From assembly GCA_041650935.1 (NCBI GenBank), contig JBAZKH010000007.1, positions 41,471-105,470 of the forward strand: a stretch of 64,000 nucleotides of DNA, in the 5' to 3' direction. Every line of letters starts with the position of its first letter. The first letter of the stretch is position 1. The notes under the pieces are model-generated. The model was not told the origin of the DNA, did no database searches, and was given only the letters and a program-made list of their open reading frames with translations. A program made the translations under genes and the position numbers. The stretch is from Candidatus Omnitrophota bacterium. GTDB taxonomy: Bacteria > Omnitrophota > Gorgyraeia > 2-01-FULL-45-10. Shown piece after piece: positions 1-64,000 of this stretch.

Positions 1-1
1 G

Positions 2-874
2 CTTCGGCTCAGCAAGGACTTGATGTCGGAATTTCCTGACATGAAGGGTTTTTCCAAGCGGAATCTTGAGCTTATCAGGCAATGGCACTTGTTTTACAGC
101 CAAATTGCGAAACAAGCTGTTTCGCAATTGCCGCTTGAACAAATTACCCAAATTCCGTGGGGTCACAATATCGCCATAATTGCCAAATGTAAAGATATTA
201 AGGAAGCTCTCTATTATGTTCAGAATACTATTACGCACAACTGGAGCAGAAATGTGCTTGTTCATCAGATAGAGAGTGCTTTGTATAGGCGTGAAGGTAG
301 GGCGGTCACTAATTTTCCATTAACGCTTCCTAAACCGCAATCCGATCTTGCCCGGCAGACTTTAAAGGATCCGTATGTTTTCGATTTTCTAAGCATGTCC
401 GATGATTATAATGAGCGCGATCTTGAGAAGGGGCTTACCGTTCATCTGACAAATTTTCTTCTAGAGTTAGGCGCCGGCTTTTCGTTTATCGGCAGGCAGG
501 TTTCTGTTCAGGTCGGAACCAAGGAATTTTTTATAGATCTGCTCTTTTATCATACCCGTTTGCATTGCTATATAGTGGTTGAGTTGAAAACAGGCGATTT
601 TGAGCCGGCCTACGCGGGTCAGCTTAATTTTTATATTAAAGCGGTGGATAGTCAACTACGCAAAAATGACGACCATCCGACTATTGGTCTTCTTCTTTGC
701 AAAAGTCGCGAAAAATTAGTCGCCGAATACGCCTTAAGCGATATCCATAAACCTATCGGCGTCTCCGAATATAAATTAACTCACTCGTTGCCAAAGAAAC
801 TGAAATCGAGCCTTCCAACGATTAAGGAGATCGAGAAAGAACTAAGTAAGGGCATCGGTAAAGCAAAGAAATAA
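2..874 (+). CDS. PDDEXK nuclease, YhcG/DUF1016 family (5' end runs off the window)
   Basis: Reading frame is open to the window edge. Motifs GFSKRNLELIRQWHLFY and FIDLLFYH...YIVVELKTG (D-x-ExK core) match DUF1016. Confidence 0.6.
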   Translation, partial: LRLSKDLMSEFPDMKGFSKRNLELIRQWHLFYSQIAKQAVSQLPLEQITQIPWGHNIAIIAKCKDIKEALYYVQNTITHNWSRNVLVHQIESALYRREGRAVTNFPLTLPKPQSDLARQTLKDPYVFDFLSMSDDYNERDLEKGLTVHLTNFLLELGAGFSFIGRQVSVQVGTKEFFIDLLFYHTRLHCYIVVELKTGDFEPAYAGQLNFYIKAVDSQLRKNDDHPTIGLLLCKSREKLVAEYALSDIHKPIGVSEYKLTHSLPKKLKSSLPTIKEIEKELSKGIGKAKK

Positions 875-907
875 AAACCATATAGTATTTAAAAGCGGAA
901 AGAAAAG

Positions 908-2122
908 ATGGCTGAAGATGTGGTTTTGACAGAGAAAGACGAGGCGAAGCTGGCGGAAAATGCCGCGAGATTAGCCGAAGAATGGTATAGGGGCGACTTT
1001 GAAGTAAATCATTATGATTATCGCGTATGCACCACTTCCGATGGTTTAGTCCAACTATGTAAAGAAGATCATAAAGTCAAGGTTACTCCTTCAGAAATTG
1101 AGGATATGTGCAAGCTGGACTTATTGGAGTATATTCTGGATGAGAAGGACGAAAAGAAGATGCTCCCGCAATTTATAGCTGATAGGGTGGTATTCATAAA
1201 GAAATTACAGACAAAATTTAATTATTCAACTCCGAGACTACAGCAGATTATAGCATATGAGAATGAATTACTGCCCTATTCAAACGAGGCATGCGGTTTC
1301 TATTACACAGACAGGCAGAATATGTATCCATGGGTGGTTAAAAGGGTAAGATTGGCCGCGGAAGGAATCGTAGATTATTTGCGAGATTTGAATGTGCTTA
1401 CCGAAAGATACGATAATGATGCGAAAATGCAGAAACGCAAGTTATTTACGGATAAGATGATTAAAATATTTGAAGAAGATTTAGCTTATCGTAAAAAGTT
1501 CCTCGCCCATCTATCAAAAAGAGGATGGGCCGATTTATCGGAAGACGAGAAGCGAGCGGTGAAAATATCTGCTTTTGAAACGCAATCTTCCGATGAGATC
1601 GAACGAAAATTATCCGTAAGGCATTATTATGACAAGATGCTGGGTGGATATAGCCCACAGGTAGAGTTCAAGGATCAGGAGATGAGTGTCGGAAAATTAG
1701 AGTTTGGGATGATCGACTGGGCCGAAACGATGGAGTCGGTTCAGGAATATAATAAGTTCATAGACTTTTTCAGGACGCCGTACTTCTCAATCGAAATTAA
1801 TGGGCCAGAAATACCTATCAAGATAACCGATCCCCAACAGGTTAGCGCCCCGTTAATGCGTACAATAGAGAAAATTTATACGATAATGAAGGGCCGGCTG
1901 GGGCGTAAAAGAAAGAGTTGGGGAGAAAATTCCGGAAGAAGGCTATTGATACGTAAACGCGATGAGGAGATGAAGAAGCTTTACGCAAATTGGCGCAAAG
2001 CAACTCCTAATGTGGGAAGCAACATACTGATCGACCGGTTGTGCGAGTATACTAAAAAAGTAGGCACTCCAGTTTCATCCATAGAAAGGATTAAGAGAAT
2101 CATTTATACGAAGAAGAAATAA
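908..2122 (+). CDS. hypothetical protein (404 aa), probable cargo of the mobile element
   Basis: Long ORF with a GGAAAG ribosome-binding site and a hairpin plus T7 terminator downstream. No domain recognised by eye. Confidence 0.5.
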   Translation: MAEDVVLTEKDEAKLAENAARLAEEWYRGDFEVNHYDYRVCTTSDGLVQLCKEDHKVKVTPSEIEDMCKLDLLEYILDEKDEKKMLPQFIADRVVFIKKLQTKFNYSTPRLQQIIAYENELLPYSNEACGFYYTDRQNMYPWVVKRVRLAAEGIVDYLRDLNVLTERYDNDAKMQKRKLFTDKMIKIFEEDLAYRKKFLAHLSKRGWADLSEDEKRAVKISAFETQSSDEIERKLSVRHYYDKMLGGYSPQVEFKDQEMSVGKLEFGMIDWAETMESVQEYNKFIDFFRTPYFSIEINGPEIPIKITDPQQVSAPLMRTIEKIYTIMKGRLGRKRKSWGENSGRRLLIRKRDEEMKKLYANWRKATPNVGSNILIDRLCEYTKKVGTPVSSIERIKRIIYTKKK

Positions 2123-2212
2123 GCCGTAAACGCCTGCATCTATTCTCGACATATGCGAATTCAGATGCTGTAGTTCGCGGCCTATTAAATTAGGGCGTTT
2201 TAAGATATATTT

Positions 2213-2247
2213 CCCTGTAGGAACGAAAAACCTACAGGGATTTTTTT
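2213..2247 (+). terminator. intrinsic terminator (CCCTGTAGG / CCTACAGGG stem followed by T7)
   Basis: Perfect 9-bp stem with a 9-nt loop and a T7 run. The run ends 1 nt before the ATG of the next gene. Confidence 0.5.
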
Positions 2248-2586
2248 ATGACAAAAGGCGAGATAAAGATGAGACGGGTAAAAGTGGATGAAGTGGTATT
2301 CTATCCTATACGGCCCACCGAAAAGGGGCTGATCGGGTTTGCCTCGTGCTTATTCGACGGCCGTCTTTCCTTAAATAGCATCGCCATCTACACGCGTCCT
2401 GACGGAAAGGGCTACAGGCTTCTCTTCCCTCTAAAGCGGCTTCCGAATAGTAGAGATGTAAACATCTTTTACCCTGTTAACAATGAAACTTATGAACTCA
2501 TAAAAGAGGCGGTTGTGAAAAAGATAGAAGAACTAGCAGAAAAAGTGAAAGAAAGAGGCGGATATGAAGAATACGGAACATTATGA
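2248..2586 (+). CDS. SpoVG-like nucleic-acid-binding protein
   Basis: N-terminus MTKGEIKMRRV aligns with SpoVG MEVTDVRLRRV. The conserved pattern G.i.fAS..D..f.v..I.i...G..fp.kR.P.....i..P.N...r..I..AV is retained. Confidence 0.55.
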   Translation: MTKGEIKMRRVKVDEVVFYPIRPTEKGLIGFASCLFDGRLSLNSIAIYTRPDGKGYRLLFPLKRLPNSRDVNIFYPVNNETYELIKEAVVKKIEELAEKVKERGGYEEYGTL

Positions 2587-2634
2587 TTTTAGAAGCGTTA
2601 TCGATGATGTAAGGACAGCGAAGGGAGCGGATGA

Positions 2635-4272
2635 ATGATGGTCGCCACCCTCTTGCCACAACACCTTGAAGACTTCAGGAAATCCGGCATAACGGATGCG
2701 TCGGTTGCAAAATATGATATTTCGTCCGTAAGTCAAGGTGAGGCATCCGAGGCGCTTGGATTTAGGCCGCTGAGCGGTGGGTGGGCCCTCCGATATCCGG
2801 GCTCGGAATTCTTTAAGTTTAAGCCGGATACGCCGTTTAATAAAGAGACGAAGTATCTATCACCAAAAGATACGACGCAGGAGCTATTCGTAACGCATCT
2901 TGCGTCCGGCGCTCACGATGATACATCGGAGCCATATTATTTCTGCGAGGGTGAGAAGAAGTGCCTCGCGTTGGAGCAGGCCGGATACGCGGCCATAGGC
3001 GTATCGGGCGTATGGAATTGGAAATCAAGAGGCCATATCAATGAGTACTTGAGCCAGATCAATCTGATGGGCCGAGAGTGCTACATAATCTTTGATAGCG
3101 ACAAATGTTTTAACGGTCATGTGAAAACTGCGGAAAAGAGATTTGCCGAGGCGCTTACTTCTCTTGGTGCGAAGGTGAAGATTGTTAATCTTGATCCTGA
3201 ATTCGGCAAAGGAGCCGATGATCAGCTATTGCGTCTCGGAATAGCTGATTTTCGATACTATATCGATGAGGCACAAGATTACGGCCCGGGCCTTAAATAT
3301 GAGATTCCGCAATTACCTCCCGTTTCACTGCCTCAATTTTTAGCCAAAGACATACCGCCGGTAGAATATTATGTCCGCGGCCTACTTTCAAAACAGGGTA
3401 AGACCATGATCTCTGCTCAGGCGAACATCGGTAAATCCCTATTTGTTCAAAATCTCTCAATTGCCATAGCTTTGGGCAAGGCAAAGGCATTAGATAAATT
3501 CGATGTTACGCACGCGAAGGTCCTGTATTTGGATCTTGAGATGGGCGAGTCTGCGCTGATGCAGCGTTACCAAATTTTATGTAAAGACGAACCGACAAAG
3601 GCACCGGACCTATTCGTCAAATATATCCCAGCTCCTGATTTTCTTGATAGGGAGTTTCAAGCTACTCTGGAGAATTGGCTGACCACACGCAGTATCAACG
3701 TGCTTATCATCGATCCGCTCGGCAATGCTTGGTCAGGTGATGAGAACGATAAGCAAGAAGTCGGACAGCTGACAGCATATCTCAATACGCTGATCGCTAA
3801 GCATCAGATATCGATTCTGGCAGTGCATCACTGGCGCAAGGCCTCGAAGGATTTTAAGGCAGGCGGTGAGATGGCCGCCGGTAGCTACAAATGGGCCGCA
3901 TGGCTTGATTATCATGTGACGCTGGCCGGTGCGCCGGATAGCATAACCATAACCTGCGAAAAAAGCCGGCATGGTATGAGATTTAAGCCATTTCTGGCGA
4001 AAATCAATACCAATACTCTGCAATTCGAATATCTTACCGATTTTGAGAAGAAATTCACCCAAGACACACTGGCTCAGCTATTCGATGACTTCAGAGCCGA
4101 CCGAGTGTCCATTCCCGGCCTGATAAACCACGCCAAGGAAAAGAAATCCGGCTCTGAAAAAACCATAAGGAAACTTATAGCCGAAAGCGCCGCATTCGAG
4201 ATCGACAAGACGGGCAAAACTCATTATTTAGTCAAAAAACAGGGGTTATTCGATGAAACAGACCTCACTTAA
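2635..4272 (+). CDS. primase-helicase of a mobile element (N-terminal TOPRIM/DUF3854-like, C-terminal RepA-like AAA_25 P-loop)
   Basis: YYFCEGEKKCLALEQAGYAAIGVSG and IIFDSD (TOPRIM). AQANIGKS (Walker A) and VLIIDPLGN (Walker B). Confidence 0.7.
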   Translation: MMVATLLPQHLEDFRKSGITDASVAKYDISSVSQGEASEALGFRPLSGGWALRYPGSEFFKFKPDTPFNKETKYLSPKDTTQELFVTHLASGAHDDTSEPYYFCEGEKKCLALEQAGYAAIGVSGVWNWKSRGHINEYLSQINLMGRECYIIFDSDKCFNGHVKTAEKRFAEALTSLGAKVKIVNLDPEFGKGADDQLLRLGIADFRYYIDEAQDYGPGLKYEIPQLPPVSLPQFLAKDIPPVEYYVRGLLSKQGKTMISAQANIGKSLFVQNLSIAIALGKAKALDKFDVTHAKVLYLDLEMGESALMQRYQILCKDEPTKAPDLFVKYIPAPDFLDREFQATLENWLTTRSINVLIIDPLGNAWSGDENDKQEVGQLTAYLNTLIAKHQISILAVHHWRKASKDFKAGGEMAAGSYKWAAWLDYHVTLAGAPDSITITCEKSRHGMRFKPFLAKINTNTLQFEYLTDFEKKFTQDTLAQLFDDFRADRVSIPGLINHAKEKKSGSEKTIRKLIAESAAFEIDKTGKTHYLVKKQGLFDETDLT

Positions 4273-4384
4273 TCATGGCATCGTGGTAATCGCCCTTATT
4301 GGCACAATGTTGTATTCGGGATTGCCGATGTTGGCAATCGTAGTAAAAGGGGTATTGGTATGATTTCCCATGTAAAACGTATTT

Positions 4385-4424
4385 GTGCAAGAATAACGCA
4401 CCATAAAGTGCGGTATTCTTGCAC
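4385..4424. promoter_or_regulatory. 17-bp near-perfect inverted repeat (GTGCAAGAATAACGCAC n6 GTGCGGTATTCTTGCAC), candidate operator/ori element
   Basis: 16 of 17 positions are complementary. It lies in the primase-xis spacer together with CGTGGTAAT direct repeats and ATCGTGGT/ACCACGAT inverted repeats. Confidence 0.35.
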
Positions 4425-4505
4425 CGATACTGTCGATCGTGGCATTGTGGTAATGGTATATAAGACGGGGACGATTGTTTACCACGATTTTGGCGAGGGC
4501 CAGCC

Positions 4506-4685
4506 ATGACAAAATTGCTCTCGCCTCAAGAATTGTCAGACGTTTTAAGTATAAGCATCGAGACCGTCTATGCGTGGACGTCTCAGAAGAGGATCCCATA
4601 CATCAAGATGGGCAGGCTTGTCCGGTTCAATGCGGATGAGGTGAATAAGTGGCTCGAAAGGCAGAGGGTGGAGGCACAGGAATGA
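4506..4685 (+). CDS. AlpA/Xis-family helix-turn-helix protein (59 aa; below the ORF-track size cutoff)
   Basis: ATG..TGA ORF translating to MTKLLSPQELSDVLSISIETVYAWTSQKRIPYIKMGRLVRFNADEVNKWLERQRVEAQE (AlpA/excisionase HTH pattern). It lies immediately upstream of the integrase. Confidence 0.6.
   Translation: MTKLLSPQELSDVLSISIETVYAWTSQKRIPYIKMGRLVRFNADEVNKWLERQRVEAQE
4641..4671 (+). repeat. 31-bp direct repeat copy 1 (3' end of the xis-like gene)
   Basis: GTGAATAAGTGGCTCGAAAGGCAGAGGGTGG. It is 30/31 identical to 4976-5006. Confidence 0.7.
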
Positions 4686-4692
4686 GATTGCT

Positions 4693-4965
4693 TTGGCCGC
4701 TTCGCGGCCTCGCAATGACGGGGAAAAATGGGACAGTCCCAATCAGCAGATTTGTTCTGCGATACTGAGGTTTCTGGCGATACTGATGTTTTGCAAACAA
4801 AAGGGGGTGGGTATGAAGAAGGGGTGGAATAAGGCATTTAAAAGAATACTGGCTCAAGCCGACCAGGAGCTTAAAGAGTTTGAGCGGAGCTGGGATGCCA
4901 CGCTTCAAAGGCTGGCGGACGAGTGGAATAAGGTAGCCGATGCAAGAGATAAAGAAGGGCGTTGA
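4693..4965 (+). CDS. hypothetical small protein (possibly a diverged xis paralog; start uncertain)
   Basis: The ORF C-terminus RLADEWNKVADARDKEGR parallels xis ADEVNKWLERQR. Weak. Confidence 0.25.
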   Translation: MAASRPRNDGEKWDSPNQQICSAILRFLAILMFCKQKGVGMKKGWNKAFKRILAQADQELKEFERSWDATLQRLADEWNKVADARDKEGR

Positions 4966-4975
4966 TAGTTAAATC

Positions 4976-5006
4976 GTGAATAAGTGGCTCGAAAGACAGA
5001 GGGTGG
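4976..5006 (+). repeat. 31-bp direct repeat copy 2
   Basis: GTGAATAAGTGGCTCGAAAGACAGAGGGTGG. It would encode VNKWLERQRV if read in frame (a xis 3' remnant). Confidence 0.7.
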
Positions 5007-5024
5007 CGCCGGGCGATTAACTAC

Positions 5025-5054
5025 TTGCCAACCCTCACAAAATATGGCTATATA
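5025..5054 (+). promoter_or_regulatory. sigma70-like promoter for int (TTGCCA n18 TATATA)
   Basis: The -10 box ends 8 nt before the ATG, implying a leaderless or very short leader. Confidence 0.35.
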
Positions 5055-5062
5055 CCAACACT

Positions 5063-6133
5063 ATGATATATAAACGGGGCAAAATCTGGTACATAGGGTT
5101 TTCCGTTAACGGACGCTTGATACGAGAAGCGGTCGGAGAGTCGCGGAAATTCGCCGAGCTCGTCCTTGGCAAGAAACGGGCCGAGGTAAGAGAGGGGCGT
5201 TTCCTTGATGTCAAGAAACACGCGAAGATCAGGTTTGAAGATTTTGCGGATGAGTACTTAGAGACGCACTCTAAGCTCAAAAAATCATATTATACAGACT
5301 GTAAAATCGCGGGGCTTCTTAAAAAGTTTTTCGGCGGGAAGTGTCTGCATGAAATAACCTCATTAGATATCGAAAAGTTTAAGACAAGCCGTATCAAAGA
5401 AGTCAAACCTGCAACGGTAAATAGGGCCTTAGCGGTCCTGAAATCGATGTTCAATAAAGCTATTGCATGGGGCAAGGCCGATAGCAATCCCTTTAAGGCA
5501 GTTAAATTGTTTAAAGAAAACAATCAAAGACTACGCTTCCTTGAGCGAGAGGACATTCCCAAGCTACTAGCCAATTGCTGTTTGCATCTTAAACCGATAG
5601 TGATATTAGCCCTAAATACCGGCATGAGAAAGGGAGAGATCCTGGGCCTCAAATGGCATAATATAGACTTCAAAAGAGATACGATCCATTTGCATGATAC
5701 TAAAAGCGGAGAGGGCAGAGATGTGCCTCTTAACGCTGCGGCCAAGAAGGCTTTGATAGCGGTTCCGAAGCATCCAGGCTCACCATATATATTTAATGAT
5801 AACAATGGTAATAATTACGGGGATATAAAGAAATCTTTCTTGACCGCCGTGAAAAAATCGGATATAATTGACTTTCACTTTCACGATCTTAGGCACACAT
5901 TCGCGTCACAGCTTGTTATGGCCGGAGTGGATTTGAATACTGTCAGGGAGTTGTTAGGTCATAAGAGCATCGAAATGACATTGAGATATTCTCATCTGTC
6001 CCCGGATCATAAAAAGCGGGCGGTCGATGTGTTAGGCGGGCGAATTAGCACAAATATAGCACAAACGCCCGCGGTTGACGACACGGAAAAATTGGCAGTG
6101 TCGCAACTCATTGAAAATACGGTAGTTACGTAG
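5063..6133 (+). CDS. int: tyrosine recombinase / phage-type integrase
   Basis: N-terminal SAM-like domain. C-terminal HDLRHTFAS...LLGHKSIEMTLRYSHL catalytic motifs (R..HxxR..Y). Confidence 0.85.
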   Translation: MIYKRGKIWYIGFSVNGRLIREAVGESRKFAELVLGKKRAEVREGRFLDVKKHAKIRFEDFADEYLETHSKLKKSYYTDCKIAGLLKKFFGGKCLHEITSLDIEKFKTSRIKEVKPATVNRALAVLKSMFNKAIAWGKADSNPFKAVKLFKENNQRLRFLEREDIPKLLANCCLHLKPIVILALNTGMRKGEILGLKWHNIDFKRDTIHLHDTKSGEGRDVPLNAAAKKALIAVPKHPGSPYIFNDNNGNNYGDIKKSFLTAVKKSDIIDFHFHDLRHTFASQLVMAGVDLNTVRELLGHKSIEMTLRYSHLSPDHKKRAVDVLGGRISTNIAQTPAVDDTEKLAVSQLIENTVVT

Positions 6134-6136
6134 TTT

Positions 6137-6212
6137 GCCCGCATAGCTCAATTGGCAGAGCAGGACACTCTTAATGTCAAGGTTCCAAGTTCGATTCTTG
6201 GTGCGGGCACCA
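6137..6212 (+). tRNA. tRNA-Lys (anticodon CTT)
   Basis: Cloverleaf folded by hand: acceptor GCCCGCA/TGCGGGC, D stem GCTC/GAGC, anticodon loop CTCTTAA, T stem CCAAG/CTTGG, encoded CCA. Confidence 0.85.
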
Positions 6213-6248
6213 TGTCAGTTAGACTGTAATGACAAATGTCAAAATCTA

Positions 6249-6290
6249 AATGACAAATCAATCTTTAAATGACCAATATTTAAAGATTTG
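6249..6290 (+). repeat. hairpin element family A/B, copy A (CAAATC stem, 25-nt loop, GATTTG)
   Basis: 36/42 identical to 38256-38297. It is preceded by two more AATGACAAAT copies at 6228-6258. Confidence 0.6.
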
Positions 6291-6310
6291 TTATTGTGAT
6301 TTTACAAAAT

Positions 6311-6385
6311 GCGGCGGTAATTCAGTGGTAGAATGCGACCTTGCCAAGGTCGATGTCGTGGGTTCGAAACCCATCCGCCGCTCCA
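6311..6385 (+). tRNA. tRNA-Gly (anticodon GCC)
   Basis: Acceptor GCGGCGG/CCGCCGC, anticodon stem CGACC/GGTCG, loop TTGCCAA, T loop TTCGAAA, encoded CCA. Confidence 0.85.
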
Positions 6386-6419
6386 TTCTACGCTAGAGAA
6401 AACAGGAGGCGCTACCCAT

Positions 6420-6884
6420 ATGAAGATTATGGAATTCTTGAGTAAAAAAGCTATCACCGCCAGTCTTAAGGCTTCGGACAAGGAAGGCGTTATCAGGGAG
6501 ATGGTTGACCTTCTTGCTAAAGCCGACGAGATCAAGAACAAGGAAGATCTGGTCAAAGCCCTTCTGGTAAGGGAGTCGCTGGGCTCGACCGGAATAGGCC
6601 AGGGCATCGGCATACCTCATGCGAAGTCACCCAATGCGAAGAATCTTGTGGCCGCGTTCGGTTTGTCCCAAAAAGGAGTAAACTTCGATTCTCTCGACGG
6701 GGAATCGGTTTATATATTTTTCTTATTGATAGCTCCCGAAGAGTCCGCAGGCCCCCACCTGAAAGCGCTTGCCAGGATATCCCGCATGCTGAAGGATAAA
6801 TATTTTAGAGAGATGCTGAAAAAGGCCAAAGACGAAAAAGAGATACTTCGCATAATTCAAGAAGAAGATTCGAAGAAGTACTAG
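6420..6884 (+). CDS. ptsN: PTS EIIA-Ntr (nitrogen regulatory IIA protein)
   Basis: GIGQGIGIPHAKS phosphorylation-site motif. AGGAGG ribosome-binding site. The ORF-track start at 6333 overlaps tRNA-Gly and is rejected. Confidence 0.75.
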   Translation: MKIMEFLSKKAITASLKASDKEGVIREMVDLLAKADEIKNKEDLVKALLVRESLGSTGIGQGIGIPHAKSPNAKNLVAAFGLSQKGVNFDSLDGESVYIFFLLIAPEESAGPHLKALARISRMLKDKYFREMLKKAKDEKEILRIIQEEDSKKY

Positions 6885-6977
6885 CCCGGCACCTTCTTAA
6901 AATAGGGATTTATTAGAATGTGCTCGATGGTTAGGATGTAATATTTGAACATATACATAATTAAGGAAGGTGCCGGG
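6885..6977 (+). promoter_or_regulatory. 12-bp perfect inverted repeat (CCCGGCACCTTC ... GAAGGTGCCGGG) bracketing the ptsN-yvcK spacer
   Basis: The 3' arm contains the AGGAAGG ribosome-binding site and the GTG start of the next gene. Pairing would sequester them. Confidence 0.3.
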
Positions 6978-8218
6978 TGAAGATACTGAAAGCTTTTAAA
7001 TGGTTATATCCCGGCATGTGGGTAAAACGCTGGATACTTCTGACTGTATTCGGCGTCATCATGGTATCGATGGGATTTGTGATGGTGCTCCTCGAACAGC
7101 ATCCGAAGAACAAGGCTTTCGCGAGTGTTATCATAATCCTCGGTATCCTGGCGGTGATAACCGGGATAAAGCGTATAATAAAGTCCCTGGTTACGGTCTT
7201 CCTGCCGCAGAGCGAAGACGAACTTGTAGATAAGGTTTATAAGAAGAGGGTCCTTGAGAAAGGGCCGAAGATAGTGGTTATAGGCGGCGGCACGGGGCTG
7301 GCGACTCTTCTTCGCGGTTTAAAAGAATATACCAGCAATATTACCGCGATCGTTACGGTGGCCGACGACGGCGGTTCGTCGGGACGTTTGAGACAGGAGT
7401 TCGATGTATTGCCGCCCGGCGACATACGCAACTGCCTTGTCGCGCTTGCCGATGCCGAACCCCTGGTAGGTAAACTATTCCAATTCAGGTTCGATGAGGG
7501 CACGGGCCTGGCCGGACACAACTTCGGCAACCTGTTTATAACGGCTCTTTCGCAGGTAACCGGTGATTTTGACGCCGCTATAAAAGAATCGAGCAAGGTA
7601 CTTGCTATCAGGGGAAGGGTCTTGCCTGCGACGCTGGATAAAGTTGCGCTGGTGGCCGAGCATGCGGACGGGACGGAGACTGTCGGCGAAAGCATTATAC
7701 CGCAGGCCGCTATGCCTATAAAACGCGTGCACCTGAGGCCGGCAAATTGCAGGCCCACCGACGAGGCGATCGATGCCATTAAGAGGGCGGATGTCGTTGT
7801 CCTGGGTCCGGGCAGTCTCTATACGAGCATTATGCCCAACCTTATGGTCGGGAAAATTTACCAGGAGATAATAGATTCAAAGGCCATAAAAATATACGTA
7901 TGCAATGTAATGACGCAGAAGGGCGAAACGGAAGATTATAAAGCGAGCGAACACCTTAAGGCAATAATAGCGCATACCGCTCCCGGGATAGTCGATTACT
8001 GTATCGTGAATACGGCAAAGATAAAACCCGAGATGCTGGAAAAATATAAACAGGAAGAAGCATATCCGGTTATCCCGGATTCGGAAAACGTAAGAAAGAT
8101 GAAGTGCAAAGTGATAGAGGCGCACATAGTCAAGGCAGAGGGTTATGTAAGGCACGACTCGGACAAGGTGGCAAAGATAATCGTGGATCTTGTAACGAGC
8201 CTTAAGAAATCAAGGTAA
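6977..8218 (+). CDS. YvcK/UPF0052 (CofD-like, gluconeogenesis factor family) with an N-terminal two-TM extension
   Basis: VVIGGGTGLATLLRGLK...VADDGGSSGRLR motifs. GTG start with a ribosome-binding site. Confidence 0.75.
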   Translation: MKILKAFKWLYPGMWVKRWILLTVFGVIMVSMGFVMVLLEQHPKNKAFASVIIILGILAVITGIKRIIKSLVTVFLPQSEDELVDKVYKKRVLEKGPKIVVIGGGTGLATLLRGLKEYTSNITAIVTVADDGGSSGRLRQEFDVLPPGDIRNCLVALADAEPLVGKLFQFRFDEGTGLAGHNFGNLFITALSQVTGDFDAAIKESSKVLAIRGRVLPATLDKVALVAEHADGTETVGESIIPQAAMPIKRVHLRPANCRPTDEAIDAIKRADVVVLGPGSLYTSIMPNLMVGKIYQEIIDSKAIKIYVCNVMTQKGETEDYKASEHLKAIIAHTAPGIVDYCIVNTAKIKPEMLEKYKQEEAYPVIPDSENVRKMKCKVIEAHIVKAEGYVRHDSDKVAKIIVDLVTSLKKSR

Positions 8219-8219
8219 T

Positions 8220-8501
8220 ATGATGATCGTAGAGAAAAGCGTAACGATAAGAAATAAACAGGGATTACATGCCAGGCCCGCGGCACTATTTGTCCAGGTG
8301 GCGAATAAATTCTCCAGCGAGATCACCATCGCCAAGGGAAGGCAGAAGATAAACGGTAAATCTATAATGGGGATCATGATGCTGGCCGCAGCCGCGGGCT
8401 CGAAAGTTACTATAATTGCCGACGGAGACGATGCGGATAAAGCCGTCGTGGAACTGGAAAAATTGCTTATTGCCGACGATATGGATGAATTCGTAATTTG
8501 A
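8220..8501 (+). CDS. ptsH: phosphocarrier protein HPr
   Basis: GLHARPAA with the His15 context. About 90 aa. Confidence 0.8.
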   Translation: MMIVEKSVTIRNKQGLHARPAALFVQVANKFSSEITIAKGRQKINGKSIMGIMMLAAAAGSKVTIIADGDDADKAVVELEKLLIADDMDEFVI

Positions 8502-8514
8502 CCGGGGACATCAT

Positions 8515-10281
8515 ATGATTAAAAAGAAAGAAATAGTGTTAAAAGGTATTCCGGCATCACCGGGCATTACTACGGGTAAGGCGTTCCTGTATGGCCGGGA
8601 GCAGTACACTATTCCCCGGCGCACCGTGGGAGACCTTCAGATACAGAATGAAATAAAGCGCTTCAAAGATGCCCTTATCCAGACCAAGAACGAGATACAG
8701 GAGATAAAGCGGCACATTTCGGATGAGATGGGGGCGGAGCATGGACAGATATTCAGCGCGCATCTCCTGGTAATCGACGACAGCATGCTGATCGAAGAGG
8801 TCATATCCAGGCTTAAGCGGGAGAAGCTGTCGATCGAGTATATATTCCAGGATGTCCTGCGCAGGTATATAAAAGTATTTTCCGAAATGGACGATGAATA
8901 CCTGAAGGAGCGCATCAGCGATGTGAACGATGTCGGGCGCAGGATACTGAAGAACCTTATAGGCGCCAAAGAGGACATCCTCTCGAACCTGAAAGAGAAA
9001 GTCATCGTCATTGCTTATGATCTTTCTCCCTCCGACACCGCTACGATGCACAAGAAGAATGTCATCGCCTTCGCTACGGATATAGGCGGCAGGACCTCGC
9101 ATACCGCTATAATGGCAAAGTCGCTGGAGATACCCGCCGTCGTCGGCTTGGAGGGCGCGACAAAGAAGGTCGAGACCGGTGATATCATAATAGTGGATGG
9201 CACGCATGGGACGGTGATAATCAATCCGTCCGCCGCAACGATCAAAAAATACGAAAAGGATAAGATAAAATTTGCCGAGGTTGAAAAACACCTCCTGGAA
9301 CTCAAAAACCTGCCGTGCGTTACCCTCGACGGTAAGAATATCGAATTATCCGCTAATATCGAAGTTCCCGAAGACGTCCCTTCCGTTATAGCGCATGGCG
9401 CGACGGGCATAGGGTTATACCGCACCGAATACTTTTACATGAACCGGAAAGACCTGCCGTCCGAAGAAGAGCAGTTCAAGGCTTATTCCGCCGTTGCCAA
9501 AAAAGTGAAGCCGCATTCGGTAATTATAAGGACACTCGATATCGGCGGAGATAAATTCCTGTCACAGCTGGAAGTGCCGCAGCAGATGAACCCGTTCCTT
9601 GGATGGCGGGCGATACGGTTCTGCCTTGCCAGGCCCGATATATTCAGGGCCCAGCTCAGGGCGATAGTAAGGGCGTCGTTTTATGGCAAGCTCAAGGTTA
9701 TGTATCCTATGATATCGGGGCTCGAGGAGTTGAGGCAGGCAAATGCATTATTAGAGGAAGTGCAGAAAGAGCTCAAGAAAGAGGGCGTCCCGTTCGATGA
9801 AGAGATGGAAGTGGGCGCGATGATCGAAGTTCCGTCTGCCGCCCTGACGAGTGACATACTTGCCAAAGAGGTAGACTTCTTCTCCATAGGTACCAACGAC
9901 CTTATCCAGTATGCGCTTGCCGTCGACAGGGTTAATGAGAAGATAGCGTATCTTTACGAGCCGGCCCATCCGGCGGTATTGCGTCTCATCAAGAACGTCA
10001 TAGAGAGCGGTCATAATGCCGGCATATGGATCGGTATGTGCGGCGAGATGGCGGGCGATATAGCTATGACCATAGTGCTCCTGGGCCTGGGCCTCGATGA
10101 ATTCAGCACCTCTCCCATAGCGATACCGGAGATAAAGCGCATAATAAGGTCCGTGACGCTCCGCCAGGCGAAGGAGATAGCTCAGGGAGCCATAAGCCTT
10201 TCTACCGGCAAGGATGTAGAAAAGTTTGCCAAGAAGAAACTGACCGAGATAGTGCCCGATCTTGCCATAGAAATAGGATAA
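8515..10281 (+). CDS. ptsI: phosphoenolpyruvate-protein phosphotransferase (Enzyme I)
   Basis: GGRTSHTAIMA phosphohistidine region and a PEP-utilising C-terminal domain. Confidence 0.9.
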   Translation: MIKKKEIVLKGIPASPGITTGKAFLYGREQYTIPRRTVGDLQIQNEIKRFKDALIQTKNEIQEIKRHISDEMGAEHGQIFSAHLLVIDDSMLIEEVISRLKREKLSIEYIFQDVLRRYIKVFSEMDDEYLKERISDVNDVGRRILKNLIGAKEDILSNLKEKVIVIAYDLSPSDTATMHKKNVIAFATDIGGRTSHTAIMAKSLEIPAVVGLEGATKKVETGDIIIVDGTHGTVIINPSAATIKKYEKDKIKFAEVEKHLLELKNLPCVTLDGKNIELSANIEVPEDVPSVIAHGATGIGLYRTEYFYMNRKDLPSEEEQFKAYSAVAKKVKPHSVIIRTLDIGGDKFLSQLEVPQQMNPFLGWRAIRFCLARPDIFRAQLRAIVRASFYGKLKVMYPMISGLEELRQANALLEEVQKELKKEGVPFDEEMEVGAMIEVPSAALTSDILAKEVDFFSIGTNDLIQYALAVDRVNEKIAYLYEPAHPAVLRLIKNVIESGHNAGIWIGMCGEMAGDIAMTIVLLGLGLDEFSTSPIAIPEIKRIIRSVTLRQAKEIAQGAISLSTGKDVEKFAKKKLTEIVPDLAIEIG

Positions 10282-10292
10282 AGAGGGACGAT

Positions 10293-11039
10293 ATGACGCT
10301 GATAATACTGGCGGCAGGTTATGCGGTAAGGCTCCAACCCTTGACCCTGGACACGTCCAAATCGCTTCTGCCGATCGGCGGTAAGAAGATAGTGGACAGG
10401 ATACTCGAAAAGGTTGTTAAGATAAAGGGCGTATCCGCAATTTACATCATCACTAATTCGAAATTTTTTAAAAATTTCAGCGACTGGCTGAAATCATCCA
10501 GGCATGGGAAAAAAATAGCGCTTATATGCGACGGCACTACAACTAACGAGACCAGGCTCGGCGCTGTAAGGGACCTTGAGTTCGTGATAAAAGAAGAGTT
10601 TATCAAAGACGATATCATGGTAGTGGCCGGCGACAACCTCTTCGAATTCGACCTTAATGATTTCCTGGCTTTTGCCAAAAAAAAAGACGGGGTCTCCATA
10701 GCCGTGCATGACATCGGCGCGCTGGAGCCCGCGAAGAACTACGGAGTGGTGAAGGTAGCCGGGGACGACAGGGTCGTAGATTTCGAGGAGAAGCCGCCTC
10801 AACCGAAATCCACATTGATCTCGACGGGGATATATTATTTCCCGAAAGATAAAGTTGCATTTATTAACGAATATGTTAAAATGCAGAACAAACTTGACGC
10901 CCCGGGCCATTACATAGGATGGCTCGCGAAGCGCGACAAGGTTTATGGTTTCGCCTTCTCTGAAGATTGGTACGATATAGGTAACATGGAATCTTATAAG
11001 AAGGCGGATGGGGAGTATCTAAAAAAGGAGAATAGGTAG
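10293..11039 (+). CDS. sugar-phosphate nucleotidyltransferase (NTP_transferase family)
   Basis: [13 protein letters not shown]...[14 protein letters not shown]-terminal signature. Confidence 0.65.
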
Positions 11040-11040
11040 A

Positions 11041-12213
11041 ATGACGAAGCATAAATATCTTTTTACATCGGAGAGCGTGACCGAGGGTCACCCCGATAAA
11101 GTTTGCGACCAGGTATCGGATGGCGTTCTTGACGAAGTCTTAAGGCAGGACCCTGCCGGCCGCGTTGCCTGCGAGACATACGTAACGATGGGCCTTATAA
11201 TAATAGGCGGAGAGATAACGACGACCGCTTATGTGGATATCCATAAATTATGCAGGGAGATATTGAAGGATATAGGATATATCCATCCAAAATACGGTTT
11301 CGATTACCATACCTGCGCCATATTGAACGCAATACACACGCAATCTCCGGATATCGCGCTAGGTGTGGATAAGGGCGGGGCAGGCGATCAGGGGATGATG
11401 ATGGGTTATGCCTGTAACGAAACCCCGGAGCTCATGCCCCTGCCGATCATGCTTTCGCACAGGCTATGCAGAAAACTGGCCGAATTGAGGAAAAATAACA
11501 TATTGAAGTATCTCGGCCCTGATGGGAAATCACAAGTGACGGTCGAATATCACGACAACAAGCCGGCAAGAGTGACATCGGTAGTCCTGGCGTCGCAGCA
11601 TACCGAAGATGTAGTGGATAAAAAGACCGATACGCTTTCGGACAAAGCCCGCAATGAGATCATAGAGAAGGTTGCGAAACCTATCCTGAAAGATTACATC
11701 GATAACGAGACCAAGTTTTATATCAACCAGACAGGCAAGTTCGTCATAGGCGGACCTCAGTCGGATACCGGCATGACGGGCCGCAAGATAATAGTCGATA
11801 CGTATGGCGGGACGATCTCGCATGGAGGCGGTGCTTTCTCAGGTAAAGATCCCACGAAGGTGGACCGTTCGGCGGCATATATGGGCAGATATATCGCAAA
11901 GAACCTGGTAGCCGCAGGCATCGCGGACCGCCTGATGGTTCAGCTGGCGTATGTCATAGGCAAGGCCGAACCGGTATCGATGATGGTCAATACTTACGGC
12001 ACCGGCAAACTTTCGGACGACAAAATAGTAAAGGTCATAAGAGATAATTTCGAATTGACGCCGCACGGGATGATCGCGGAGCTGAAATTACGCGAATCAG
12101 ACGGTAAAAGATACAGACAGACGGCGGCATACGGCCATTTCGGCAGAGCCGGGGATGCGTTTACCTGGGAAGCGACGGATATGGCGAAGGGACTTAAAAA
12201 ATACCTTAAATAG
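11041..12213 (+). CDS. metK: S-adenosylmethionine synthetase
   Basis: [20 protein letters not shown] and [19 protein letters not shown] motifs. Confidence 0.95.
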
Positions 12214-12216
12214 CAC

Positions 12217-12240
12217 GTAGTGTATAGTGAATAGTGGGTA
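12217..12240. repeat. AGTGRAT-type short tandem repeats
   Basis: GTAGTGTATAGTGAATAGTGGGTA. The same family occurs at 36567-36649. Confidence 0.5.
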
Positions 12241-12262
12241 AAAAAATAGGAAAATTAAAATT

Positions 12263-13519
12263 ATGCGATACGATGTAAAAGACTCAGGCTTGGCAAAAAA
12301 AGGCAAGCTGCGTATAGAGTGGGCGAATGAGTACATGAAAGTCCTTCAGCTTATTCGCAGGCATTTTAAAAAAGAGAAGCCGTTAAAAGGGCTCAAAATT
12401 GCGGCCTGCCTGCATGTTACTACCGAGACGGCTAACCTGGCGTATACATTAAAGGAAGGCGGCGCTGAAGTGGTTATATGCGCTTCTAACCCGTTGAGCA
12501 CCCAGGATGATGTTGCCGCGTCCCTGGTAAAAGATTACAAAATACCTACTTTTGCCATAAAGGGCGAAGATAATAAGACATACTATAGCCATATAAACAG
12601 AGTCCTGGACACAAAGCCGAATATAACTATGGATGATGGCGCCGACCTTGTCTCCACGGTCCAGAAGTCAAGAGCCAGCCTTGTCAAGGATATTATAGGC
12701 GGGACCGAAGAGACTACCACGGGTGTTATAAGGCTGAAGAGCCTTGAGAAGCAGGGACTGCTTCGCTATCCTATAATAGCCGTGAACGAAGCTCTTACAA
12801 AGCACCTCTTCGACAACCGTTATGGAACCGGGCAGTCCACGGTAGACGGTATAGTGCGCGCGACCAACGTCCTTTTAGCGGGGTCGAATTTTGTGGTATG
12901 CGGTTATGGCTGGTGCGGCAGGGGCCTTGCCATGCGCGCGAGAGGGATGGGCGCTAACGTGACTATCGTAGAGATCGATCCGCTGAAAGCGCTTGAAGCG
13001 GTGATGGACGGATACACCGTTGCACCGATAAAGGAAGCGTGTAAAAAGGCCGATGTCATAGTTACCCTTACCGGAGATATAAACGTTATCAGGCAGGAGC
13101 ATTTCGAGACGATGAAGGATGGGGCGATAGTCGCGAACTCGGGGCATTTTAATGTGGAGATAGATATCCCGGCTCTCGAGCGGATTGCCGTTAAGAAGAG
13201 AGTGGTGAGGGATTATGTGGAAGAGTATACGCTGAAAGACGGCAGGCGTGTCAATCTGCTGGGTGAAGGCAGGCTCATAAACCTGGCTTCGGCGGAAGGC
13301 CATCCGGCAAGCGTAATGGATATGAGTTTCGCGAATCAGGCCCTGGCGGCTGAATATATCGCGAAGAACTATAAGAGGCTGGAACGTAAAGTCTATGAAG
13401 TGCCGGAATTTATAGATAAAAATATCGCAAAACTCAAACTGGAATCTCTCGGCGTCAGGATAGACACATTGACCGAGGAGCAGAAGAAGTATCTGGAAAG
13501 CTGGGAATTGGGGACGTAG
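12263..13519 (+). CDS. ahcY: adenosylhomocysteinase
   Basis: Full-length match to the SAH hydrolase pattern ([16 protein letters not shown]..., NAD-binding GYGWCGRG). Confidence 0.95.
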
Positions 13520-13618
13520 TTAGATATAGACCATAAACCAAAATCTAATTTTTTAGTCTCTGGTCTACTGTCTCTGGCCTATAGTCTATAAGGTGCGCAG
13601 AAAGGAGCGTAGTAAAAG

Positions 13619-14944
13619 ATGGGTAGAAGTCCGATCGACATGGATAAAGTAATAATGGATCTTATTTTGACCGATAATCTGGACGAAAAGAAGATGCTTG
13701 CCAAGAAGATAACGGATATCGCATATAAAAAAGGCATCTTTCTTTCCAGTATAAATGGATTTTATATGGCACGCGGGAAAGGTGAAGTCCCGGCCAATTT
13801 TACCGTGCCGGCAATGAACCTGAGAGTTCTCACCTATGATCTTGCCAAGTCCGTCTTCAGGGTTGCGAAGCGGAAGAACGCCGGGGCCTTTATCTTCGAA
13901 ATAGCCAAGTCAGAGATGGGATATACGAACCAGCCGGCGATAGAATATACGGCTGTCTGTCTTGCCGCTGCTATAAAAGAAGAATGGACGGGGCCGGTCT
14001 TCATACAGGGCGACCATTTCCAGCTAAATGCCAAGAATTATAAAGATAACCCGGCCAAGGAGCTCGACAGCCTGAAGTCGCTCATGCTTCACGCGCTTGA
14101 GGCGGGATTTTACAATATAGATATCGATTCATCGACTCTTGTAGACCTTTCGAAGGTAAGCGTTAAGAAACAGCAGGAAGCTAACTACGAAGTTTGCGCC
14201 GCGCTTACGAACTTCATACGCCAGAACCAGCCGCGCGGCATAGAGGTTTCTGTGGGCGGCGAGATAGGCGAAGTGGGCCATCAAAATTCTACGCCGGAGG
14301 ACCTGCAAGCGTTTATGGCGGGTTACAAGGAGAGACTGCGCAAGGGCCGGTGCGGTATATCGAAGATAAGCGTCCAGACGGGGACCTCGCACGGCGGCGT
14401 AGTCCTGCCCGATGGCACGATAGCCAAGGTCAAGCTTGACTTCAATACTTTGAGGACGCTTTCAAGGCTCTCGCGCGAAGAATACGGTCTGGCCGGTGCG
14501 GTCCAACATGGCGCATCGACTCTGCCCGACGAGGCGTTTGGAAAATTTCCCGAGGAAGAGACCGCCGAGGTGCATCTGGCGACCGGTTTCCAGAATATGG
14601 TCTATGACAGCCCTCACTTTCCGAAAGAGTTGAAGAATAAAATGTACGATTGGGTAAAGAAGAACCTCGCTTCCGAGCGGAAGGGCGACCAGACGGAAGA
14701 GCAGTTCCTTTATAACTCAAGAAAGAAAGCTCTCGGGCCGTTCAAGAAAGAGATCATGACTCTGCCGGCGGACGTGAGGAGCGCGATGGCCAAAGAGATA
14801 GAAGCGAAGTTCGATTTCCTGTTCGAGAAACTGAATGTCCGCAATACGAGAGAGCTTGTATCGAAACATACGGTGCTTAAGAGGGTGATATCGAGGAAGC
14901 ATTCCGCGGCTCACATCGAGATGACAGGGGAAGGCGCCGATTAA
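13619..14944 (+). CDS. class II (metal-dependent) ketose-bisphosphate aldolase family protein, long form
   Basis: VFIQGDHFQ, NIDIDSS, EVSVGGEIGEVG and SVQTGTSHG correspond to the F_bP_aldolase motifs. Confidence 0.5.
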   Translation: MGRSPIDMDKVIMDLILTDNLDEKKMLAKKITDIAYKKGIFLSSINGFYMARGKGEVPANFTVPAMNLRVLTYDLAKSVFRVAKRKNAGAFIFEIAKSEMGYTNQPAIEYTAVCLAAAIKEEWTGPVFIQGDHFQLNAKNYKDNPAKELDSLKSLMLHALEAGFYNIDIDSSTLVDLSKVSVKKQQEANYEVCAALTNFIRQNQPRGIEVSVGGEIGEVGHQNSTPEDLQAFMAGYKERLRKGRCGISKISVQTGTSHGGVVLPDGTIAKVKLDFNTLRTLSRLSREEYGLAGAVQHGASTLPDEAFGKFPEEETAEVHLATGFQNMVYDSPHFPKELKNKMYDWVKKNLASERKGDQTEEQFLYNSRKKALGPFKKEIMTLPADVRSAMAKEIEAKFDFLFEKLNVRNTRELVSKHTVLKRVISRKHSAAHIEMTGEGAD

Positions 14945-16032
14945 GTCCTCTTGTTGACGAGATAGATTCCGATAATCGCGAAGACAATGTCGCCCAGCCA
15001 TGCCGCAGTAAGCGGCGGCAGTATTCCCGCCTTACCGAAGGCAATGCTTATTGCCATAGAAGCATAATAGAGCAAGCCTATCGCTATGCTCATCCCCATG
15101 CCTATCATAACCCCGCCCCGTGTCGTTATTAACGCGAACGGGGCTCCTATCAGGATTATAATAAGGCTTATGACGGAGAAGGAGATTTTTTGGTATAGAT
15201 CCACCATAAGACCTCTTACCAGCTTGGTGCTTGTGCCCCTGAAATTTTTAATGTAATTCTTAAGTTCGGCGTAACTCATATATTCGGAATGCCATTCCTT
15301 ATAAGCGAAGTCGCGCGGCCTCTCTTTTAGAGGGACTACCTTTTCGTCGTAGAAAACAGGCTCGCTTAGTATCTTTCCGGAATTATCTATCTTCCAGGTG
15401 ATTACTTTGAAAAATTTCCATGAGTTTCCCGTCCATACGCCGCGCTGGGCCGTCGTCTTAGATATCAGGTTCTCGGAGCGGTCGTGATCGTGTATAACGA
15501 CATCGGTGAGAAGCTTCTTCTCGGTATCATAAAGCCGCGCAAAGAGTATCTTGTTGCCCGCGCCGTAGACGGCTACATTTTCGATCACCTTCTGGGGGTT
15601 ATTTTTCCGCTTCGCCTTTTCAAGTTCTTCCTGTCTTATCATACTGGCCACTTTGGAGCTTATAGGTATTATCCTGTCGCTTACGATAAAAGATGAGATG
15701 CTTATTATGAGCCCGAGGATGATTATCGGAGAGATGATCCGCCATAGGCTTATGCCGCTGGACTTCATCGCCGTTATCTCATTATTCTTATTGAGGTTGC
15801 TTAAAAGGAACATGGTCGAAAGCAGGACCGCCATAGGCGTTACCTGTAATATGATCGTAGGCGAGTAATAGACATAGAAAGCGGCCATCGCTTCGGCGGG
15901 AATCTTATATTTGACCACATCCTCGATAAAGGAGAATATGTCTATTATTACCGCCATTACCGTGAATATGAAGAGACACCACGTGAACGGCGTAAGGAAA
16001 CCTCTTACCATGTATCTATCTATTATCTTCAT
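14941..16032 (-). CDS. LptF/LptG-family permease (YjgP/YjgQ)
   Basis: MKIIDRYMVRGF start. Six-TM permease with a periplasmic beta-jellyroll region. Confidence 0.7.
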   Translation of the reverse strand: MKIIDRYMVRGFLTPFTWCLFIFTVMAVIIDIFSFIEDVVKYKIPAEAMAAFYVYYSPTIILQVTPMAVLLSTMFLLSNLNKNNEITAMKSSGISLWRIISPIIILGLIISISSFIVSDRIIPISSKVASMIRQEELEKAKRKNNPQKVIENVAVYGAGNKILFARLYDTEKKLLTDVVIHDHDRSENLISKTTAQRGVWTGNSWKFFKVITWKIDNSGKILSEPVFYDEKVVPLKERPRDFAYKEWHSEYMSYAELKNYIKNFRGTSTKLVRGLMVDLYQKISFSVISLIIILIGAPFALITTRGGVMIGMGMSIAIGLLYYASMAISIAFGKAGILPPLTAAWLGDIVFAIIGIYLVNKRT

Positions 16033-16727
16033 AGCCCTCTTGCCAGCGTCAGGCATCTGACTTCCGCCGCGCCGCCGGCTATTAACGTGTTTGCGCACTC
16101 GCTAAGGGTGGCGCCGGTCGTCATGACATCGTCTATCAGCAGCAGCCTCATATCATCGAGCCTGTTACCGTATTTTACGCGAAAGGCGCCCGCGAGATTG
16201 GATAGCCTTCCATCCCTGGAAAGCTCGGTCTGCCGCTTTGTGTGGAGCGTCTTCTCCAGGACCGGCGAAAGAGGCCGGCCGAATTCTTTAGCTATGGCCG
16301 CGGCTAGTATTTTCGATTGGTTGAAATGCCGTTTCTTCAATCCCATCTTATACAAAGGCACAAATGTTATAAGATCGATGTCGTTGATAATCTCACCGTT
16401 GTCTCTGATAAACCCTATCATAAGCCCGGCGAGCATATCCGACAGCGCCAGCTTCTCTCCGTACTTAAAATGGTGTATAAGTTCTTTCAGGGCCCCCTCA
16501 TATAAACATGCCGACCATGCCCTGGCCTTTTCGGCGGAAAGTCCGCATACGGCGCAGGGTTGCTTTGGGTTCCGTTTTATCTGGTTCTTGCAGGAGCGGC
16601 ATAGCCTGTCCTTATCTGCCGCATCGAGTGGAACTTTGCAGGCCGCGCAGTGGAGCGGGTAGAATAGGTTGACGAAGTTCTTTGCGATAAATGTCATCGT
16701 TTGCTTCATTGCACCATATAATAGCAT
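16029..16727 (-). CDS. comF: ComF-family protein (zinc-finger + phosphoribosyltransferase domain)
   Basis: CxxC...CxxC N-terminus. LLIDDVMTTGATL PRTase motif. Confidence 0.65.
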   Translation of the reverse strand: MLLYGAMKQTMTFIAKNFVNLFYPLHCAACKVPLDAADKDRLCRSCKNQIKRNPKQPCAVCGLSAEKARAWSACLYEGALKELIHHFKYGEKLALSDMLAGLMIGFIRDNGEIINDIDLITFVPLYKMGLKKRHFNQSKILAAAIAKEFGRPLSPVLEKTLHTKRQTELSRDGRLSNLAGAFRVKYGNRLDDMRLLLIDDVMTTGATLSECANTLIAGGAAEVRCLTLARGL

Positions 16728-16829
16728 GGCAAAACCGTGTTGTCAATTCACCCGAAGTTGGGCGGCCGGCAAAAAACCTTGATTTCTTTATCAGACAGTA
16801 TTAAAATACCTCCGAAAGAGGGGGTGCGG

Positions 16830-18653
16830 ATGGCGAAGGTAGAGCAGGATGATATGCTTAAGAATAACTGGAAGGCCGCCGGGCGGAAGAGGCGCGGAGG
16901 GGTCCTAGTGCCGCTATTTTCCGTCTATTCCGGGAAGAGCGCCGGTATCGGTGATTTCCGGGATCTGCGCATACTTTCCGATTGGTGCGAAAAGACAGGG
17001 CTCTCTATCTTGCAGCTTCTCCCGATGAATGAAGTCGGCCCCACTTTTTGTCCTTATGATGCGATAAGTTCATTTGCGCTGGAGCCCATGTATATATCGC
17101 TCGACGACCTGCCCGGCGCCGCCGGCAGGTCCGCCAGGGCAAAGATAGACAAGCTTAAGAAGAAGTTTCCAACGGGCAGACGGCACGTCAATTATGGCAT
17201 AAAAGACGCCAAGCTCGCCTTGTTGCGGCAGATATATTCTACAGAAACCCTATCTGCCCGCGATTCAAAAGATTTCAATACATTCGTCTCCGCGAATTCC
17301 TGCTGGTTGGATGATTTTGCCCTGTTCAAGACCCTGAAGGCTTATCATGAGGGGAGGCCGTGGTATGAGTGGGCCGATCCTTACAAGACCCGCGATGCCG
17401 CGCGGTTGGAAGCTTTCATGGAAGATAATAGGGAGAAGATAGGGTTTGAAAAATGGCTGCAGTGGATAGCTTTCTCACAGTTCGGCTCGGCCAAAAAATA
17501 TGCCGCCTCGAAGAAGATCCTCATCTGCGGAGACTTGCCGATCCTTACCTCGAGGGATAGCGCCGATGTCTGGGCCCATACGGGATTTTTCAAACTCGAA
17601 TTCGCCGCGGGAGCGCCGCCGGATATGTATTGCGCCAAAGGCCAGAGATGGGGTATGCCCACATATAACTGGGATTGTATAGCCGGCGACGGTTATGGAT
17701 ATGTTAAAGAACGGCTGAAATATGCCGAAAATTTTTATAATATGATCAGGGTGGACCATGTGGTGGGGCTATTCCGTATCTGGAGCATACCTTATAACGA
17801 CCCGGCCCAAAACGAGGGTTTGAACGGATCCTTCGATCCTGCCGACGAGAATAGATGGTGGGACCATGGGCGGGGAATACTCTCTATCATGCTTGAAAAC
17901 ACATCCATGCTCTTTACGGCCGAGGATCTTGGTATGATCCCGAGGGCCTGTCCTGAGACTTTGAACGATTTTGGCATACCGGGTAACGATGTCCAGAGAT
18001 GGGTCAAGGACTGGTCGGGCACGCACGATTTTATTAGGCCGGAAGATTACAGGCAGTTTTCCGTCGCTATGCTCTCGACGCACGATACCACCAACTGGCC
18101 GGCATGGTGGGAGAATGAAGCGGGGACGGTCGATGAGGCGCTCTTTATACGCCGCACGCAGGGACGCGGTATAGACTATGAGAGCGCGAAGAAGAAACTA
18201 TTCGACTTGCGTCTTTCGCGGCACGGACGGCTCAGGTGGCGCAAAAGCGTAGTATCTGCCGATGTGCTGGCAAAAATACTCGGGAAAGATAAGAGCGAGA
18301 TCGGTGATTTTATCGATATGTATGAAAATACATATGGCGAAAAAGAGCGGTTGTGGAAATATCTCGGGCTCGGCGGCGCGATGAGAGAGCGGAGCGATAA
18401 ACAGATCGTGGAGCGGGCGCTTAATATAACGCTTGGCTCCAGATCCATATTCTGCATCGAGCTATTGATGGATTACCTGTATATGGCGGAGGTCTTCGTC
18501 GGGGACCCGTATCAGGCCCGTATAAATAAACCCGGTACGGTCAGTGAAGACAATTGGTCGCTCGTGATCCCTATTTCGCTCGACGATCTGCTGGATCATA
18601 AGATTGGGGGCAGGATAAAGGGTATGATGTCGGCTTCCGGCAGGACGGTATAA
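16830..18653 (+). CDS. malQ: 4-alpha-glucanotransferase (amylomaltase, GH77)
   Basis: GVLVPLFSVYS..GIGDFRDL..LQLLPMNE signature. Start reassigned to the ATG after the AGAGGGGG ribosome-binding site. Confidence 0.8.
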   Translation: MAKVEQDDMLKNNWKAAGRKRRGGVLVPLFSVYSGKSAGIGDFRDLRILSDWCEKTGLSILQLLPMNEVGPTFCPYDAISSFALEPMYISLDDLPGAAGRSARAKIDKLKKKFPTGRRHVNYGIKDAKLALLRQIYSTETLSARDSKDFNTFVSANSCWLDDFALFKTLKAYHEGRPWYEWADPYKTRDAARLEAFMEDNREKIGFEKWLQWIAFSQFGSAKKYAASKKILICGDLPILTSRDSADVWAHTGFFKLEFAAGAPPDMYCAKGQRWGMPTYNWDCIAGDGYGYVKERLKYAENFYNMIRVDHVVGLFRIWSIPYNDPAQNEGLNGSFDPADENRWWDHGRGILSIMLENTSMLFTAEDLGMIPRACPETLNDFGIPGNDVQRWVKDWSGTHDFIRPEDYRQFSVAMLSTHDTTNWPAWWENEAGTVDEALFIRRTQGRGIDYESAKKKLFDLRLSRHGRLRWRKSVVSADVLAKILGKDKSEIGDFIDMYENTYGEKERLWKYLGLGGAMRERSDKQIVERALNITLGSRSIFCIELLMDYLYMAEVFVGDPYQARINKPGTVSEDNWSLVIPISLDDLLDHKIGGRIKGMMSASGRTV

Positions 18654-18712
18654 TTTCCGGGCCGATTTTGAGCTTGCTTTCGTTTCTCGTTTAGGTTAAA
18701 ATAGTCAAAATC

Positions 18713-19375
18713 ATGCAAAAAATGGCAAGCAGTAATTTAGTGGTATTTTTTGACTTCGATAATACTATAACGACGATCGATGTGATCGATGATATGCTAG
18801 GGCGGTTTTCCGAAGATGAAAGATGGAAAGAGCTCGAGGGGAAGTGGCAGAGAGAAGAGATAGGTTCGCGCGAATGCCTTAAGGGCCAGGTCGAAGGCAT
18901 AAAGATAGCCAGGAAACGGTTCGATGACTACCTGGCGACGGTAAAGATAGACCCGTATTTCAAAAAACTGCTCAAGTTCTTAAAATCCCACGACATACCT
19001 GCCTTGATAGTAAGCGACAATTTCGAGTATATAATAAAGAGCATATTAAAGCGCAACGGCATATCCGGTATCGATATTTATTCCAACAGGATCAACTTTT
19101 CCGGCGGAAGGCTAAACCCGGATTTTCCATTTACCAATGAAGCATGCGGCGATTGCGCGAACTGCAAAAAAGAACGCGTACTTTCCACGCGGAAGGGCGG
19201 GGCGCTTGCCGTATATATAGGCGATGGAAGGTCGGATCTCTGCGCGGCGAGAGAATCGGATATCGTGTTTGCGAAAGATTATCTTAAAGATACCATGAAA
19301 AAAGAGCGGCGGCCGCATGTGCCCATAGACGGCCTTAAGGACGTCTATGATTATTTTCAAAAGGAAGGGATCTAG
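18713..19375 (+). CDS. HAD-IB phosphatase, MtnX (HK-MTPenyl-1-P phosphatase)-like
   Basis: FDFDNTIT (motif I), Cys cluster CGDCANCK and IGDGRSDLCAARESDIVFAKDYL align with B. subtilis MtnX. Confidence 0.55.
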   Translation: MQKMASSNLVVFFDFDNTITTIDVIDDMLGRFSEDERWKELEGKWQREEIGSRECLKGQVEGIKIARKRFDDYLATVKIDPYFKKLLKFLKSHDIPALIVSDNFEYIIKSILKRNGISGIDIYSNRINFSGGRLNPDFPFTNEACGDCANCKKERVLSTRKGGALAVYIGDGRSDLCAARESDIVFAKDYLKDTMKKERRPHVPIDGLKDVYDYFQKEGI

Positions 19376-19377
19376 CG

Positions 19378-20793
19378 ATGAGCGAAGTTCAGAGATCAGG
19401 CGTTCTTAACGGCAAAAAAACAATGTCCGATGAAGAACTTTTGAAGCTTGAGGCAAAATACTGTTCATGGGGCGATACTGTCCACTATGTAGAGCGGCCG
19501 AATATTTTTTCCGAGTGCCGCGGCAGCTGCCTGTACGACAGGGCCGGGACGGAGTTTCTAGACCTGCAGATGTGGTATTCCGCCTGCAATTTCGGATACA
19601 ATAACGAACGCATAAATAATGCCTTAAAAAGACAGATCGGCAGGCTCCCGCAGTTGGCCTGCCAGTATCTTCACGAGGAGAAGATACGGCTTGCGGCGGC
19701 GCTGGCCGGGAGGATGGAGAGGACGCACGAGGAGAAGGGAAGGATACATTTCAATGTCGGCGGTTCGCAGTCGCTCGAAGATTCTCTGAAACTGGTCAGA
19801 AAAAATAGCGGTAAGTCGCTTATGTTTGCTTTCATGGGCGGATATCATGGCAGGACGCTGGGCGCCTCAGCCATAACATCCAGTTACCGCTACAGGGAAC
19901 ATTACGGCCATTTCGGCGAAAGGGCGTTCTTTGTGCCGTTCCCGTATTGTTTCAGGTGCTTCTACGGCAAGAAGAGGGACTCGTGCTCCATGTACTGCCT
20001 GAAACAATTCGAAAAACTCTTCGAATCGGAATATTACGGCGTTGTCGATAAAAAGACGAATGCGTGCGAATTTGCCGCTTTTTATGTCGAGGCGGTCCAG
20101 GGGACGGGCGGTTACCAGATAGCGCCGCGTGACTATTTCGTGGAGCTCAAAAAGATCCTGGATAGATATAATATACTCATGGTGGACGATGAGATACAGA
20201 TGGGCTTTTACCGGACGGGTAAATTCTGGGCGATCGAAAATTTCGATGTTACGCCCGATATAATAGTATTCGGCAAGGCGCTTACTAACGGCATGAACCC
20301 CATTGCCGGTATCTGGGCGAAGGAGCGGCTGATATCGCCCAAGGTCTTCGGGCCGGGCTCTACCCATTCCACATTCTCCTCGAATCCTCAGGGAACGGCC
20401 ATCGGCTTGGAGGTTATGAAGCTGATCGAGGAATCCGATTTCGAAACGGAAGTGCCCAGGAAGGGCAAGTATTTCGTTTCGCGCTTGAAAAGTCTGCAGA
20501 AGAAATATCCGCAGATCGGAGATGTGGACGGGCTCGGTATGGCACTGCGGGTCGAGATGTGCGAGAAGGACGGTTTTACTCCCAGCAAACGGCTCGCGGA
20601 TACGATGGAAGAGATAGGGCTGTCGGGTAACCTTACCGCCGGAGGGAAGAAACGCGGGCTGGTTCTCGACATCGGCGGGTATTACAAGAACGTCTTTACG
20701 ATGGCGCCCTCGTTCTACATTACGAAAGACGAGATAGATTTAGGCGTCGACCTCTTCGAAGAGGCGCTTGTAAAAGCACTGAAAAAAAATTAA
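19378..20793 (+). CDS. class III PLP-dependent aminotransferase
   Basis: VDDEIQMGFYRTGKFWA..FGKALTNG (Schiff-base Lys region). Confidence 0.75.
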   Translation: MSEVQRSGVLNGKKTMSDEELLKLEAKYCSWGDTVHYVERPNIFSECRGSCLYDRAGTEFLDLQMWYSACNFGYNNERINNALKRQIGRLPQLACQYLHEEKIRLAAALAGRMERTHEEKGRIHFNVGGSQSLEDSLKLVRKNSGKSLMFAFMGGYHGRTLGASAITSSYRYREHYGHFGERAFFVPFPYCFRCFYGKKRDSCSMYCLKQFEKLFESEYYGVVDKKTNACEFAAFYVEAVQGTGGYQIAPRDYFVELKKILDRYNILMVDDEIQMGFYRTGKFWAIENFDVTPDIIVFGKALTNGMNPIAGIWAKERLISPKVFGPGSTHSTFSSNPQGTAIGLEVMKLIEESDFETEVPRKGKYFVSRLKSLQKKYPQIGDVDGLGMALRVEMCEKDGFTPSKRLADTMEEIGLSGNLTAGGKKRGLVLDIGGYYKNVFTMAPSFYITKDEIDLGVDLFEEALVKALKKN

Positions 20794-22110
20794 ATGCTCG
20801 CCAATATTCTAAATAGAGCCATAGACGCTATCCCGCCGAAGATCTCGGCCGGGCTTCTTAGGATGACCCCGAGGCCGGTCTTTGACTGGAAACGCGGCCT
20901 TTCTTTCCGCAGTTTTGTCAATTATGCCTATAAAAATTCTAAATTTTATAAGGATAGGTTCGATTCTCTCGGAATAGACCCGCGCAAGGTCCGCTCTCCT
21001 GCCGACCTGAAGGATTTTTACACGACCGCCGAAGACATCGTAAATCACGCCGAAGATATGCTCTGCGGCAGGCCGCATATGGTATTCGAATCATCCGGTA
21101 CGACCGGAAGGAACAAACGCATCTATATGTCGCAGGAAGATCTCGATCATTCAGGCTCGCTCGACAGGGTGGGTTTTTCGCTATGGGGCGTCGAACCTGA
21201 GGATAGAGTGGTGAACGCTTTCGACTTTTCCATATGGATCCCGGGACACCTGACCCAGAGGGGATTGGAGCGGTCGAGGTTATTCACTCTTGCCGCGGGT
21301 AAATCCGATCCGATGGAGGTATATAAACGTATTCCCATATATAACATAAATGTTATCTTTGGCGAACCGACCTGGCTCATTAAGCTGACCGAGATAGCGG
21401 AAGAGAAGGGCAGTTACCCGCTGAAACTTTTGATCGGCGGGGCGGAAAATATGCCGGAAGCGGCAAGGCCATGGATGGAGAAGGTCTGGCGGGGCGCCAA
21501 AGTCAGGATGGTCTATGCATCGGTCGAGTGCGGCGGGGTTCTCGGGTGCGAAGTTGAGCCCGAATGCGACGGTTACCATGTCGACGAAGGGGATTATTAT
21601 ATAGAGATAGCGAACCCGGATAAAGACGGGTACGGTGAAGTGGTCTTTACGACGCTCGGCCGCAGTGTTATGCCGCTCATAAGGTATCGCACTAAAGATT
21701 CGAGCAGAATAATCGAGGCGGCATGCCCGTGCGGCGTGCGTTACAGAAGGCTAGCTAAATTGCGCGGCCGGACGGACGAGATGGTAGTTTCGGCCGGAGG
21801 CAACCTCTATCCGCTGATGTTCGAGGAGATATTAAAAGACGTCGAAGGCATAACGAGCGATTGGCAGATGGTCTTCAAGCTGCGCGGTCTGAAAGAGGTT
21901 ATGGAATTTAACCTTGAATTAAAAGATGGCGCGTCGAAGGATAATGTCCGGGAGAACGTTCTTTCCAAAATAAAAGAGCGCTATCCGGATATGTGGAAGA
22001 ATTATTCGATATCGATCTTCGAGACCGAATTCATATATCATCCTGCCGGCGCGCTTCGGGGCACGGCCAGGAAATTATTGCGCCTTTCCGATAAGCGTTA
22101 TACCAAATAA
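20794..22110 (+). CDS. adenylate-forming enzyme, PaaK/CapK/F390-synthetase-like
   Basis: ESSGTTGRNKRIY (A3 P-loop). About 430 aa, as for the PaaK family. Start abuts the aminotransferase stop. Confidence 0.6.
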   Translation: MLANILNRAIDAIPPKISAGLLRMTPRPVFDWKRGLSFRSFVNYAYKNSKFYKDRFDSLGIDPRKVRSPADLKDFYTTAEDIVNHAEDMLCGRPHMVFESSGTTGRNKRIYMSQEDLDHSGSLDRVGFSLWGVEPEDRVVNAFDFSIWIPGHLTQRGLERSRLFTLAAGKSDPMEVYKRIPIYNINVIFGEPTWLIKLTEIAEEKGSYPLKLLIGGAENMPEAARPWMEKVWRGAKVRMVYASVECGGVLGCEVEPECDGYHVDEGDYYIEIANPDKDGYGEVVFTTLGRSVMPLIRYRTKDSSRIIEAACPCGVRYRRLAKLRGRTDEMVVSAGGNLYPLMFEEILKDVEGITSDWQMVFKLRGLKEVMEFNLELKDGASKDNVRENVLSKIKERYPDMWKNYSISIFETEFIYHPAGALRGTARKLLRLSDKRYTK

Positions 22111-23211
22111 CTAAAGTTTTAATAGCCTGGCGGTCCCGTTCAGAAGAAGATTCAGCAGTATGTTGCGGTGCCTGCCGTATGCGTAAAGATCCACGGTCTT
22201 CCCACCCAGCCCTATCTTTGGCCCGTAGTCCGTCTGTCCCACTTGATAACGCCTGATAGAGTTCTTCAGGCACCATTCAATATTATGGTACCAGCTTACA
22301 AAATACAGGTTATGCTTAAAAGACAGGTCGTAGTCGAAGCCTATGAATTTATCTATAAATAAGTCGTTATAAATAAAACATAAATTAAAAGCGGCAAGCC
22401 TGTTGTCTACATAATACAGGAAAAACCTGGCATTTGGTCCCAGGTTTTTTATTATGCGGGCGAAGAATTCTTTTGTCAGCCGCTCGAACTTGACAGTGCC
22501 GGCATTATACGTGTTCAGATAGAGTTCATATATCCTGTCGATCGAACCGTCGATATTATCCGCTACGTCTATTCGTATATTGTTTGAGACGTTCGATCTA
22601 TTCAGTTTGCGCCTGAGGTCTTTCCTTGTCGATCGGCCGAGAAGTTTAAGGTAGCCGTCCATGGAATCGAAGGCTATATCAATAGTGACGGAGGGGAGGC
22701 TCCTTATCTTAAAGAAGCCGTTTCTCTTCAGGCGGTCCAGCGTATCCGTATCCTGCGAAAGAAAATCTTTGAATATGACCAGACCCACCCGTTTTTTTCT
22801 GGAAAGTCTCGTCATGGTCTTCGAAAGCCTCAGCGCTAGCGCTTCCTTTTCTGTCTTCGCCAGGCCTTCTCTTATGCCTATCCTGCCGTTTTCGCCGCAC
22901 GGAGAGCCGCAAAAGAGAGCCTTAACCATAAGAAAGCGCGGAGCGCGTTTACGGATGGATTTTATGATCTTTGAAAGCGGGCCGTCGATCGCTATATCGA
23001 GGTTGATCTCTGCTATAAATACAGGGGCTATCAGGAGAGTCCTTTTATCGCGATGGAATATTATGTAGAAAAAACAAAACTGTTCCAGACCGGACTCCTC
23101 GAGCGTCCTGTAAAAATCGTATCCCTCGGGAAGATCGCCAAAGACGGCGTTCCATTCGGATTTGTTGATATCTTTTATGGATGTGAGTACCCTCTTTCTT
23201 ATAACGCCCAT
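22111..23211 (-). CDS. FemAB-like / BioF2-like GNAT-fold acyltransferase
   Basis: Length and pattern fit PF13480-type proteins. Start chosen at MGVIRKRV. Confidence 0.5.
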   Translation of the reverse strand: MGVIRKRVLTSIKDINKSEWNAVFGDLPEGYDFYRTLEESGLEQFCFFYIIFHRDKRTLLIAPVFIAEINLDIAIDGPLSKIIKSIRKRAPRFLMVKALFCGSPCGENGRIGIREGLAKTEKEALALRLSKTMTRLSRKKRVGLVIFKDFLSQDTDTLDRLKRNGFFKIRSLPSVTIDIAFDSMDGYLKLLGRSTRKDLRRKLNRSNVSNNIRIDVADNIDGSIDRIYELYLNTYNAGTVKFERLTKEFFARIIKNLGPNARFFLYYVDNRLAAFNLCFIYNDLFIDKFIGFDYDLSFKHNLYFVSWYHNIEWCLKNSIRRYQVGQTDYGPKIGLGGKTVDLYAYGRHRNILLNLLLNGTARLLKL

Positions 23212-23323
23212 GATGGACCCGATTTTACCATAAAAACCGGTTTTTTGCCATTGGTCCTTCGGCAAAGTTCATGATCAACCCCTTGCAAATCCCGGCATCT
23301 TAATCCGTCGATTCGTATAGGAG

Positions 23324-23352
23324 TTGACTTGGGCTAACTTTTGAGGTATACT
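23324..23352 (+). promoter_or_regulatory. sigma70-like promoter (TTGACT n17 TATACT)
   Basis: Canonical spacing. It lies 39 nt upstream of the TpsB-like ATG. Confidence 0.4.
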
Positions 23353-23390
23353 TTTGAAAACTTCAATAGAACCGTAGCGCAGTCGAGGTC

Positions 23391-25136
23391 ATGAACTTGT
23401 ATCCAAAGAAATCGATAGTGAAATACATAATCCTTCCGGCAATCCTTTTTGTCTTTATTTTCCCCGCTAAAGTTTCGGCCCAGAATTTACCTCCCGGCCA
23501 GGACACCGAGGCGAGCGCGGGCCGGTTCGTCGAACAGGTCGAACGCAAAAAGGCCGAGCTGCAGACTAAAAAAGTAAAAGCTCCCGAAATAGAGGTCGAA
23601 GAGCAGAAGAAGGAGGCGCCGCCTGTTTCCGGCGCTACATTCGTTCTTAGGGATGTCAAGATAGCCGGATTGACTATCTTCAAGCCGGAAGATTTCTCCG
23701 ACGCATACCGGAAATATATCGATAAAGAAATTACTTTCAAAGACGTAAACGATATAGTCGAAGCTATCAAGGCGAAGTATAAAGAGGGGGGCTTCCTTAC
23801 CACCAACGTCTACATCCCCGAACAGCAGATAATGGGGGGCGTAGTCGAGATAAGGGTGGTAGAAGGCAAGATGGGGAAGCTGTTGATAGAGGGTAACAAG
23901 TGGTTCACTAAAGCCATAGTAGAGAAGTATTTCCACACAAAAAAAAATGAAATTTTGAACATAAAAAAACTCCAGAGGGATCTTCTCAGGCTTAACCAGA
24001 ACCCCGATCTCGAAGTTAAGACCGTTATAGCGGCCGGCGAAGAACCTCAGACCTCCGATATAGTCCTGAAAGTCAAAGATAAATTTCCTTACCATGTCGG
24101 TACCGCGGTTGATAACCAGGGCACGCGGTTATCGGGTAAGTACAGGGCGTCGGTCTCCGGGCGCAGCACAAATCTCACCGCGAATAACGATTTCATGTTT
24201 TTTAACTCGGTAATGTCCGCGGATTCCACAGGTGACTTCGTGACCTATGTCGTCCCTATGGATACGTACGGCACTAAATTCGGTTTCGACTTCTCATACT
24301 TTACTTCTAAAGTCGGCAGGGAGTTCAGGGGCTTCGATATAGCAGGTAATAGCTGGTACTACATTCCGCACGTTACGGGCGAAATATATCTTACGGAGAA
24401 TATGCAGATATCGGCCGATGCCGGCATTAGGATAGAGTCGATCAAAAAATTTGCGCATGCCGATATTACTGTCGATGACCAGTTGCGTCTCCCGTATTTC
24501 AAGCTGGACGTATCGCGGACTGATGCTTTCTTCGGCGGAGGGCAGACGAGTTTTTCTCCGGAATTTAGTTTTGGAACCGCCAAGTTTTTGGGAGCTTCAA
24601 CCGAAGATCATGCGAAAGCCTCCAGAGCCGGTACCGGCGGGTACTTTTTTAAGTATAGTCATTCCATACGGCGCGTACAAAGAATGATGTGGGAAAGCTA
24701 TATGCTTGTACGCCACCAGTTCCAGGGGACGACCCATACACTGCCGTCGTCGGAACAATTCCAGCTGGGCGGTGAAAGCAGTATAAGGGGTTATCCCGAA
24801 GGCGATTATCTTGCGGATATCGGAGCAAGTATCAGCGCGGATTGGATATTCCCGATGTACTGGATACCCAAGGAGTATAAGCTGCCGTATTCCGACACCC
24901 CGCTAAGGAACCAGATAGAGCCGGTCATATTTGTGGATATGGGCGGAGGAAAGATAGAGAGAAAACTGGTCGGCGAAAAAGGCTATAAGTTTCTTATGGG
25001 TGCAGGCGGGGGTGTGAGGATAAACCTGTACAATAAGTTCAGCGCAAGGATCGAATTTGCCCAGGCCATAGGCGCCCATCCGACGGCAAATTCCGGGCCG
25101 TCAACCTTCCATATATCCATTAATTTCGAAATGTAA
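23391..25136 (+). CDS. ShlB/FhaC/HecB-family outer-membrane transporter (TpsB; POTRA + beta-barrel)
   Basis: Signal peptide, POTRA region and C-terminal barrel ending in F. No TpsA partner is visible. Confidence 0.55.
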   Translation: MNLYPKKSIVKYIILPAILFVFIFPAKVSAQNLPPGQDTEASAGRFVEQVERKKAELQTKKVKAPEIEVEEQKKEAPPVSGATFVLRDVKIAGLTIFKPEDFSDAYRKYIDKEITFKDVNDIVEAIKAKYKEGGFLTTNVYIPEQQIMGGVVEIRVVEGKMGKLLIEGNKWFTKAIVEKYFHTKKNEILNIKKLQRDLLRLNQNPDLEVKTVIAAGEEPQTSDIVLKVKDKFPYHVGTAVDNQGTRLSGKYRASVSGRSTNLTANNDFMFFNSVMSADSTGDFVTYVVPMDTYGTKFGFDFSYFTSKVGREFRGFDIAGNSWYYIPHVTGEIYLTENMQISADAGIRIESIKKFAHADITVDDQLRLPYFKLDVSRTDAFFGGGQTSFSPEFSFGTAKFLGASTEDHAKASRAGTGGYFFKYSHSIRRVQRMMWESYMLVRHQFQGTTHTLPSSEQFQLGGESSIRGYPEGDYLADIGASISADWIFPMYWIPKEYKLPYSDTPLRNQIEPVIFVDMGGGKIERKLVGEKGYKFLMGAGGGVRINLYNKFSARIEFAQAIGAHPTANSGPSTFHISINFEM

Positions 25137-25173
25137 CCCGCGCTGCTTTTCCCAGGCGCATTATTTCATGTCC

Positions 25174-25215
25174 AGTGAAGCTCCACCGCCTTATTAGCGG
25201 CGGCTTCTTTTTTTA
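25174..25215. repeat. palindromic terminator-like element, copy 1
   Basis: AGTGAAGCTCCACCGCCTTATTAGCGGCGGCTTCTTTTTTTA. Its reverse complement recurs at 34513-34554 with 1 mismatch. Confidence 0.6.
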
Positions 25216-25346
25216 CAGGGTTTCTCTCTTTCGGCTGCGCGAAACCCTGAACCGAAAGCCATTCTCACCACGTCTTTACAGGCATGGCTTTCTGGTTCAT
25301 GGGTAAAACTTATTACGCTGCCATATCCGTGAATAGATCGATTTGT

Positions 25347-25364
25347 TTCCACCCCGGGGTGGAA
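25347..25364. repeat. 18-bp perfect palindrome TTCCACCCCGGGGTGGAA
   Basis: An identical copy sits inside comEC at 50737-50754. Confidence 0.7.
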
Positions 25365-25447
25365 TAACACCGAAAAAATACTGAGGAATGATGTTGCAAA
25401 GTATATTTTATTTCCATATAATAAAATCAAAATAAGGCGATATATAT

Positions 25448-27001
25448 ATGGCTAAGAAGAGGCAGTCGTGGGGGACGAGGCTCGGTGTCATAATGGCCGT
25501 TGCCGGCAGCGCGGTAGGACTTGGTAATTTTTTGAGATTTCCGGTCCAGGCCGCCTCGAACGGCGGCGGGGCATTCATGATCCCGTATTTTATCTCGCTC
25601 TTTCTGCTGGGGATACCGCTCATGTGGGTAGAATGGACCCTGGGCAGATATGGAGGCGGATTCGGGCATGGCACAGCGCCCGGCATATTCCATACGATGT
25701 GGCAGAAGAATAGGTTCATAAAATACTTCGGCGTCATAGGGATATTCGGCCCGCTTGTAATTTTCATCTACTACACATATATCGAATCCTGGACGCTGGC
25801 CTACAGTTTTTTTGCCATTACCGGAAAGTACGCGCAAGCCTCTACCCAGGACTCGATGCAATCTTTCTTAAGGGCGTTCCAGGGGCTGGAGCGGAACGGA
25901 TACTTCTCGTCTTTAGGCCCCGCGTATATATTTTTTCTTGTTACTTTCGCGGCCAATATAGCCGTTATATATTACGGCATAAAAGGCGGCGTAGAAAAAT
26001 TATGCAAAATAGCGATGCCGCTGCTATTTTTCTTCGGCATCCTTCTTACCATACGCGTCTTTTCTTTCGGCGCGCCCGACCCATCGAAACCGTCCTGGAA
26101 CCTTATTAACGGCCTGGGTTTCTTATGGAATCCGGATTTCAGCGCTCTTATGAGCGCTAAAGTATGGCTTGCCGCGGCAGGCCAGATACTCTTTACGCTG
26201 AGCGTCGGTATCGGTGTCATACTTACCTACGCCAGCTATCTATCAAAGGGCGACGATGTTGTCCTATCCGGACTTTCGGCCGCGAGCATGAATGAATTTG
26301 CCGAGGTTATAATAGGCGGATCGATAATCATACCGGCGGCCTTCGTCTTCTTCGGCCCGGATCAGATATGCTCGATTGCAAAGAGCGGCGCTTTCAATCT
26401 CGGCTTTGTTACGATGCCGCTCGTATTCGAGAAGATTGTGATGGGCGCCTTCTTCGGCTGTATATGGTTCCTCCTGCTCTTTCTCGCGGGTATAACATCA
26501 TCGATATCTTTGGCGCAGCCGGCCATAGCGTTCCTCGAGGACGAGTTTAATATCGACCGGAAGAGGGCGGTCGCGATATTCGGCATAGCCGCTTTCATAC
26601 TGTGCCAGCCCGCGATCTTCTTATTGGCCAGGGGCGTTGTGAACGAGCTCGACTTCTGGGGAGGGACTTTCTGTCTGGTCGTATTTGCCACCATTGAGAT
26701 AATACTCTTTGCCTGGGTCTTCGGGATGGAGAATGCCTGGAAAGAGATACATCATGGCGCGGATATGCCCGTTCCGGGAATCTATAAATTTATAATAAAA
26801 TATATAACACCTCTCTTCCTGTTTTTTGTACTCGGATACTGGCTTTACCAGGACGGCATACCGACCATATTGATGAAGGGCGTTTCGGCTGCTGACAAAC
26901 CGTTTGTCATGGGTACCAGGATATTTTTGCTGGCCATATTCATGCTTTTAGCGATTATGGTAAAGATGGCCTGGCATAAAAAAAGGAGCATGAAGAGATG
27001 A
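25448..27001 (+). CDS. NSS-family (LeuT/MetP-like) sodium-dependent amino-acid transporter
   Basis: GLGNFLRFPVQAASNGGGAFMIPY signature nearly identical to LeuT. Confidence 0.85.
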   Translation: MAKKRQSWGTRLGVIMAVAGSAVGLGNFLRFPVQAASNGGGAFMIPYFISLFLLGIPLMWVEWTLGRYGGGFGHGTAPGIFHTMWQKNRFIKYFGVIGIFGPLVIFIYYTYIESWTLAYSFFAITGKYAQASTQDSMQSFLRAFQGLERNGYFSSLGPAYIFFLVTFAANIAVIYYGIKGGVEKLCKIAMPLLFFFGILLTIRVFSFGAPDPSKPSWNLINGLGFLWNPDFSALMSAKVWLAAAGQILFTLSVGIGVILTYASYLSKGDDVVLSGLSAASMNEFAEVIIGGSIIIPAAFVFFGPDQICSIAKSGAFNLGFVTMPLVFEKIVMGAFFGCIWFLLLFLAGITSSISLAQPAIAFLEDEFNIDRKRAVAIFGIAAFILCQPAIFLLARGVVNELDFWGGTFCLVVFATIEIILFAWVFGMENAWKEIHHGADMPVPGIYKFIIKYITPLFLFFVLGYWLYQDGIPTILMKGVSAADKPFVMGTRIFLLAIFMLLAIMVKMAWHKKRSMKR

Positions 27002-27102
27002 AACCTTCCGGATGGATATTCCTTATAGTTTCCTGGGGTGTCATCGCGGGCCTGAGCATATTTTGCTTCTATAAGGTAATTACGAAGAAGAAGCTTGAAT
27101 GA
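26998..27102 (+). CDS. MetS-like small subunit of the NSS importer (34 aa; below the ORF-track cutoff)
   Basis: ATGA overlap with the transporter stop. AAGGAG ribosome-binding site. Single-TM peptide MKPSGWIFLIVSWGVIAGLSIFCFYKVITKKKLE. Confidence 0.5.
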   Translation: MKPSGWIFLIVSWGVIAGLSIFCFYKVITKKKLE

Positions 27103-28172
27103 AGAAAGCCTCCATAAAAGATCTTTCCAGGCCGGAACTTACAAAAGCGCTTGAGGAAGCGGGGAGCCCCTCCTACCGCGGCCGTCAAATATTCAGGTGG
27201 TTGTATAAAGTAGCTGTCAAATCTTTCGATGAGATGACTGATATACCGGCCTCCCTGCGCAGTGTGCTTGCCGCTAAGTTTCGAATCTCCTTTCCGGAGA
27301 CTATGGGCTTTAAAAGATCGCTGTCGGACGGCACCACAAAGTATCTCTTTGAGCTGGAGGATGCCAACACGGTCGAGACGGTGCTCTTGCCGGAAAGGGC
27401 GCGTAATACTATATGCCTTTCTTCGCAGGTCGGGTGCAAATTTGCCTGTGACTTTTGCGCGAGCGCGCCGTTCGGGTTTATAAGGAACCTGTCGCAGGGC
27501 GAGATACTTAATGAAGCGCTAGCCGTTAAACTCGCGAATCCGGATGCTGATATCACAAATCTTGTCTTCATGGGGATAGGTGAGCCCCTCGACAACTATG
27601 ATAACGTACTCAAGTCCATCAGGATATTTAATGATAAAGACGCTTTTAACATAGGCGCGCGAAAGATCACAGTCTCGACGTGCGGAGTCGTTCCCGGGAT
27701 CGCGAGATTGGCCGGAGAGGGCCTGCAGCTAGAACTCTCGGTGTCGTTGCACGCGGCCAATGACGATGCCAGGTCGAGGCTTCTGCCGATAAACCGGCGC
27801 TATCCCCTGAAAGACCTCATGGCGGCATGCAGAGATTATATAGACGCCACAAACAGGATCATCACGTTCGAATATGTGTTGATGGCCGGAGTGAACAGTT
27901 CCAGGGCGGATGCCATGGAGCTGGGGCGGCTCCTTAAGACGATTAAGTGTAAGGTGAATGTAATCTCGTATAATACGGTTCCCGGAAGGCCGTATAAAGA
28001 GCCTCCCGGAGACGACGTAAAGGTATTTGTGAAGACGCTGAAGAGAGCCGGTATAAACGCGATGCATCGCAAGCCGAAGGGCGAGGATATAGCCGCCGGT
28101 TGCGGACAGCTCAGGATATCGACCGCGCACCTTACGAAGAAGGGCGGTAAAATGGAAGAAGGTGCCCGATGA
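27099..28172 (+). CDS. rlmN: 23S rRNA/tRNA m2A methyltransferase (radical SAM)
   Basis: CLSSQVGCKFACDFCAS radical-SAM cluster in an RlmN/Cfr-family context. Confidence 0.85.
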   Translation: MKKASIKDLSRPELTKALEEAGSPSYRGRQIFRWLYKVAVKSFDEMTDIPASLRSVLAAKFRISFPETMGFKRSLSDGTTKYLFELEDANTVETVLLPERARNTICLSSQVGCKFACDFCASAPFGFIRNLSQGEILNEALAVKLANPDADITNLVFMGIGEPLDNYDNVLKSIRIFNDKDAFNIGARKITVSTCGVVPGIARLAGEGLQLELSVSLHAANDDARSRLLPINRRYPLKDLMAACRDYIDATNRIITFEYVLMAGVNSSRADAMELGRLLKTIKCKVNVISYNTVPGRPYKEPPGDDVKVFVKTLKRAGINAMHRKPKGEDIAAGCGQLRISTAHLTKKGGKMEEGAR

Positions 28173-29137
28173 AGAAGAGCGATAGGCTTAAGAGGGTCAT
28201 CGTGTTCTATGCTTCGGTCCTCTTATTTTTCATCACCCTGCCGATACTCTTATCTTATTCCCTGGGTTACCGTATCGATTACAGGGCGTTAAAGATATAT
28301 AAGACCGGGATAATCTTTATAAACAGCAAGCCCTCGGGCGCTTCGATCTATGTGAATGATAAATTGCACAATAGCCTTACGCCCTCACAAATTGAGGACC
28401 TGAACCCGGGGGTTTATAAAATTAAAGTAAAGCGCGATGGTTTCTATCCATGGGAAGAGGAGCTCATCGTGAGACCAAATATGGTGACGAAAGCCGAAAG
28501 CATAATACTCTTTCCGGTCATACAGGAAATGAACCTGATGATCGCCAAACCGATAGCGGACTTTGCCATATCCGACAGGGGTTATATCTATTATCTTGCA
28601 GGCACAGGCCTCTACCGGTCCGATGCCGATGGCAACGGCCTGAAACAGCTGTCAACATATTCCGGTTGGCCCTCGAAGATATTGAAAAAGCGCTTCTCTC
28701 CCGACGGTGATAAATTCTTATGTTTTGGCGAAAGAGAGGTTGTAATCATATACCTGAATCTCGACAAAACTACGGCCAGGGACGGCGAAAGCGCGAGGAT
28801 CGAGAATATGCTGACTACCGAAGAGCCTATACTCGATGTCTTCTGGTATTCCGGGTCCGGTTATATAATCGTCGTGACGCAAAAATATATCAATGTGGTC
28901 GAGCTTAGGGGCGGGGGCAAGCGTAATATCGCCACGCTATATAAATTTAACGCCGCTCCGCATACCGTATTTTATGATATCAATAACGGATCATTATATT
29001 TCATGGACCGGGAAAAAGATAATTTCTCCAAAGACAGCAGTTATCTTTACAGGCTCGACCTGCGGCAGAAATTTTTCGATTACCTGATGCAGTTATTGTT
29101 GAAGAGGGAGCCCGAGGCTGCGAATGAAAAACGATAG
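28169..29137 (+). CDS. membrane-anchored PEGA-domain protein with a PD40/beta-propeller-like region
   Basis: SKPSGASIYVNDK...GVYKIKVKRDGFYPWEE (PEGA). Start overlaps the rlmN stop. Confidence 0.5.
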   Translation: MKKSDRLKRVIVFYASVLLFFITLPILLSYSLGYRIDYRALKIYKTGIIFINSKPSGASIYVNDKLHNSLTPSQIEDLNPGVYKIKVKRDGFYPWEEELIVRPNMVTKAESIILFPVIQEMNLMIAKPIADFAISDRGYIYYLAGTGLYRSDADGNGLKQLSTYSGWPSKILKKRFSPDGDKFLCFGEREVVIIYLNLDKTTARDGESARIENMLTTEEPILDVFWYSGSGYIIVVTQKYINVVELRGGGKRNIATLYKFNAAPHTVFYDINNGSLYFMDREKDNFSKDSSYLYRLDLRQKFFDYLMQLLLKREPEAANEKR

Positions 29138-30635
29138 ATTCTACAGGCGGGTCTTCGAGATAATACCCGGCCTCCTTACGTGGACGACCCTTGGATCGTT
29201 GTTTATCCTCGCTTTTATAAGGCCTCTCTGGGTCGCGATATTCGTTATAACATTCGATCTCTACTGGGTTATAAGGATATGCTACCTTACACTTTTGCTG
29301 GTATTTGCTTATAGAAGGCTCGGTAAGGAGAAGAAGACGGATTGGTTAAAGCAGGCAAGGGCCGCCGGTTACGTCGACGGTATCGAATTCGAAAACATAT
29401 ACCATGCGGTCATATTCCCGACATATAAGGAGGGCCTGGAGATATTGACGCCGTCCATAACAGCTCTTGAGCGGGCAAACTACCCTAAAGATAAGATGAT
29501 AGTTGTGATAAGCGTGGAGGAGAGGGCGGGTGCGGAGGCCTGGAGCAATGCCGTCAGCCTGAAAGATAAATACAGGGGCCGTTTCTTTCATTTTATAGTA
29601 ACGCGCCACCCTGACAATATCGCCGGTGAGGTGAAGGTGAAGGGGGCCAATGCTACCTGGGGCGCCAAGGTGCTTAAGACCTTTATCGATTCTAAAAATA
29701 TAGATTATGAGCATGTGATAATTTCATGCTTTGATGCGGATACGTGCGCTCAGGAAGAATACTTTAGCTGTCTTGCCTACCACTATATAACGAATCCGCG
29801 GAGGACCCACTCGAGCTACCAGCCGATCCCCGTCTATAATAATAACATCTGGTATGCCCGTTCCATAGCCAGGATACTCGAGCTGGGATCGAGCTTCATG
29901 CAGATGATAGAGACGATGCGTCTGGAAAAGTTTGTTACGTTCTCGAGCCATAGCATGAGTTTCAAGACACTCGTTGACGTAGATTACTGGCCGGTCGACA
30001 TGATATCGGATGATTCGGTCATATACTGGAAATGCTTTCTCTATTTCGACGGCGACTATTCCGTAATCCCGATGTATGTGACGGTTTCTATGGACGTGGC
30101 GACGGCAAAAGGCATCATACCTACAATAATAAAGCAGTATAAGCAGAAGAGGCGCTGGGCGTGGGGGGTGGAGAATTTCCCTTACGTGATGCTGGGTTTT
30201 ATGAAGAATGACAGGATACCGCTATCCAAGAAGATAAGGCGCGGTTTCCATATCCTCGAGAGCCACTACACATGGGCCGTATGGGCCATCATCATAACGT
30301 TTATTGCCCCGCTTCCTCTTATCTTCGGCGGCGGCCTTTTCAGGCAGACCGCGATCGGTTATAACCTGCCGAGCGTCGCGGCGGCGCTATTCAGAGTCTC
30401 GCTATTTACGATATTTGTCTGCATGTTCATAAGCATAAAACTGCTTCCGCCGAGGCCAAAGGACGTGAAACCGCAGAAGAGGATAATCATGTTCGTACAG
30501 TGGCTCTTCTCGCCGGTGGTCGCGGCGCTGCTCGGCTCCACGCCGGCTATAGATGCGCAGACGCGGCTTATGCTGGGCAAGTATATGCACTTCTACGTGA
30601 CCGAAAAATCCCGCTCCCCGGCCGCGTCAAAATAA
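29124..30635 (+). CDS. integral-membrane GT2 glycosyltransferase (synthase-like; DAD and Q..RRW motifs)
   Basis: VIFPTYKE, CFDADT and QYKQKRRWAWG, with TM helices at both ends. Confidence 0.6.
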   Translation: MKNDRFYRRVFEIIPGLLTWTTLGSLFILAFIRPLWVAIFVITFDLYWVIRICYLTLLLVFAYRRLGKEKKTDWLKQARAAGYVDGIEFENIYHAVIFPTYKEGLEILTPSITALERANYPKDKMIVVISVEERAGAEAWSNAVSLKDKYRGRFFHFIVTRHPDNIAGEVKVKGANATWGAKVLKTFIDSKNIDYEHVIISCFDADTCAQEEYFSCLAYHYITNPRRTHSSYQPIPVYNNNIWYARSIARILELGSSFMQMIETMRLEKFVTFSSHSMSFKTLVDVDYWPVDMISDDSVIYWKCFLYFDGDYSVIPMYVTVSMDVATAKGIIPTIIKQYKQKRRWAWGVENFPYVMLGFMKNDRIPLSKKIRRGFHILESHYTWAVWAIIITFIAPLPLIFGGGLFRQTAIGYNLPSVAAALFRVSLFTIFVCMFISIKLLPPRPKDVKPQKRIIMFVQWLFSPVVAALLGSTPAIDAQTRLMLGKYMHFYVTEKSRSPAASK

Positions 30636-30759
30636 GTTTTCGATTTTGAAATATATCCCTCGAGGGGATGGCTTCAATAGGAATCGAAAATTTTCCGTCG
30701 GAAATGCTTGCGGGATTTTTCGTCTACTCCGGCCGCCGGGAATTTTTTGTGAAAATTTC

Positions 30760-30788
30760 TTGCCAAGAGTTGGCTTGCGTGCTATACT
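30760..30788 (+). promoter_or_regulatory. sigma70-like promoter (TTGCCA n17 TATACT), 9 nt before the ATG
   Basis: Perfect spacing. Implies a leaderless transcript. Confidence 0.4.
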
Positions 30789-30797
30789 TTCACCGCT

Positions 30798-30995
30798 ATG
30801 GGAAAAGTTTTGAGCTTGATTATCGGGACAGCGGTTGCAGTTATCGGAGTTGTGCTTTTAGTAATATGGTGGTGCGATTTCGTAACGATGTTGAAAGGCG
30901 CCGTGCCCGTAATACTGATATTTGGCGGTGCTATCGCGGTAATCGCGGGGCTTAGCGAACTGAAAGACGAGCTGGCCGCCAAAGAAGATAAATAA
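30798..30995 (+). CDS. small two-TM membrane protein (65 aa)
   Basis: Has its own promoter and a strong terminator. Confidence 0.45.
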   Translation: MGKVLSLIIGTAVAVIGVVLLVIWWCDFVTMLKGAVPVILIFGGAIAVIAGLSELKDELAAKEDK

Positions 30996-31007
30996 GCACT
31001 CCTACAC

Positions 31008-31037
31008 GGCTCTTGCCGACGGCAAGAGCCGTTTTTA
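31008..31037 (+). terminator. intrinsic terminator (GGCTCTTGCC GAC GGCAAGAGCC followed by a T run)
   Basis: 10-bp perfect stem, 3-nt loop, then GTTTTTA. Confidence 0.75.
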
Positions 31038-31089
31038 TAAATAATGTTTACCCCGGACACCTCTACTAATAGTGTTTCCAGTTTCAAAA

Positions 31090-31141
31090 ACCACTATATA
31101 TGGTATTTTGATTTGACTTATCCCCGTAAGTGTGATATAGT
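31090..31141 (+). promoter_or_regulatory. candidate NrdR boxes overlapping a TTGACT n17 TATAGT promoter
   Basis: ACCACTATATATGGT is a near-palindrome resembling the NrdR consensus acaCwAtATaTwGtgt. A second degenerate box, GTGTGATATAGTCA, overlaps the -10. Confidence 0.35.
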
Positions 31142-31201
31142 CAATGACCGGAATACGGAATTATTTTTTTATAAAGTATTTTAAGAGAAAGGCAGTAGAA
31201 G

Positions 31202-33499
31202 ATGGAAGAAACGCGTGACAGGAATTTGGGTTTGTCGGAAAATGCTTTGAAAGTTCTCGAGAAACGGTATCTTAAAAAAGACGCGAACGATAAAGTGACA
31301 GAGACGTCGGCGGATATGTTCCGCAGGGTCGCAAAGAACATCGCGTCGGCGGACTCGCATTACGGTAAGAACGCCTCCGCGATTGCCGCGACGGAGGAAG
31401 ATTTTTACGATATGATGACGCAGCTGGAATTCCTGCCTAACTCGCCGACACTTATGAACGCGGGCCGCGACCTGCAGCAGTTATCGGCATGTTTTGTGCT
31501 GTCTATAGAAGATTCTATGGAATCGATATTCGAAACCATAAAAGATACCGCAATCATACATAAATCAGGCGGCGGCACAGGTTTCAGTTTCTCAAGGCTG
31601 CGCGGAAAGAATTCACGGGTCCGTTCTACGGGAGGAATCTCGAGCGGGCCGGTATCGTTTATGAAGGTCTTTAACTCCGCTACGCAGGCTGTGAAGCAGG
31701 GCGGCACGCGCAGGGGCGCCAATATGGGCATCCTCAGGGTCGACCATCCGGACATCCTGGAATTTATAACATGCAAAGAAAGCGACAAGGATATAACGAA
31801 CTTCAATATCTCCGTAGCGCTTACGGAAGATTTCATGGATAAGGCGTCCTCGGGCGAGGCATATGATCTTATCGATCCCCATACTAAGAAACCGGCCGGC
31901 AAGCTTAATGCTAAAGATGTCTTCGACCTTATAATAAAGATGGCGTGGAAGAATGGCGAGCCGGGCATAATATTTATCGACAGGATGAATAAAGATAATC
32001 CGACCCCGATGGTGGCCGAGATAGAATCGACTAACCCGTGTGGAGAACAGCCGCTCCTTCCTTACGAAAGCTGCAATCTGGGATCGATAAATCTCGCGCG
32101 GATGGTGGAGGGCGGGGAGATCAACTGGAAGAAGCTGGGGGAGACGGTCAAAAGAGCGGTCCATTTCCTCGATAACGTCATAGATATGAACGCGTATCCG
32201 CTCAAGCGCATAGAAGAGACGACGAAATCGAACCGCAAGATAGGGCTGGGCGTCATGGGTTTTGCGGATATGTTGTTTATGCTGGGCATCAGTTACGACT
32301 CCGAGAATTCGATACAGATAGCAGAGAAGATTATGAAGTTTGTCCTGGAGGCGGCTCAAGCCGCTTCGCAGGAGATGGCGCGCGAACGCGGAGCCTTCCC
32401 TAATTTTAAAAAGAGTATATACAATACTCCGGGTGCGCGGCCCCTGCGCAATGCCACATTGACCACTATCGCTCCGACCGGGACTCTCTCGATAATCGCG
32501 AATTGCTCAAGCGGCATAGAACCGATCTTCGCTATCTCTTATATAAGGAATATAATGGATAACACCAAGCTTGTAGAGGTGCATCCTTATTTTAAGGATG
32601 TGGCGATGAAGGGAGGATTCTTTACGCCGGAACTCATGAATATCATTGCTCAGAAAGGGTCCGTAAAATCTTTAAACGAGATACCCGAGGATGTGCAGAA
32701 GGTATTTGTTACGGCGCATGACATAGACCCTGTCTGGCACATAAAGATGCAGTCCGCTTTCCAGAAATACACCAATAACGCAGTCTCTAAGACCGTAAAT
32801 CTTCCCCAGGCCGCTACGATTGAGGATGTGCGCAATATATATCTGTTGGCTTATCAGGGCGGATGTAAAGGCGTAACGATCTATAGGGACCACTCCAGGG
32901 AAGAGCAGGTCCTGAGCGTTTCAACCGCCAAAGAGACCAAAGAGCCGGCGCCGGCCAAGATAAGCCCGCGTCCCAGGCCCGCTGTTACCGTAGGCACCAC
33001 CACCAAAATAGCGACAGGGTGCGGTAATCTGTATGTGACTATAAATGAAGATAAAGACGGGCTCCCATTCGAAGTATTTATGTCGATGGGCAAGGCGGGC
33101 GGTTGCGCAATGAGCCAGCTCGAAGCCATAGGCAGGCTCTTGTCTCTGGCCTTAAGAAGCGGTATAGAGACAAATTCCATCATAGAACAACTTCGCGGTA
33201 TAAGATGTCCTTCGCCTAGCTGGGAGAAGGGCGGGAGGATATTCTCCTGCAGTGACGCGATAGCGCGCGTCCTCGAAAGAAGGATAATAGTGTCCAAAAA
33301 TAAAGCTCCCCAAGACAATGCCGCTGCAGAGCGGTCGGTTGAACCTCCTGCGGAAGGGTCAGTTGCCACCCAGACGCAGAAAAGCGTAAAGGCCAAGACC
33401 GAGAATATAGTAGGCGTTTGCCCTGATTGCGGAAGCGCCCTTTGGCATGTCGAGGGCTGCATGGTCTGTAAATCCTGCGGTTATTCGAAATGCGGTTAA
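31202..33499 (+). CDS. nrdJ: class II (adenosylcobalamin-dependent) ribonucleotide reductase
   Basis: NrdJ N-terminal and catalytic motifs plus a C-terminal CxxC...CxxC zinc ribbon. Confidence 0.9.
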   Translation: MEETRDRNLGLSENALKVLEKRYLKKDANDKVTETSADMFRRVAKNIASADSHYGKNASAIAATEEDFYDMMTQLEFLPNSPTLMNAGRDLQQLSACFVLSIEDSMESIFETIKDTAIIHKSGGGTGFSFSRLRGKNSRVRSTGGISSGPVSFMKVFNSATQAVKQGGTRRGANMGILRVDHPDILEFITCKESDKDITNFNISVALTEDFMDKASSGEAYDLIDPHTKKPAGKLNAKDVFDLIIKMAWKNGEPGIIFIDRMNKDNPTPMVAEIESTNPCGEQPLLPYESCNLGSINLARMVEGGEINWKKLGETVKRAVHFLDNVIDMNAYPLKRIEETTKSNRKIGLGVMGFADMLFMLGISYDSENSIQIAEKIMKFVLEAAQAASQEMARERGAFPNFKKSIYNTPGARPLRNATLTTIAPTGTLSIIANCSSGIEPIFAISYIRNIMDNTKLVEVHPYFKDVAMKGGFFTPELMNIIAQKGSVKSLNEIPEDVQKVFVTAHDIDPVWHIKMQSAFQKYTNNAVSKTVNLPQAATIEDVRNIYLLAYQGGCKGVTIYRDHSREEQVLSVSTAKETKEPAPAKISPRPRPAVTVGTTTKIATGCGNLYVTINEDKDGLPFEVFMSMGKAGGCAMSQLEAIGRLLSLALRSGIETNSIIEQLRGIRCPSPSWEKGGRIFSCSDAIARVLERRIIVSKNKAPQDNAAAERSVEPPAEGSVATQTQKSVKAKTENIVGVCPDCGSALWHVEGCMVCKSCGYSKCG

Positions 33500-33669
33500 A
33501 GCTGCCAAAGAAATTTAGTTCCTAACACTTGCCAAAATCAAATTTTGTGGTAAACTTATTCCATAGTGACGTTTTTGTTCTATGGTCAGGCAAAGGCAGC
33601 CCCTCGGCGCGGGACTTAGATATTAAGGTATTCCCTCGACACGGGACTCAAAACAGTAGTGTCTCGGGA

Positions 33670-33736
33670 TGATTTGCAAGACTAAGGTAATGGCAAATCA
33701 CGGGACGATTTGTCAGACTTAGATAACAACAAATCG
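33670..33736 (+). repeat. tandem hairpin leader elements (family C/D) ending in the Shine-Dalgarno sequence
   Basis: TGATTTGC/GCAAATCA and CGATTTGT/ACAAATCG stems. The last 45 nt are near-identical to the rpsT leader. Confidence 0.6.
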
Positions 33737-33745
33737 GAGGTGGGT

Positions 33746-34420
33746 ATGGATTGGTTGACGTTCGTTGTAGTTGATCCTGTGAAGGCGATGTTGATAAAGA
33801 TATGGAGTTATGTTCCTGCCATCGCAGGCGCGATTGTCATCCTAATCGTAGGCTGGCTTATAGCAAAAGTGCTGGAAATGGTGATTGTCAGGGTTCTTAA
33901 AGCCGTTCGCCTGGATATGGCAAGCGATAAGGCGGGTCTTTCGAACATTCTGGCGCAGGGAGAGATAAAGCTGAGTCTCTCGGAGCTGATAGGGGCTGTA
34001 ATATATTGGATCATTATACTTGTAGTGATTGCGACCGCGCTTGGTACGCTCAACCTTACCATTGCCGCGGAGCTCGTCGCACGGCTCATAGAATATGTGC
34101 CTAATATACTGGGCGCGATATTTATCCTGATAGTCGGAACTTTTGTGGCGGATTTTGTAGCTACGATAGTGCGGACAACGGCAGGAAACGCCGGAATAAA
34201 GAAGGCAAGTCTTCTTGCCAAGGCGACGAAGATCGTCCTTGTGATCTTTGCGGCAGTTATCGCGATCGAACAATTGAAGATAGCTTCGACGCTGATAGTC
34301 CTGGCTGTTAATATAATTCTTATATCTTTAGGTATCGGCATAGCCCTGGCGTTCGGTCTTGGCTGTAAAGATATAGCCGGTAAATTTGTTCAGGATCTCA
34401 TCAACGATCTGAAGAAATAG
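33746..34420 (+). CDS. membrane protein with internally duplicated conserved-TM-helix repeats (MscS-N/CmpX-like)
   Basis: Start reassigned to the ATG 6 nt after GGAGGT (the ORF-track start 33710 is a TTG inside the hairpin). Two homologous halves. Confidence 0.55.
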   Translation: MDWLTFVVVDPVKAMLIKIWSYVPAIAGAIVILIVGWLIAKVLEMVIVRVLKAVRLDMASDKAGLSNILAQGEIKLSLSELIGAVIYWIIILVVIATALGTLNLTIAAELVARLIEYVPNILGAIFILIVGTFVADFVATIVRTTAGNAGIKKASLLAKATKIVLVIFAAVIAIEQLKIASTLIVLAVNIILISLGIGIALAFGLGCKDIAGKFVQDLINDLKK

Positions 34421-34446
34421 GGTTTAGCGTATTCAGATAACACTGT

Positions 34447-34507
34447 AGGGGAGGCTTCCGCATTCGCCAGGGCTTCGGCGGAGAGGTAAGCTTCCCCTGC
34501 TTTTTTT
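34447..34507 (+). terminator. intrinsic terminator (long imperfect stem followed by T7)
   Basis: AGGGGAGGCTTCC...GGTAAGCTTCCCCT followed by GCTTTTTTT. Confidence 0.45.
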
Positions 34508-34512
34508 ACCCA

Positions 34513-34554
34513 TAAAAAAAGAAGCCACCGCTAATAAGGCGGTGGAGCTTCACT
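34513..34554. repeat. palindromic terminator-like element, copy 2 (inverted)
   Basis: Reverse complement of 25174-25215 with one mismatch. Confidence 0.6.
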
Positions 34555-34585
34555 TTTTCACGCGTTTCCTCTATAATATAGCCTC

Positions 34586-35710
34586 ATGGAACCATCTCTA
34601 TATATCCACATTCCCTTCTGCCGGCGGAAGTGTATCTACTGTAATTTTTACAGTTGTATCTACGATGCATCTACGGCCGCATCTTTAGTAGATATTCTTA
34701 TCGGCCAGCTGAAGGAGCTATCCGCCCGGGTCTATTCTATATACGTCGGGGGCGGGACTCCCAGCGTTCTTGATATAAGGATGCTGGGGCGGCTGCTGTC
34801 CGGCCTAAAGAAATTTTCAATTACCTCGGGTGAATTTACTGTGGAAGCCAATCCGGAAAGCCTGGACGATGATCGGATAAAGCTCTTCCTGGATAGCGGT
34901 GTCAATCGGTTGAGCATAGGCCTTCAGTCGTTCAACGAACGGAAGCTGAAGAAGCTGGGAAGGATACATACTGCCGCAAAAGGCGCAGGGGCGGTGGAGT
35001 TGGCGCATAAGAGGGGTTTTAAGGATATCAGTGTCGATCTTATATTCGGGGTCTGGGATGAAAAGGCGGAAAGCTGGAAAGACGAGCTTGATCAGGCGGC
35101 GCGCCTGCCGATTACCCACGTATCTTGTTATGAGCTTACTTATGAGAAGGATACTCCGCTATTTGCGGCGGCCGCGAATAAGAGCGTTATGCCGTTATCC
35201 GACGAAATTAACGCGGCCATGTATGGGGCGGCAATAGACCTTTTATCCCTGCGCGGCTTCAAGCAATATGAAGTGTCGAATTTTGCCAAAGGCGGTTACG
35301 AATCCAAACATAACCGGAACTACTGGGATAATAATTCTTATATCGGTCTTGGACCGTCGGCGGTATCGTATCTCGACGGCGAAAGGTCGCGAAATGTCTC
35401 CGACATCAAAGAGTATGCCGAAAGGTCCGGCGCCGGTAAGCCTCTGGCCGAGTCTAGCGAAAGACTCTCCCCCATAAGGAGCGCCAAAGAGACCGCCGCC
35501 GTAAAGATAAGGACGAAAGACGGCATCGACTTCGATTGGTTCGACCGGCGGACGGGATTTGATTTCCTGAAACTTGAAAATAAGGCGCTCCCCAAACTTT
35601 TGGAAGAGGGGCTCATTAAGTATAAAAAATATAATAATATATCTGCTGGAGTCTGTTTAAAAAGAAAAGGATTTCTATTCTGCGATACGGTCTCTTCCGC
35701 ATTACTGTAA
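34586..35710 (+). CDS. hemW: radical-SAM heme chaperone / coproporphyrinogen-III-oxidase-like
   Basis: HIPFCRRKCIYCNF cluster. The TATAAT box ends 9 nt before the ATG (leaderless). Confidence 0.8.
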   Translation: MEPSLYIHIPFCRRKCIYCNFYSCIYDASTAASLVDILIGQLKELSARVYSIYVGGGTPSVLDIRMLGRLLSGLKKFSITSGEFTVEANPESLDDDRIKLFLDSGVNRLSIGLQSFNERKLKKLGRIHTAAKGAGAVELAHKRGFKDISVDLIFGVWDEKAESWKDELDQAARLPITHVSCYELTYEKDTPLFAAAANKSVMPLSDEINAAMYGAAIDLLSLRGFKQYEVSNFAKGGYESKHNRNYWDNNSYIGLGPSAVSYLDGERSRNVSDIKEYAERSGAGKPLAESSERLSPIRSAKETAAVKIRTKDGIDFDWFDRRTGFDFLKLENKALPKLLEEGLIKYKKYNNISAGVCLKRKGFLFCDTVSSALL

Positions 35711-35819
35711 ATAGATAAATAAAAAGCCGATTATTGCATGCCTTGAGTGTGAAAAAAGTGGCCTGGCCTATTTTTTTGTGTTAAAATACCATCGCTAAAA
35801 TTAACCGGAGGATTGCACG

Positions 35820-36569
35820 ATGAAGAAGCTCGTATTATTGCGCCACGGCCAGAGCGCGTGGAATAAGGAGAACAGGTTCACGGGCTGGACCGATGTCGAC
35901 CTGTCGGAAAAGGGCAGGGCCGAGGCGAAAAAGGCGGGAGAGGCGCTCGCGAAAGAAGGCTTCATTTTCGATATTGCTTATACATCCGTATTAAAAAGGG
36001 CCGTAAGGACATTGTGGATCACGCTCGATGAGATGGATCTTATGTGGATCCCCGTATACAATTCATGGCGCCTGAACGAGCGCCACTACGGTGCGCTGCA
36101 GGGATTGAACAAGTCCGAGACGGCGGCAAAGTTTGGAGAGGACCAGGTGCTTGTCTGGAGGAGGAGCTATGACGTGCCCCCTCCGGAACTCGAGAAGAGC
36201 GATCCGCGTTATCCGGGTAATGATCCCCGCTACAAAGGTTTAACTCCGAAAGAACTGCCGCTTACGGAATGCCTTAAAGATACCGTGGCGAGATTTTTGC
36301 CATATTGGCATGAAACGATCGCGCCGGCCGTGAAGAGCGGTAAGCGCGTAATAATAGCTGCGCATGGGAACAGCCTGAGAGCGCTGGTTAAATATCTCGA
36401 TAACGTATCGGATAAGGATATCGTCGGGTTGAATATCCCGACGGGGCTTCCGCTCATCTATGAGTTGACCGACGATTTGAAGCCGGTCAAAAGTTACTAC
36501 CTCGGCGATCCGGAAGCAGTCAAAAAAGCTATGGCGGATGTTGCTAATCAGGGAAAAGCTAAAAGATAG
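35820..36569 (+). CDS. gpmA: 2,3-bisphosphoglycerate-dependent phosphoglycerate mutase
   Basis: [10 protein letters not shown] catalytic-His motif. Confidence 0.9.
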
Positions 36570-36649
36570 TGAATGGTGAATAGTGGATAGAGCGGTCGAG
36601 CAATACGGCCTTGCTTCACTACCTACTCTCCACTATACACTAATCACTA
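36567..36649. repeat. AGTGRAT-type repeats forming a 25-bp imperfect inverted repeat
   Basis: TAGTGAATGGTGAATAGTGGATAGAG ... CTCTCCACTATACACTAATCACTA. Confidence 0.5.
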
Positions 36650-36664
36650 AAAAGGGGAATAAAG

Positions 36665-38257
36665 GTGATAAAAGTCAGGAGAGCGTTAATAAGTGTATCG
36701 GATAAGACGGGGCTTGAGGACCTGGCCGGGGTTTTAAATAAGTTCGGGGTCGAGATATTGTCGACGGGCGGCACGGCAAAGGCCATAAGGGCTTTGGGTA
36801 TTCCGGCCAAAGACGTTTCCGAACATACCGGTTTTCCCGAAATGCTCGATGGGCGGGTGAAGACTCTCCATCCCAATATCCACGGAGGCCTCCTTGCCCT
36901 TCGCGAAAACAAAGAACACATGGATACGGTTAAGGAGCGCGGCATCGGTCTTATAGACATGGTCGTTGTCAACCTGTATCCCTTCGAAAAGACGATTGCC
37001 AAACCCGGCGTTAAGCTGGAAGAGGCGATAGAAAATATCGATATCGGCGGACCTTCCATGCTGAGAAGCGCGGCGAAGAACCACAGGTCGGTTTGTGTCG
37101 TATGCGATCCCGGTGATTACGGAAAGGTCATCGGCGCGATGGAAAAGAATTCCGGCTCTCTTCCGGAGAGCCTGCTCGTCGAGCTGGGCGTAAAGGTTTT
37201 CCAGAAGACGTCGGATTATGACGCGGCGATATGCGGGTATTTGAAAGACCATAGACCGGAGACCGGAGACCGGGGTGAGGATTTTCCGCAACGCCTTGAC
37301 TTGAGGTACAAGAAGCTGCAGGACCTAAGGTACGGCGAAAACCCGCACCAGAAAGCGGCGTTCTATAAGGATGAATCATCCAGCGAACCAAGCGTGTCGA
37401 ACGCCGTCCAACTGCACGGCAAAGAGTTATCGTTCAATAATATAATAGACCTCAACGCCGCCCTGGAGATAGTCAAGGAATACGATGAACCGGCCGCGAC
37501 GATAATAAAACATACAAACCCCTGCGGCGCGGCGACGGCAAAGAGCCTGAAGCAGGCGTATATAGACGCTCTCGACTGCGACCGTTTAAGCGCGTTTGGG
37601 AGCATCGTCGGATTTAACAAGCCCGTGGACCTGGAGACGGCAAAGACGATCCTGGAAGAGGCGGATTTCGTCGAGTGTATAATAGCGCCTTCTTATGTCC
37701 CGGCGGCGTTAGAAGCGCTTAAGGCAAAGAAGAACCTGCGGCTCCTGGAAGTTAAAGATTTCGCCTCCAGGCTATCGCCCGGGCGCAAATCGGATAAGAT
37801 AGATAAGGACATGAAGAAGGTCGTCGGCGGGATGCTGATGCAGGATAGGGACGTTGCTTTACTGGAAGAGCCGGCGCTAAAGGTCGTTACGAAGATAAAG
37901 CCCACCAAAGAACAACTCGCATCTCTTCTCTTCGGATGGGTAATCGCCAAGCATGTTAAATCGAATGCCATCGTCCTATGCCGGGGCACAAAGACCGTCG
38001 GTGTCGGCGCCGGGCAGATGTCGAGGGTCGATTCGGTAATGATAGCATGCAGAAAAGCCGGCTCCCGCGCCAGGGGCTCTACGCTGGCGAGCGACGCATT
38101 CTTCCCCAAAGAAGACGGCATCGAACAGGCTCATCAGGGCGGCATTACCGCGATAATACAGCCGGGCGGATCCATACGCGACCAGGATGTAATAAAGATG
38201 GCCGATAAGCTCGGGATCGCGATGGTATTTACCGGAGCAAGACACTTTAAACACTAA
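36665..38257 (+). CDS. purH: AICAR transformylase / IMP cyclohydrolase
   Basis: ALISVSDKTGL...GGTAKA MGS-like domain plus AICARFT domain. GTG start. Confidence 0.9.
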   Translation: MIKVRRALISVSDKTGLEDLAGVLNKFGVEILSTGGTAKAIRALGIPAKDVSEHTGFPEMLDGRVKTLHPNIHGGLLALRENKEHMDTVKERGIGLIDMVVVNLYPFEKTIAKPGVKLEEAIENIDIGGPSMLRSAAKNHRSVCVVCDPGDYGKVIGAMEKNSGSLPESLLVELGVKVFQKTSDYDAAICGYLKDHRPETGDRGEDFPQRLDLRYKKLQDLRYGENPHQKAAFYKDESSSEPSVSNAVQLHGKELSFNNIIDLNAALEIVKEYDEPAATIIKHTNPCGAATAKSLKQAYIDALDCDRLSAFGSIVGFNKPVDLETAKTILEEADFVECIIAPSYVPAALEALKAKKNLRLLEVKDFASRLSPGRKSDKIDKDMKKVVGGMLMQDRDVALLEEPALKVVTKIKPTKEQLASLLFGWVIAKHVKSNAIVLCRGTKTVGVGAGQMSRVDSVMIACRKAGSRARGSTLASDAFFPKEDGIEQAHQGGITAIIQPGGSIRDQDVIKMADKLGIAMVFTGARHFKH

Positions 38258-38297
38258 TGACAAATAGATCTTTAAATTACCAATATCCAAATATTTG
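38256..38297 (+). repeat. hairpin element family A/B, copy B (CAAATA stem, 25-nt loop, TATTTG)
   Basis: 36/42 identical to copy A, with a compensatory C/G to A/T stem change. TTTGTCATTT repeats follow. Confidence 0.6.
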
Positions 38298-38375
38298 CGA
38301 TTTGGATTTAAATGATTGATTTGGATTTTGTCATTTGAAATTTGTCATTTTCATTTTATAAGCTTATCTTATCGC

Positions 38376-39671
38376 ATGACCTATACTGAGGCGCTACAAT
38401 ATCTCGATTCGTTCATCAACTATGAAAGACGCAGTAATTACGATTACAAGCAGTCTTTCAAGCTGGAGAGGATGAAGCGCCTGTCAGAGATACTTGATAA
38501 CCCTCACCGGAATTTCCGATCCATCCACATAGCCGGCACAAAAGGCAAGGGCTCTACGTCGGCGATCGTCTATTCGATCCTGAAAGAAGCCGGATATAAG
38601 ACCGGGCTCTATACGTCGCCGCACCTTGTTTCGTTTCGCGAAAGAATACGTATAAATGACGAATTTATAAGCGAGGCCGATCTGTCGCGTCTGCTCTTGA
38701 AGATAAAGGGCGGCGTCGAGGCGATGGCGGATGACAGGCCCACCTTCTTCGAGGTTTGCACGGCCGTCGCGTATCTATATTTCAGCCGGGAGAAAGTCGA
38801 TTTCGCGGTTTTCGAGGTCGGCCTCGGCGGCCGCCTGGACGCTACGAATGTATTAGAGCCGCTCGTTACGGCTATTACCCCTATAAGTTACGAACATACC
38901 GATAAGCTGGGCTGCACCCTCGGCGAGATCGCCTGCGAGAAGGCCGGCATCGTCAAAGAGAAGACCCCGTGTGTCATAGCGCCGCAGGAAGACGAGGCTC
39001 TGAGGGCCATAATCAAGGTGTGCGAGGAGAGGAGCTCAAAGACGATTCTCGTCGGGAAAGATATAAAATTTAACGAGATAGGGTTCAGCGATTCTATGGA
39101 AATATTTTCCGTTACGGGAACGGCTTCCGGATATCAGAAACTCGAGATGACACTGCTTGGGAGCCACCAGGTCGTCAACGCCGCCACCGCTATAGGCGTT
39201 ATCGAGTCGCTGCGGCTCAAGGATATCGCCGTATCCGACGAGGCTGTCCGTAAGGGTGTGCGGAATGCCAAATGGCAGGGGAGGCTCGAGGTTATTTCCC
39301 GGTGTCCTTATGTCGTCCTCGACGGCGCGCAGAACCGCGCCAGCGCAAAAGCGCTCGCGAGAGCCGTAAAGCGGATATTTAAGTATGGTAAGCTTATCCT
39401 GGTCCTGGGCATTTCGAAAGATAAGGATATTAAGGGAGTGGCCGAAGAACTCCTGCCGATTGCCGATAAGGTGATCCTGACGAAGGCCGGAGTAACCGGG
39501 CGGGCGGCGGAACCGGAACATATAAAAAAGTTTGTGACGCGCAAAGACAGGGATGTCTATTTGACCGGTAGTGTTAAAGAGGCCCTGGGCATGGCAAGGG
39601 CATTCGCTTCACCCGACGACATGATCCTGATAACGGGCTCGCTATTTGTGGTAGGAGAAGCAAAATTGTGA
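38376..39671 (+). CDS. folC: folylpolyglutamate synthase / dihydrofolate synthase
   Basis: IHIAGTKGKGST P-loop. Start reassigned to MTYTEALQYLD. Confidence 0.8.
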   Translation: MTYTEALQYLDSFINYERRSNYDYKQSFKLERMKRLSEILDNPHRNFRSIHIAGTKGKGSTSAIVYSILKEAGYKTGLYTSPHLVSFRERIRINDEFISEADLSRLLLKIKGGVEAMADDRPTFFEVCTAVAYLYFSREKVDFAVFEVGLGGRLDATNVLEPLVTAITPISYEHTDKLGCTLGEIACEKAGIVKEKTPCVIAPQEDEALRAIIKVCEERSSKTILVGKDIKFNEIGFSDSMEIFSVTGTASGYQKLEMTLLGSHQVVNAATAIGVIESLRLKDIAVSDEAVRKGVRNAKWQGRLEVISRCPYVVLDGAQNRASAKALARAVKRIFKYGKLILVLGISKDKDIKGVAEELLPIADKVILTKAGVTGRAAEPEHIKKFVTRKDRDVYLTGSVKEALGMARAFASPDDMILITGSLFVVGEAKL

Positions 39672-41074
39672 CGAGGATTAACCTGGACGATACTATTGTG
39701 GCTATCTCGACGCCCGCGGGCGAGGGCGGCATAGGCATCGTCCGCTTGAGCGGTGAGCGGGCGTTAACGATAGCGGATGAAATATTCCGGTCTAAAGACG
39801 GCAGGAAGGTTTCCCTGTTCGAGACGTATACTACCCATTACGGGCATATCATAGACCGTAAACAAAAACGTACGAAATACGAAGTTATCGACGAAGTCCT
39901 CCTTACGGTGATGAGGGCTCCGAAGAGCTATACGAAAGAGGATGTTGTCGAAATAAATTGCCACGGCGGGATGCAGCCGGTAAAGAAGGTCATGGATATT
40001 GCCGTGAGGCTCGGAGCGAGAGTTGCCGAACCCGGAGAGTTTACAAAGAGGGCCTTTTTGAACGGCAGGATAGACCTGACACAGGCCGAGGCTGTGCTCG
40101 ATGTCATAAGGGCAAAGACGGAGGGTTCTCTTAAGGTTGCGGTGAGCCAGCTTGAGGGAGAGCTTTCGGAAAGCGTAAACAGTATCCGTGACGGAATAAT
40201 GGAGATGGCCGCCGAAGTCGAAGCCGCGATAGATTTCCCCGAGGAAGGGTTGGAGTTATCCCGTCGGCCGGAATTGATCGACGGCGCGAAAGATATATTG
40301 AACCGGCTGGGATCTCTTATGTCGAGTTACGATAGCGGCATGATATTCAGGGAAGGGGTGCTCGCCATAATTTGCGGTAAGCCCAACGCCGGTAAATCGA
40401 GCCTCATGAACCTTCTCTTAAAGAGGGACAGGGTCATTGTTTCCCATATACCGGGAACGACACGCGACGCAGTCGAGGAGATGATAAATTTAGATGGTAT
40501 ACCTGTGCGCCTTGTCGATACGGCGGGGATTTCCGATACAAACGATGCTTTGGAAAAAGAGGGTATAAAGAAGAGCAAAAGATATCTCAAGTTATCCGAT
40601 ATAGTGATCCTGATGCTTGACGCATCGACCGGCATGACAAAGGCCGACAGGGATATAATGAAGCTGGTTGGCAGTAAGAAGCGGATAGTGGTATTCAATA
40701 AATGTGACAAGGCCCGGAAGGGTAACCTGCAAAAACTGAGAGAGAAATTTAAAGGTGAGGCTCCGATAGACCTTTCGGTGAAGAACAGGGAGGGCATTGG
40801 GCTCCTCGAGAAAACGATTGTAAAATCGGTTACAAGCGGCGTTTTTAACCAGGGTGAAAGCGCCATCGTGAGCAATGCCAGGCACAAGGAAGCGCTTGAC
40901 AAGGCTTACGGATCTATGTTATCTGTAAAAAATGCTCTTGAGGATAACGCGGGCGCCGAGATAGCGGCAATCGATCTTAAAGAAGCCGCGTATAACCTTG
41001 GGCTGGTGGTAGGCAAGTCGGTTTCGGACGATATCCTGGACAGGATATTCAGCCGGTTTTGTATAGGCAAGTAA
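39668..41074 (+). CDS. mnmE: tRNA modification GTPase
   Basis: N-terminal [19 protein letters not shown] domain, C-terminal CIGK. Confidence 0.9.
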
Positions 41075-41090
41075 AGATAAAGAGGGAATA

Positions 41091-41648
41091 ATGGATAAGA
41101 AACGGATAGAGAAGGCGGTCAAGGAGATATTATTGGCGGTAGGTGAAGACCCGAACCGCCCTGATATAAAAGATACGCCCAAACGCGTCGCGGAGATGTA
41201 TGAAGAGATACTGGGCGGCACTAAGATCAACCCGGAAAAAGAGCTGGAAGTAGTATTCGAGAAGGACCATGACGAGATAATCCTCCTGAAAGGGGTCCCT
41301 CTATATTCGGTCTGCGAGCACCATCTCCTGCCGTTTATCGGCAGGGCGCACGTCGCGTATATACCGAGCAATAACAAGGTTACGGGCCTGAGCAAGCTTG
41401 TAAGGGTGGTCGATACGCTGGCCAGGAGGCTGCAGGTCCAGGAGCGCCTTACGACGGATATTGCCGATATCGTTATGCGTAAGCTTTCCCCTAAGGGCGT
41501 TCTCGTCGTGATAGAAGCGGAGCATCTATGTATGTCGATGCGCGGGGTTAAGAAGCCGGGCGTATTGACCATTACAAGCGCTGTTCGAGGCGTTTTTCGG
41601 CAGAACGAAAAGACGCGCGCCGAAGCATTGTCCCTTATAAGAGGCTAA
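41091..41648 (+). CDS. folE: GTP cyclohydrolase I
   Basis: VCEHHLLPF motif. Confidence 0.9.
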
Positions 41649-41714
41649 TGTTAATATTATAATTGAAACTACGCGGCTCCTATATTATAATATCCCCAAT
41701 ATATAACCCATAGT

Positions 41715-42167
41715 ATGAAAATGAACTATTTCGTCGAATTCAGCAAAAACTACATATTCTGGACATCGGCCGCTTCCTGGATCATGGCGCAATCTATAAA
41801 AGTTGCGCTGGGCGCATTCAGGGAGAGACGGTTCAATTTCCGTTGGTTCCTGGGAACCGGCGGTATGCCCAGCTCTCACGCGGCCGGCGTTTCGGCGCTT
41901 GCTACCTCTGTAGGCGTGACATACGGCTTTGACTCGGCCCTATTCGCCGTAGCGCTTACCTTTACACTCATAGTTCTCTTCGATGCGCAGGGGGTGAGGC
42001 TTGCGACAGGCAGGCAGGCGGAGATATTGAACAAGATGCTGGACGATATCTATTGGAAGAAGAAGCTGGACGAAGAAGAGCTTAAAGAGCTGATAGGTCA
42101 CACGCCGGTCGAAGTATTCGCCGGAGCGTTTTTAGGGATAATAGTCTCCCTTCTATTTTATAAATAA
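41715..42167 (+). CDS. divergent PAP2-family membrane protein (DUF212/YuiD-like)
   Basis: GGMPSSHAA motif. Confidence 0.6.
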   Translation: MKMNYFVEFSKNYIFWTSAASWIMAQSIKVALGAFRERRFNFRWFLGTGGMPSSHAAGVSALATSVGVTYGFDSALFAVALTFTLIVLFDAQGVRLATGRQAEILNKMLDDIYWKKKLDEEELKELIGHTPVEVFAGAFLGIIVSLLFYK

Positions 42168-42177
42168 GAGGTGCGGA

Positions 42178-43050
42178 GTGAACAAGAATATTATAGTGAT
42201 AGCGCTTATTGTGATACTGGCCGTAGCCGCGGCCTTGCTGGCATATGGTATAATTACTCATGCGGCGTCGCAGAAGGTGAATGCCGGTAAAGAGGAAAGT
42301 GTCGAAACGGCCGGGCCGAAATCGGCAGAGCATCCCGTATCCGGAGAGTCCGAATCGGACTATTTCAATTCCGCCGCGAATTATGAAAAGCGGGGCGATT
42401 TATCGGGAGCGCGGGACGCTTATCAGAAGATTATCGAAAAGTACCCCGGATCGAATAATATATCGAGAGCCCAGGAAGCGCTGGAAGCGCTTAATATAAA
42501 ATTGCTATTCTCGTCCGTTGCGACACCGGATTCCACTCTTTACGAAGTCCAGAAAGGCGATACGTTAACGAAGATAGCAAAGAAGTTCAATACCACCACC
42601 GAATTGATATCCAGGGCAAACGCGCTTAAGGACGCAAACGTTAAAGTGGGCAAGCGGCTCAGGATATCGAAAGCGAAATTCAGCATAGCAGTAGACAAGT
42701 CCCAGAATATACTTACCCTGAAGTCCGATCAGGAGATATTAAAGACCTACAAAGTCTCGACGGGAAAAAACGCCTGCACTCCCGTCGGAACGTTCAAGGT
42801 CACGAATAAACTCATCGACCCGCCCTGGTATCCTTCAGCGGGCGGCATGATACCCGCCGGCGATCCTAAAAACGTGCTAGGCTCCCGCTGGATAGGCCTC
42901 TCCAAGCAAGGCTACGGTATACACGGTACCATAGAACCCGAATCGATAGGGAAAAGCGTTACCGAAGGCTGTGTGAGGATGAAGAATTCCGATGTAGAGG
43001 AATTATATTCGATAGTGCCTATCGGTACGGAAGTCGTTATAGTTGATTAA
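42178..43050 (+). CDS. LysM-domain L,D-transpeptidase (YkuD fold)
   Basis: LysM segment YEVQKGDTLTKIAKKF. Catalytic HGT...GCVRM. Confidence 0.7.
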   Translation: MNKNIIVIALIVILAVAAALLAYGIITHAASQKVNAGKEESVETAGPKSAEHPVSGESESDYFNSAANYEKRGDLSGARDAYQKIIEKYPGSNNISRAQEALEALNIKLLFSSVATPDSTLYEVQKGDTLTKIAKKFNTTTELISRANALKDANVKVGKRLRISKAKFSIAVDKSQNILTLKSDQEILKTYKVSTGKNACTPVGTFKVTNKLIDPPWYPSAGGMIPAGDPKNVLGSRWIGLSKQGYGIHGTIEPESIGKSVTEGCVRMKNSDVEELYSIVPIGTEVVIVD

Positions 43051-43079
43051 ATTCGTAAAAACGGACCGGAAATAAAAAA

Positions 43080-44045
43080 ATGGCTGCCCATCATATGCCG
43101 GGTCTTGATTTTGAAAGGCCCATTATAGAGCTGGAGAGGAAGATAGAGGAACTGAAGGGTTTTACTGCCCACAAGGATATCGATATATCCAGCGAAATTT
43201 CCAGGCTCGAAGAAAAACTCTCGCATATAAAGAAAGATGTTTACGATAGCCTCACGCCCTGGCAGAGGGTGCAGATAGCCCGCCATCCGAAGAGGCCGTA
43301 TACCCTCGATTACATCGAGATGATGATTACGGGTTTTATCGAGATACACGGTGACCGCCATTTTGCCGATGACAAGGCGATGATATGCGGGCTTGGGCGG
43401 CTCGGCGGGGAACAGGTAGTCGTCATAGGGCATCAGAAGGGGCGCGATACTAAAGAGAACCTGCAGAGGAACTTCGGGAGCGCTCACCCGGAGGGATACA
43501 GGAAGGCGATGCGGGTCATGAAAATGGCGGAGAAGTTCGACCTTCCCGTGATCGTCTTTATCGATACGCCGGGCGCGTATCCGGGAATAGGCGCCGAAGA
43601 GCGCGGGCAGGCCGAAGCGATCGCGTATAATCTGCGCGAGATGGCAGACCTGAAGACTGTGGTTCTCGTCTTCGTGATAGGCGAAGGCGGATCCGGCGGC
43701 GCTCTGGGAATAGGTATAGGCGATAAGGTCTATGTTCTGGAGAACGCATATTACTCCGTAATCTCTCCCGAAGGCTGCGCCGCTATATTATGGAAAGAGC
43801 GGTCCAAATCGCCCAATGCGGCCGCGGCGTTGAAGCTTACCGCGAAGGATCTTCTCGATATGCATATAATAGACGGTATAGTTAAAGAGCCCGTCGGCGG
43901 CGCGCATAAGGATCCCGCCGAAGTGGCGGAGAATATAAAAAAGATAATAAAAAAAGACCTTGCCGCACTGAAAGCCATACCTAAGGATAGACTTATAGAC
44001 GCGCGTTATAACAAGATACGCGCGATCGGAGTATTTAAAGAATAA
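43080..44045 (+). CDS. accA: acetyl-CoA carboxylase carboxyltransferase alpha subunit
   Basis: Full-length AccA pattern ([10 protein letters not shown]...[10 protein letters not shown]). Confidence 0.9.
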
Positions 44046-44091
44046 TAGACCGGAAAAGATGAAGTCGAGCGAAAGACGGTTTTGATGAAAG

Positions 44092-44127
44092 GCCAGCCTG
44101 AAATTAAAAGAGCTGGCTTTATTTTTT
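44092..44127 (+). terminator. intrinsic terminator (GCCAGC/GCTGGC followed by TTTATTTTTT)
   Basis: Stem-loop followed by a T run after accA. Confidence 0.55.
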
Positions 44128-44143
44128 GGCTAAAGGGGGCATT

Positions 44144-44653
44144 ATGAAGAGATACGGAATGAAGCTGTTTTTTGTGCTGCTTGCAGCCGCGTCGTCGTGC
44201 GTAATGACCGGGTGCGGCGGGAAGAAGTGCCAGGAGAGCCGGGTGATAGCAAAGATCAATAATTACGAATTGACCGCGGCGGATTTCCGCGATGAGGCGG
44301 GACTGCTCTTGTCCAATGCTTTCGCCGCCGGCGCCGACATGGAAAAAGCAAAAGAGCGCGCGTTGGACGAAATTATAACGAAGAAGGTCCTGCTCCAGGC
44401 GGCGCAGGAGGAGTCTTTCGATAAGGATAAAAAATTTATGAAAGAGATAGAGCGGTATTGGGAGCAGGCTCTTCTCAAACTTTTGATAAAGAAAAAGATA
44501 GACGGATTCGCGGCAAAAATGTCACCCGATATACAGCCCGGCGCCAGGCAGAAGATCCTGAAGTCGGAGCTCGATAACTGGGTCAAAGATATCCGCAATT
44601 CCGCGAAAGTGCGGATATATAAGGACAGCCTTAAGGATGCAGAGATTAAATGA
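44144..44653 (+). CDS. lipoprotein with a SurA-N-like chaperone domain
   Basis: Lipobox VMTGC. Start reassigned to the ATG after the AAAGGGGG ribosome-binding site. Confidence 0.45.
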   Translation: MKRYGMKLFFVLLAAASSCVMTGCGGKKCQESRVIAKINNYELTAADFRDEAGLLLSNAFAAGADMEKAKERALDEIITKKVLLQAAQEESFDKDKKFMKEIERYWEQALLKLLIKKKIDGFAAKMSPDIQPGARQKILKSELDNWVKDIRNSAKVRIYKDSLKDAEIK

Positions 44654-44666
44654 AAGGGGTGTCGGT

Positions 44667-45215
44667 ATGAACGACTACCGCAATAGAAGGAGAAACTATT
44701 TTATAAAGAAGGACTTCCAGCGAAATTTCATACTGAAATTCTGCCTGCTGGTTGCGATCGGCTCGATCGTTTCGGGCCTGATCATCTACCTGATGTCGAG
44801 GTCCACCGCTACCACATCATTCGAAAACCTGCGGCTCGTCATCAAGAGTACGGCGGATTATATTCTTCCGGCGGTTCTCCTGTCCGGCGCTATCGTCATA
44901 GTCATTACGGGAATAGCCGCTATCCTGATCACCCTGTTTACTTCTCATAAGATAGCGGGGCCGCTCTACAGGATAGAGAAGGATATAAGAGAGGTTGCCG
45001 CCGGTGATCTTACGCAGGAATTCAACCTGCGCTCAGGGGACGAGATTAAACCTATTGCCGGAGCTCTCAATTTGATGGCCCATTATTTACGGGATGAAGT
45101 GGGCGCGCTTAAGAAAGATATCGCGCGGCTGGAATCCGTATCGGCAGGCGCGCCTCAGGAGATAAAGGAAAAAGTGGCGGCATTAAAATCCAGAATTGAA
45201 AAACTGAAGACATGA
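44667..45215 (+). CDS. membrane protein with a HAMP domain only (no output domain)
   Basis: Two TM helices then HAMP (SHKIAGPLYRIEKDIREVAAGDLTQ). Ribosome-binding site AAAGGGG. Stop overlaps the next start. Confidence 0.5.
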   Translation: MNDYRNRRRNYFIKKDFQRNFILKFCLLVAIGSIVSGLIIYLMSRSTATTSFENLRLVIKSTADYILPAVLLSGAIVIVITGIAAILITLFTSHKIAGPLYRIEKDIREVAAGDLTQEFNLRSGDEIKPIAGALNLMAHYLRDEVGALKKDIARLESVSAGAPQEIKEKVAALKSRIEKLKT

Positions 45216-45793
45216 AGCGGCTGATAACGGTATCTATATTAGTGATGGCGCTTAGCATCTCCGTCGGAGAAGCCCGCTTTGCTTCGGCCGGTGAAACGGT
45301 AAATGGCGGCGAGGAATGGATGACTCTCGAGACGGGCTATCTTACCATCTATTATCCGCCCGATGCGGATCTCGGGCTCATAGAGGCTGATTTAAGAAAG
45401 CGGGCCGCATATTTTTCCACCGATATGCCGGGCGACGACGCGCCCGCAGAAGAGAAGATACGCTATCAGCTAGATGCCCTATTCAGGCGCGCCGAAGATA
45501 TCCTCGATATGCGCCCGGCCGATATCCACATAAAGATAAAGATATTCAGGACCATAGAGGAGCTTAAAGACGAATATGCCAGGATATTCGACGGCATAGC
45601 GCCGAGGGAAGGATTAAAATCGTTTTATATACATAAATATAGCACTATCTATGCTTCGGAAGCGGATATGTCTGATTCCGTCATAGCCCACGAGATGGCC
45701 CATGCCATAGTCGACCATTACTTTGCGGTAATACCTCCGGAAAAGGTGAGGGAGCTCCTGGCTTCTTACGTTGACTTGCACCTTGCGGAATAG
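45212..45793 (+). CDS. secreted protein with an HExxH zincin-like motif
   Basis: Signal peptide. VIAHEMAHAIVDHY. Confidence 0.4.
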   Translation: MKRLITVSILVMALSISVGEARFASAGETVNGGEEWMTLETGYLTIYYPPDADLGLIEADLRKRAAYFSTDMPGDDAPAEEKIRYQLDALFRRAEDILDMRPADIHIKIKIFRTIEELKDEYARIFDGIAPREGLKSFYIHKYSTIYASEADMSDSVIAHEMAHAIVDHYFAVIPPEKVRELLASYVDLHLAE

Positions 45794-45894
45794 GTCTCAG
45801 ATTCGCAGCCCATTTTTCCTGGATGGAAATTCTCGGTAAAGCCGATGTAGAAGTTATTGTCCTTTTCACTCAATAAGGCGTAGACGTAATGCAT
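45766..45894 (-). pseudogene. GIY-YIG nuclease fragment (42 codons, truncated)
   Basis: MHYVYALLSEKDNNFYIGFTENF matches the GIY-x10-YIG N-terminal motif. The ORF ends before the rest of the domain. Confidence 0.35.
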
Positions 45895-45966
45895 AGTCCT
45901 CGAGAAATTATTGCCCTGTACCAGTCGGCCTACCGTCAAGCGATAGCCTCCGGTACAGGGCATTCA

Positions 45967-46039
45967 CCACTCACAAAAATTACTGCATGGCTGTGCCATG
46001 TACCCGAACAAAAATTTCGATAGAAATTTTTGTGAGTGG
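45967..46039. repeat. 15-bp perfect inverted repeat (CCACTCACAAAAATT / AATTTTTGTGAGTGG) with a 43-nt spacer containing the CATGGC-TGT-GCCATG hairpin
   Basis: It sits directly 3' of tRNA-Ala on the minus strand. Confidence 0.6.
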
Positions 46040-46043
46040 TACA

Positions 46044-46117
46044 TGGTGGAGCTGACGAGAATCGAACTCGTGATTACACAATGCCATTGTGTCGTGATCC
46101 CTCTTCACTACAGCCCC
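46044..46117 (-). tRNA. tRNA-Ala (anticodon GGC)
   Basis: The reverse complement folds as acceptor GGGGCTG/CAGCTCC, D stem GTGA/TCAC, anticodon stem ACACA/TGTGT, loop ATGGCAT, T loop TTCGATT, CCA. Confidence 0.8.
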
Positions 46118-46146
46118 ATATTCAAATAGTATTATAGCACAAAAAC

Positions 46147-46233
46147 TGGTGCCGAGGGAGGGAGTTGAACCCTCATATCCGTGAGGAAATCGGTTTTTGA
46201 GACCGACGCGTATGCCAGTTCCGCCACCTCGGC
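46147..46233 (-). tRNA. tRNA-Leu (anticodon CAA), type II with a long variable arm
   Basis: The reverse complement folds as acceptor GCCGAGG/CCTCGGC, anticodon stem TCGGT/ACCGA, loop CTCAAAA, long variable arm, T stem GAGGG/CCCTC, CCA. Confidence 0.8.
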
Positions 46234-46337
46234 GTAAAAAATACTATCCCGTGTCAGGCTAATTTAACATTATAAATCTTACTTTGTCAAATCTTTTCAT
46301 TGACCCCGTCGGGAACTATGTGTTAAAATCTCAAACT

Positions 46338-47180
46338 ATGCGCATCGGCGTCCATGTTTCCATAGCCGGACATATTTATGAGTCCCTTGATCGGGCTCGC
46401 GCCCTCGGCTGTAATACGATGCAGATATTCAGCCGCAATCCGAGGAGCTGGCAGGTCTCCGGGCTTGCCGGGGGCGATGTCGAAGAATTCAGGCGCCTCA
46501 AGGCCGAGTACGATATAGCGCCGGTAGTTATCCATATACCTTATCTGATAAATCTCGCGACACCCGACGACACGCTATACGAAAAATCGATAGATGCGTA
46601 TATAGAAGATATAAAACGCGCCGACCTTCTCAGCGCCGAATATTTTGTAACGCATCTTGGCAGCCACGTCGGCAGCGGCGAGGATAATGGTATCAGGAGA
46701 TTTTCGGATGCGCTCAAGATGATTATAAAACGCGCCGCATCCAGGGCCATGATACTTCTGGAGAATACCGCGGGCTCGGGCGACGGTATAGGGTACAAAT
46801 TCGAGCATTTGAAACGTATAATAGAGGACCAGGATAAGCCGTCCGGCATAGGCGTTTGCCTTGATACGGCGCACACGTTTGAAGCGGGCTATGACATCAA
46901 GAGTAAGGCTGGTCTGGAAAAGACATTAAAACAATTCGATAAATTAGTCGGTATCGACCGGATCAAGGTAGTCCATTTTAACGATTCCTTGTCGGCGTTC
47001 GGGTCTCACGTCGATAGGCACAACCATGTAGGGAAGGGCAGTCTGGGGATGGCGGCGATGAAGCGTATTATCAGCCATCCGGAGCTCAAAAACGCGGCTT
47101 TCATTATGGAAACACCCAAAGAGACAGAAGACGACGATAAAAAGAATCTTGCGGCGGCAAAGAAGCTGGCAGGGGTATAA
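46338..47180 (+). CDS. nfo: endonuclease IV (AP endonuclease family 2)
   Basis: MRIGVHVSIAGH start. TIM-barrel metal-binding motifs. Confidence 0.85.
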   Translation: MRIGVHVSIAGHIYESLDRARALGCNTMQIFSRNPRSWQVSGLAGGDVEEFRRLKAEYDIAPVVIHIPYLINLATPDDTLYEKSIDAYIEDIKRADLLSAEYFVTHLGSHVGSGEDNGIRRFSDALKMIIKRAASRAMILLENTAGSGDGIGYKFEHLKRIIEDQDKPSGIGVCLDTAHTFEAGYDIKSKAGLEKTLKQFDKLVGIDRIKVVHFNDSLSAFGSHVDRHNHVGKGSLGMAAMKRIISHPELKNAAFIMETPKETEDDDKKNLAAAKKLAGV

Positions 47181-47181
47181 G

Positions 47182-49716
47182 ATGACCGACGATATACGAA
47201 CGACGGACGACGAACGACTCTATCCGTTTGGCTCAATAGAGCCCAAATGGCAGAAGTACTGGCGTGATCACAGGCTCTTCAACTGCGATACCAAAAATAC
47301 CGCGAATAAATATTACTGCCTTATGATGTTCCCGTACCCGTCGGCGGCGCTGCATGTCGGGCACGGCAGGAATTACATTATAGGCGATGTCGTCGCCCGT
47401 TATAAGATGATGCGCGGATACAATGTCCTGGCGCCGATGGGGTTCGATTCATTCGGGCTTCCGGCGGAGAATGCCGCGATCAAGGGGGGCATCCATCCGA
47501 AAACGTCTACTCTCAATAATATAAGCACGATGAAACGCCAGCTGAACCAGTGGGGCGTAGAGTACGATTGGGAAAGAGAGGTCGTATCCTGCCTTCCCGA
47601 ATATTACAAATGGACCCAGTGGATATTCGTAAAGCTTTACGAAAAGGGCCTGGCGTACAAGAAGAAGGCCTTTGTGAACTGGTGCCCTTCCTGCAAGACG
47701 GTCCTTGCCAACGAACAGGTCGTAAACGGCGGGTGCGAACGCTGTTCCACCGAGGTTACTCAAAAAGAGCTCGAGCAGTGGTTCTTCAAAATAACCGATT
47801 ACGCCGAAAGGCTCTTGAAGGACCTGGGCAAACTTACCGAGTGGCCGGAACGTGTCAAGACGATGCAGGCCAACTGGATAGGCAGGTCCGAAGGCGTCGA
47901 AATAGACTTTAAGATCGACGCTCAGGCGGAGCGGCTCAAATGTTTTACCACGCGGGTCGATACTATTTACGGCGCCACATTCATAGCGCTTGCCCCCGAG
48001 CATCCTCTTGTCGAAAGGCTGTTGAAAGGGTGCGGGGATGAGCTGTCCGCGTTCAAGGCCGTGCGTAAGATGCGCGACGAGTCCAGGATAACGCGCTCTC
48101 AGACTGAAGTCGAAAAGGAGGGCGTATTTACCGGAAAGTATGTAATAAATCCGGTGAACGGACGGAAGATCCCGATATGGATCGCTAATTACATACTTAT
48201 GGAATACGGCACGGGCGCGATAATGGCGGTTCCAGCCCATGACCAGCGTGATTTTGATTTCGCGAAGCAATATAAGCTTCCCATCGAGGTAGTTATAGAT
48301 AACCCGGCGGCCTCACTTGACCCGGCCGCAATGAAAGAGGCCTATGTCGCGGAAGGCGTGATGGTCAATTCGGCGCAGTTTAACGGGCTTAAGTCGCAGG
48401 ATGCCATTAAGACTATAACCGGATTTTTCGAAGAGCGGAAGTTCGGTAAAAGGACGGTGCAGTATAAACTTAGGGATTGGCTCATCTCCAGACAGAGATA
48501 TTGGGGCGCTCCCATACCTGTGATCTATTGTCCTGAATGCGGCGCCGTAGCGGTGCCGGATAAAGAGCTTCCGGTCCTTTTGCCCGGGGATGTGGAATTC
48601 AGGCCGACCGGCGAATCGCCATTGAAGTTCGTTAAAAGTTTCGTGGATACCAGGTGTCCAAAATGCCATTCTCCCGCCCAGCGCGAAACGGATACGATGG
48701 ATACTTTTGTCGACTCGAGCTGGTATTTCCTGCGCTATATAACCCCGCGCACCGGCGATAAGCCTTTCGATCCGGAGCTTGTCAATAAGTGGCTGCCCGT
48801 GGACCAGTATATCGGCGGCATAGAACATGCGATCCTGCACCTTTTATACTCACGTTTTATAACCAAATTTTTGCGTGACATAGGTGTTATAAATTTCGAT
48901 GAACCATTCAAGAACCTTTTCACCCAGGGCATGATAATAAAAGACGGCGCGAAGATGTCGAAGTCCAAAGGGAATGTCGTTTCGCCCGACGCATTGATCG
49001 CCGCTTACGGCGCCGATACCATCAGGCTCTATACGCTCTTCATCGGCCCTCCGGAGAAAGACGCGGAATGGTCGGATCGCGGCGTAGAGGGAGCGTACCG
49101 CTTCCTGGGCAGAGTTTGGCGGTTGGTAGAGAAGGTCCATGGTGAAAAAAAAGTTATCCACAGCAGTAGGGCAGGTTTAAACCTGCCCTACAATGTGGAT
49201 AACTTGTCGTCAAAAGACAGTCAGGACTTGCGGCGCAAAACACACCAGACGATAAAGAAAGTTACCGAAGACCTCGACGGGGGATTTCATTTTAATACGG
49301 CGATAAGCGCGATAATGGAGCTTGTGAATCAGACGTATGATAGTGTAGTCCATGGTCCGCAGTCTGAGGATAATGTTGTCAATGAGGCGGTGGAAACTAT
49401 AGTAATACTGCTTTCTCCGTTCGTCCCCCACATAGCCGAGGAGATGTGGCAGCGGCTCGGTAAAGAGAGTACCATCTTTAAAAGCAAATGGCCCTCCTAC
49501 GATAAGGCCGCGATCGTCGAGAATGTGCTGACTATACCCGTCCAGGTGAACGGCAAGCTTCGCTCAAAAGTAGAGGTTCCTGCCGGGATAGATAATGACT
49601 CGCTCAAGGAGCGCGTCATGGCCGACCCGAAAGTGAAGAGCTGGACGGCCGGCAAGACGGTCAAAGATTTCATAATAATTCCCAAAAAACTGGTCAGTAT
49701 AGTGGTCTCCGGATAA
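47182..49716 (+). CDS. leuS: leucyl-tRNA synthetase
   Basis: HVGHGRNY (HIGH) and KMSKS motifs. Start at MTDDIRT. Confidence 0.95.
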   Translation: MTDDIRTTDDERLYPFGSIEPKWQKYWRDHRLFNCDTKNTANKYYCLMMFPYPSAALHVGHGRNYIIGDVVARYKMMRGYNVLAPMGFDSFGLPAENAAIKGGIHPKTSTLNNISTMKRQLNQWGVEYDWEREVVSCLPEYYKWTQWIFVKLYEKGLAYKKKAFVNWCPSCKTVLANEQVVNGGCERCSTEVTQKELEQWFFKITDYAERLLKDLGKLTEWPERVKTMQANWIGRSEGVEIDFKIDAQAERLKCFTTRVDTIYGATFIALAPEHPLVERLLKGCGDELSAFKAVRKMRDESRITRSQTEVEKEGVFTGKYVINPVNGRKIPIWIANYILMEYGTGAIMAVPAHDQRDFDFAKQYKLPIEVVIDNPAASLDPAAMKEAYVAEGVMVNSAQFNGLKSQDAIKTITGFFEERKFGKRTVQYKLRDWLISRQRYWGAPIPVIYCPECGAVAVPDKELPVLLPGDVEFRPTGESPLKFVKSFVDTRCPKCHSPAQRETDTMDTFVDSSWYFLRYITPRTGDKPFDPELVNKWLPVDQYIGGIEHAILHLLYSRFITKFLRDIGVINFDEPFKNLFTQGMIIKDGAKMSKSKGNVVSPDALIAAYGADTIRLYTLFIGPPEKDAEWSDRGVEGAYRFLGRVWRLVEKVHGEKKVIHSSRAGLNLPYNVDNLSSKDSQDLRRKTHQTIKKVTEDLDGGFHFNTAISAIMELVNQTYDSVVHGPQSEDNVVNEAVETIVILLSPFVPHIAEEMWQRLGKESTIFKSKWPSYDKAAIVENVLTIPVQVNGKLRSKVEVPAGIDNDSLKERVMADPKVKSWTAGKTVKDFIIIPKKLVSIVVSG

Positions 49717-49719
49717 ACG

Positions 49720-50088
49720 ATGAAACTAGAACGCCCCGAAAGGATCATATTGGTATTTCTCACCGGGGCGCTTATTTTAGGGATAACGGTCTCGGCCATC
49801 CGGAAGATTAAATCACCCGCCGCGGTAACGATCGAAAAATTCGATACCGAAAGTTACAAGGAACCTGCTGCCTCTATACCCGGCGCCCCGGTCGAAAAGA
49901 TAGACATAAATGTCGCCGGCCGGGAAGAATTCGAAAAGATAAAGGGTATAGGCAAGACGATTGCCGGCCGGATAGTGGAATACCGCTACCGGAACGGGCC
50001 GTTCGATTCGATCGACGAGCTGAAGAACGTGAAGGGCCTGGGCGCTGCGCTCTTCGAGAAGATAAAAGATAGAATAAAAGTTGAATAA
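49720..50088 (+). CDS. comEA: competence protein ComEA (HhH DNA-binding)
   Basis: IDINVAGREEFEKIKGIGKTIAGRIVEYR...LKNVKGLG. Confidence 0.75.
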   Translation: MKLERPERIILVFLTGALILGITVSAIRKIKSPAAVTIEKFDTESYKEPAASIPGAPVEKIDINVAGREEFEKIKGIGKTIAGRIVEYRYRNGPFDSIDELKNVKGLGAALFEKIKDRIKVE

Positions 50089-50092
50089 CAGC

Positions 50093-52585
50093 ATGAACCC
50101 TGAGCAAGGTCGAGGCATGAAGCGCCCCGCTCTATACATCCTCATCCCGTTTTGCCTGGGAATAGCGTTCGCGGGATTAGTTAAACCGCCGATACTTTTC
50201 GTTCTTCTTTCAGCCGCTATTTTTGTCATTGCCGCAATAATTTTTTCCGCGCGCAATACCATCTCGCATATAATGCTTTTTCTGGGAGTCTTTTTTACGG
50301 GCGCCAGCCTGTATCTGAATTCTAGTATCCTTCCGGCCGATCACATATCAAGATTTATCGCCGCCGGCGGTAAAAGTACCGTCGCTATAAAAGGTACGGT
50401 TGCAGACGACCCGATTACCGCCGTCACATCGTATAGGACGATTAAGACGAGCTTTACGCTTAAGGCGAGCGCTGTCAAATACATGCTTCCCGGGCAGGAT
50501 ATTTTTTCCGGGTGGCGTAATACCCGGGGGTTAGTGAAGGTCAGCCTCTTCTCGCGGAGCGCCCCCCGCGTCTTATTTGGCGATGAAGTTGTCGTCGAGG
50601 GTGAGCTTGCAAAGCCGTATAGCTTAAATAACCCCGGGCTATTTAGTTATGCCGGGTATCTTGAGTTAAAGGATATTTATTGCTGTTTTACGGTGAAAGA
50701 CGGGGACAGCCTTATTCCATCCCGGGGTGTAAAAATTTCCACCCCGGGGTGGAAATCAGCGGCATACAGGGTCCGGCGCGGCATCAGGGCTTCGATAGAC
50801 GAATATTTGGATATGCCCTATAGCGGTTTCCTGAAAGCCATACTTATAGGCGACAGGAGTACTTTAAAAGACAGGATACGCGATGACTTTGTCCATACCG
50901 GCACGGTCCACATACTGGCTATAAGCGGTCTCAATATCGGGTTGATAGCGGCCGTATTTATGACGGTATTCGCATTTTGCGGTGCGCCGAAGAAGATCAA
51001 CCTTGCCGTTACGATGCCACTCCTCATTTTATACTATTTTATCGGCGGTTCGAACCCGCCGATATTGAGGGCGGTCATAATGTTTGCCATTTGTGCCGTC
51101 GGATATATAATAAATAGGGATACAGATGTTTTGAATTCTCTCGCCATTGCTGCGCTCGCGATACTTTTATGGAACCCGAAAGAACTGTATGACCCCAGTT
51201 TCCAGTTGTCGTTTGCCTCTGTAGCAGGGATCTTGATATTCAGCTCCAGGATAGAGGCGGCGCTTCTTTCTGCCGTGCCGGAAGAAAGGCGGCGGAAGGG
51301 GTGGGGCAGGGTTTTAAGGTACATCGCCGCCGGCGTTGCGGTATCGGTTGCGGCGTGGCTGGGAACTTTCCCCATAATTGCCGCATATTTTAACATCGTC
51401 TCACCGGTCTCCGTTATCGCCAATCTGATAGTTGTCCCGGTCCTCTTTTTTCTTATGGCCTCAGCGTTCGTATTTCTCGCGCTATCTTTTACGTTTGCCT
51501 ATGCCGCCGCCGGCCTTGCGCACGTTTTGCAATTAACCGAGAAGATGCTCTTTGTCGTGAACGGATTTCTGGCTGCCGTGCCTTTCGCGTTCTTCCGGAC
51601 CGCCGCCCCGTCACCCGGATTTACGTTTTTATTTTACGGCGCGGTCTCTCTTCTGGTAATGCCCGCGTCTTTTACATTTAAAAACTTCAGGATAAAAAAG
51701 ACGCTTATCGTTATCATTATCCTCGCGCTATTTAACATTCAGGTATGGTCATCCGTCCTGTCCGGCAGGGCGGACGGCGCCCGGATAACATTTTTCGATG
51801 TCGGGCAGGGAGACGCCGCGTTTTTGGAGTTTCCCGACGGAAATATCCTTCTAGACGGCGGTTCGGGCGGCATCGATGAGAAGCTTGATATGGGCGAGTC
51901 CGTCATCGCGCCGTCTTTGTGGAACCGCGGAATAAAGCGGATCGATCTTTTGATGATTACGCATCTTCACGAGGATCATCTGGGAGGCATACTGTATATC
52001 CTGAAAAATTTTGCCGTAGGATGCGTGATCGATAATGGCGCATACGCGGACGCCGGAGGCGGCGTATATGAAGAATACCGGCGCATTATCAGGAAGAAAA
52101 ATATCCGCCGGATCGCGGCGCGGGAAGGGGATATCGTAAAAGCCTTTCAAGATGTCCGGGTATTTGTTTTAAACCCCGCGCGGAGCGATAAAATTTTGAC
52201 GGATTCCAACGACAACTCTCTTGTTCTCAAGATTGCATACCGGAATTATACTTTCCTTGTCTGCGGCGATATCAGGGAAAATGCGATATCGCGCCTCCTG
52301 CCGTATGGTAATTTTTTACGGTCCGATCTTTTGAAAGTACCTCACCATGGCGGCTTTTTGGGTAACGATAAGACCGTTGGAGAGTTCTTCCGGCTTGTCT
52401 GTCCGCGCATTTCCGTGATAAGTGTCGGAGCTTCGAATAAGTACGGCATGCCGTCGCGAAAGACTTTAAGGGCCATAGCCGATTCGAAGTCGGACATTTA
52501 TATGACAAAGGATAGCGGTGCCATAGAGATAAATGTTTCTTCCGGGCAAGAGAAAGTAAGGGAAGCAATTCTTAAGAAAAACTAG
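50093..52585 (+). CDS. comEC: ComEC/Rec2 DNA internalisation channel with a C-terminal metallo-beta-lactamase domain
   Basis: Polytopic Competence domain. HLHEDHLGG. Confidence 0.8.
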   Translation: MNPEQGRGMKRPALYILIPFCLGIAFAGLVKPPILFVLLSAAIFVIAAIIFSARNTISHIMLFLGVFFTGASLYLNSSILPADHISRFIAAGGKSTVAIKGTVADDPITAVTSYRTIKTSFTLKASAVKYMLPGQDIFSGWRNTRGLVKVSLFSRSAPRVLFGDEVVVEGELAKPYSLNNPGLFSYAGYLELKDIYCCFTVKDGDSLIPSRGVKISTPGWKSAAYRVRRGIRASIDEYLDMPYSGFLKAILIGDRSTLKDRIRDDFVHTGTVHILAISGLNIGLIAAVFMTVFAFCGAPKKINLAVTMPLLILYYFIGGSNPPILRAVIMFAICAVGYIINRDTDVLNSLAIAALAILLWNPKELYDPSFQLSFASVAGILIFSSRIEAALLSAVPEERRRKGWGRVLRYIAAGVAVSVAAWLGTFPIIAAYFNIVSPVSVIANLIVVPVLFFLMASAFVFLALSFTFAYAAAGLAHVLQLTEKMLFVVNGFLAAVPFAFFRTAAPSPGFTFLFYGAVSLLVMPASFTFKNFRIKKTLIVIIILALFNIQVWSSVLSGRADGARITFFDVGQGDAAFLEFPDGNILLDGGSGGIDEKLDMGESVIAPSLWNRGIKRIDLLMITHLHEDHLGGILYILKNFAVGCVIDNGAYADAGGGVYEEYRRIIRKKNIRRIAAREGDIVKAFQDVRVFVLNPARSDKILTDSNDNSLVLKIAYRNYTFLVCGDIRENAISRLLPYGNFLRSDLLKVPHHGGFLGNDKTVGEFFRLVCPRISVISVGASNKYGMPSRKTLRAIADSKSDIYMTKDSGAIEINVSSGQEKVREAILKKN
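50716..50754. repeat. tandem palindromes TTCCATCCCGGGGTGTAA + TTCCACCCCGGGGTGGAA inside comEC (in frame)
   Basis: Encodes IPSRGVKISTPGWKS in the ComEC linker. The second copy is identical to 25347-25364. Confidence 0.7.
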
Positions 52586-52602
52586 CTTTTTTATACTTTA
52601 CC

Positions 52603-52631
52603 TTGACAAAGAGAGCTTTATGTGGTATATT
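52603..52631 (+). promoter_or_regulatory. sigma70-like promoter (TTGACA n17 TATATT), with a second TTGACA promoter 30 nt downstream
   Basis: Consensus -35 and spacing. Confidence 0.45.
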
Positions 52632-52693
52632 TTTGACAACCGAAATCATATTTTTTTATAAACCTTTTTTATGTAAAAGGAGAACGCCCATAA

Positions 52694-53059
52694 ATGGAAA
52701 ATTATATGCCGGCGGATGATAAGAGAAGGTATAGAAGAGTAGGCACGAATTTAGCTGTGCAGTACAGGGATCTAAAGAAGACAGCAGAGCTTCCGAAGGG
52801 TTCGGTTCTTCGGAACATAAGTGAAGGCGGAGCCTGTTTTGTTTCCAAGGAATTCATGTCGCTGGCATGCCGTCTCATCGTAAACATTACCCTCCCCGAT
52901 AATCCCAAGCCTGTAAAAGCGATCTCGAAAGTAGCCTGGATCAGAAGGCTCCCGTCAGGCGACCAGTATGAGCTTGGCAATCAGTTTTTGGAGATTGCGA
53001 AAGAAGATAAAGTCCTGATATCGGATTTTGTCAAGAGTACTATGGCCTCCGATAGGTAG
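52694..53059 (+). CDS. PilZ-domain c-di-GMP-binding protein
   Basis: RRYRRV (RxxxR) and NISEGG (DxSxGG-type) motifs. Confidence 0.7.
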   Translation: MENYMPADDKRRYRRVGTNLAVQYRDLKKTAELPKGSVLRNISEGGACFVSKEFMSLACRLIVNITLPDNPKPVKAISKVAWIRRLPSGDQYELGNQFLEIAKEDKVLISDFVKSTMASDR

Positions 53060-53080
53060 CGCGCGTCAAGAGTTGTGGTA

Positions 53081-53110
53081 TTGACTAATTGCTTTCTTCC
53101 GTGGTATAAT
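53081..53110 (+). promoter_or_regulatory. sigma70-like promoter (TTGACT n18 TATAAT)
   Basis: Perfect -10 box. Confidence 0.4.
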
Positions 53111-53166
53111 TCTCTCCTGAAAATTTACACGCTATATATCCCAATTTATTTAAGAAAGACCGATAG

Positions 53167-55059
53167 ATGAAGAAGAGTGTGATTGCCAGAAATGTATTAA
53201 TTGCTGGCACTGCTTTATTATTTATATTTTCCGATATAGCCTCAGCTTACTGGGTCTGGACGCCCGGCACCAAAAAGTTTATAAATCCCAAATACGCCGT
53301 CAAAGATAGTCCGAAAGAACAATTCGAATGGGCGATGAGTTTCTATAGCGCCAAGGACTACCAGAGGGCATCCACCGAGTTCGAAAAGCTCACCAAACAG
53401 TATGAATATTCCGAATATGCATCCAAGGCTCAATATTATGTAGGGCTCTGTTATGAGAGTATGAATAAGCCGTATATCGCCTTCCAGAACTACCAGAAAG
53501 CGATAGACAATTTCCCGCATATCGAAAATATGGACGAGATAGTGGCCAGGGAATATAACATCGCCAATATGTTTGCGGTCAAAGAGAGCCCTAAAGTTCT
53601 CGGCACCGATATCATGACCTCGCTCGACCGCGCTATAGAAATATACAAGAAAGTGGTGGAAAACGCGCCCTACGGGAGGCTGGCGGACGAGGCCCAGTTC
53701 AAGATGGGACTGACCATGAAGCAGGCCGGCCGTTACGATGAGGCGATACAGGCGTTCCAGAAGATACTAGATGATTATCCGACTTCGTCTTTGGTCGATA
53801 AGGCAAAATTCGAAGTTGCCGATAGCGCTAATAAAGCGTCTTTGAAACCCGCATACGACGCAGAACCGACTTCCCGGGCAATCAGGGCATTCGAGGACTT
53901 CAGCCGCGAAAACAGGGACAGGTCGCTTACTCAAGAGGCCGAAAAGACGATACAGCGGTTGAGGGATAGGGCCGCGGAAAAATCGCTGCTCACGGCCCAG
54001 TTCTACGAAAAGATAGGCCGTTATCAGGCCGCTGTAATATATTATAAAGATATTATCGAGGCCTACCCTGACAGCTCTTTTGTGCCTATGGCAAGATCCA
54101 AGGTGGAGTCGTTGACGGCAAAGCTTGAAAGGCCGAAGAAACCGTTTATGGCGATGAATTTTACTAAACCCTCCGCCTCGCCTAAGGCGGCGCCGCAAGG
54201 TATTGAGACGCCTGAGCCTGTCGAGGCGCAGAAGAAGGGATGGAGACCGCTTAATTTTACCGGAACGCCGAAACAAAAAGAAGCCGTTGCGGAAACTCCG
54301 GCGGATCTTCAAGCCGCGAAGAAAAAAGGCTGGACGCCGTTTAGCTTTACCAAACCTGCGAAATCCAAAGAGAGTGTAACTACGGAGAAACTGCCGGAAG
54401 TTGATGCCTCAAGGAGAGGTGAGTGGAACCCGCTCGATCTATTCAGGCCTTCGAGGCGGCCGGCAAAGCCTAAAGAGGCCGTTGTGGAACCGGCGCCTGA
54501 GCCTCAAGCTGTAAAGAAGAGCTGGACGCCTCTTAATTTTGATAAACCGGAAAAGGGCGAGAAAGCTGTTACGGAAGTTTCACCCGAGCCTCAAGGCGCG
54601 AAGAAGAGTTGGGCGCCGCTCAATTTCACTAAAGCCTCAAAACCGAAACCGGCCGTGGAAGAGGCGGCAGCGCCAGGTGAAAAGAGCTGGCGGTGGAGGC
54701 CTTTCGATTTTACCAGGACCAGGAGGCCCGTTTCTATGGCGGCAGTTCCTGCGGAAAAAGAATCAGCAGCGCCGCCGGCTGCTGTTCAGAGCGAGGAACC
54801 GGCGAGCGCGCCGTCAAGCAAGGCGGAACCGGTAACGCCGGAGGAACCGAAAAAGGTCGAAGAACCGCCGGTAAGTACGGCCGGCCCTGCGGCGGCGACC
54901 GAGGAATCGAGCCAGATTACAGTTACGACCAACGAGGCCGAGGTGAAGACGCCCGAAAGCCGTGCTGTAGAATCCGGGTATATGAAAAAAGAATCTGCCC
55001 AGGAACCTGCGGCCAAGGAAGAAGATACCGAAGACCAGATCGAAAAGACGGAATACTAA
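53167..55059 (+). CDS. secreted TPR protein, BamD/YfiO-like, with a low-complexity C-terminal repeat tail
   Basis: Signal peptide and TPR region. About six KK(G/S)WxPLNF(T/D)KP repeats, then a Pro/Glu/Ala-rich tail. Confidence 0.5.
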   Translation: MKKSVIARNVLIAGTALLFIFSDIASAYWVWTPGTKKFINPKYAVKDSPKEQFEWAMSFYSAKDYQRASTEFEKLTKQYEYSEYASKAQYYVGLCYESMNKPYIAFQNYQKAIDNFPHIENMDEIVAREYNIANMFAVKESPKVLGTDIMTSLDRAIEIYKKVVENAPYGRLADEAQFKMGLTMKQAGRYDEAIQAFQKILDDYPTSSLVDKAKFEVADSANKASLKPAYDAEPTSRAIRAFEDFSRENRDRSLTQEAEKTIQRLRDRAAEKSLLTAQFYEKIGRYQAAVIYYKDIIEAYPDSSFVPMARSKVESLTAKLERPKKPFMAMNFTKPSASPKAAPQGIETPEPVEAQKKGWRPLNFTGTPKQKEAVAETPADLQAAKKKGWTPFSFTKPAKSKESVTTEKLPEVDASRRGEWNPLDLFRPSRRPAKPKEAVVEPAPEPQAVKKSWTPLNFDKPEKGEKAVTEVSPEPQGAKKSWAPLNFTKASKPKPAVEEAAAPGEKSWRWRPFDFTRTRRPVSMAAVPAEKESAAPPAAVQSEEPASAPSSKAEPVTPEEPKKVEEPPVSTAGPAAATEESSQITVTTNEAEVKTPESRAVESGYMKKESAQEPAAKEEDTEDQIEKTEY

Positions 55060-55077
55060 TATAAAGAGGTGCCCCTG

Positions 55078-55623
55078 ATGAAGATATCTATATGGAAATA
55101 TATTTGCCTGCCGGTATTTATCTTCATGATCGCAGGCTGCGGTTACACGACCCGCTCGCTTTTACCGTCGAATCTCAGGACGATCAAGGTGGAGAATTTC
55201 AAGAATGAGATCAGGGTTACCGCGGAGCAGTCGAATGTCAGGATGTATAGGGGGTATAGGCCCGGTATGGAGATAGAGATGACAAAATCCGTCATAAAAG
55301 AGTTCCTTCGCGATGGCTCTCTCAGGATAGCCGGGGAGTCCGGCGCCGACCTCATACTTAAAGCGAGCCTGATAGATTTTAAGAGAGACGCTCTTCGTTA
55401 TGACGCCAATGACAATATAGAAGAATACAGGATAAAACTCATAATCAATATGGAGCTTTTAAATACCAGGACAGGCAATGTCATGTGGAAGGAAAGAGGG
55501 TTTGCCGGCGAGACGACTTACAGAACAGGCGGGAACCTGGGAAAGAGCGAAGATACTGCCGTGAACGATGCCATTGCCGACCTGTCGCGCAGGATAGTAG
55601 AGCGGACCGTCGAGGCATGGTAA
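55078..55623 (+). CDS. LptE-like lipoprotein
   Basis: Lipobox IAGC. Gene order lptE-holA is conserved. Confidence 0.4.
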   Translation: MKISIWKYICLPVFIFMIAGCGYTTRSLLPSNLRTIKVENFKNEIRVTAEQSNVRMYRGYRPGMEIEMTKSVIKEFLRDGSLRIAGESGADLILKASLIDFKRDALRYDANDNIEEYRIKLIINMELLNTRTGNVMWKERGFAGETTYRTGGNLGKSEDTAVNDAIADLSRRIVERTVEAW

Positions 55624-56594
55624 ATTCTAAAAATTCGGTTTTTTTGTTCGCGGGCAGCGATAGTTATTCCAAAGAACAGGCGATAAAGAAGCTCGAGCTC
55701 ACTCTCCTGGATACCTCGGCGCGCGAGCTTGATTATAAGGTGTTTGACGGCGCCAGCGCTTCGGCGCGCGAAATCCTCGACCATATCTCCACCATTCCCT
55801 TCATGGCCCCCAGGCGGTTCGCGGTCATAAAGAATTTCGAAGAGCTTTCCGCCGAGGATAATAAACGCATTGCCAGCTATATAAAGTCACCCCTGAAAAG
55901 CGCATGTCTTGTCCTTGACTCCGCGGACGACTCTTTCATAAAGGATCATCCCGAATTGGCGCGGCATATTATGGTAAGCCGGTTCGGTTCGAATGTGAGC
56001 GATTTCCAGTTCCAGTCACGCGTAAAAGATATCTTATCGGCTGTTGGCGGCGGTAAGAATATAAGCGCGGATGCCGCCAGGGCGCTTAAAGAGCTGTGCG
56101 GCGGCGACATGGGTTCCGCGTCGCAGGAACTGCATAAACTTGCGTCTTTTGTGGGTTCGCGCGCCACGATCGAACTATCGGATGTAGAAGAGGCGGTAGG
56201 ACGGAACCTGACCGCGTCCGCATTCGACCTTACCGACGCGATCGAAGAAGGTAATTTGAAAAAAGCGCTTTTTATTATTTCAGAACTTATATTATTGGGC
56301 AAAAAACATTATGAGATAGTGGGTCTCTTATGCTGGCAGACGAAGAGGTTCTTCAAGGGAAGGGCTCTTCTGGAGCGGAGGATGGCGGATCCGCAGATTG
56401 CCGAAGCGCTTAAGATCGGCATGCGTTACCAGGCGAGGTTTTTTAAGCAGATAAAATCCTCGACCCTGTCTCAGATAGAGTCGAGGATGAAGGTCCTTTT
56501 GGATGCGGATATGGATATAAAGAGGACCAGGTACAATCCGGCGGTTGCGCTGGAATTTGCCGTTATAAAATTATGCCTTGGGGCCGCGCGGTAA
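55617..56594 (+). CDS. holA: DNA polymerase III delta subunit
   Basis: Start at MVNSKNSVFLFAGSDSY overlapping the previous stop. Delta-subunit length and pattern. Confidence 0.65.
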   Translation: MVNSKNSVFLFAGSDSYSKEQAIKKLELTLLDTSARELDYKVFDGASASAREILDHISTIPFMAPRRFAVIKNFEELSAEDNKRIASYIKSPLKSACLVLDSADDSFIKDHPELARHIMVSRFGSNVSDFQFQSRVKDILSAVGGGKNISADAARALKELCGGDMGSASQELHKLASFVGSRATIELSDVEEAVGRNLTASAFDLTDAIEEGNLKKALFIISELILLGKKHYEIVGLLCWQTKRFFKGRALLERRMADPQIAEALKIGMRYQARFFKQIKSSTLSQIESRMKVLLDADMDIKRTRYNPAVALEFAVIKLCLGAAR

Positions 56595-56843
56595 AAGCTT
56601 CTTCATCAGGCGGGATATCTTCCTTGCCGCTGTATTCTTTTTGATCACGTCTTTTGAGGCGGCCTTATCCAATTTAGAAACGAGCAGGGATAATGCCTTC
56701 TTTGCCTCGTCGGTTTTGTTTGCCTTCACAAGGCTCTCGAAATCTTTAATGGATGTTCTCAGGTCCGATTTAGTCGAGATGTTCTTGAAGTGGCGTTTCT
56801 TGGCTTTTCGCAGTTCTTTATACGCAGTTCTTTCTCTTGGCAA
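56571..56843 (-). CDS. rpsT: 30S ribosomal protein S20
   Basis: KELRKAKKRH...NTAARKISRL S20 pattern. TTG start 7 nt after GGAGGT. Confidence 0.85.
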   Translation of the reverse strand: MPRERTAYKELRKAKKRHFKNISTKSDLRTSIKDFESLVKANKTDEAKKALSLLVSKLDKAASKDVIKKNTAARKISRLMKKLLPRGPKA

Positions 56844-56853
56844 TTGCTACCTC

Positions 56854-56958
56854 CGATTTGTTATTATCTAAGTCTGACAAATCGTCCCTAGGTGCACTAA
56901 CTTGAGTCCGGCACCGTGGGACTACCGTAATTTGTACTTAAGTCTGACAAATCGTCCC
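56854..56958 (-). repeat. hairpin leader elements (family C/D); the proximal copy abuts the rpsT Shine-Dalgarno sequence
   Basis: Minus-strand read GGGACGATTTGTCAGACTTAGATAATAACAAATCGGAGGT. A second unit lies 70 bp upstream with nested covarying inner stems. Confidence 0.6.
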
Positions 56959-57046
56959 GAGCTGCCGCTGTCTAACTCCAGCAGCGAGGGACTACTGTAA
57001 AGACAAAATTATATCACGTGAGTAATTTGAGGTCAACATTTTTTAT

Positions 57047-58579
57047 ATGAGTAAAAAGAGCCTGATACGATTTACGGGAATAATAGGTTTCGCCACGGCG
57101 ACGAGCAGGGCGCTGGGGTTCGTAAGAGATATCGTCATAGCGCGGTTCTTCGGTACGGCCATCTATGCCCAGGCGTTCGTTATAGCTTTCAGGATACCGA
57201 ACCTGCTGCGCGATCTTGTCGGCGAAGGCGCGACGAATTCGGCTTTTGTGCCTGTCCTGACGGACGAATTGACCAGGAAAGGCAGGAAAGATTTCTTTAA
57301 GCTTGCCCAGGTCATATTAAACATAATGTTCTGGGTCTTGTGTGTACTTACGCTTTTAGGCATACTCCTCTCGCCGCTGATCGTGCGGCTGATAGCCCCG
57401 GGCTTCGCCGCCGATATCGAAAAATTCGAAGTGACTGTGCGGCTCACAAGGATACTATTTCCGTTCCTGATCCTGGTCGGTTTATGGGCATACGCCATGG
57501 GGGTGCTGAATTCGCTCGGGATATTTGCCGCGCCCGCCTTCGGCCCCAGTGTCATGAACCTTTCCATGATAATATGCGCTTCGGCCTTCGGCGAAAACGT
57601 ATTCGGCCTTGCGGCAGGTGTCCTGGCAGGAGGATTTTTACAACTCGCAATACAGATAAAACCGCTGGTGCGCAGCGGCTGGCGGGCGCGCCTGACTAGG
57701 GAATTTACTCATCCGCAGGCGCGGCGGGTGGGGATGCTCCTCGTTCCCCGCGCGCTGGGCGCTTGCGTATATCAGGTCAACGTCTTTATCAGCACTATCC
57801 TTGCGTCGCTGTCGAGCATCGTCGGTGAAGGCGCCGTAGCCGCTTTATATTACGCCAACCGTGTATGGCAATTGCCGCTGGCGATATTCGGAATCGCTTT
57901 GGCGCAGGCCGCCCTTCCCATGATGTCCAGGCACGTCGCATTGAACGAAAAGGAAGATCTTAAAAAGATGCTGGCATTTTCTCTCAAGGTGCTCTTCTTC
58001 ATCCTCGTTCCTGCCACCGTCGGGCTCATGGTTCTGTGCGAGCCCATAACTCAGGTGCTTTTCCAGCGCGGCGCGTTTACGGCTTATTCGACGCGGATAA
58101 CGGCAACGGCGCTCTTTTATTATGCCGTAGGATTGATTGCCTGCGGCGGTATCAAGATCCTCGTAAATACGTTCTATTCGATGCACGATACCATGACTCC
58201 GGTGAAGACGGCGCTGGCTGCTTTAGTATTGAATATCGTGCTCAACGTGGTCCTGATGTTTCCCATGAAGCTTGGCGGGCTGGCCCTCGCCACTTCGGTA
58301 GCGGCATTTTTGAATTTCCTGATCTTATATGTGATCCTTGCAAGGCGTATAGGCGATTTTGGCACGGCATCGATCGCCGATACTTTCTTCAGGGTTTTGC
58401 TCGCAAGCCTCGTTATGGGCACGGTCTTAAGGCTTCTTATTGTGCGTATGCCTGATTTCACGTTCGTTTCGATAGGGATACTTATAGCCGCGGGGATAAC
58501 GGTCTTCCTGGGCTCAAGCTATCTTTTTGGGGTAAACGAGCTGAAGGAGTTCTTTGCGTGGATCTCAAGGCGAAAGTAA
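57047..58579 (+). CDS. murJ: lipid II flippase MurJ
   Basis: MurJ/MviN N-terminal signature RALGFVRD...FGT..YAQAF. Confidence 0.9.
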   Translation: MSKKSLIRFTGIIGFATATSRALGFVRDIVIARFFGTAIYAQAFVIAFRIPNLLRDLVGEGATNSAFVPVLTDELTRKGRKDFFKLAQVILNIMFWVLCVLTLLGILLSPLIVRLIAPGFAADIEKFEVTVRLTRILFPFLILVGLWAYAMGVLNSLGIFAAPAFGPSVMNLSMIICASAFGENVFGLAAGVLAGGFLQLAIQIKPLVRSGWRARLTREFTHPQARRVGMLLVPRALGACVYQVNVFISTILASLSSIVGEGAVAALYYANRVWQLPLAIFGIALAQAALPMMSRHVALNEKEDLKKMLAFSLKVLFFILVPATVGLMVLCEPITQVLFQRGAFTAYSTRITATALFYYAVGLIACGGIKILVNTFYSMHDTMTPVKTALAALVLNIVLNVVLMFPMKLGGLALATSVAAFLNFLILYVILARRIGDFGTASIADTFFRVLLASLVMGTVLRLLIVRMPDFTFVSIGILIAAGITVFLGSSYLFGVNELKEFFAWISRRK

Positions 58580-59997
58580 AGGCGCTGCCTCACTCACCCG
58601 GCGTATATATCATGAAGGATACGTTCGGCCGTGTGCTGTATGTTGGGAAAGCCGTTAACCTGCGTAAGCGGGTGTCGAGCTACTTCTATCCGCATCGCGC
58701 CCTTAATGAAAGACTGTCCCGGATGGTGCGGCTGGTCGCAGATATAGAATATATGTCTGCCGCGACCGAAGCCGAGGCGCTCATTTACGAGAATAGCCTG
58801 ATAAAGCAGCTTTCTCCTAAATATAATGTAGCCCTGCGCGATGACAAGAGCTACCCGCTCCTGAAACTTACCGTAAACGAAAAATTCCCGCGTCTTTTTA
58901 TAACAAGACGGAAAGCCGGCGACGGCGCGGTATATTACGGCCCGTATGCTAACGCGAAATTATTGAGGGAGGCTGTCTTGATCCTGAGGCAGATCTTTCC
59001 GCTGAGGACCTGCGGGAAATTGCCGAAAAAAGCATGCCTCAATTACCATATAAGGCAGTGCCTTGCGCCGTGCGTCGGGGGAGTGAGCGATTCGGAATAC
59101 GGTGAGATCGTCTCGGAGCTGAAGCTGTTCCTCGAAGGGCGCAGGACCGAGCTTTTAAAGCTTCTCACAGAAAGGATGACGGCGGCGTCCAGGGCGGAGA
59201 ATTTCGAGAGGGCCGCCCAATTGCGGGGAAGGATAGAAGCCTTGAGTTCGCTGAACAAGGATTCCGTCAGCTACAAACCTGCCGGACAGATCGAAGAACT
59301 GAGGCAGGTACTTGGAATTAAAGGCCCCCTGGATGTTATAGAGGCCTTCGACGTATCCAATATAATGGGTAAGGACGCGGTTGGTTCGATGATCTGTTTT
59401 TATAAAGGCAGGTCGCGAAAGAGTGAATATCGAAAATTCAAAATTTCGACCGTCAAAGGTATAGACGATTACGCTATGATGCGCGAAATAGTTTCGAGAA
59501 GGTACTCGAGGCTCCTTGAAGAGAAGGAGAGACTGCCGGATCTCGTGCTGATAGACGGCGGCAGGGGCCACCTGGCTTCCGCCGTGGGCGAGCTCGAAAA
59601 GCTGGGCCTTGCCGGCATCCCGGCGATAGGTATCGCGAAGCCTGCCCGCCCGACGGAACATCCTCGGACAGACGGGGAATTCGAACATATCTACCTTAAA
59701 GGGAGGCAGGACGCTATCGTTCTGCCTAAGGAATCGAAGGCCCTTCACCTTCTGGTCATGATAAGGGACGAGGCGCACAGATTTGCGATATCATATCATA
59801 AGAGCCTGACGTCTAAGAGGATGGGCGTTTCCCTCCTCGACGGGATAGGCTTGATCGGCGCGCGGCGTAAAGAAGCGCTATTAAAGCATTTTGGATCGTT
59901 CGACGACATAAAAAAAGCGAGCTTTGAAGAGCTCCTTACGGTAAGGGGGATGAATGAAGCCGCGGCGCGGAATATTATCGCTTATTTCAAAGGATAA
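58558..59997 (+). CDS. uvrC: excinuclease ABC subunit C (short form, 479 aa)
   Basis: GIY-YIG N-terminus (GVYIMKD...LYVGKA), endonuclease V-like region LIDGGRGHL, C-terminal HhH. Confidence 0.7.
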   Translation: MDLKAKVKALPHSPGVYIMKDTFGRVLYVGKAVNLRKRVSSYFYPHRALNERLSRMVRLVADIEYMSAATEAEALIYENSLIKQLSPKYNVALRDDKSYPLLKLTVNEKFPRLFITRRKAGDGAVYYGPYANAKLLREAVLILRQIFPLRTCGKLPKKACLNYHIRQCLAPCVGGVSDSEYGEIVSELKLFLEGRRTELLKLLTERMTAASRAENFERAAQLRGRIEALSSLNKDSVSYKPAGQIEELRQVLGIKGPLDVIEAFDVSNIMGKDAVGSMICFYKGRSRKSEYRKFKISTVKGIDDYAMMREIVSRRYSRLLEEKERLPDLVLIDGGRGHLASAVGELEKLGLAGIPAIGIAKPARPTEHPRTDGEFEHIYLKGRQDAIVLPKESKALHLLVMIRDEAHRFAISYHKSLTSKRMGVSLLDGIGLIGARRKEALLKHFGSFDDIKKASFEELLTVRGMNEAAARNIIAYFKG

Positions 59998-60322
59998 AAC
60001 CCTGACCGGTTTTGAAAAATCGGTATTAAAAGCGGCGCTCGATATACCTTCCGGCGAAGTCCGGACATATAAATGGGTGGCGGCCGCCGCAGGCGCTCCG
60101 GGAGCGTGCAGGGCCGCGGGTAATGTCTTAAATAAGAATCCGTATGCGCCTACGGTGCCGTGCCACCGGGTCGTCAGATCCGACGGCTCTATCGGCGGTT
60201 ATGCCAAAGGGGCAGGCTTAAAGAAGATGATGCTTGAAAAAGAGGGCGTAGTATTCTTGCCGGGAAAAGACCTCCTATCCGGCAAGGAATATTACCCGGC
60301 AAGAAAGACCTCGGCATCCTAA
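59954..60322 (+). CDS. MGMT-family protein (O6-alkylguanine-DNA alkyltransferase C-terminal domain)
   Basis: PCHRVV active-site motif. Confidence 0.6.
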   Translation: MKPRRGILSLISKDKTLTGFEKSVLKAALDIPSGEVRTYKWVAAAAGAPGACRAAGNVLNKNPYAPTVPCHRVVRSDGSIGGYAKGAGLKKMMLEKEGVVFLPGKDLLSGKEYYPARKTSAS

Positions 60323-60376
60323 TGAGAGATTGACTAAAGCCGGCGGGCATTGTTATAATGATCGAAAAGGTATGAA

Positions 60377-61487
60377 ATGATAGAAGGGCTTAGAGAAGAG
60401 CTAAAGGTATTAGAGGAGAAGTTCAGGAACCTCAGAGGTTATCTTTGACGTGGATAAAAAGGCCGGAAGGATCAGGTCTCTTGAGTCCGAAACGGCCAGA
60501 GAGGGTTTCTGGAACGATGAGGCGCGCTCTAAGGAGCTGTTTAAAGAGTTAAAAGAGCTCAAGTCCGACATAGAGCCGCTTCTGAAGCTGGAATCCGAAT
60601 TCAAGGATTTAAGCGACGTTATTTCCATTGCCGGGCCGGAAGATGCGGTATCGCTGGAGCATTTTAAGAAGGATCTCTCCGGGATAAGGAGCAGGCTGGA
60701 TACCCTGGAGTTCAGGACGCTCCTCGGCGATGAAGCCGATAAGTCCAATGCGATCCTGAGCGTGAATGCCGGCGCGGGCGGTACCGAATCCTGCGACTGG
60801 GCGGCAATGCTTCTCAGGATGTATGTCAAATGGGCCGAGGCGAAAGGTTTCCAGATTTCGGTGATAGACCAGCTTTCCGGGGAAGAAGCGGGCGTAAAGA
60901 ACGCGACGTTTATCATCAAGGGTGACTACGCTTACGGTTTTCTGAAGTCCGAGACGGGGGTACACCGCCTGGTCAGGATATCGCCGTTCGATTCCAACAA
61001 AAGACGTCACACTTCGTTTGCCTCCATAGATGTGATACCCGAAGTCTCCGACGATATCCAGCTCGATATAAAAGATTCGGAACTCAGGATAGACACTTAT
61101 CGCGCGGGCGGCAAGGGCGGGCAGCATGTCAATAAGACCGACTCCGCCGTCCGGATCACCCATATACCGTCGGGAATAGTGGTCCAGTGCCAGAACGAGC
61201 GCTCGCAGTTCAAGAACAGGGCGACGGCGATGAAGATACTCAAGGCGAAATTGTACGAGCGTCAGCGGCAGCAGAAGCGGCGGGAGCTCGAAAACGCTTA
61301 CGACGCGAAGAAAGAGATAGCGTGGGGCAGTCAGATAAGGTCATACGTCCTGCATCCTTATTCGATGGTCAAGGACCACAGGACGGGTTGCGAAACGCCC
61401 AAGGCGCAGGCCGTGCTGGACGGCGAGATAGACGAATTCATAGAAGCGTATTTAAAAAACGCAAAACAGAAGGCCTCGGGTAATTGA
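60377..61487 (+). CDS. prfB: peptide chain release factor 2, programmed +1 frameshift at CTT TGA C (60443-60449)
   Basis: Frame 0 encodes MIEGLREELKVLEEKFRNLRGYL then TGA. The +1 frame continues DVDKKAGRIRSLE through the SPF and GGQ motifs. Internal Shine-Dalgarno AGAGGT lies 3 nt before CTT. Confidence 0.9.
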
Positions 61488-61522
61488 AAGTGGATAGAGG
61501 ATAGGAGTGGCTGCTAAAATAG

Positions 61523-64000
61523 ATGATAAATTATATACTTAAAAAGATAGTCGGGACACAGAATGAGAGGGTGGTCAGGACCTTGAAGCCCGTCGTCGAC
61601 GAGATAAATTCGTTTGAGGCGAAGATAACTAAATTGTCCGACGCGGAATTAAAGGCGAAGACGGATGAGTTCAGGGCCAGGATAACGGACGCGCGCAAGA
61701 ATTACCAGGATGAGCTAAACAGCCTGGAAGAGTCCTTCAAAGAGTCGACGTCGCCCGATGAGAAAGAAAAAATAAAGCGTAAGGCCAGGGACGTAAAGAA
61801 CAAGATATTCGAGGGAGTACTGCCGGAAGCATTCGCGGTCGTGCGCGAAACCGCCAGGCGCACCATAAATATGAGGCATTTCGATGCCCAGCTTATGGGC
61901 GGCCTCGTCCTCCACCAGGGCAGGATCGCCGAGATGGCCACCGGAGAAGGAAAGACGCTTGTCGCGACGCTGCCGGTCTATCTGAACGCTCTCACGGGCG
62001 AAGGCGTCCATGTCGTTACCGTGAACGATTACCTGGCCAACAGGGATCGTCACTGGATGGGTCCGGTCTATGAATTCCTGGGGCTCACGATAGGAGTTAT
62101 ACAACATGATATGGACCAGAAAGCCAGGAAAAATGCCTATGCCTGCGATATCACTTACGGCACCAACAATGAATTCGGCTTCGACTATCTCAGGGACAAT
62201 ATGGTGGTGCACGCCGCCGATATGGTCCAGAGGCCGCTTAACTACGCGATCGTCGACGAAGTCGATTCCATACTCATAGACGAATCGCGCACCCCTCTTA
62301 TAATATCCGGGCCCGCGGAAGAGTCGACCGATAAATATTACATAATAAACAAAATAATCCCCAAGCTTAAAGGAAAAGTGATCACGGATAAGGAGGAGAT
62401 CGAGGCTAAGTATAAAGGGCTCGATCTGGAGAAGGGGATCGACTACGTCGTCAACGAAAAGAACCACACCGTGAACCTGACGGACGAAGGTGTTGTAAAG
62501 TGCCAGGAGCTTATAGGCGTAAAGAACCTGTACGATGACATACAGTCCGAATGGGAGCACCATATACGCCAGGCTATAAGGGCGCACGCCCTGTATAAGG
62601 CGGATGTCGACTACGTCGTCAAAGACGGGGAAGTGATTATAGTGGATGAATTTACTGGGAGGCTCATGCCGGGCAGGCGGTGGTCGGACGGCCTGCATCA
62701 GGCGGTGGAGGCCAAGGAAAGCGTTAAGATCGAGAGGGAGAACCAGACGCTCGCGACGATAACCTTCCAGAACTATTTCAGGATGTATAAGAAGCTGGCA
62801 GGCATGACGGGAACCGCCGAAACGGAGGCTGTCGAATTCGGGAAAATATACGGTCTCGATGTCGTTGTAATTCCCACCAACAGGCCGATGCGCCGGGCAA
62901 ATCATCCGGATGTTATATATAAGACCGAACGGGAAAAATTCAATGCCGTCTGTGCGGAGATAGCGGGGTTCTTCAAAGAAGGCAGGCCCGTTCTCGTCGG
63001 GACGATATCTATCGAAAAGTCGGAGCACCTTTCCGGTATATTGAAGAGGATGGGGGTTGCTCATCATGTACTGAACGCTAAATATCATGAGCAGGAAGCC
63101 CAGATCATCGCCAAGGCGGGCCAGCCGTACGCCGTGACGATCGCGACGAATATGGCAGGCCGCGGTACCGATATCGTGCTGGGCGAGGGCGTTGCCGAAA
63201 AGGGCGGACTGCATGTCCTGGGGACCGAACGGCACGAGGCGCGGCGCATAGATAACCAGCTGCGCGGCAGGTCCGGCAGGCAGGGCGATCCCGGCTCGAG
63301 CAGGTTCTATCTTTCGCTCGAAGACGACCTTATGAGGATATTCGGTTCCGACAGGATAAAGACGGTCATGGACAGGCTCGGTATGGAGGAAGGCCAGGAC
63401 ATCCAGCATCCATTTATCACAAAGGCCATCGAGACCGCGCAGAAACGCGTCGAACAGCATAACTTCGAGGTAAGAAAGCATCTCCTCGAATACGACAACG
63501 TGATGAACCGGCAAAGGGAAGTTATTTATGAAGAGCGCCGCAAGATCCTGCAGGGAGAAGACCTGAAAGACTATATCCATGAAGTCATGGAGGAAGTCCT
63601 CGATTACGCCCTGGATACATACCTCAATGACAAGGTGAGCGTCGATCAGTGGGATTTTGACGGTATAAGGCAATATCTCGAATCGAGGTTTGCCGTGAAG
63701 GCTAAAGATGCCAACCTGGAAGAGATGCGCAAGCCGGAGATAAGGGATGTCCTGTTGGAAGAGATGAAGAAGATTTACGATGAAAAAGAGCGCACTATGG
63801 GCCGGGATATGACGCGGTATATGGAGAAGATGATACTCCTTCAGGTGGTGGATTCGAAATGGAAAGACCATCTGTACGCTATGGATAGCCTTAAGGAGGG
63901 CATAGGATTAAGAGCTTATGGCCAGCGCGATCCCCTCGTTGAATATCAGCATGAGGCATACGCGATGTTCATGGATATGATAGACAGGATCAAAGAAGAG
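61523..64000 (+). CDS. secA: preprotein translocase SecA (3' end beyond window; absent from the ORF track)
   Basis: [23 protein letters not shown]...[17 protein letters not shown] (Walker A) open to the window end. The long antisense ORF at 61715-63871 is rejected. Confidence 0.9.

What the first reader, a model, noticed from the sequence alone, without database searches (positions are those of the whole stretch)
50716..50754. 18-bp perfect palindrome duplicated in tandem inside comEC, in frame, with an identical intergenic copy
TTCCACCCCGGGGTGGAA occurs at 25347-25364 (the structured 310-bp region upstream of the NSS transporter) and at 50737-50754. It is preceded by a degenerate copy TTCCATCCCGGGGTGTAA (50716-50733). 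The intragenic pair translates to IPSRGVKISTPGWKS in the ComEC linker between the N-terminal domain and the Competence domain. An exact 18-bp palindrome is improbable by chance, and a shared intergenic/intragenic copy suggests a small mobile or recombination-associated palindromic element that inserted without breaking the reading frame. The CCCGGG core is also a SmaI/XmaI-type restriction site.
Basis: seen in the sequence. Interest (0 to 1): 0.55.

Follow-up and report, generated by a model that had tools for sequence, protein, structure and literature searches.

The report
REP-type palindrome pair inside comEC
The 18-bp palindrome is a small selfish hairpin repeat (a REP element) that in related bacteria brackets its own tyrosine transposase gene; here one pair sits in frame in a floppy linker of the ComEC protein, a known but little-studied behaviour of such repeats.

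Summary
TTCCACCCCGGGGTGGAA occurs exactly at 25347-25364 (intergenic) and 50737-50754 (in comEC). Chance expectation is 0.04 matches.

The source is a Candidatus Omnitrophota MAG. In other Omnitrophota and in CPR Beckwithbacteria genomes, two exact copies about 700 bp apart bracket a 220-aa Y1/HUH transposase. Its best matches are E. coli TnpA-REP and NCBI's REP-associated tyrosine transposase model. Other copies in those genomes stand alone or as the same "short copy + full copy" doublet seen here, often deep inside housekeeping genes (LeuRS, TsaD, RF1, IMPDH, UvrC).

I therefore read it as a REP/REPIN-type element with a RAYT-like partner.

- All three reading frames of the palindrome are open and encode Pro/Gly turns.
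- The comEC doublet encodes residues 212-226, a low-confidence loop between two domains.
- It is not a clean 13-aa insertion. The loop is only 2 aa longer than palindrome-free orthologues.
- Other Omnitrophota ComECs carry different palindromes at the same spot.
- A second family, GTAGGGCAGGTTTAAACCTGCCCTAC, sits in frame in the neighbouring LeuRS gene.
- No restriction-modification link was found.
- No RAYT was found in the roughly 80 kb of the source genome that I could read.

In-frame intragenic REPs have been described before (Di Nocera 2013).

The parts
50735..50756 (.). Full copy of the family-A palindrome inside comEC. The 18-bp core is 50737-50754, extended to a 22-bp perfect palindrome ATTTCCACCCCGGGGTGGAAAT. 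It encodes I-S-T-P-G-W-K.
   Evidence: The core is identical to the copies that bracket RAYT-like genes in L010, L017, L042, L073, L084 and L116.
50715..50732 (.). Degenerate, short copy TTCCATCCCGGGGTGTAA with core CATCCCGGGGTGT. It has 2 mismatches, one of which is a G-T wobble position. It encodes (I)-P-S-R-G-V-K in a different frame from the full copy.
   Evidence: It matches the 'short copy' of the doublet architecture seen at 13 other sites.
50715..50756 (+). The two copies taken as one composite doublet (REPIN-like), laid out as [short copy]-AAAAAT-[full copy]. As a single strand it can fold either as two small hairpins or as one 15-bp stem.
   Evidence: RNA minimum free energy is -32.8 kcal/mol (z = -4.4) and DNA is -16.6 kcal/mol (z = -3.6). 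The same architecture occurs in CPR genes.
25347..25364 (.). Extragenic exact copy of family A. It lies between the terminator-like hairpin of the upstream gene (25186-25213) and the promoter-like site of the NSS transporter gene (25394-25422).
   Evidence: No Rfam family matches the region.
50117..52585 (+). Host gene comEC, with domains DUF4131, Competence and metallo-beta-lactamase. It is 822 aa as called, and the ORF extends back to 50081. The gene is intact, and the palindrome-encoded residues fall in the interdomain linker.
   Evidence: The AlphaFold model has mean pLDDT 80.9. Residues 214-222 are coil between strand 211-213 and helix 223-242, and the block 211-220 has pLDDT 58, the lowest in the N-terminal half after the unmodelled first ten residues.
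49166..49191 (.). Second palindrome family (B): GTAGGGCAGGTTTAAACCTGCCCTAC, a 26-bp perfect palindrome that is GTAG-tagged. It lies in frame in the LeuRS linker and encodes S-RAGLNLPY-N. It is the same phenomenon in the neighbouring gene.
50477..50533 (.). Degenerate semi-palindromes centred on CCCGGG at a second variable ComEC loop (site 1). They may be decayed family-A relics, but this is uncertain.
   Evidence: Five of the window's 17 CCCGGG sites lie in 50489-50748. In relatives, site 1 carries family B or C palindromes.

Best explanation
The palindrome is a REP-type hairpin element (repetitive 'extragenic' palindrome). Its natural partner is a RAYT-like Y1/HUH tyrosine transposase.

Shown:
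- The identical 18-mer brackets such a transposase gene in other Omnitrophota and in CPR Beckwithbacteria.
- It is otherwise scattered singly, or as a fixed doublet of a short copy plus a full copy, in intergenic DNA and deep inside conserved genes.

Inferred, by analogy with E. coli TnpA-REP and IS200/IS605 enzymes:
- The transposase recognises the folded hairpin on single-stranded DNA at replication forks.
- It cuts and rejoins next to the hairpin, spreading copies in trans without target-site duplication.

The comEC pair is one such doublet. It landed in, or took over, the linker between the OB-fold domain and the membrane domain. It persists for three reasons:
- The palindrome has no stop codon in any frame.
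- It encodes Pro/Gly-rich turn peptides (PSRGV and STPGWK).
- It lies in a loop that tolerates any sequence.

The element is most likely a selfish or neutral passenger, not a working part of ComEC. The copy at 25347 is an ordinary extragenic REP.
For: The element is real and non-random.

Transposase association:
- Exact copies 699-703 bp apart flank a 220-223 aa ORF in L010 (Omnitrophota) and L017 (Beckwithbacteria).
- The same arrangement occurs in metagenome loci L042, L073, L084, L116, L119 and L129.
- That ORF matches Pfam Y1_Tnp.
- Its best solved-structure match is 4ER8 TnpA-REP, with the HUH and catalytic Tyr motifs aligned.
- It scores 46-76 bits on NCBIfam REP_Tyr_transpos, against 19 bits on the IS200 model.
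- Relatives of this transposase are flanked by other lineage-specific hairpins, as in REPtrons.

Distribution of copies:
- Of 64 dereplicated low-GC sites, 8 are next to a RAYT, 27 are deep inside genes, 29 are elsewhere, and 13 are doublets.
- The 30 high-GC, chance-like sites have no doublets and no adjacent RAYT.
- Host genes are bona fide: LeuRS, TsaD, Sua5-TsaE, IMPDH, RF1, UvrC, FolD and GT1.
- The doublet architecture is conserved and matches the window copy.

Tolerance in ComEC:
- The loop is hypervariable among orthologues.
- It lies between Pfam domains.
- It is coil with low confidence in the model.

Prior description: in-frame intragenic REPs, single and dimeric, are documented in PMC3733652.
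Against: - No RAYT homologue is present in the 64-kb window or in about 16 kb of extra flank. The rest of the MAG could not be read, so the link to a transposase in this genome is by analogy only.
- Copy number here is low: 3 copies at 2 loci in about 80 kb.
- Family A lacks the GTAG or CGTC tag of the classic REP superfamilies.
- The RAYT-like proteins score below NCBIfam's curated cutoff of 80 bits.
- The comEC loop is only 2 aa longer than empty orthologous loops. A simple insertion does not explain this.
- Transposition activity has never been shown for this family.
Confidence: 0.75

Rival explanations
1. The intragenic hairpins are kept for a function at the nucleic-acid level, on top of or instead of being selfish. 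Candidate functions are ribosome pausing at a domain boundary, an mRNA stability or processing signal, or a replication or transposase docking site. Under this reading, selection keeps them as perfect palindromes.
For: - The family-B palindrome at the same LeuRS site differs between the window and L138 by one fully compensated pair (GGGCAGG/CCTGCCC against GGCCAGG/CCTGGCC), while the flanks are identical.
- Palindromes recur at interdomain linkers of ComEC, LeuRS and TsaD in two phyla.
- Flanking bases extend the hairpin at 55% of low-GC sites, with variable sequence.
- The doublet folds strongly.
Against: - Most orthologues lack any palindrome at these sites. L151 and L152 have empty ComEC loops. 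None of 120 LeuRS linker hits carries GLNL.
- The palindrome families at one site differ between genomes, which fits turnover of junk in permissive loops.
- Mismatch repair in a hairpin, or conversion from a master copy, could restore symmetry without selection.
- The first comEC copy is already decaying, with 2 mismatches.
Confidence: 0.1
2. The palindrome is a binding site (operator) for a host dimeric DNA-binding protein. The intergenic copy would regulate the NSS transporter promoter, and the comEC copies would be fortuitous or regulatory intragenic sites.
For: - It is a perfect dyad.
- The intergenic copy ends 30 bp upstream of a good -35/-10 promoter-like site.
- The two intragenic sites start 22 bp apart, about two helical turns.
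Against: - The same 18-mer brackets a transposase gene in two phyla and lies inside unrelated housekeeping genes.
- No conserved neighbouring regulator was seen.
- The short-plus-full doublet architecture is typical of REP dimers, not of operators.
Confidence: 0.06
3. The copies are solo ends left behind by an autonomous IS200/IS605-type insertion sequence of about 700 bp, rather than independently mobile REPs.
For: The unit of hairpin, 220-aa Y1 gene and hairpin is about 700 bp, the size of IS200.
Against: - The protein scores far better on the RAYT model than on the IS200 model.
- Only one transposase-flanking pair was found in each genome, against several solo copies or doublets.
- Both flanking hairpins are identical perfect palindromes, unlike the distinct left and right ends of IS200/IS605 elements (the comparison with IS200/IS605 ends rests on my own knowledge).
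Confidence: 0.05
4. The palindromes are a coincidence of codon usage (Pro-Gly codons make CCCGGG) or are related to a SmaI/XmaI-type restriction-modification system.
For: - The conserved NPG motif of ComEC itself creates a CCCCGGG semi-palindrome at 50625-50645.
- The core of the palindrome is a SmaI site.
Against: - The exact 18-mer is shared with an intergenic site, where 0.04 matches are expected.
- The two copies are in different frames.
- CCCGGG is neither depleted nor enriched in the window.
- No restriction-modification gene was noticed in the parts of the window I examined.
Confidence: 0.02

Closest known systems
REP / REPIN elements with RAYT (TnpA-REP) transposases, as in E. coli, Pseudomonas and Stenotrophomonas
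   Same: - It is a short GC-rich hairpin repeat.
- Copies occur singly and as closely spaced dimers that can fold into a larger hairpin.
- The same repeat flanks a Y1/HUH transposase gene whose best structural relative is TnpA-REP. I found only one such flanked gene in each genome where I saw one.
- There is no target-site duplication.
- An extragenic copy lies between a terminator and the next promoter.
   Different: - It has no GTAG or CGTC tag.
- It is a perfect palindrome without a bulge.
- Copy number is low.
- The transposase is about 220 aa, has a C-terminal extension, and scores below NCBIfam's RAYT cutoff.
- The hosts are ultra-small Omnitrophota and CPR bacteria.
- About 40% of low-GC copies are intragenic.
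Intragenic REPs described by Di Nocera, De Gregorio and Rocco 2013 (PMC3733652), for example in Opitutus terrae, and Rickettsia palindromic elements (RPE)
   Same: - They are in-frame palindromic repeats inside genes that stay functional.
- They occur as singles and dimers.
- They are found in tRNA synthetases and in DNA repair and uptake genes.
- They lie in loops that tolerate extra residues.
   Different: - The sequence family is different.
- Here the net length change is close to zero, so it looks like replacement.
- The same sites carry different palindromes in different genomes.
- RPE-1 elements are much longer than this 18-42 bp element (my own knowledge).
IS200/IS605 insertion sequences
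   Same: - The transposase has the Y1 HUH fold.
- Hairpins lie at both ends of a unit of about 700 bp.
- The chemistry presumably acts on single-stranded DNA.
   Different: - Here the hairpins are found dispersed without the gene.
- The IS200 model scores only 19 bits.
- The two end hairpins are identical.
HIP1 (GCGATCGC), the highly iterated palindrome of cyanobacteria
   Same: It is a palindrome that is common inside coding regions.
   Different: HIP1 is 8 bp and hyper-abundant. As far as I know it has no flanked transposase and is not a stable hairpin.

Membership tests
REP / REPIN elements | A short (about 20-40 bp) sequence able to form a stable stem-loop | tested here: met
   The palindromes are 18-22 bp and perfect. 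The doublet folds at -32.8 kcal/mol as RNA and -16.6 kcal/mol as DNA, with z-scores of -4.4 and -3.6.
REP / REPIN elements | Many dispersed copies within one genome | tested here: inconclusive
   About 80 kb of the source genome holds 3 copies at 2 loci. One Beckwithbacteria genome (PCSQ01) has at least 6 exact copies.
REP / REPIN elements | The same repeat flanks a RAYT gene (a REPtron) | tested here: inconclusive
   This is met in related genomes: L010, L017, L042, L073, L084, L116, L119 and L129. It was not found in the window or in the two flanking loci I could fetch.
REP / REPIN elements | A conserved GTAG (or CGTC) tetranucleotide at one end | tested here: not met
   Family A flanks vary (ATA/TAT, ACA/TGT, AAG/CTT and others) and show no GTAG or CGTC. 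Family B at 49166 does start with GTAG.
REP / REPIN elements | Dimers of two REPs that can pair into a larger hairpin (a REPIN) | tested here: met
   The doublet [short copy]-N5-11-[full copy] occurs in the window and at 13 other sites. It folds as one 15-bp stem.
REP / REPIN elements | Extragenic location | tested here: not met
   The comEC pair is intragenic, and only the copy at 25347 is extragenic. Intragenic REPs are nevertheless documented in the literature.
RAYT (REP-associated tyrosine transposase), for the partner protein in related genomes | Y1 HUH transposase fold with HUH and catalytic Tyr motifs, closer to TnpA-REP than to IS200 TnpA | tested here: met
   Pfam PF01797 matches at E = 1e-9. 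The best solved structure is 4ER8 TnpA-REP, with HIH and Y-x-x-x-NP aligned. NF047646 scores 46-76 bits against 19 bits for NF033573 IS200.
RAYT (REP-associated tyrosine transposase), for the partner protein in related genomes | Passes the curated NCBIfam equivalog cutoff of 80 bits | tested here: not met
   All four proteins tested score below the cutoff: 63, 46.5, 75.6 and 66.7 bits. They form a distant subfamily.
MITE | Terminal inverted repeats around a non-coding body of 70-300 bp, with target-site duplications | tested here: not met
   The unit is 18-42 bp with no body, and no direct repeats are visible at the borders.
Restriction-modification target (SmaI/XmaI type) | Avoidance or other skew of the site in the genome, and a cognate restriction-modification gene | tested here: not met
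   CCCGGG occurs 17 times against 21 +/- 4.7 expected. No restriction-modification gene was noticed in the parts of the window I examined.

The most novel reading that the evidence does not exclude
The palindromes are not merely tolerated junk. Specific interdomain linkers act as landing pads where one hairpin element is exchanged for another, a hairpin-targeted 'replacement' transposition that leaves length nearly unchanged. The linkers concerned are ComEC residues about 125-147 and 195-225, the LeuRS linker before the anticodon-binding domain, and two TsaD loops. Individual copies would be kept perfectly symmetric by compensatory change or by RAYT-driven conversion. This would imply either a new insertion mechanism for Y1 transposases or a host function for an in-frame hairpin at domain boundaries. 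It would be shared, by horizontal transfer, between Omnitrophota and CPR bacteria.
Probability: 0.2. Interest if true: 0.7.

Novelty: new member of a known kind. Interest (0 to 1): 0.42.

Why it matters
The finding extends REP/RAYT systems to Omnitrophota and CPR bacteria, for which my two literature searches found no description. In these bacteria, 27 of the 64 low-GC copies sampled lie in frame inside essential genes. For annotators, the odd Pro/Gly-rich peptides (FHPGVE, STPGW, PPRGG, RxGLNLPY) in ComEC, LeuRS, TsaD and RF1 are repeat-encoded and are not functional motifs. One metagenome contig starts exactly at such a palindrome, so these repeats may also break assemblies. The recurrent occupation of the same linker by different palindromes, and the identical 18-mer in two phyla, offer a way to study how Y1 transposases choose targets and how proteins absorb foreign loops.

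Tried and rejected
- **RAYT in the source genome.** tblastn of two RAYT-like proteins against the window and against about 16 kb of extra flank found nothing. The source MAG is not among the genome-contig hits.
- **Viral contigs.** A scan for family B gave 0 hits.
- **Rfam.** The intergenic region gave only a sub-threshold chance hit.
- **Clean insertion.** I rejected this reading. The empty orthologous loops are 42 aa against 44 aa here.
- **LeuRS linker search.** The last protein search returned mostly gene fragments, and none carried the family-B peptide. It showed only that the linker is hypervariable.
- **Ruled out.** Restriction-modification, DNA-uptake-sequence, terminator (no T-run) and codon-coincidence readings were considered and set aside.
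- **P0040 DNA.** It could not be fetched because the sample has no file.
- **Other long palindromes in the window.**
  - 31006-31032 is an ordinary terminator.
  - 47626-47643 lies in the conserved FVKLYE motif of LeuRS and is compatible with chance. By my own arithmetic about 0.24 perfect 18-bp palindromes are expected per 64 kb.
Full report
**1. Observation**

The 18-mer TTCCACCCCGGGGTGGAA is present exactly at 25347-25364 and 50737-50754. With up to three mismatches there are 3 matches where 0.04 are expected, and 0 of 100 shuffles reach 3.

The intragenic perfect palindrome extends to 22 bp (50735-50756). The two intragenic copies start 22 bp apart, so they are read in different frames. 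This marks them as a DNA-level repeat, not a protein-level one. The peptide is IPSRGVKISTPGWKS, residues 212-226 of the ComEC ORF 50081..52585. It falls between Pfam DUF4131 (37-209) and Competence (254-528). The same sequence is present in two independent assemblies.

**2. Organism**

The ComEC protein is 100% identical to one from a Candidatus Omnitrophota MAG, on a contig of 112,548 bp. The next relatives are only about 59% identical.

**3. What the palindrome is**

A scan of one genome per species found the exact 18-mer in 33 stretches. By my own arithmetic about 9 would be expected by chance in 596 Gb. The hits are concentrated in Omnitrophota (L002, L010, L021, L026) and in CPR Beckwithbacteria (three genomes, up to 6 copies in one).

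In L010 (Omnitrophota) and L017 (Beckwithbacteria), two exact copies 703 and 699 bp apart bracket a 220/223-aa ORF. The evidence on this protein is:
- It matches Pfam Y1_Tnp.
- Its best solved relative is E. coli TnpA-REP (4ER8), with the HUH and catalytic-Tyr motifs aligned.
- It scores 46-76 bits on NCBIfam's REP-associated tyrosine transposase model, against 19 bits on the IS200 model. It remains below the curated 80-bit cutoff.
- The two proteins are only 36% identical to each other, yet they carry the same flanking 18-mer.
- The family has more than 1,000 members, mostly in Omnitrophota, with others labelled Endomicrobia, Elusimicrobiota, Patescibacteria and Auribacterota.
- Three relatives that I inspected are flanked by other lineage-specific hairpins: TTCCAAACCCGCATTGGAA and TACACCCGATGTA dimers. 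This is the REPtron pattern.

After dereplication there are 94 sites.

| Context of the site | Total | Next to a RAYT | Deep inside ORFs of 200 aa or more | Elsewhere | Doublets |
|---|---|---|---|---|---|
| Low GC | 64 | 8 | 27 | 29 | 13 |
| High GC (chance-like) | 30 | 0 | 16 | 14 | 0 |

The host ORFs are real genes: LeuRS, TsaD, Sua5-TsaE, IMPDH, RF1, UvrC, FolD and a GT1 glycosyltransferase.

The doublets share one architecture: a short copy (about CACCCCGGGGTG), 5-11 nt of spacer, then the full copy. The comEC pair fits it exactly, including the frames used. Compare SPRGE...HSTPGWN in a CPR LeuRS with PSRGV...STPGWK here.

Because each unit is a palindrome, the doublet can also fold into a single 15-bp stem, like a REPIN. 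The RNA fold is -32.8 kcal/mol and the DNA fold is -16.6 kcal/mol.

Flanking bases extend the palindrome by at least 2 bp at 55% of low-GC sites, where 6% is expected by chance (my arithmetic). The extending sequence varies. No target-site duplication is visible, as expected for HUH enzymes.

**4. Why it survives inside comEC**

All three frames of the 18-mer are open, and the reverse strand is identical. The frames encode FHPGVE, STPGW and PPRGG, all of them turn-forming, and all three are seen in genes.

The ComEC segment is hypervariable among 25 orthologues. In an AlphaFold model with mean pLDDT 80.9, residues 214-222 are coil between strand 211-213 and helix 223-242. The block 211-220 has pLDDT 58, the lowest in the N-terminal half after the unmodelled first ten residues. 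The rest of ComEC is intact, including the HxHxDH motif.

**5. Insertion or replacement?**

Between conserved anchors, loop lengths in the ComEC orthologues are as follows.

| Source | Loop length | Palindrome in the loop |
|---|---|---|
| Window | 44 aa | Family A doublet |
| L151 | 42 aa | None |
| L152 | 42 aa | None |
| L139 | 51 aa | GCACCTTTAAAGGTGC |
| L138 | 46 aa | Two GGGGACAGTCCCC, 16 bp apart |
| L036 | 60 aa | GTAGGGGAGGTTTAAACCTCCCCTAC plus a remnant |

The 14-codon doublet therefore stands in for about 12 ancestral codons. It is not a clean 13-aa insertion.

Among 120 ComEC homologues, peptides diagnostic of the other palindromes occur at only two loops, about residues 125-147 and 195-225. 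These are R[AG]GLNLPY at 8 sites, and GDSP or GTVP at 8. Family A occurs only in the window's protein. Site 1 of the window's own comEC (50477-50533) holds degenerate semi-palindromes centred on CCCGGG, and 5 of the window's 17 CCCGGG sites fall within 260 bp there.

A CPR TsaD loop shows the same behaviour. L051 has a family-A doublet where L102 has GTAGGAACGGTTCCTAC, with a net difference of 3 aa.

I cannot tell whether this reflects filtering by selection at a few permissive loops or true hairpin-targeted replacement. A nested insertion into the centre of the family-B palindrome in L036 LeuRS hints at targeting of hairpins.

**6. Second family in the window**

At 49166-49191, GTAGGGCAGGTTTAAACCTGCCCTAC is a 26-bp perfect palindrome with a GTAG tag. 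It lies in frame in the LeuRS linker, where it encodes RAGLNLPY. Only one of its frames is free of stop codons, which explains why the same peptide recurs.

L138 has it at the same site with identical flanks and one fully compensated pair (GGCCAGG/CCTGGCC). L139, L151 and L152 lack it. A CPR LeuRS carries a family-A doublet in the same linker.

**7. The intergenic copy**

The copy at 25347 lies between a terminator-like hairpin (25186-25213) and a TTGCAA-17-TATAAT promoter-like site (25394-25422). This is a typical REP position. No Rfam family matches the region.

**8. What is missing**

No RAYT gene was found in the window or in the additional flanks. The link to a transposase in this particular genome is therefore inferred. 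Mobility itself is inferred from the known biochemistry of TnpA-REP and IS200/IS605 enzymes, which is established knowledge and was not tested here.

**9. Comparison with what is known**

REPs, REPINs and RAYTs are well described. Di Nocera et al. 2013 (PMC3733652) report in-frame intragenic REPs, both single and dimeric. These include cases in tRNA synthetase and DNA repair genes, with the highest counts in Opitutus terrae and Rickettsia conorii. My searches found no description of such elements in Omnitrophota or CPR bacteria.

I therefore class the finding as a new member of a known kind. Its unusual traits are:
- There is no GTAG or CGTC tag.
- The palindromes are perfect.
- The transposase belongs to a distant RAYT subfamily.
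- The 18-mer is identical across two phyla.
- The intragenic fraction is high.
- Different palindromes recur at the same linker sites.

**10. Verdict**

The 'clean insertion' and restriction-site ideas are not supported. Interest is 0.42.

Noticed in passing
window 49166-49191 (LeuRS ORF 47149..49716 +); L138:3564-3589; L036:2001-2071: A second palindrome family, 26 bp and perfect, GTAGGGCAGGTTTAAACCTGCCCTAC, lies in frame in the LeuRS linker and encodes RAGLNLPY. L138 has it at the same site with identical flanks and one compensated G/C swap. L036 has the same arms, with about 45 nt of other hairpins nested at the centre.
   Followed up: partly
L036:3380-3405 and 3614-3639; L138:4874-4905, 5106-5134; L139:5104-5119; proteins P0010-P0116: Other Omnitrophota ComEC genes carry different in-frame palindromes at the same two loops, about residues 125-147 and 195-225. 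These are family B, GGGGACAGTCCCC doublets and GCACCTTTAAAGGTGC. The loops look like hot spots, and palindrome seems to replace palindrome.
   Followed up: partly
window 50477-50533 and 50489-50748: Five of the window's 17 CCCGGG sites cluster in 260 bp of comEC. Site 1 holds degenerate semi-palindromes, for example TTTCCGGGTGGCG and TAATACCCGGGGGTTA, that may be decayed family-A copies. The one at 50625-50645 comes from the conserved NPG codons.
   Followed up: partly
L102:~1440-1465 compared with L051:2322: A CPR TsaD gene has GTAGGAACGGTTCCTAC at the very loop where its orthologue carries a family-A doublet.
   Followed up: no
L035:1-26 (Logan SRR8542065 contig): This contig starts exactly at the family-B palindrome, which suggests that these repeats break metagenome assemblies.
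   Followed up: no
window ~2635-6700 (L147:11728-15832): A small island carries a DUF3854/AAA_25 protein, an HTH_17 excisionase-like protein, a phage-type integrase and a Polbeta nucleotidyltransferase. It is probably an integrated mobile element. The ENA assembly breaks at its edge. A GGGACAGTCCC core occurs at window 4730.
   Followed up: no
window 47626-47643: A perfect 18-bp palindrome, TTCGTAAAGCTTTACGAA, lies inside the conserved LeuRS motif FVKLYE. It is compatible with chance: by my arithmetic about 0.24 such palindromes are expected per window.
   Followed up: no
window 25218-25251, 31006-31032, 103-129, 46008-46033: Other hairpins were seen. CAGGGTTTC...GAAACCCTG lies in the same intergenic region as the 25347 copy. 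A 13-bp-arm hairpin followed by TTTTTAT is an ordinary terminator. Two AT-rich hairpins are also present; the one at 46008-46033 lies outside any ORF of 80 aa or more, and I did not check the context of the one at 103-129.
   Followed up: partly
P0247, P0263 (LeuRS linker peptides): The Omnitrophota LeuRS linker varies from 13 to 67 aa and often contains short tandem peptide repeats, such as VTRSQGHRVTRSPGHQ and LPVRHAGLPVRQAG. P0243 has APLKV, the peptide that GCACCTTTAAAGGTGC would encode; no DNA was checked for it.
   Followed up: no

What the first reader, a model, noticed from the sequence alone, without database searches (positions are those of the whole stretch)
56854..56958. rpsT-murJ divergent region built from two 70-bp structured repeat units
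Each unit is TAAGTCTGACAAATCGTCCC + 29-30 nt + GGGACTAC(C/T)GTAA. The outer GTCCC...GGGAC arms bracket an inner 5-bp hairpin whose sequence differs between units but whose pairing is preserved. The junction GGGACTACCGTAATTTGTACTTAAGTCTGACAAATCGTCCC is itself an imperfect palindrome centred on ACTTAAGT. The same motif, reverse-complemented, is at 33696-33716. This is not a known riboswitch layout and is too regular to be random.
Basis: seen in the sequence. Interest (0 to 1): 0.6.

Follow-up and report, generated by a model that had tools for sequence, protein, structure and literature searches.

The report
Repeated structured leader before rpsT
The two 70-base repeats are tandem copies of a small folded RNA-leader cassette that, in one narrow group of uncultivated Omnitrophota bacteria, sits between the promoter and the ribosome-binding site of several unrelated genes; it is a real, conserved and undescribed repeat family, but its job is still inferred rather than shown.

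Summary
Window 56848-57000 holds two tandem ~70-nt units, and related copies lie at 33598-33740.

The informative strand is the minus strand. The units lie downstream of a near-consensus promoter (57036-57008) that is conserved in all relatives, and they end exactly at the rpsT Shine-Dalgarno. They therefore form a ~158-nt rpsT 5' leader.

Each unit has three parts:
- an outer stem GUCCC/GGGAC with a UC/UC internal loop;
- a covarying inner hairpin;
- an AU-rich hairpin GAUUUGU-15 nt-ACAAAUC that abuts GGAGG.

The same cassette precedes an MscS-like gene in the window. In related Omnitrophota DNA it precedes PpiD-like, SecD, DUF2934 and DUF7847 genes. It is always in sense orientation and always abuts the SD.

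Orthologous leaders carry 0, 1 or 2 units. The conserved flanks of the unit are 84-100% identical between two genomes whose four-fold sites are only 53% identical. This indicates sequence-level selection.

There is no Rfam match, no terminal inverted repeats and no target-site duplication, and the REPs next to RAYT genes in relatives are different sequences.

Best reading: a dispersed, portable 5'-leader RNA cassette, probably a docking or stability module for post-transcriptional control. A selfish hairpin repeat is the main rival. Interest is moderate.

The parts
57008..57036 (-). Sigma-70-type promoter of rpsT: TTGACC, 17-nt spacer, TG-extended TATAAT. The inferred transcription start is near 57000-57001.
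   Evidence: One search gives 11 of 12 hexamer matches plus an upstream TG. The promoter is conserved in all seven orthologous murJ-rpsT spacers. The transcription start is inferred, not measured.
56926..56995 (-). Distal leader unit. P1 is AGUCCC 56993-56988 paired with GGGAC 56958-54. P1b is GCUGC/GCAGC. P2 is GAUUUGU 56953-47, an 11-nt loop, and ACAAAUU 56935-29.
   Evidence: The covariance models score it 65-69 bits, E about 1e-14. Its inner part is closest (79%) to the single rpsT unit of MAG STD1_81, so it is the orthologous copy.
56848..56925 (-). Proximal leader unit. P1 is AGUCCC 56923-18 paired with GGGAC 56888-84. P1b is GGUGC/GCACC. P2 is GAUUUGU 56883-77, loop CAGACUUAGAUAAUA, and ACAAAUC 56861-55. 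It abuts the SD.
   Evidence: The covariance models score it 89-92 bits, E about 1e-20. A 40-nt stretch is 98% identical to 33702-33741 (pair I2).
56850..56854 (-). Shine-Dalgarno GGAGG of rpsT, 6 nt before the TTG start codon at 56843-56841.
   Evidence: Read directly from the sequence.
56571..56843 (-). rpsT (ribosomal protein S20, 90 aa, TTG start), the gene served by the leader.
   Evidence: (PF01649).
33529..33556 (+). Promoter-like site TTGCCA, 16-nt spacer, TG-extended TAAACT, for the MscS-like gene.
   Evidence: The block CTTGCCAAAA...TTTTGTGGTAAACTT is conserved in relatives both with and without the element.
33598..33627 (+). Truncated unit: AGCCCC-UC-GGCGC followed by the loop GGGACUUAGAUAUUAAG. 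The 3' half is missing.
   Evidence: Read from the sequence by comparison with the clean single unit of STD1_81 at the same locus. This reading is an inference.
33628..33706 (+). Full unit with variant stems: UCCC/GGGA for P1, GACAC/GUGUC for P1b, GAUUUGC/GCAAAUC for P2.
   Evidence: The covariance models score it 78-81 bits, E about 1e-17. It supplies the one compensatory change seen in P2.
33707..33740 (+). Extra P2 hairpin (GAUUUGU, loop CAGACUUAGAUAACA, ACAAAUC) followed by the SD GGAGG at 33736-33740. The ATG is at 33746.
   Evidence: The models score it 32-33 bits as a local match; sequence.
33746..34420 (+). 224-aa membrane protein with the MscS-type conserved TM helix, the second gene in the window served by the cassette.
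   Evidence: (PF05552, E 2.7e-22).

Best explanation
The two repeats are tandem copies of a ~70-nt structured cassette in the 5' untranslated leader of rpsT. The sense strand is the minus strand.

The cassette belongs to a small family of dispersed repeats found in a narrow clade of Candidatus Omnitrophota. In that clade it occupies the space between the transcription start (or the upstream cistron) and the Shine-Dalgarno of unrelated genes.

Each cassette folds into three elements:
- a GC-rich outer stem (GUCCC/GGGAC) with a UC/UC internal loop;
- a freely covarying inner hairpin with a ~15-nt loop;
- an AU-rich hairpin (GAUUUGU/ACAAAUC, loop CAGACUUAGAUAAYA) placed directly against GGAGG.

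The following steps are shown by the data: the position relative to conserved promoters and SDs; the constant sense orientation; conserved pairing with compensatory changes; strong sequence conservation of the flanks; and gain, loss and copy-number change between orthologous leaders.

The following steps are inferred. The cassette acts in the mRNA as a cis module for post-transcriptional control. It adds a stable hairpin near the 5' end. It also presents sequence-invariant surfaces next to the SD: three regularly placed GGA motifs, one of them the SD itself, and an anti-SD-like CCUC. These would be read by a lineage-specific trans-acting factor, so that translation, secretion and envelope genes are co-regulated. 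New copies arise by tandem duplication and by ectopic recombination between leaders, not by classical cut-and-paste transposition.
For: Position and orientation:
- A promoter lies upstream and the SD lies immediately downstream of the units at rpsT and at the MscS-like gene.
- All 10 units at 7 loci are in sense orientation and end at GGAGG, 5-8 nt before a start codon.
- The two window loci have opposite orientation relative to a uniformly positive GC skew, but the same orientation relative to their genes.

Structure:
- 97.6% of cells are paired, against 35-50% when partners are slid.
- Five pairs show compensatory changes, and 0 of 500 shuffles reach the observed covariation score.
- RNAalifold independently predicts the same fold.

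Selection:
- The conserved flanks of the unit are 84-100% identical between the window genome and MAG STD1_81.
- Four-fold degenerate sites in five shared genes are only 53% identical.

Dynamics between orthologous leaders:
- rpsT carries 2, 1 or 0 units.
- The MscS-like gene carries about 2.5 units, 1 unit, a variant unit, or none.
- The PpiD-like gene has a unit in STD1_81 but none in the window genome.
- A 40-nt stretch is 98% identical between the two window loci.

Other:
- In L006 the unit fills the yajC-secD spacer with no sense-strand promoter. This links its role to the SD rather than only to the 5' end.
- GGA recurs at three fixed alignment columns: 32 occurrences against 17 expected. 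CCUC occurs 12 times against 1.4 expected.
Against: - There are no expression data; the transcription start is only predicted.
- Predicted SD accessibility is not improved by the cassette and is, if anything, lower.
- P2 is thermodynamically weak and is supported by only one compensatory pair.
- Wobble and mismatch patterns do not discriminate between the two strands.
- No candidate binding protein was found; CsrA and Hfq queries gave no hits in the ~300 kb of DNA held.
- Only 7 loci are known, several found through a sequence pattern that biases the sample towards conserved copies.
- Sequence and hairpin conservation would equally be expected for a repeat maintained by a transposase.
Confidence: 0.55

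Rival explanations
1. The unit is a selfish, non-autonomous hairpin repeat of the REP/REPIN or IS200/IS605 'PATE' type. Its hairpins would be read as single-stranded DNA by a tyrosine (Y1) transposase encoded elsewhere in the genome. Its target would lie just 5' of GGAG, which would place surviving copies in front of genes. Any effect on expression would be a by-product.
For: - Copy number and presence vary between close relatives.
- Hairpins are conserved with invariant outer sequence and a variable centre.
- There are no TIRs or TSDs, as expected for Y1-mobilised elements.
- GTAG or TTAC precedes four of the ten units.
- RAYT-like Y1 genes are common in this clade.
- A de Bruijn contig breaks inside the repeat.
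Against: - The REP arrays flanking the RAYT-like genes in relatives are different sequences: GTAGGGGACGTTTAAACGTCCCCTAC and CCTACGCGGTAAC.
- The window contains no Y1 gene.
- Copies are tandem-direct, not inverted doublets.
- Orientation follows the gene, not the replication strand.
- Every copy ends at an SD, and none was found at a 3' end or between convergent genes in about 400 kb searched.
- At the rpsT, MscS-like and PpiD-like loci the leader looks replaced rather than simply interrupted.
Confidence: 0.25
2. The unit is a ligand-sensing riboswitch, or a tandem aptamer for a global signal. This would resemble c-di-GMP-I riboswitches, which sit before many unrelated genes and occur in tandem.
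For: - It lies in 5' UTRs, in tandem arrangements, with conserved loop and internal-loop nucleotides and covarying stems.
- An anti-SD-like CCUC sits inside P1, which could provide an expression platform.
- It matches no known RNA class.
Against: - It is absent from the orthologous leaders of relatives with 83-88% identical proteins, and even from the PpiD-like leader of the window genome itself.
- The P1 and P2 stems are conserved in sequence rather than merely in pairing.
- The inner hairpin can shrink to a 3-nt loop, as in the STD1_81 PpiD-like copy.
- The fold is two simple hairpins with no multi-helix junction.
- The long identical stretches between loci point to recent copying.
Confidence: 0.08
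3. The unit is a DNA operator array. The inverted repeats CGATTTGT-N15-ACAAATCG and GTCCC...GGGAC would be binding sites for a transcription factor that blocks RNA polymerase between the -10 element and the start codon.
For: - The arms are sequence-invariant.
- The position just downstream of promoters is typical of repressor operators.
Against: - The compensatory changes that keep the inner hairpin paired with unrelated sequences have no meaning for a double-stranded operator.
- The unit also occurs inside an operon with no promoter nearby.
- The half-site spacing is unusually wide and includes a variable loop.
Confidence: 0.07

Closest known systems
Reused upstream regions ('putative mobile promoters', PMC3575422)
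   Same: Highly similar upstream sequence is found in front of non-homologous genes within and between related genomes, which rewires expression without moving the gene.
   Different: Here the repeated part is the transcribed leader, not the promoter. The -35 and -10 elements are locus-specific and are conserved in relatives that lack the cassette.
REP/REPIN elements mobilised by RAYT transposases (PMC3116915, PMC3337134)
   Same: Both are short, GC-stemmed extragenic hairpins with an invariant stem sequence. Both vary in copy number between relatives. RAYT-like genes exist in this clade.
   Different: REPINs are inverted REP doublets, usually lie at gene 3' ends, occur in tens to hundreds of copies, and have their own RAYT flanked by the same REP. 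Here the copies are direct, always 5' of genes in sense orientation and against the SD. The RAYT-flanking REPs seen in relatives are other sequences.
Correia repeat-enclosed elements of Neisseria and other co-transcribed MITEs such as BOX, RUP and ERIC (PMC2649163, PMC10969869, PMC3049150)
   Same: These are small dispersed repeats that are co-transcribed with neighbouring genes, fold into hairpins and can change mRNA processing or stability. They are polymorphic between strains.
   Different: CREE and other MITEs have terminal inverted repeats and target-site duplications and insert in either orientation. This unit has neither TIRs nor TSDs and has a fixed orientation and a fixed junction with the SD.
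CsrA/Rsm-type leaders with multiple GGA sites (my own knowledge of the family)
   Same: GGA motifs recur at regular spacing: one in a hairpin loop, one between hairpins, and one overlapping the SD. The spacings of 25 and 33 nt are within the range a CsrA dimer can bridge.
   Different: The loops are ~15 nt rather than the 5-6-nt ANGGAN loops. The P2 loops carry AGA rather than GGA. No csrA gene was seen in the sequence available. This is a resemblance only.
5'-terminal stabiliser hairpins such as the ompA leader (my own knowledge)
   Same: A stable hairpin lies within 2-8 nt of the predicted 5' end at four promoter-proximal copies.
   Different: Stabilisers need structure, not a conserved sequence. 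One copy here is internal to an operon.

Membership tests
MITE (including Correia/CREE) | Terminal inverted repeats at both ends of the unit | tested here: not met
   The 5' end of the unit is GTAGTCCCTCG and the 3' end is ACAAATCGGAGG. These are not reverse complements of each other. The inverted repeats that exist are internal stems.
MITE (including Correia/CREE) | Target-site duplication flanking the insertion | tested here: not met
   Filled and empty alleles were compared at rpsT, the MscS-like gene and the PpiD-like gene. No duplicated flank was found, and the upstream leader is replaced or diverged.
MITE (including Correia/CREE) | Presence/absence polymorphism between related genomes and multiple copies per genome | tested here: met
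   Orthologous leaders carry 0, 1 or 2 units. There are 2 loci in the 64-kb window and 3 loci in MAG STD1_81.
REP/REPIN-RAYT system | A RAYT (Y1 transposase) gene flanked by the same repeat | tested here: not met
   There is no Y1 homologue in the window. The RAYT-like genes in relatives are flanked by unrelated REPs. Whole genomes were not available, so a cognate gene elsewhere is not excluded.
REP/REPIN-RAYT system | Inverted doublets of a 20-40-nt palindrome headed by GTAG, mostly at 3' ends of genes | tested here: not met
   Copies are direct tandems in 5' leaders. GTAG precedes only 4 of 10 units.
Any Rfam family (riboswitches, leaders, sRNAs) | A match to a curated covariance model | tested here: not met
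   At gathering thresholds only 4 tRNAs match in the window. No match with E up to 10 was found in 56800-57060.
Riboswitch (generic) | An aptamer conserved in orthologous leaders across relatives, with ligand binding | tested here: not met
   The unit is absent from the rpsT and MscS-like leaders of relatives with 83-88% identical proteins. Ligand binding cannot be tested with these tools.
CsrA/Rsm-regulated leader | GGA motifs in hairpin loops plus one overlapping the SD, and a csrA gene in the genome | tested here: inconclusive
   GGA occurs at three fixed columns, 32 observed against 17 expected. The loops are atypically large, and no CsrA hit was found in about 300 kb. The whole genome was not searched.
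Putative mobile promoter (promoter reuse) | The repeated upstream sequence contains the promoter | tested here: not met
   The promoters are locus-specific and are shared with relatives that lack the unit. The repeat begins downstream of the -10 element.
Structured cis-acting 5'-UTR RNA element (generic) | Lies in the transcribed leader in sense orientation, with pairing conserved by compensatory change | tested here: met
   Position and orientation come; covariation. Transcription itself was not tested, because no expression data were available.

The most novel reading that the evidence does not exclude
The cassette is the recognition element of a previously unknown post-transcriptional regulon in Omnitrophota. 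A lineage-specific RNA-binding protein, or a ligand, would read the invariant GUCCCUC...CUCGGGACGAUUUGU...ACAAAUCGGAGG surfaces. This would co-control ribosomal (S20), Sec/chaperone (SecD, PpiD-like) and membrane genes. The regulon would grow and shrink by swapping whole 5' leaders between genes.
Probability: 0.2. Interest if true: 0.7.

Novelty: new variant of a known kind. Interest (0 to 1): 0.45.

Why it matters
Short dispersed repeats in bacteria are usually seen as selfish DNA lying at gene ends. This family differs in four ways:
- it is confined to 5' leaders;
- it always reads in the sense direction;
- it always butts against the ribosome-binding site;
- its sequence is conserved far above the neutral background.

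It would therefore be a clear natural case of a portable leader cassette that lets unrelated genes acquire the same post-transcriptional behaviour.

It also offers one of the first candidate cis-regulatory RNAs in Omnitrophota, a phylum with no cultured model and almost no known regulation.

There is a practical point too. The repeat breaks short-read assemblies and can shift gene-start and spacer annotations.

Tried and rejected
- **Rfam:** searches at gathering thresholds and at E up to 10 found nothing relevant.
- **Genome and metagenome pattern scans:**
  - L001, L003 and L004 are chance matches; L001 and L003 sit in what reads as coding sequence.
  - The true hits were L002, L005, L006 and L007.
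  - The pattern was too strict to count diverged copies such as the STD1_81 rpsT and MscS-like units.
- **Viral contig scan:** 0 hits.
- **First home-made hairpin scan:** far too permissive and not used.
- **Covariance models R1 and R2:** run with filters off over the window and about 350 kb of related loci, they found no copies beyond those already known. A weak hit in L015 (14.7 bits) is an ordinary hairpin on the wrong strand.
- **Strand test by G-U versus A-C mismatches:** 2 against 3, so not informative.
- **SD-insulation idea:** predicted SD accessibility is not higher with the cassette, so the idea was dropped.
- **CsrA and Hfq tblastn:** nothing found in the DNA held. A literature search for CsrA in Omnitrophota was uninformative, and no paper describing the element was found.
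- **ops/RfaH-like GGTAG motif:** considered and rejected, because it is not conserved in L005-L007.
- **attC and terminator readings:** rejected from the sequence, since there is no GTTRRRY core and no U-tract.
- **S20 homologue P0011:** the contigs have no DNA on file, so the 134-nt versus 63-nt spacer difference could not be inspected.

Full report
**1. The observation**

The region between rpsT (56571-56843, minus strand, TTG start) and murJ (57047-58579, plus strand) is 203 nt long. It contains two direct repeats with a 70-nt period.

The 20-mer TAAGTCTGACAAATCGTCCC occurs at 56869 and 56939, and reverse-complemented at 33702-33721. No occurrence is expected by chance. Both units have a 29-nt centre whose 5-bp stems differ but pair. 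Two details need correcting: the feature runs from 56848 to 57000, and the third motif is offset by 6 nt from the coordinates given.

**2. Strand and position**

A near-consensus sigma-70 promoter lies on the minus strand at 57036-57008: TTGACC, a 17-nt spacer, and a TG-extended TATAAT, matching 11 of 12 hexamer positions. No comparable promoter was found on the plus strand.

Transcription from this promoter would start near 57000. Both units would then lie in a ~158-nt rpsT leader.

Read on the minus strand, each unit has this layout:
- (G)UAGUCCC;
- UC;
- a variable stem, a ~15-nt loop and the returning stem;
- UC;
- GGGAC;
- GAUUUGU, the loop CAGACUUAGAUAAUA, and ACAAAUC.

The proximal unit is followed directly by GGAGG (56854-56850) and, 6 nt later, by the start codon.

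**3. A family, not a local oddity**

The same 3' module and SD precede a 224-aa MscS-type membrane protein at 33746 (PF05552). A 40-nt stretch is 98% identical between the two window loci.

The source organism is a Candidatus Omnitrophota MAG. Pattern scans of genome and metagenome collections found four further true copies:
- before a PpiD-like chaperone gene in MAG STD1_81 (L002);
- before a DUF2934 gene (L005, which also shows the end of an upstream tandem unit);
- in the yajC-secD spacer (L006);
- before a DUF7847 membrane protein (L007).

Covariance models built from the copies score the known units at 65-97 bits. They find nothing else in the window or in about 350 kb of related DNA. Rfam has no match, even at E up to 10.

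**4. Structure**

On a MAFFT alignment of ten units, the proposed fold (P1, P1b, P2) is paired in 97.6% of cells. When the partners are slid by 1-3 columns, only 35-50% of cells pair.

Five pairs show compensatory double changes, four of them in P1b and one in P2. None of 500 shuffles reaches the observed covariation score. RNAalifold predicts the same structure independently.

There are three caveats:
- P1 and most of P2 never vary, so they are supported by sequence conservation rather than by covariation.
- P2 is thermodynamically weak.
- Wobble pairs do not tell the two strands apart.

The assignment to RNA therefore rests on position and orientation, not on the pairing pattern.

**5. Comparative series**

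murJ-rpsT synteny and the rpsT promoter are conserved in all relatives examined. The leaders differ, as the table shows.

| Genome or locus | S20 identity to window | rpsT leader |
|---|---|---|
| Window | 100% | 2 units |
| STD1_81 (L010) | 89% | 1 unit, with a diverged P2 loop |
| GCA_028699255.1 (L013) | 83% | only a weak P2-like stretch |
| L012, L014, L015, L017 | 75-87% | 26-45-nt AU-rich leaders, no unit |

The MscS-like gene shows a parallel series behind its own conserved promoter:
- about 2.5 units in the window;
- one clean unit in STD1_81;
- a variant unit in GCA_028699255.1;
- no unit in L019-L023.

The PpiD-like gene goes the other way. The unit is present in STD1_81 but absent from the window organism's ortholog (L026, from the same sequencing run as a contig carrying the identical S20 protein).

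At the rpsT and MscS-like loci the 3' boundary of the element is exactly 5' of GGAG(G). The sequence from the SD to the start codon is shared by filled and empty alleles. The upstream leader is replaced or diverged, with no target-site duplication and no terminal inverted repeats. At the PpiD-like locus the SD region itself also differs between the filled and empty alleles, so the whole leader looks swapped there.

The distal rpsT unit is closest to the single STD1_81 rpsT unit: 79% identity in the variable centre. The proximal unit is closest to MscS-type copies and shares the 40-nt identity with the window's MscS-like leader. This points to ectopic copying between leaders rather than a simple local duplication.

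**6. Selection**

Between the window genome and STD1_81, four-fold degenerate sites in five shared genes are 53% identical (276 of 523). The unit's flanks (P1, GGGACGAUUUGU, ACAAAUCGGAGG) are 84-100% identical across loci and across the two genomes.

Something therefore reads the sequence, not merely the shape.

**7. Mechanism**

Four observations favour a role in the transcript:
- Every copy is in sense orientation and abuts an SD.
- The two window loci are opposite with respect to replication (GC skew is positive throughout) but identical with respect to their genes.
- One copy sits inside an operon, 11 nt after the yajC stop codon, with no sense-strand promoter. This ties the element to translation initiation rather than only to the 5' end.
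- GGA recurs at three fixed positions, namely the 5' side of the P1b loop, the GGGAC, and the SD: 32 occurrences against 17 expected. An anti-SD-like CCUC lies in P1: 12 occurrences against 1.4 expected.

Against a simple 'insulator' role, predicted SD accessibility is not increased by the cassette. What the cassette clearly adds is 25-55 kcal/mol of structure, starting 2-8 nt from the predicted 5' end.

My best reading (confidence about 0.55) is a portable leader cassette that serves as a docking and stability module for post-transcriptional control.

The main rival (about 0.25) is a selfish hairpin repeat of the REP/PATE type. It is weakened because the REPs flanking the RAYT-like genes in relatives are unrelated sequences, and because the window contains no such gene. 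Whole genomes were not searchable here, so the rival is weakened rather than excluded.

The riboswitch and DNA-operator readings are less likely, for the reasons given under the rival explanations.

**8. Novelty and verdict**

The family matches no curated RNA family. It fails the defining tests for MITE/CREE, for REPIN-RAYT and for 'mobile promoters', although it resembles each in some respects.

I classify it as a new variant of a known kind: short interspersed structured repeats that are co-transcribed with genes. It is distinguished by strict confinement to 5' leaders and by a fixed junction with the Shine-Dalgarno.

Interest is moderate (0.45). The element is real, conserved and undescribed, and lies in a phylum with no known regulation. 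Its function is inferred, its copy number is unknown, and the general phenomenon is familiar.

Noticed in passing
window 25174-25215 and 34513-34554: A 42-nt terminator-like hairpin with a T-run occurs twice in inverted orientation at 98% identity. One copy follows the ORF ending at 25136. The other lies between the MscS-like gene and the next, radical-SAM, gene. The MscS-like gene is therefore bracketed by a repeated leader and a repeated terminator.
   Followed up: partly
window 25346-25364, 50714-50732, 50736-50754: The palindromic 19-mer TTTCCACCCCGGGGTGGAA is present three times. Two adjacent copies lie inside the long ORF 50081-52585, which is ComEC-like by synteny with relatives. One copy is intergenic.
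   Followed up: no
window 4641-4671 and 4976-5006: A 31-nt direct repeat, GTGAATAAGTGGCTCGAAAG(G/A)CAGAGGGTGG, occurs twice at 97% identity, 335 nt apart.
   Followed up: no
L019 11931-12476 and L024 12007-12621, compared with window 35711-35819: Relatives carry a RAYT-like Y1 transposase gene flanked by REP arrays (CCTACGAAGTT and CCTACGCGGTAAC types) between the radical-SAM (HemW-like) gene and gpmA. The window has only a 109-nt spacer at that position. L014 has another Y1 gene flanked by GTAGGGGACGTTTAAACGTCCCCTAC hairpins.
   Followed up: partly
ENA contigs carrying S20 protein P0011 (no DNA held): Three contigs encode the identical S20 protein. By their gene calls, the murJ-rpsT spacers are 134, 134 and 63 nt. 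The 71-nt difference equals one unit, so this may be a within-population presence/absence polymorphism.
   Followed up: no
L009 1-36 (Logan contig from SRR8542065): The contig ends inside the proximal unit, starting at TGTCAGACTTAG. This is consistent with the repeat breaking a de Bruijn-graph assembly.
   Followed up: partly
window 56571-56594: The 3' end of rpsT (minus strand) overlaps the 3' end of the convergent holA-like ORF (DNA polymerase III delta) by about 24 nt. The overlap is conserved in relatives.
   Followed up: no
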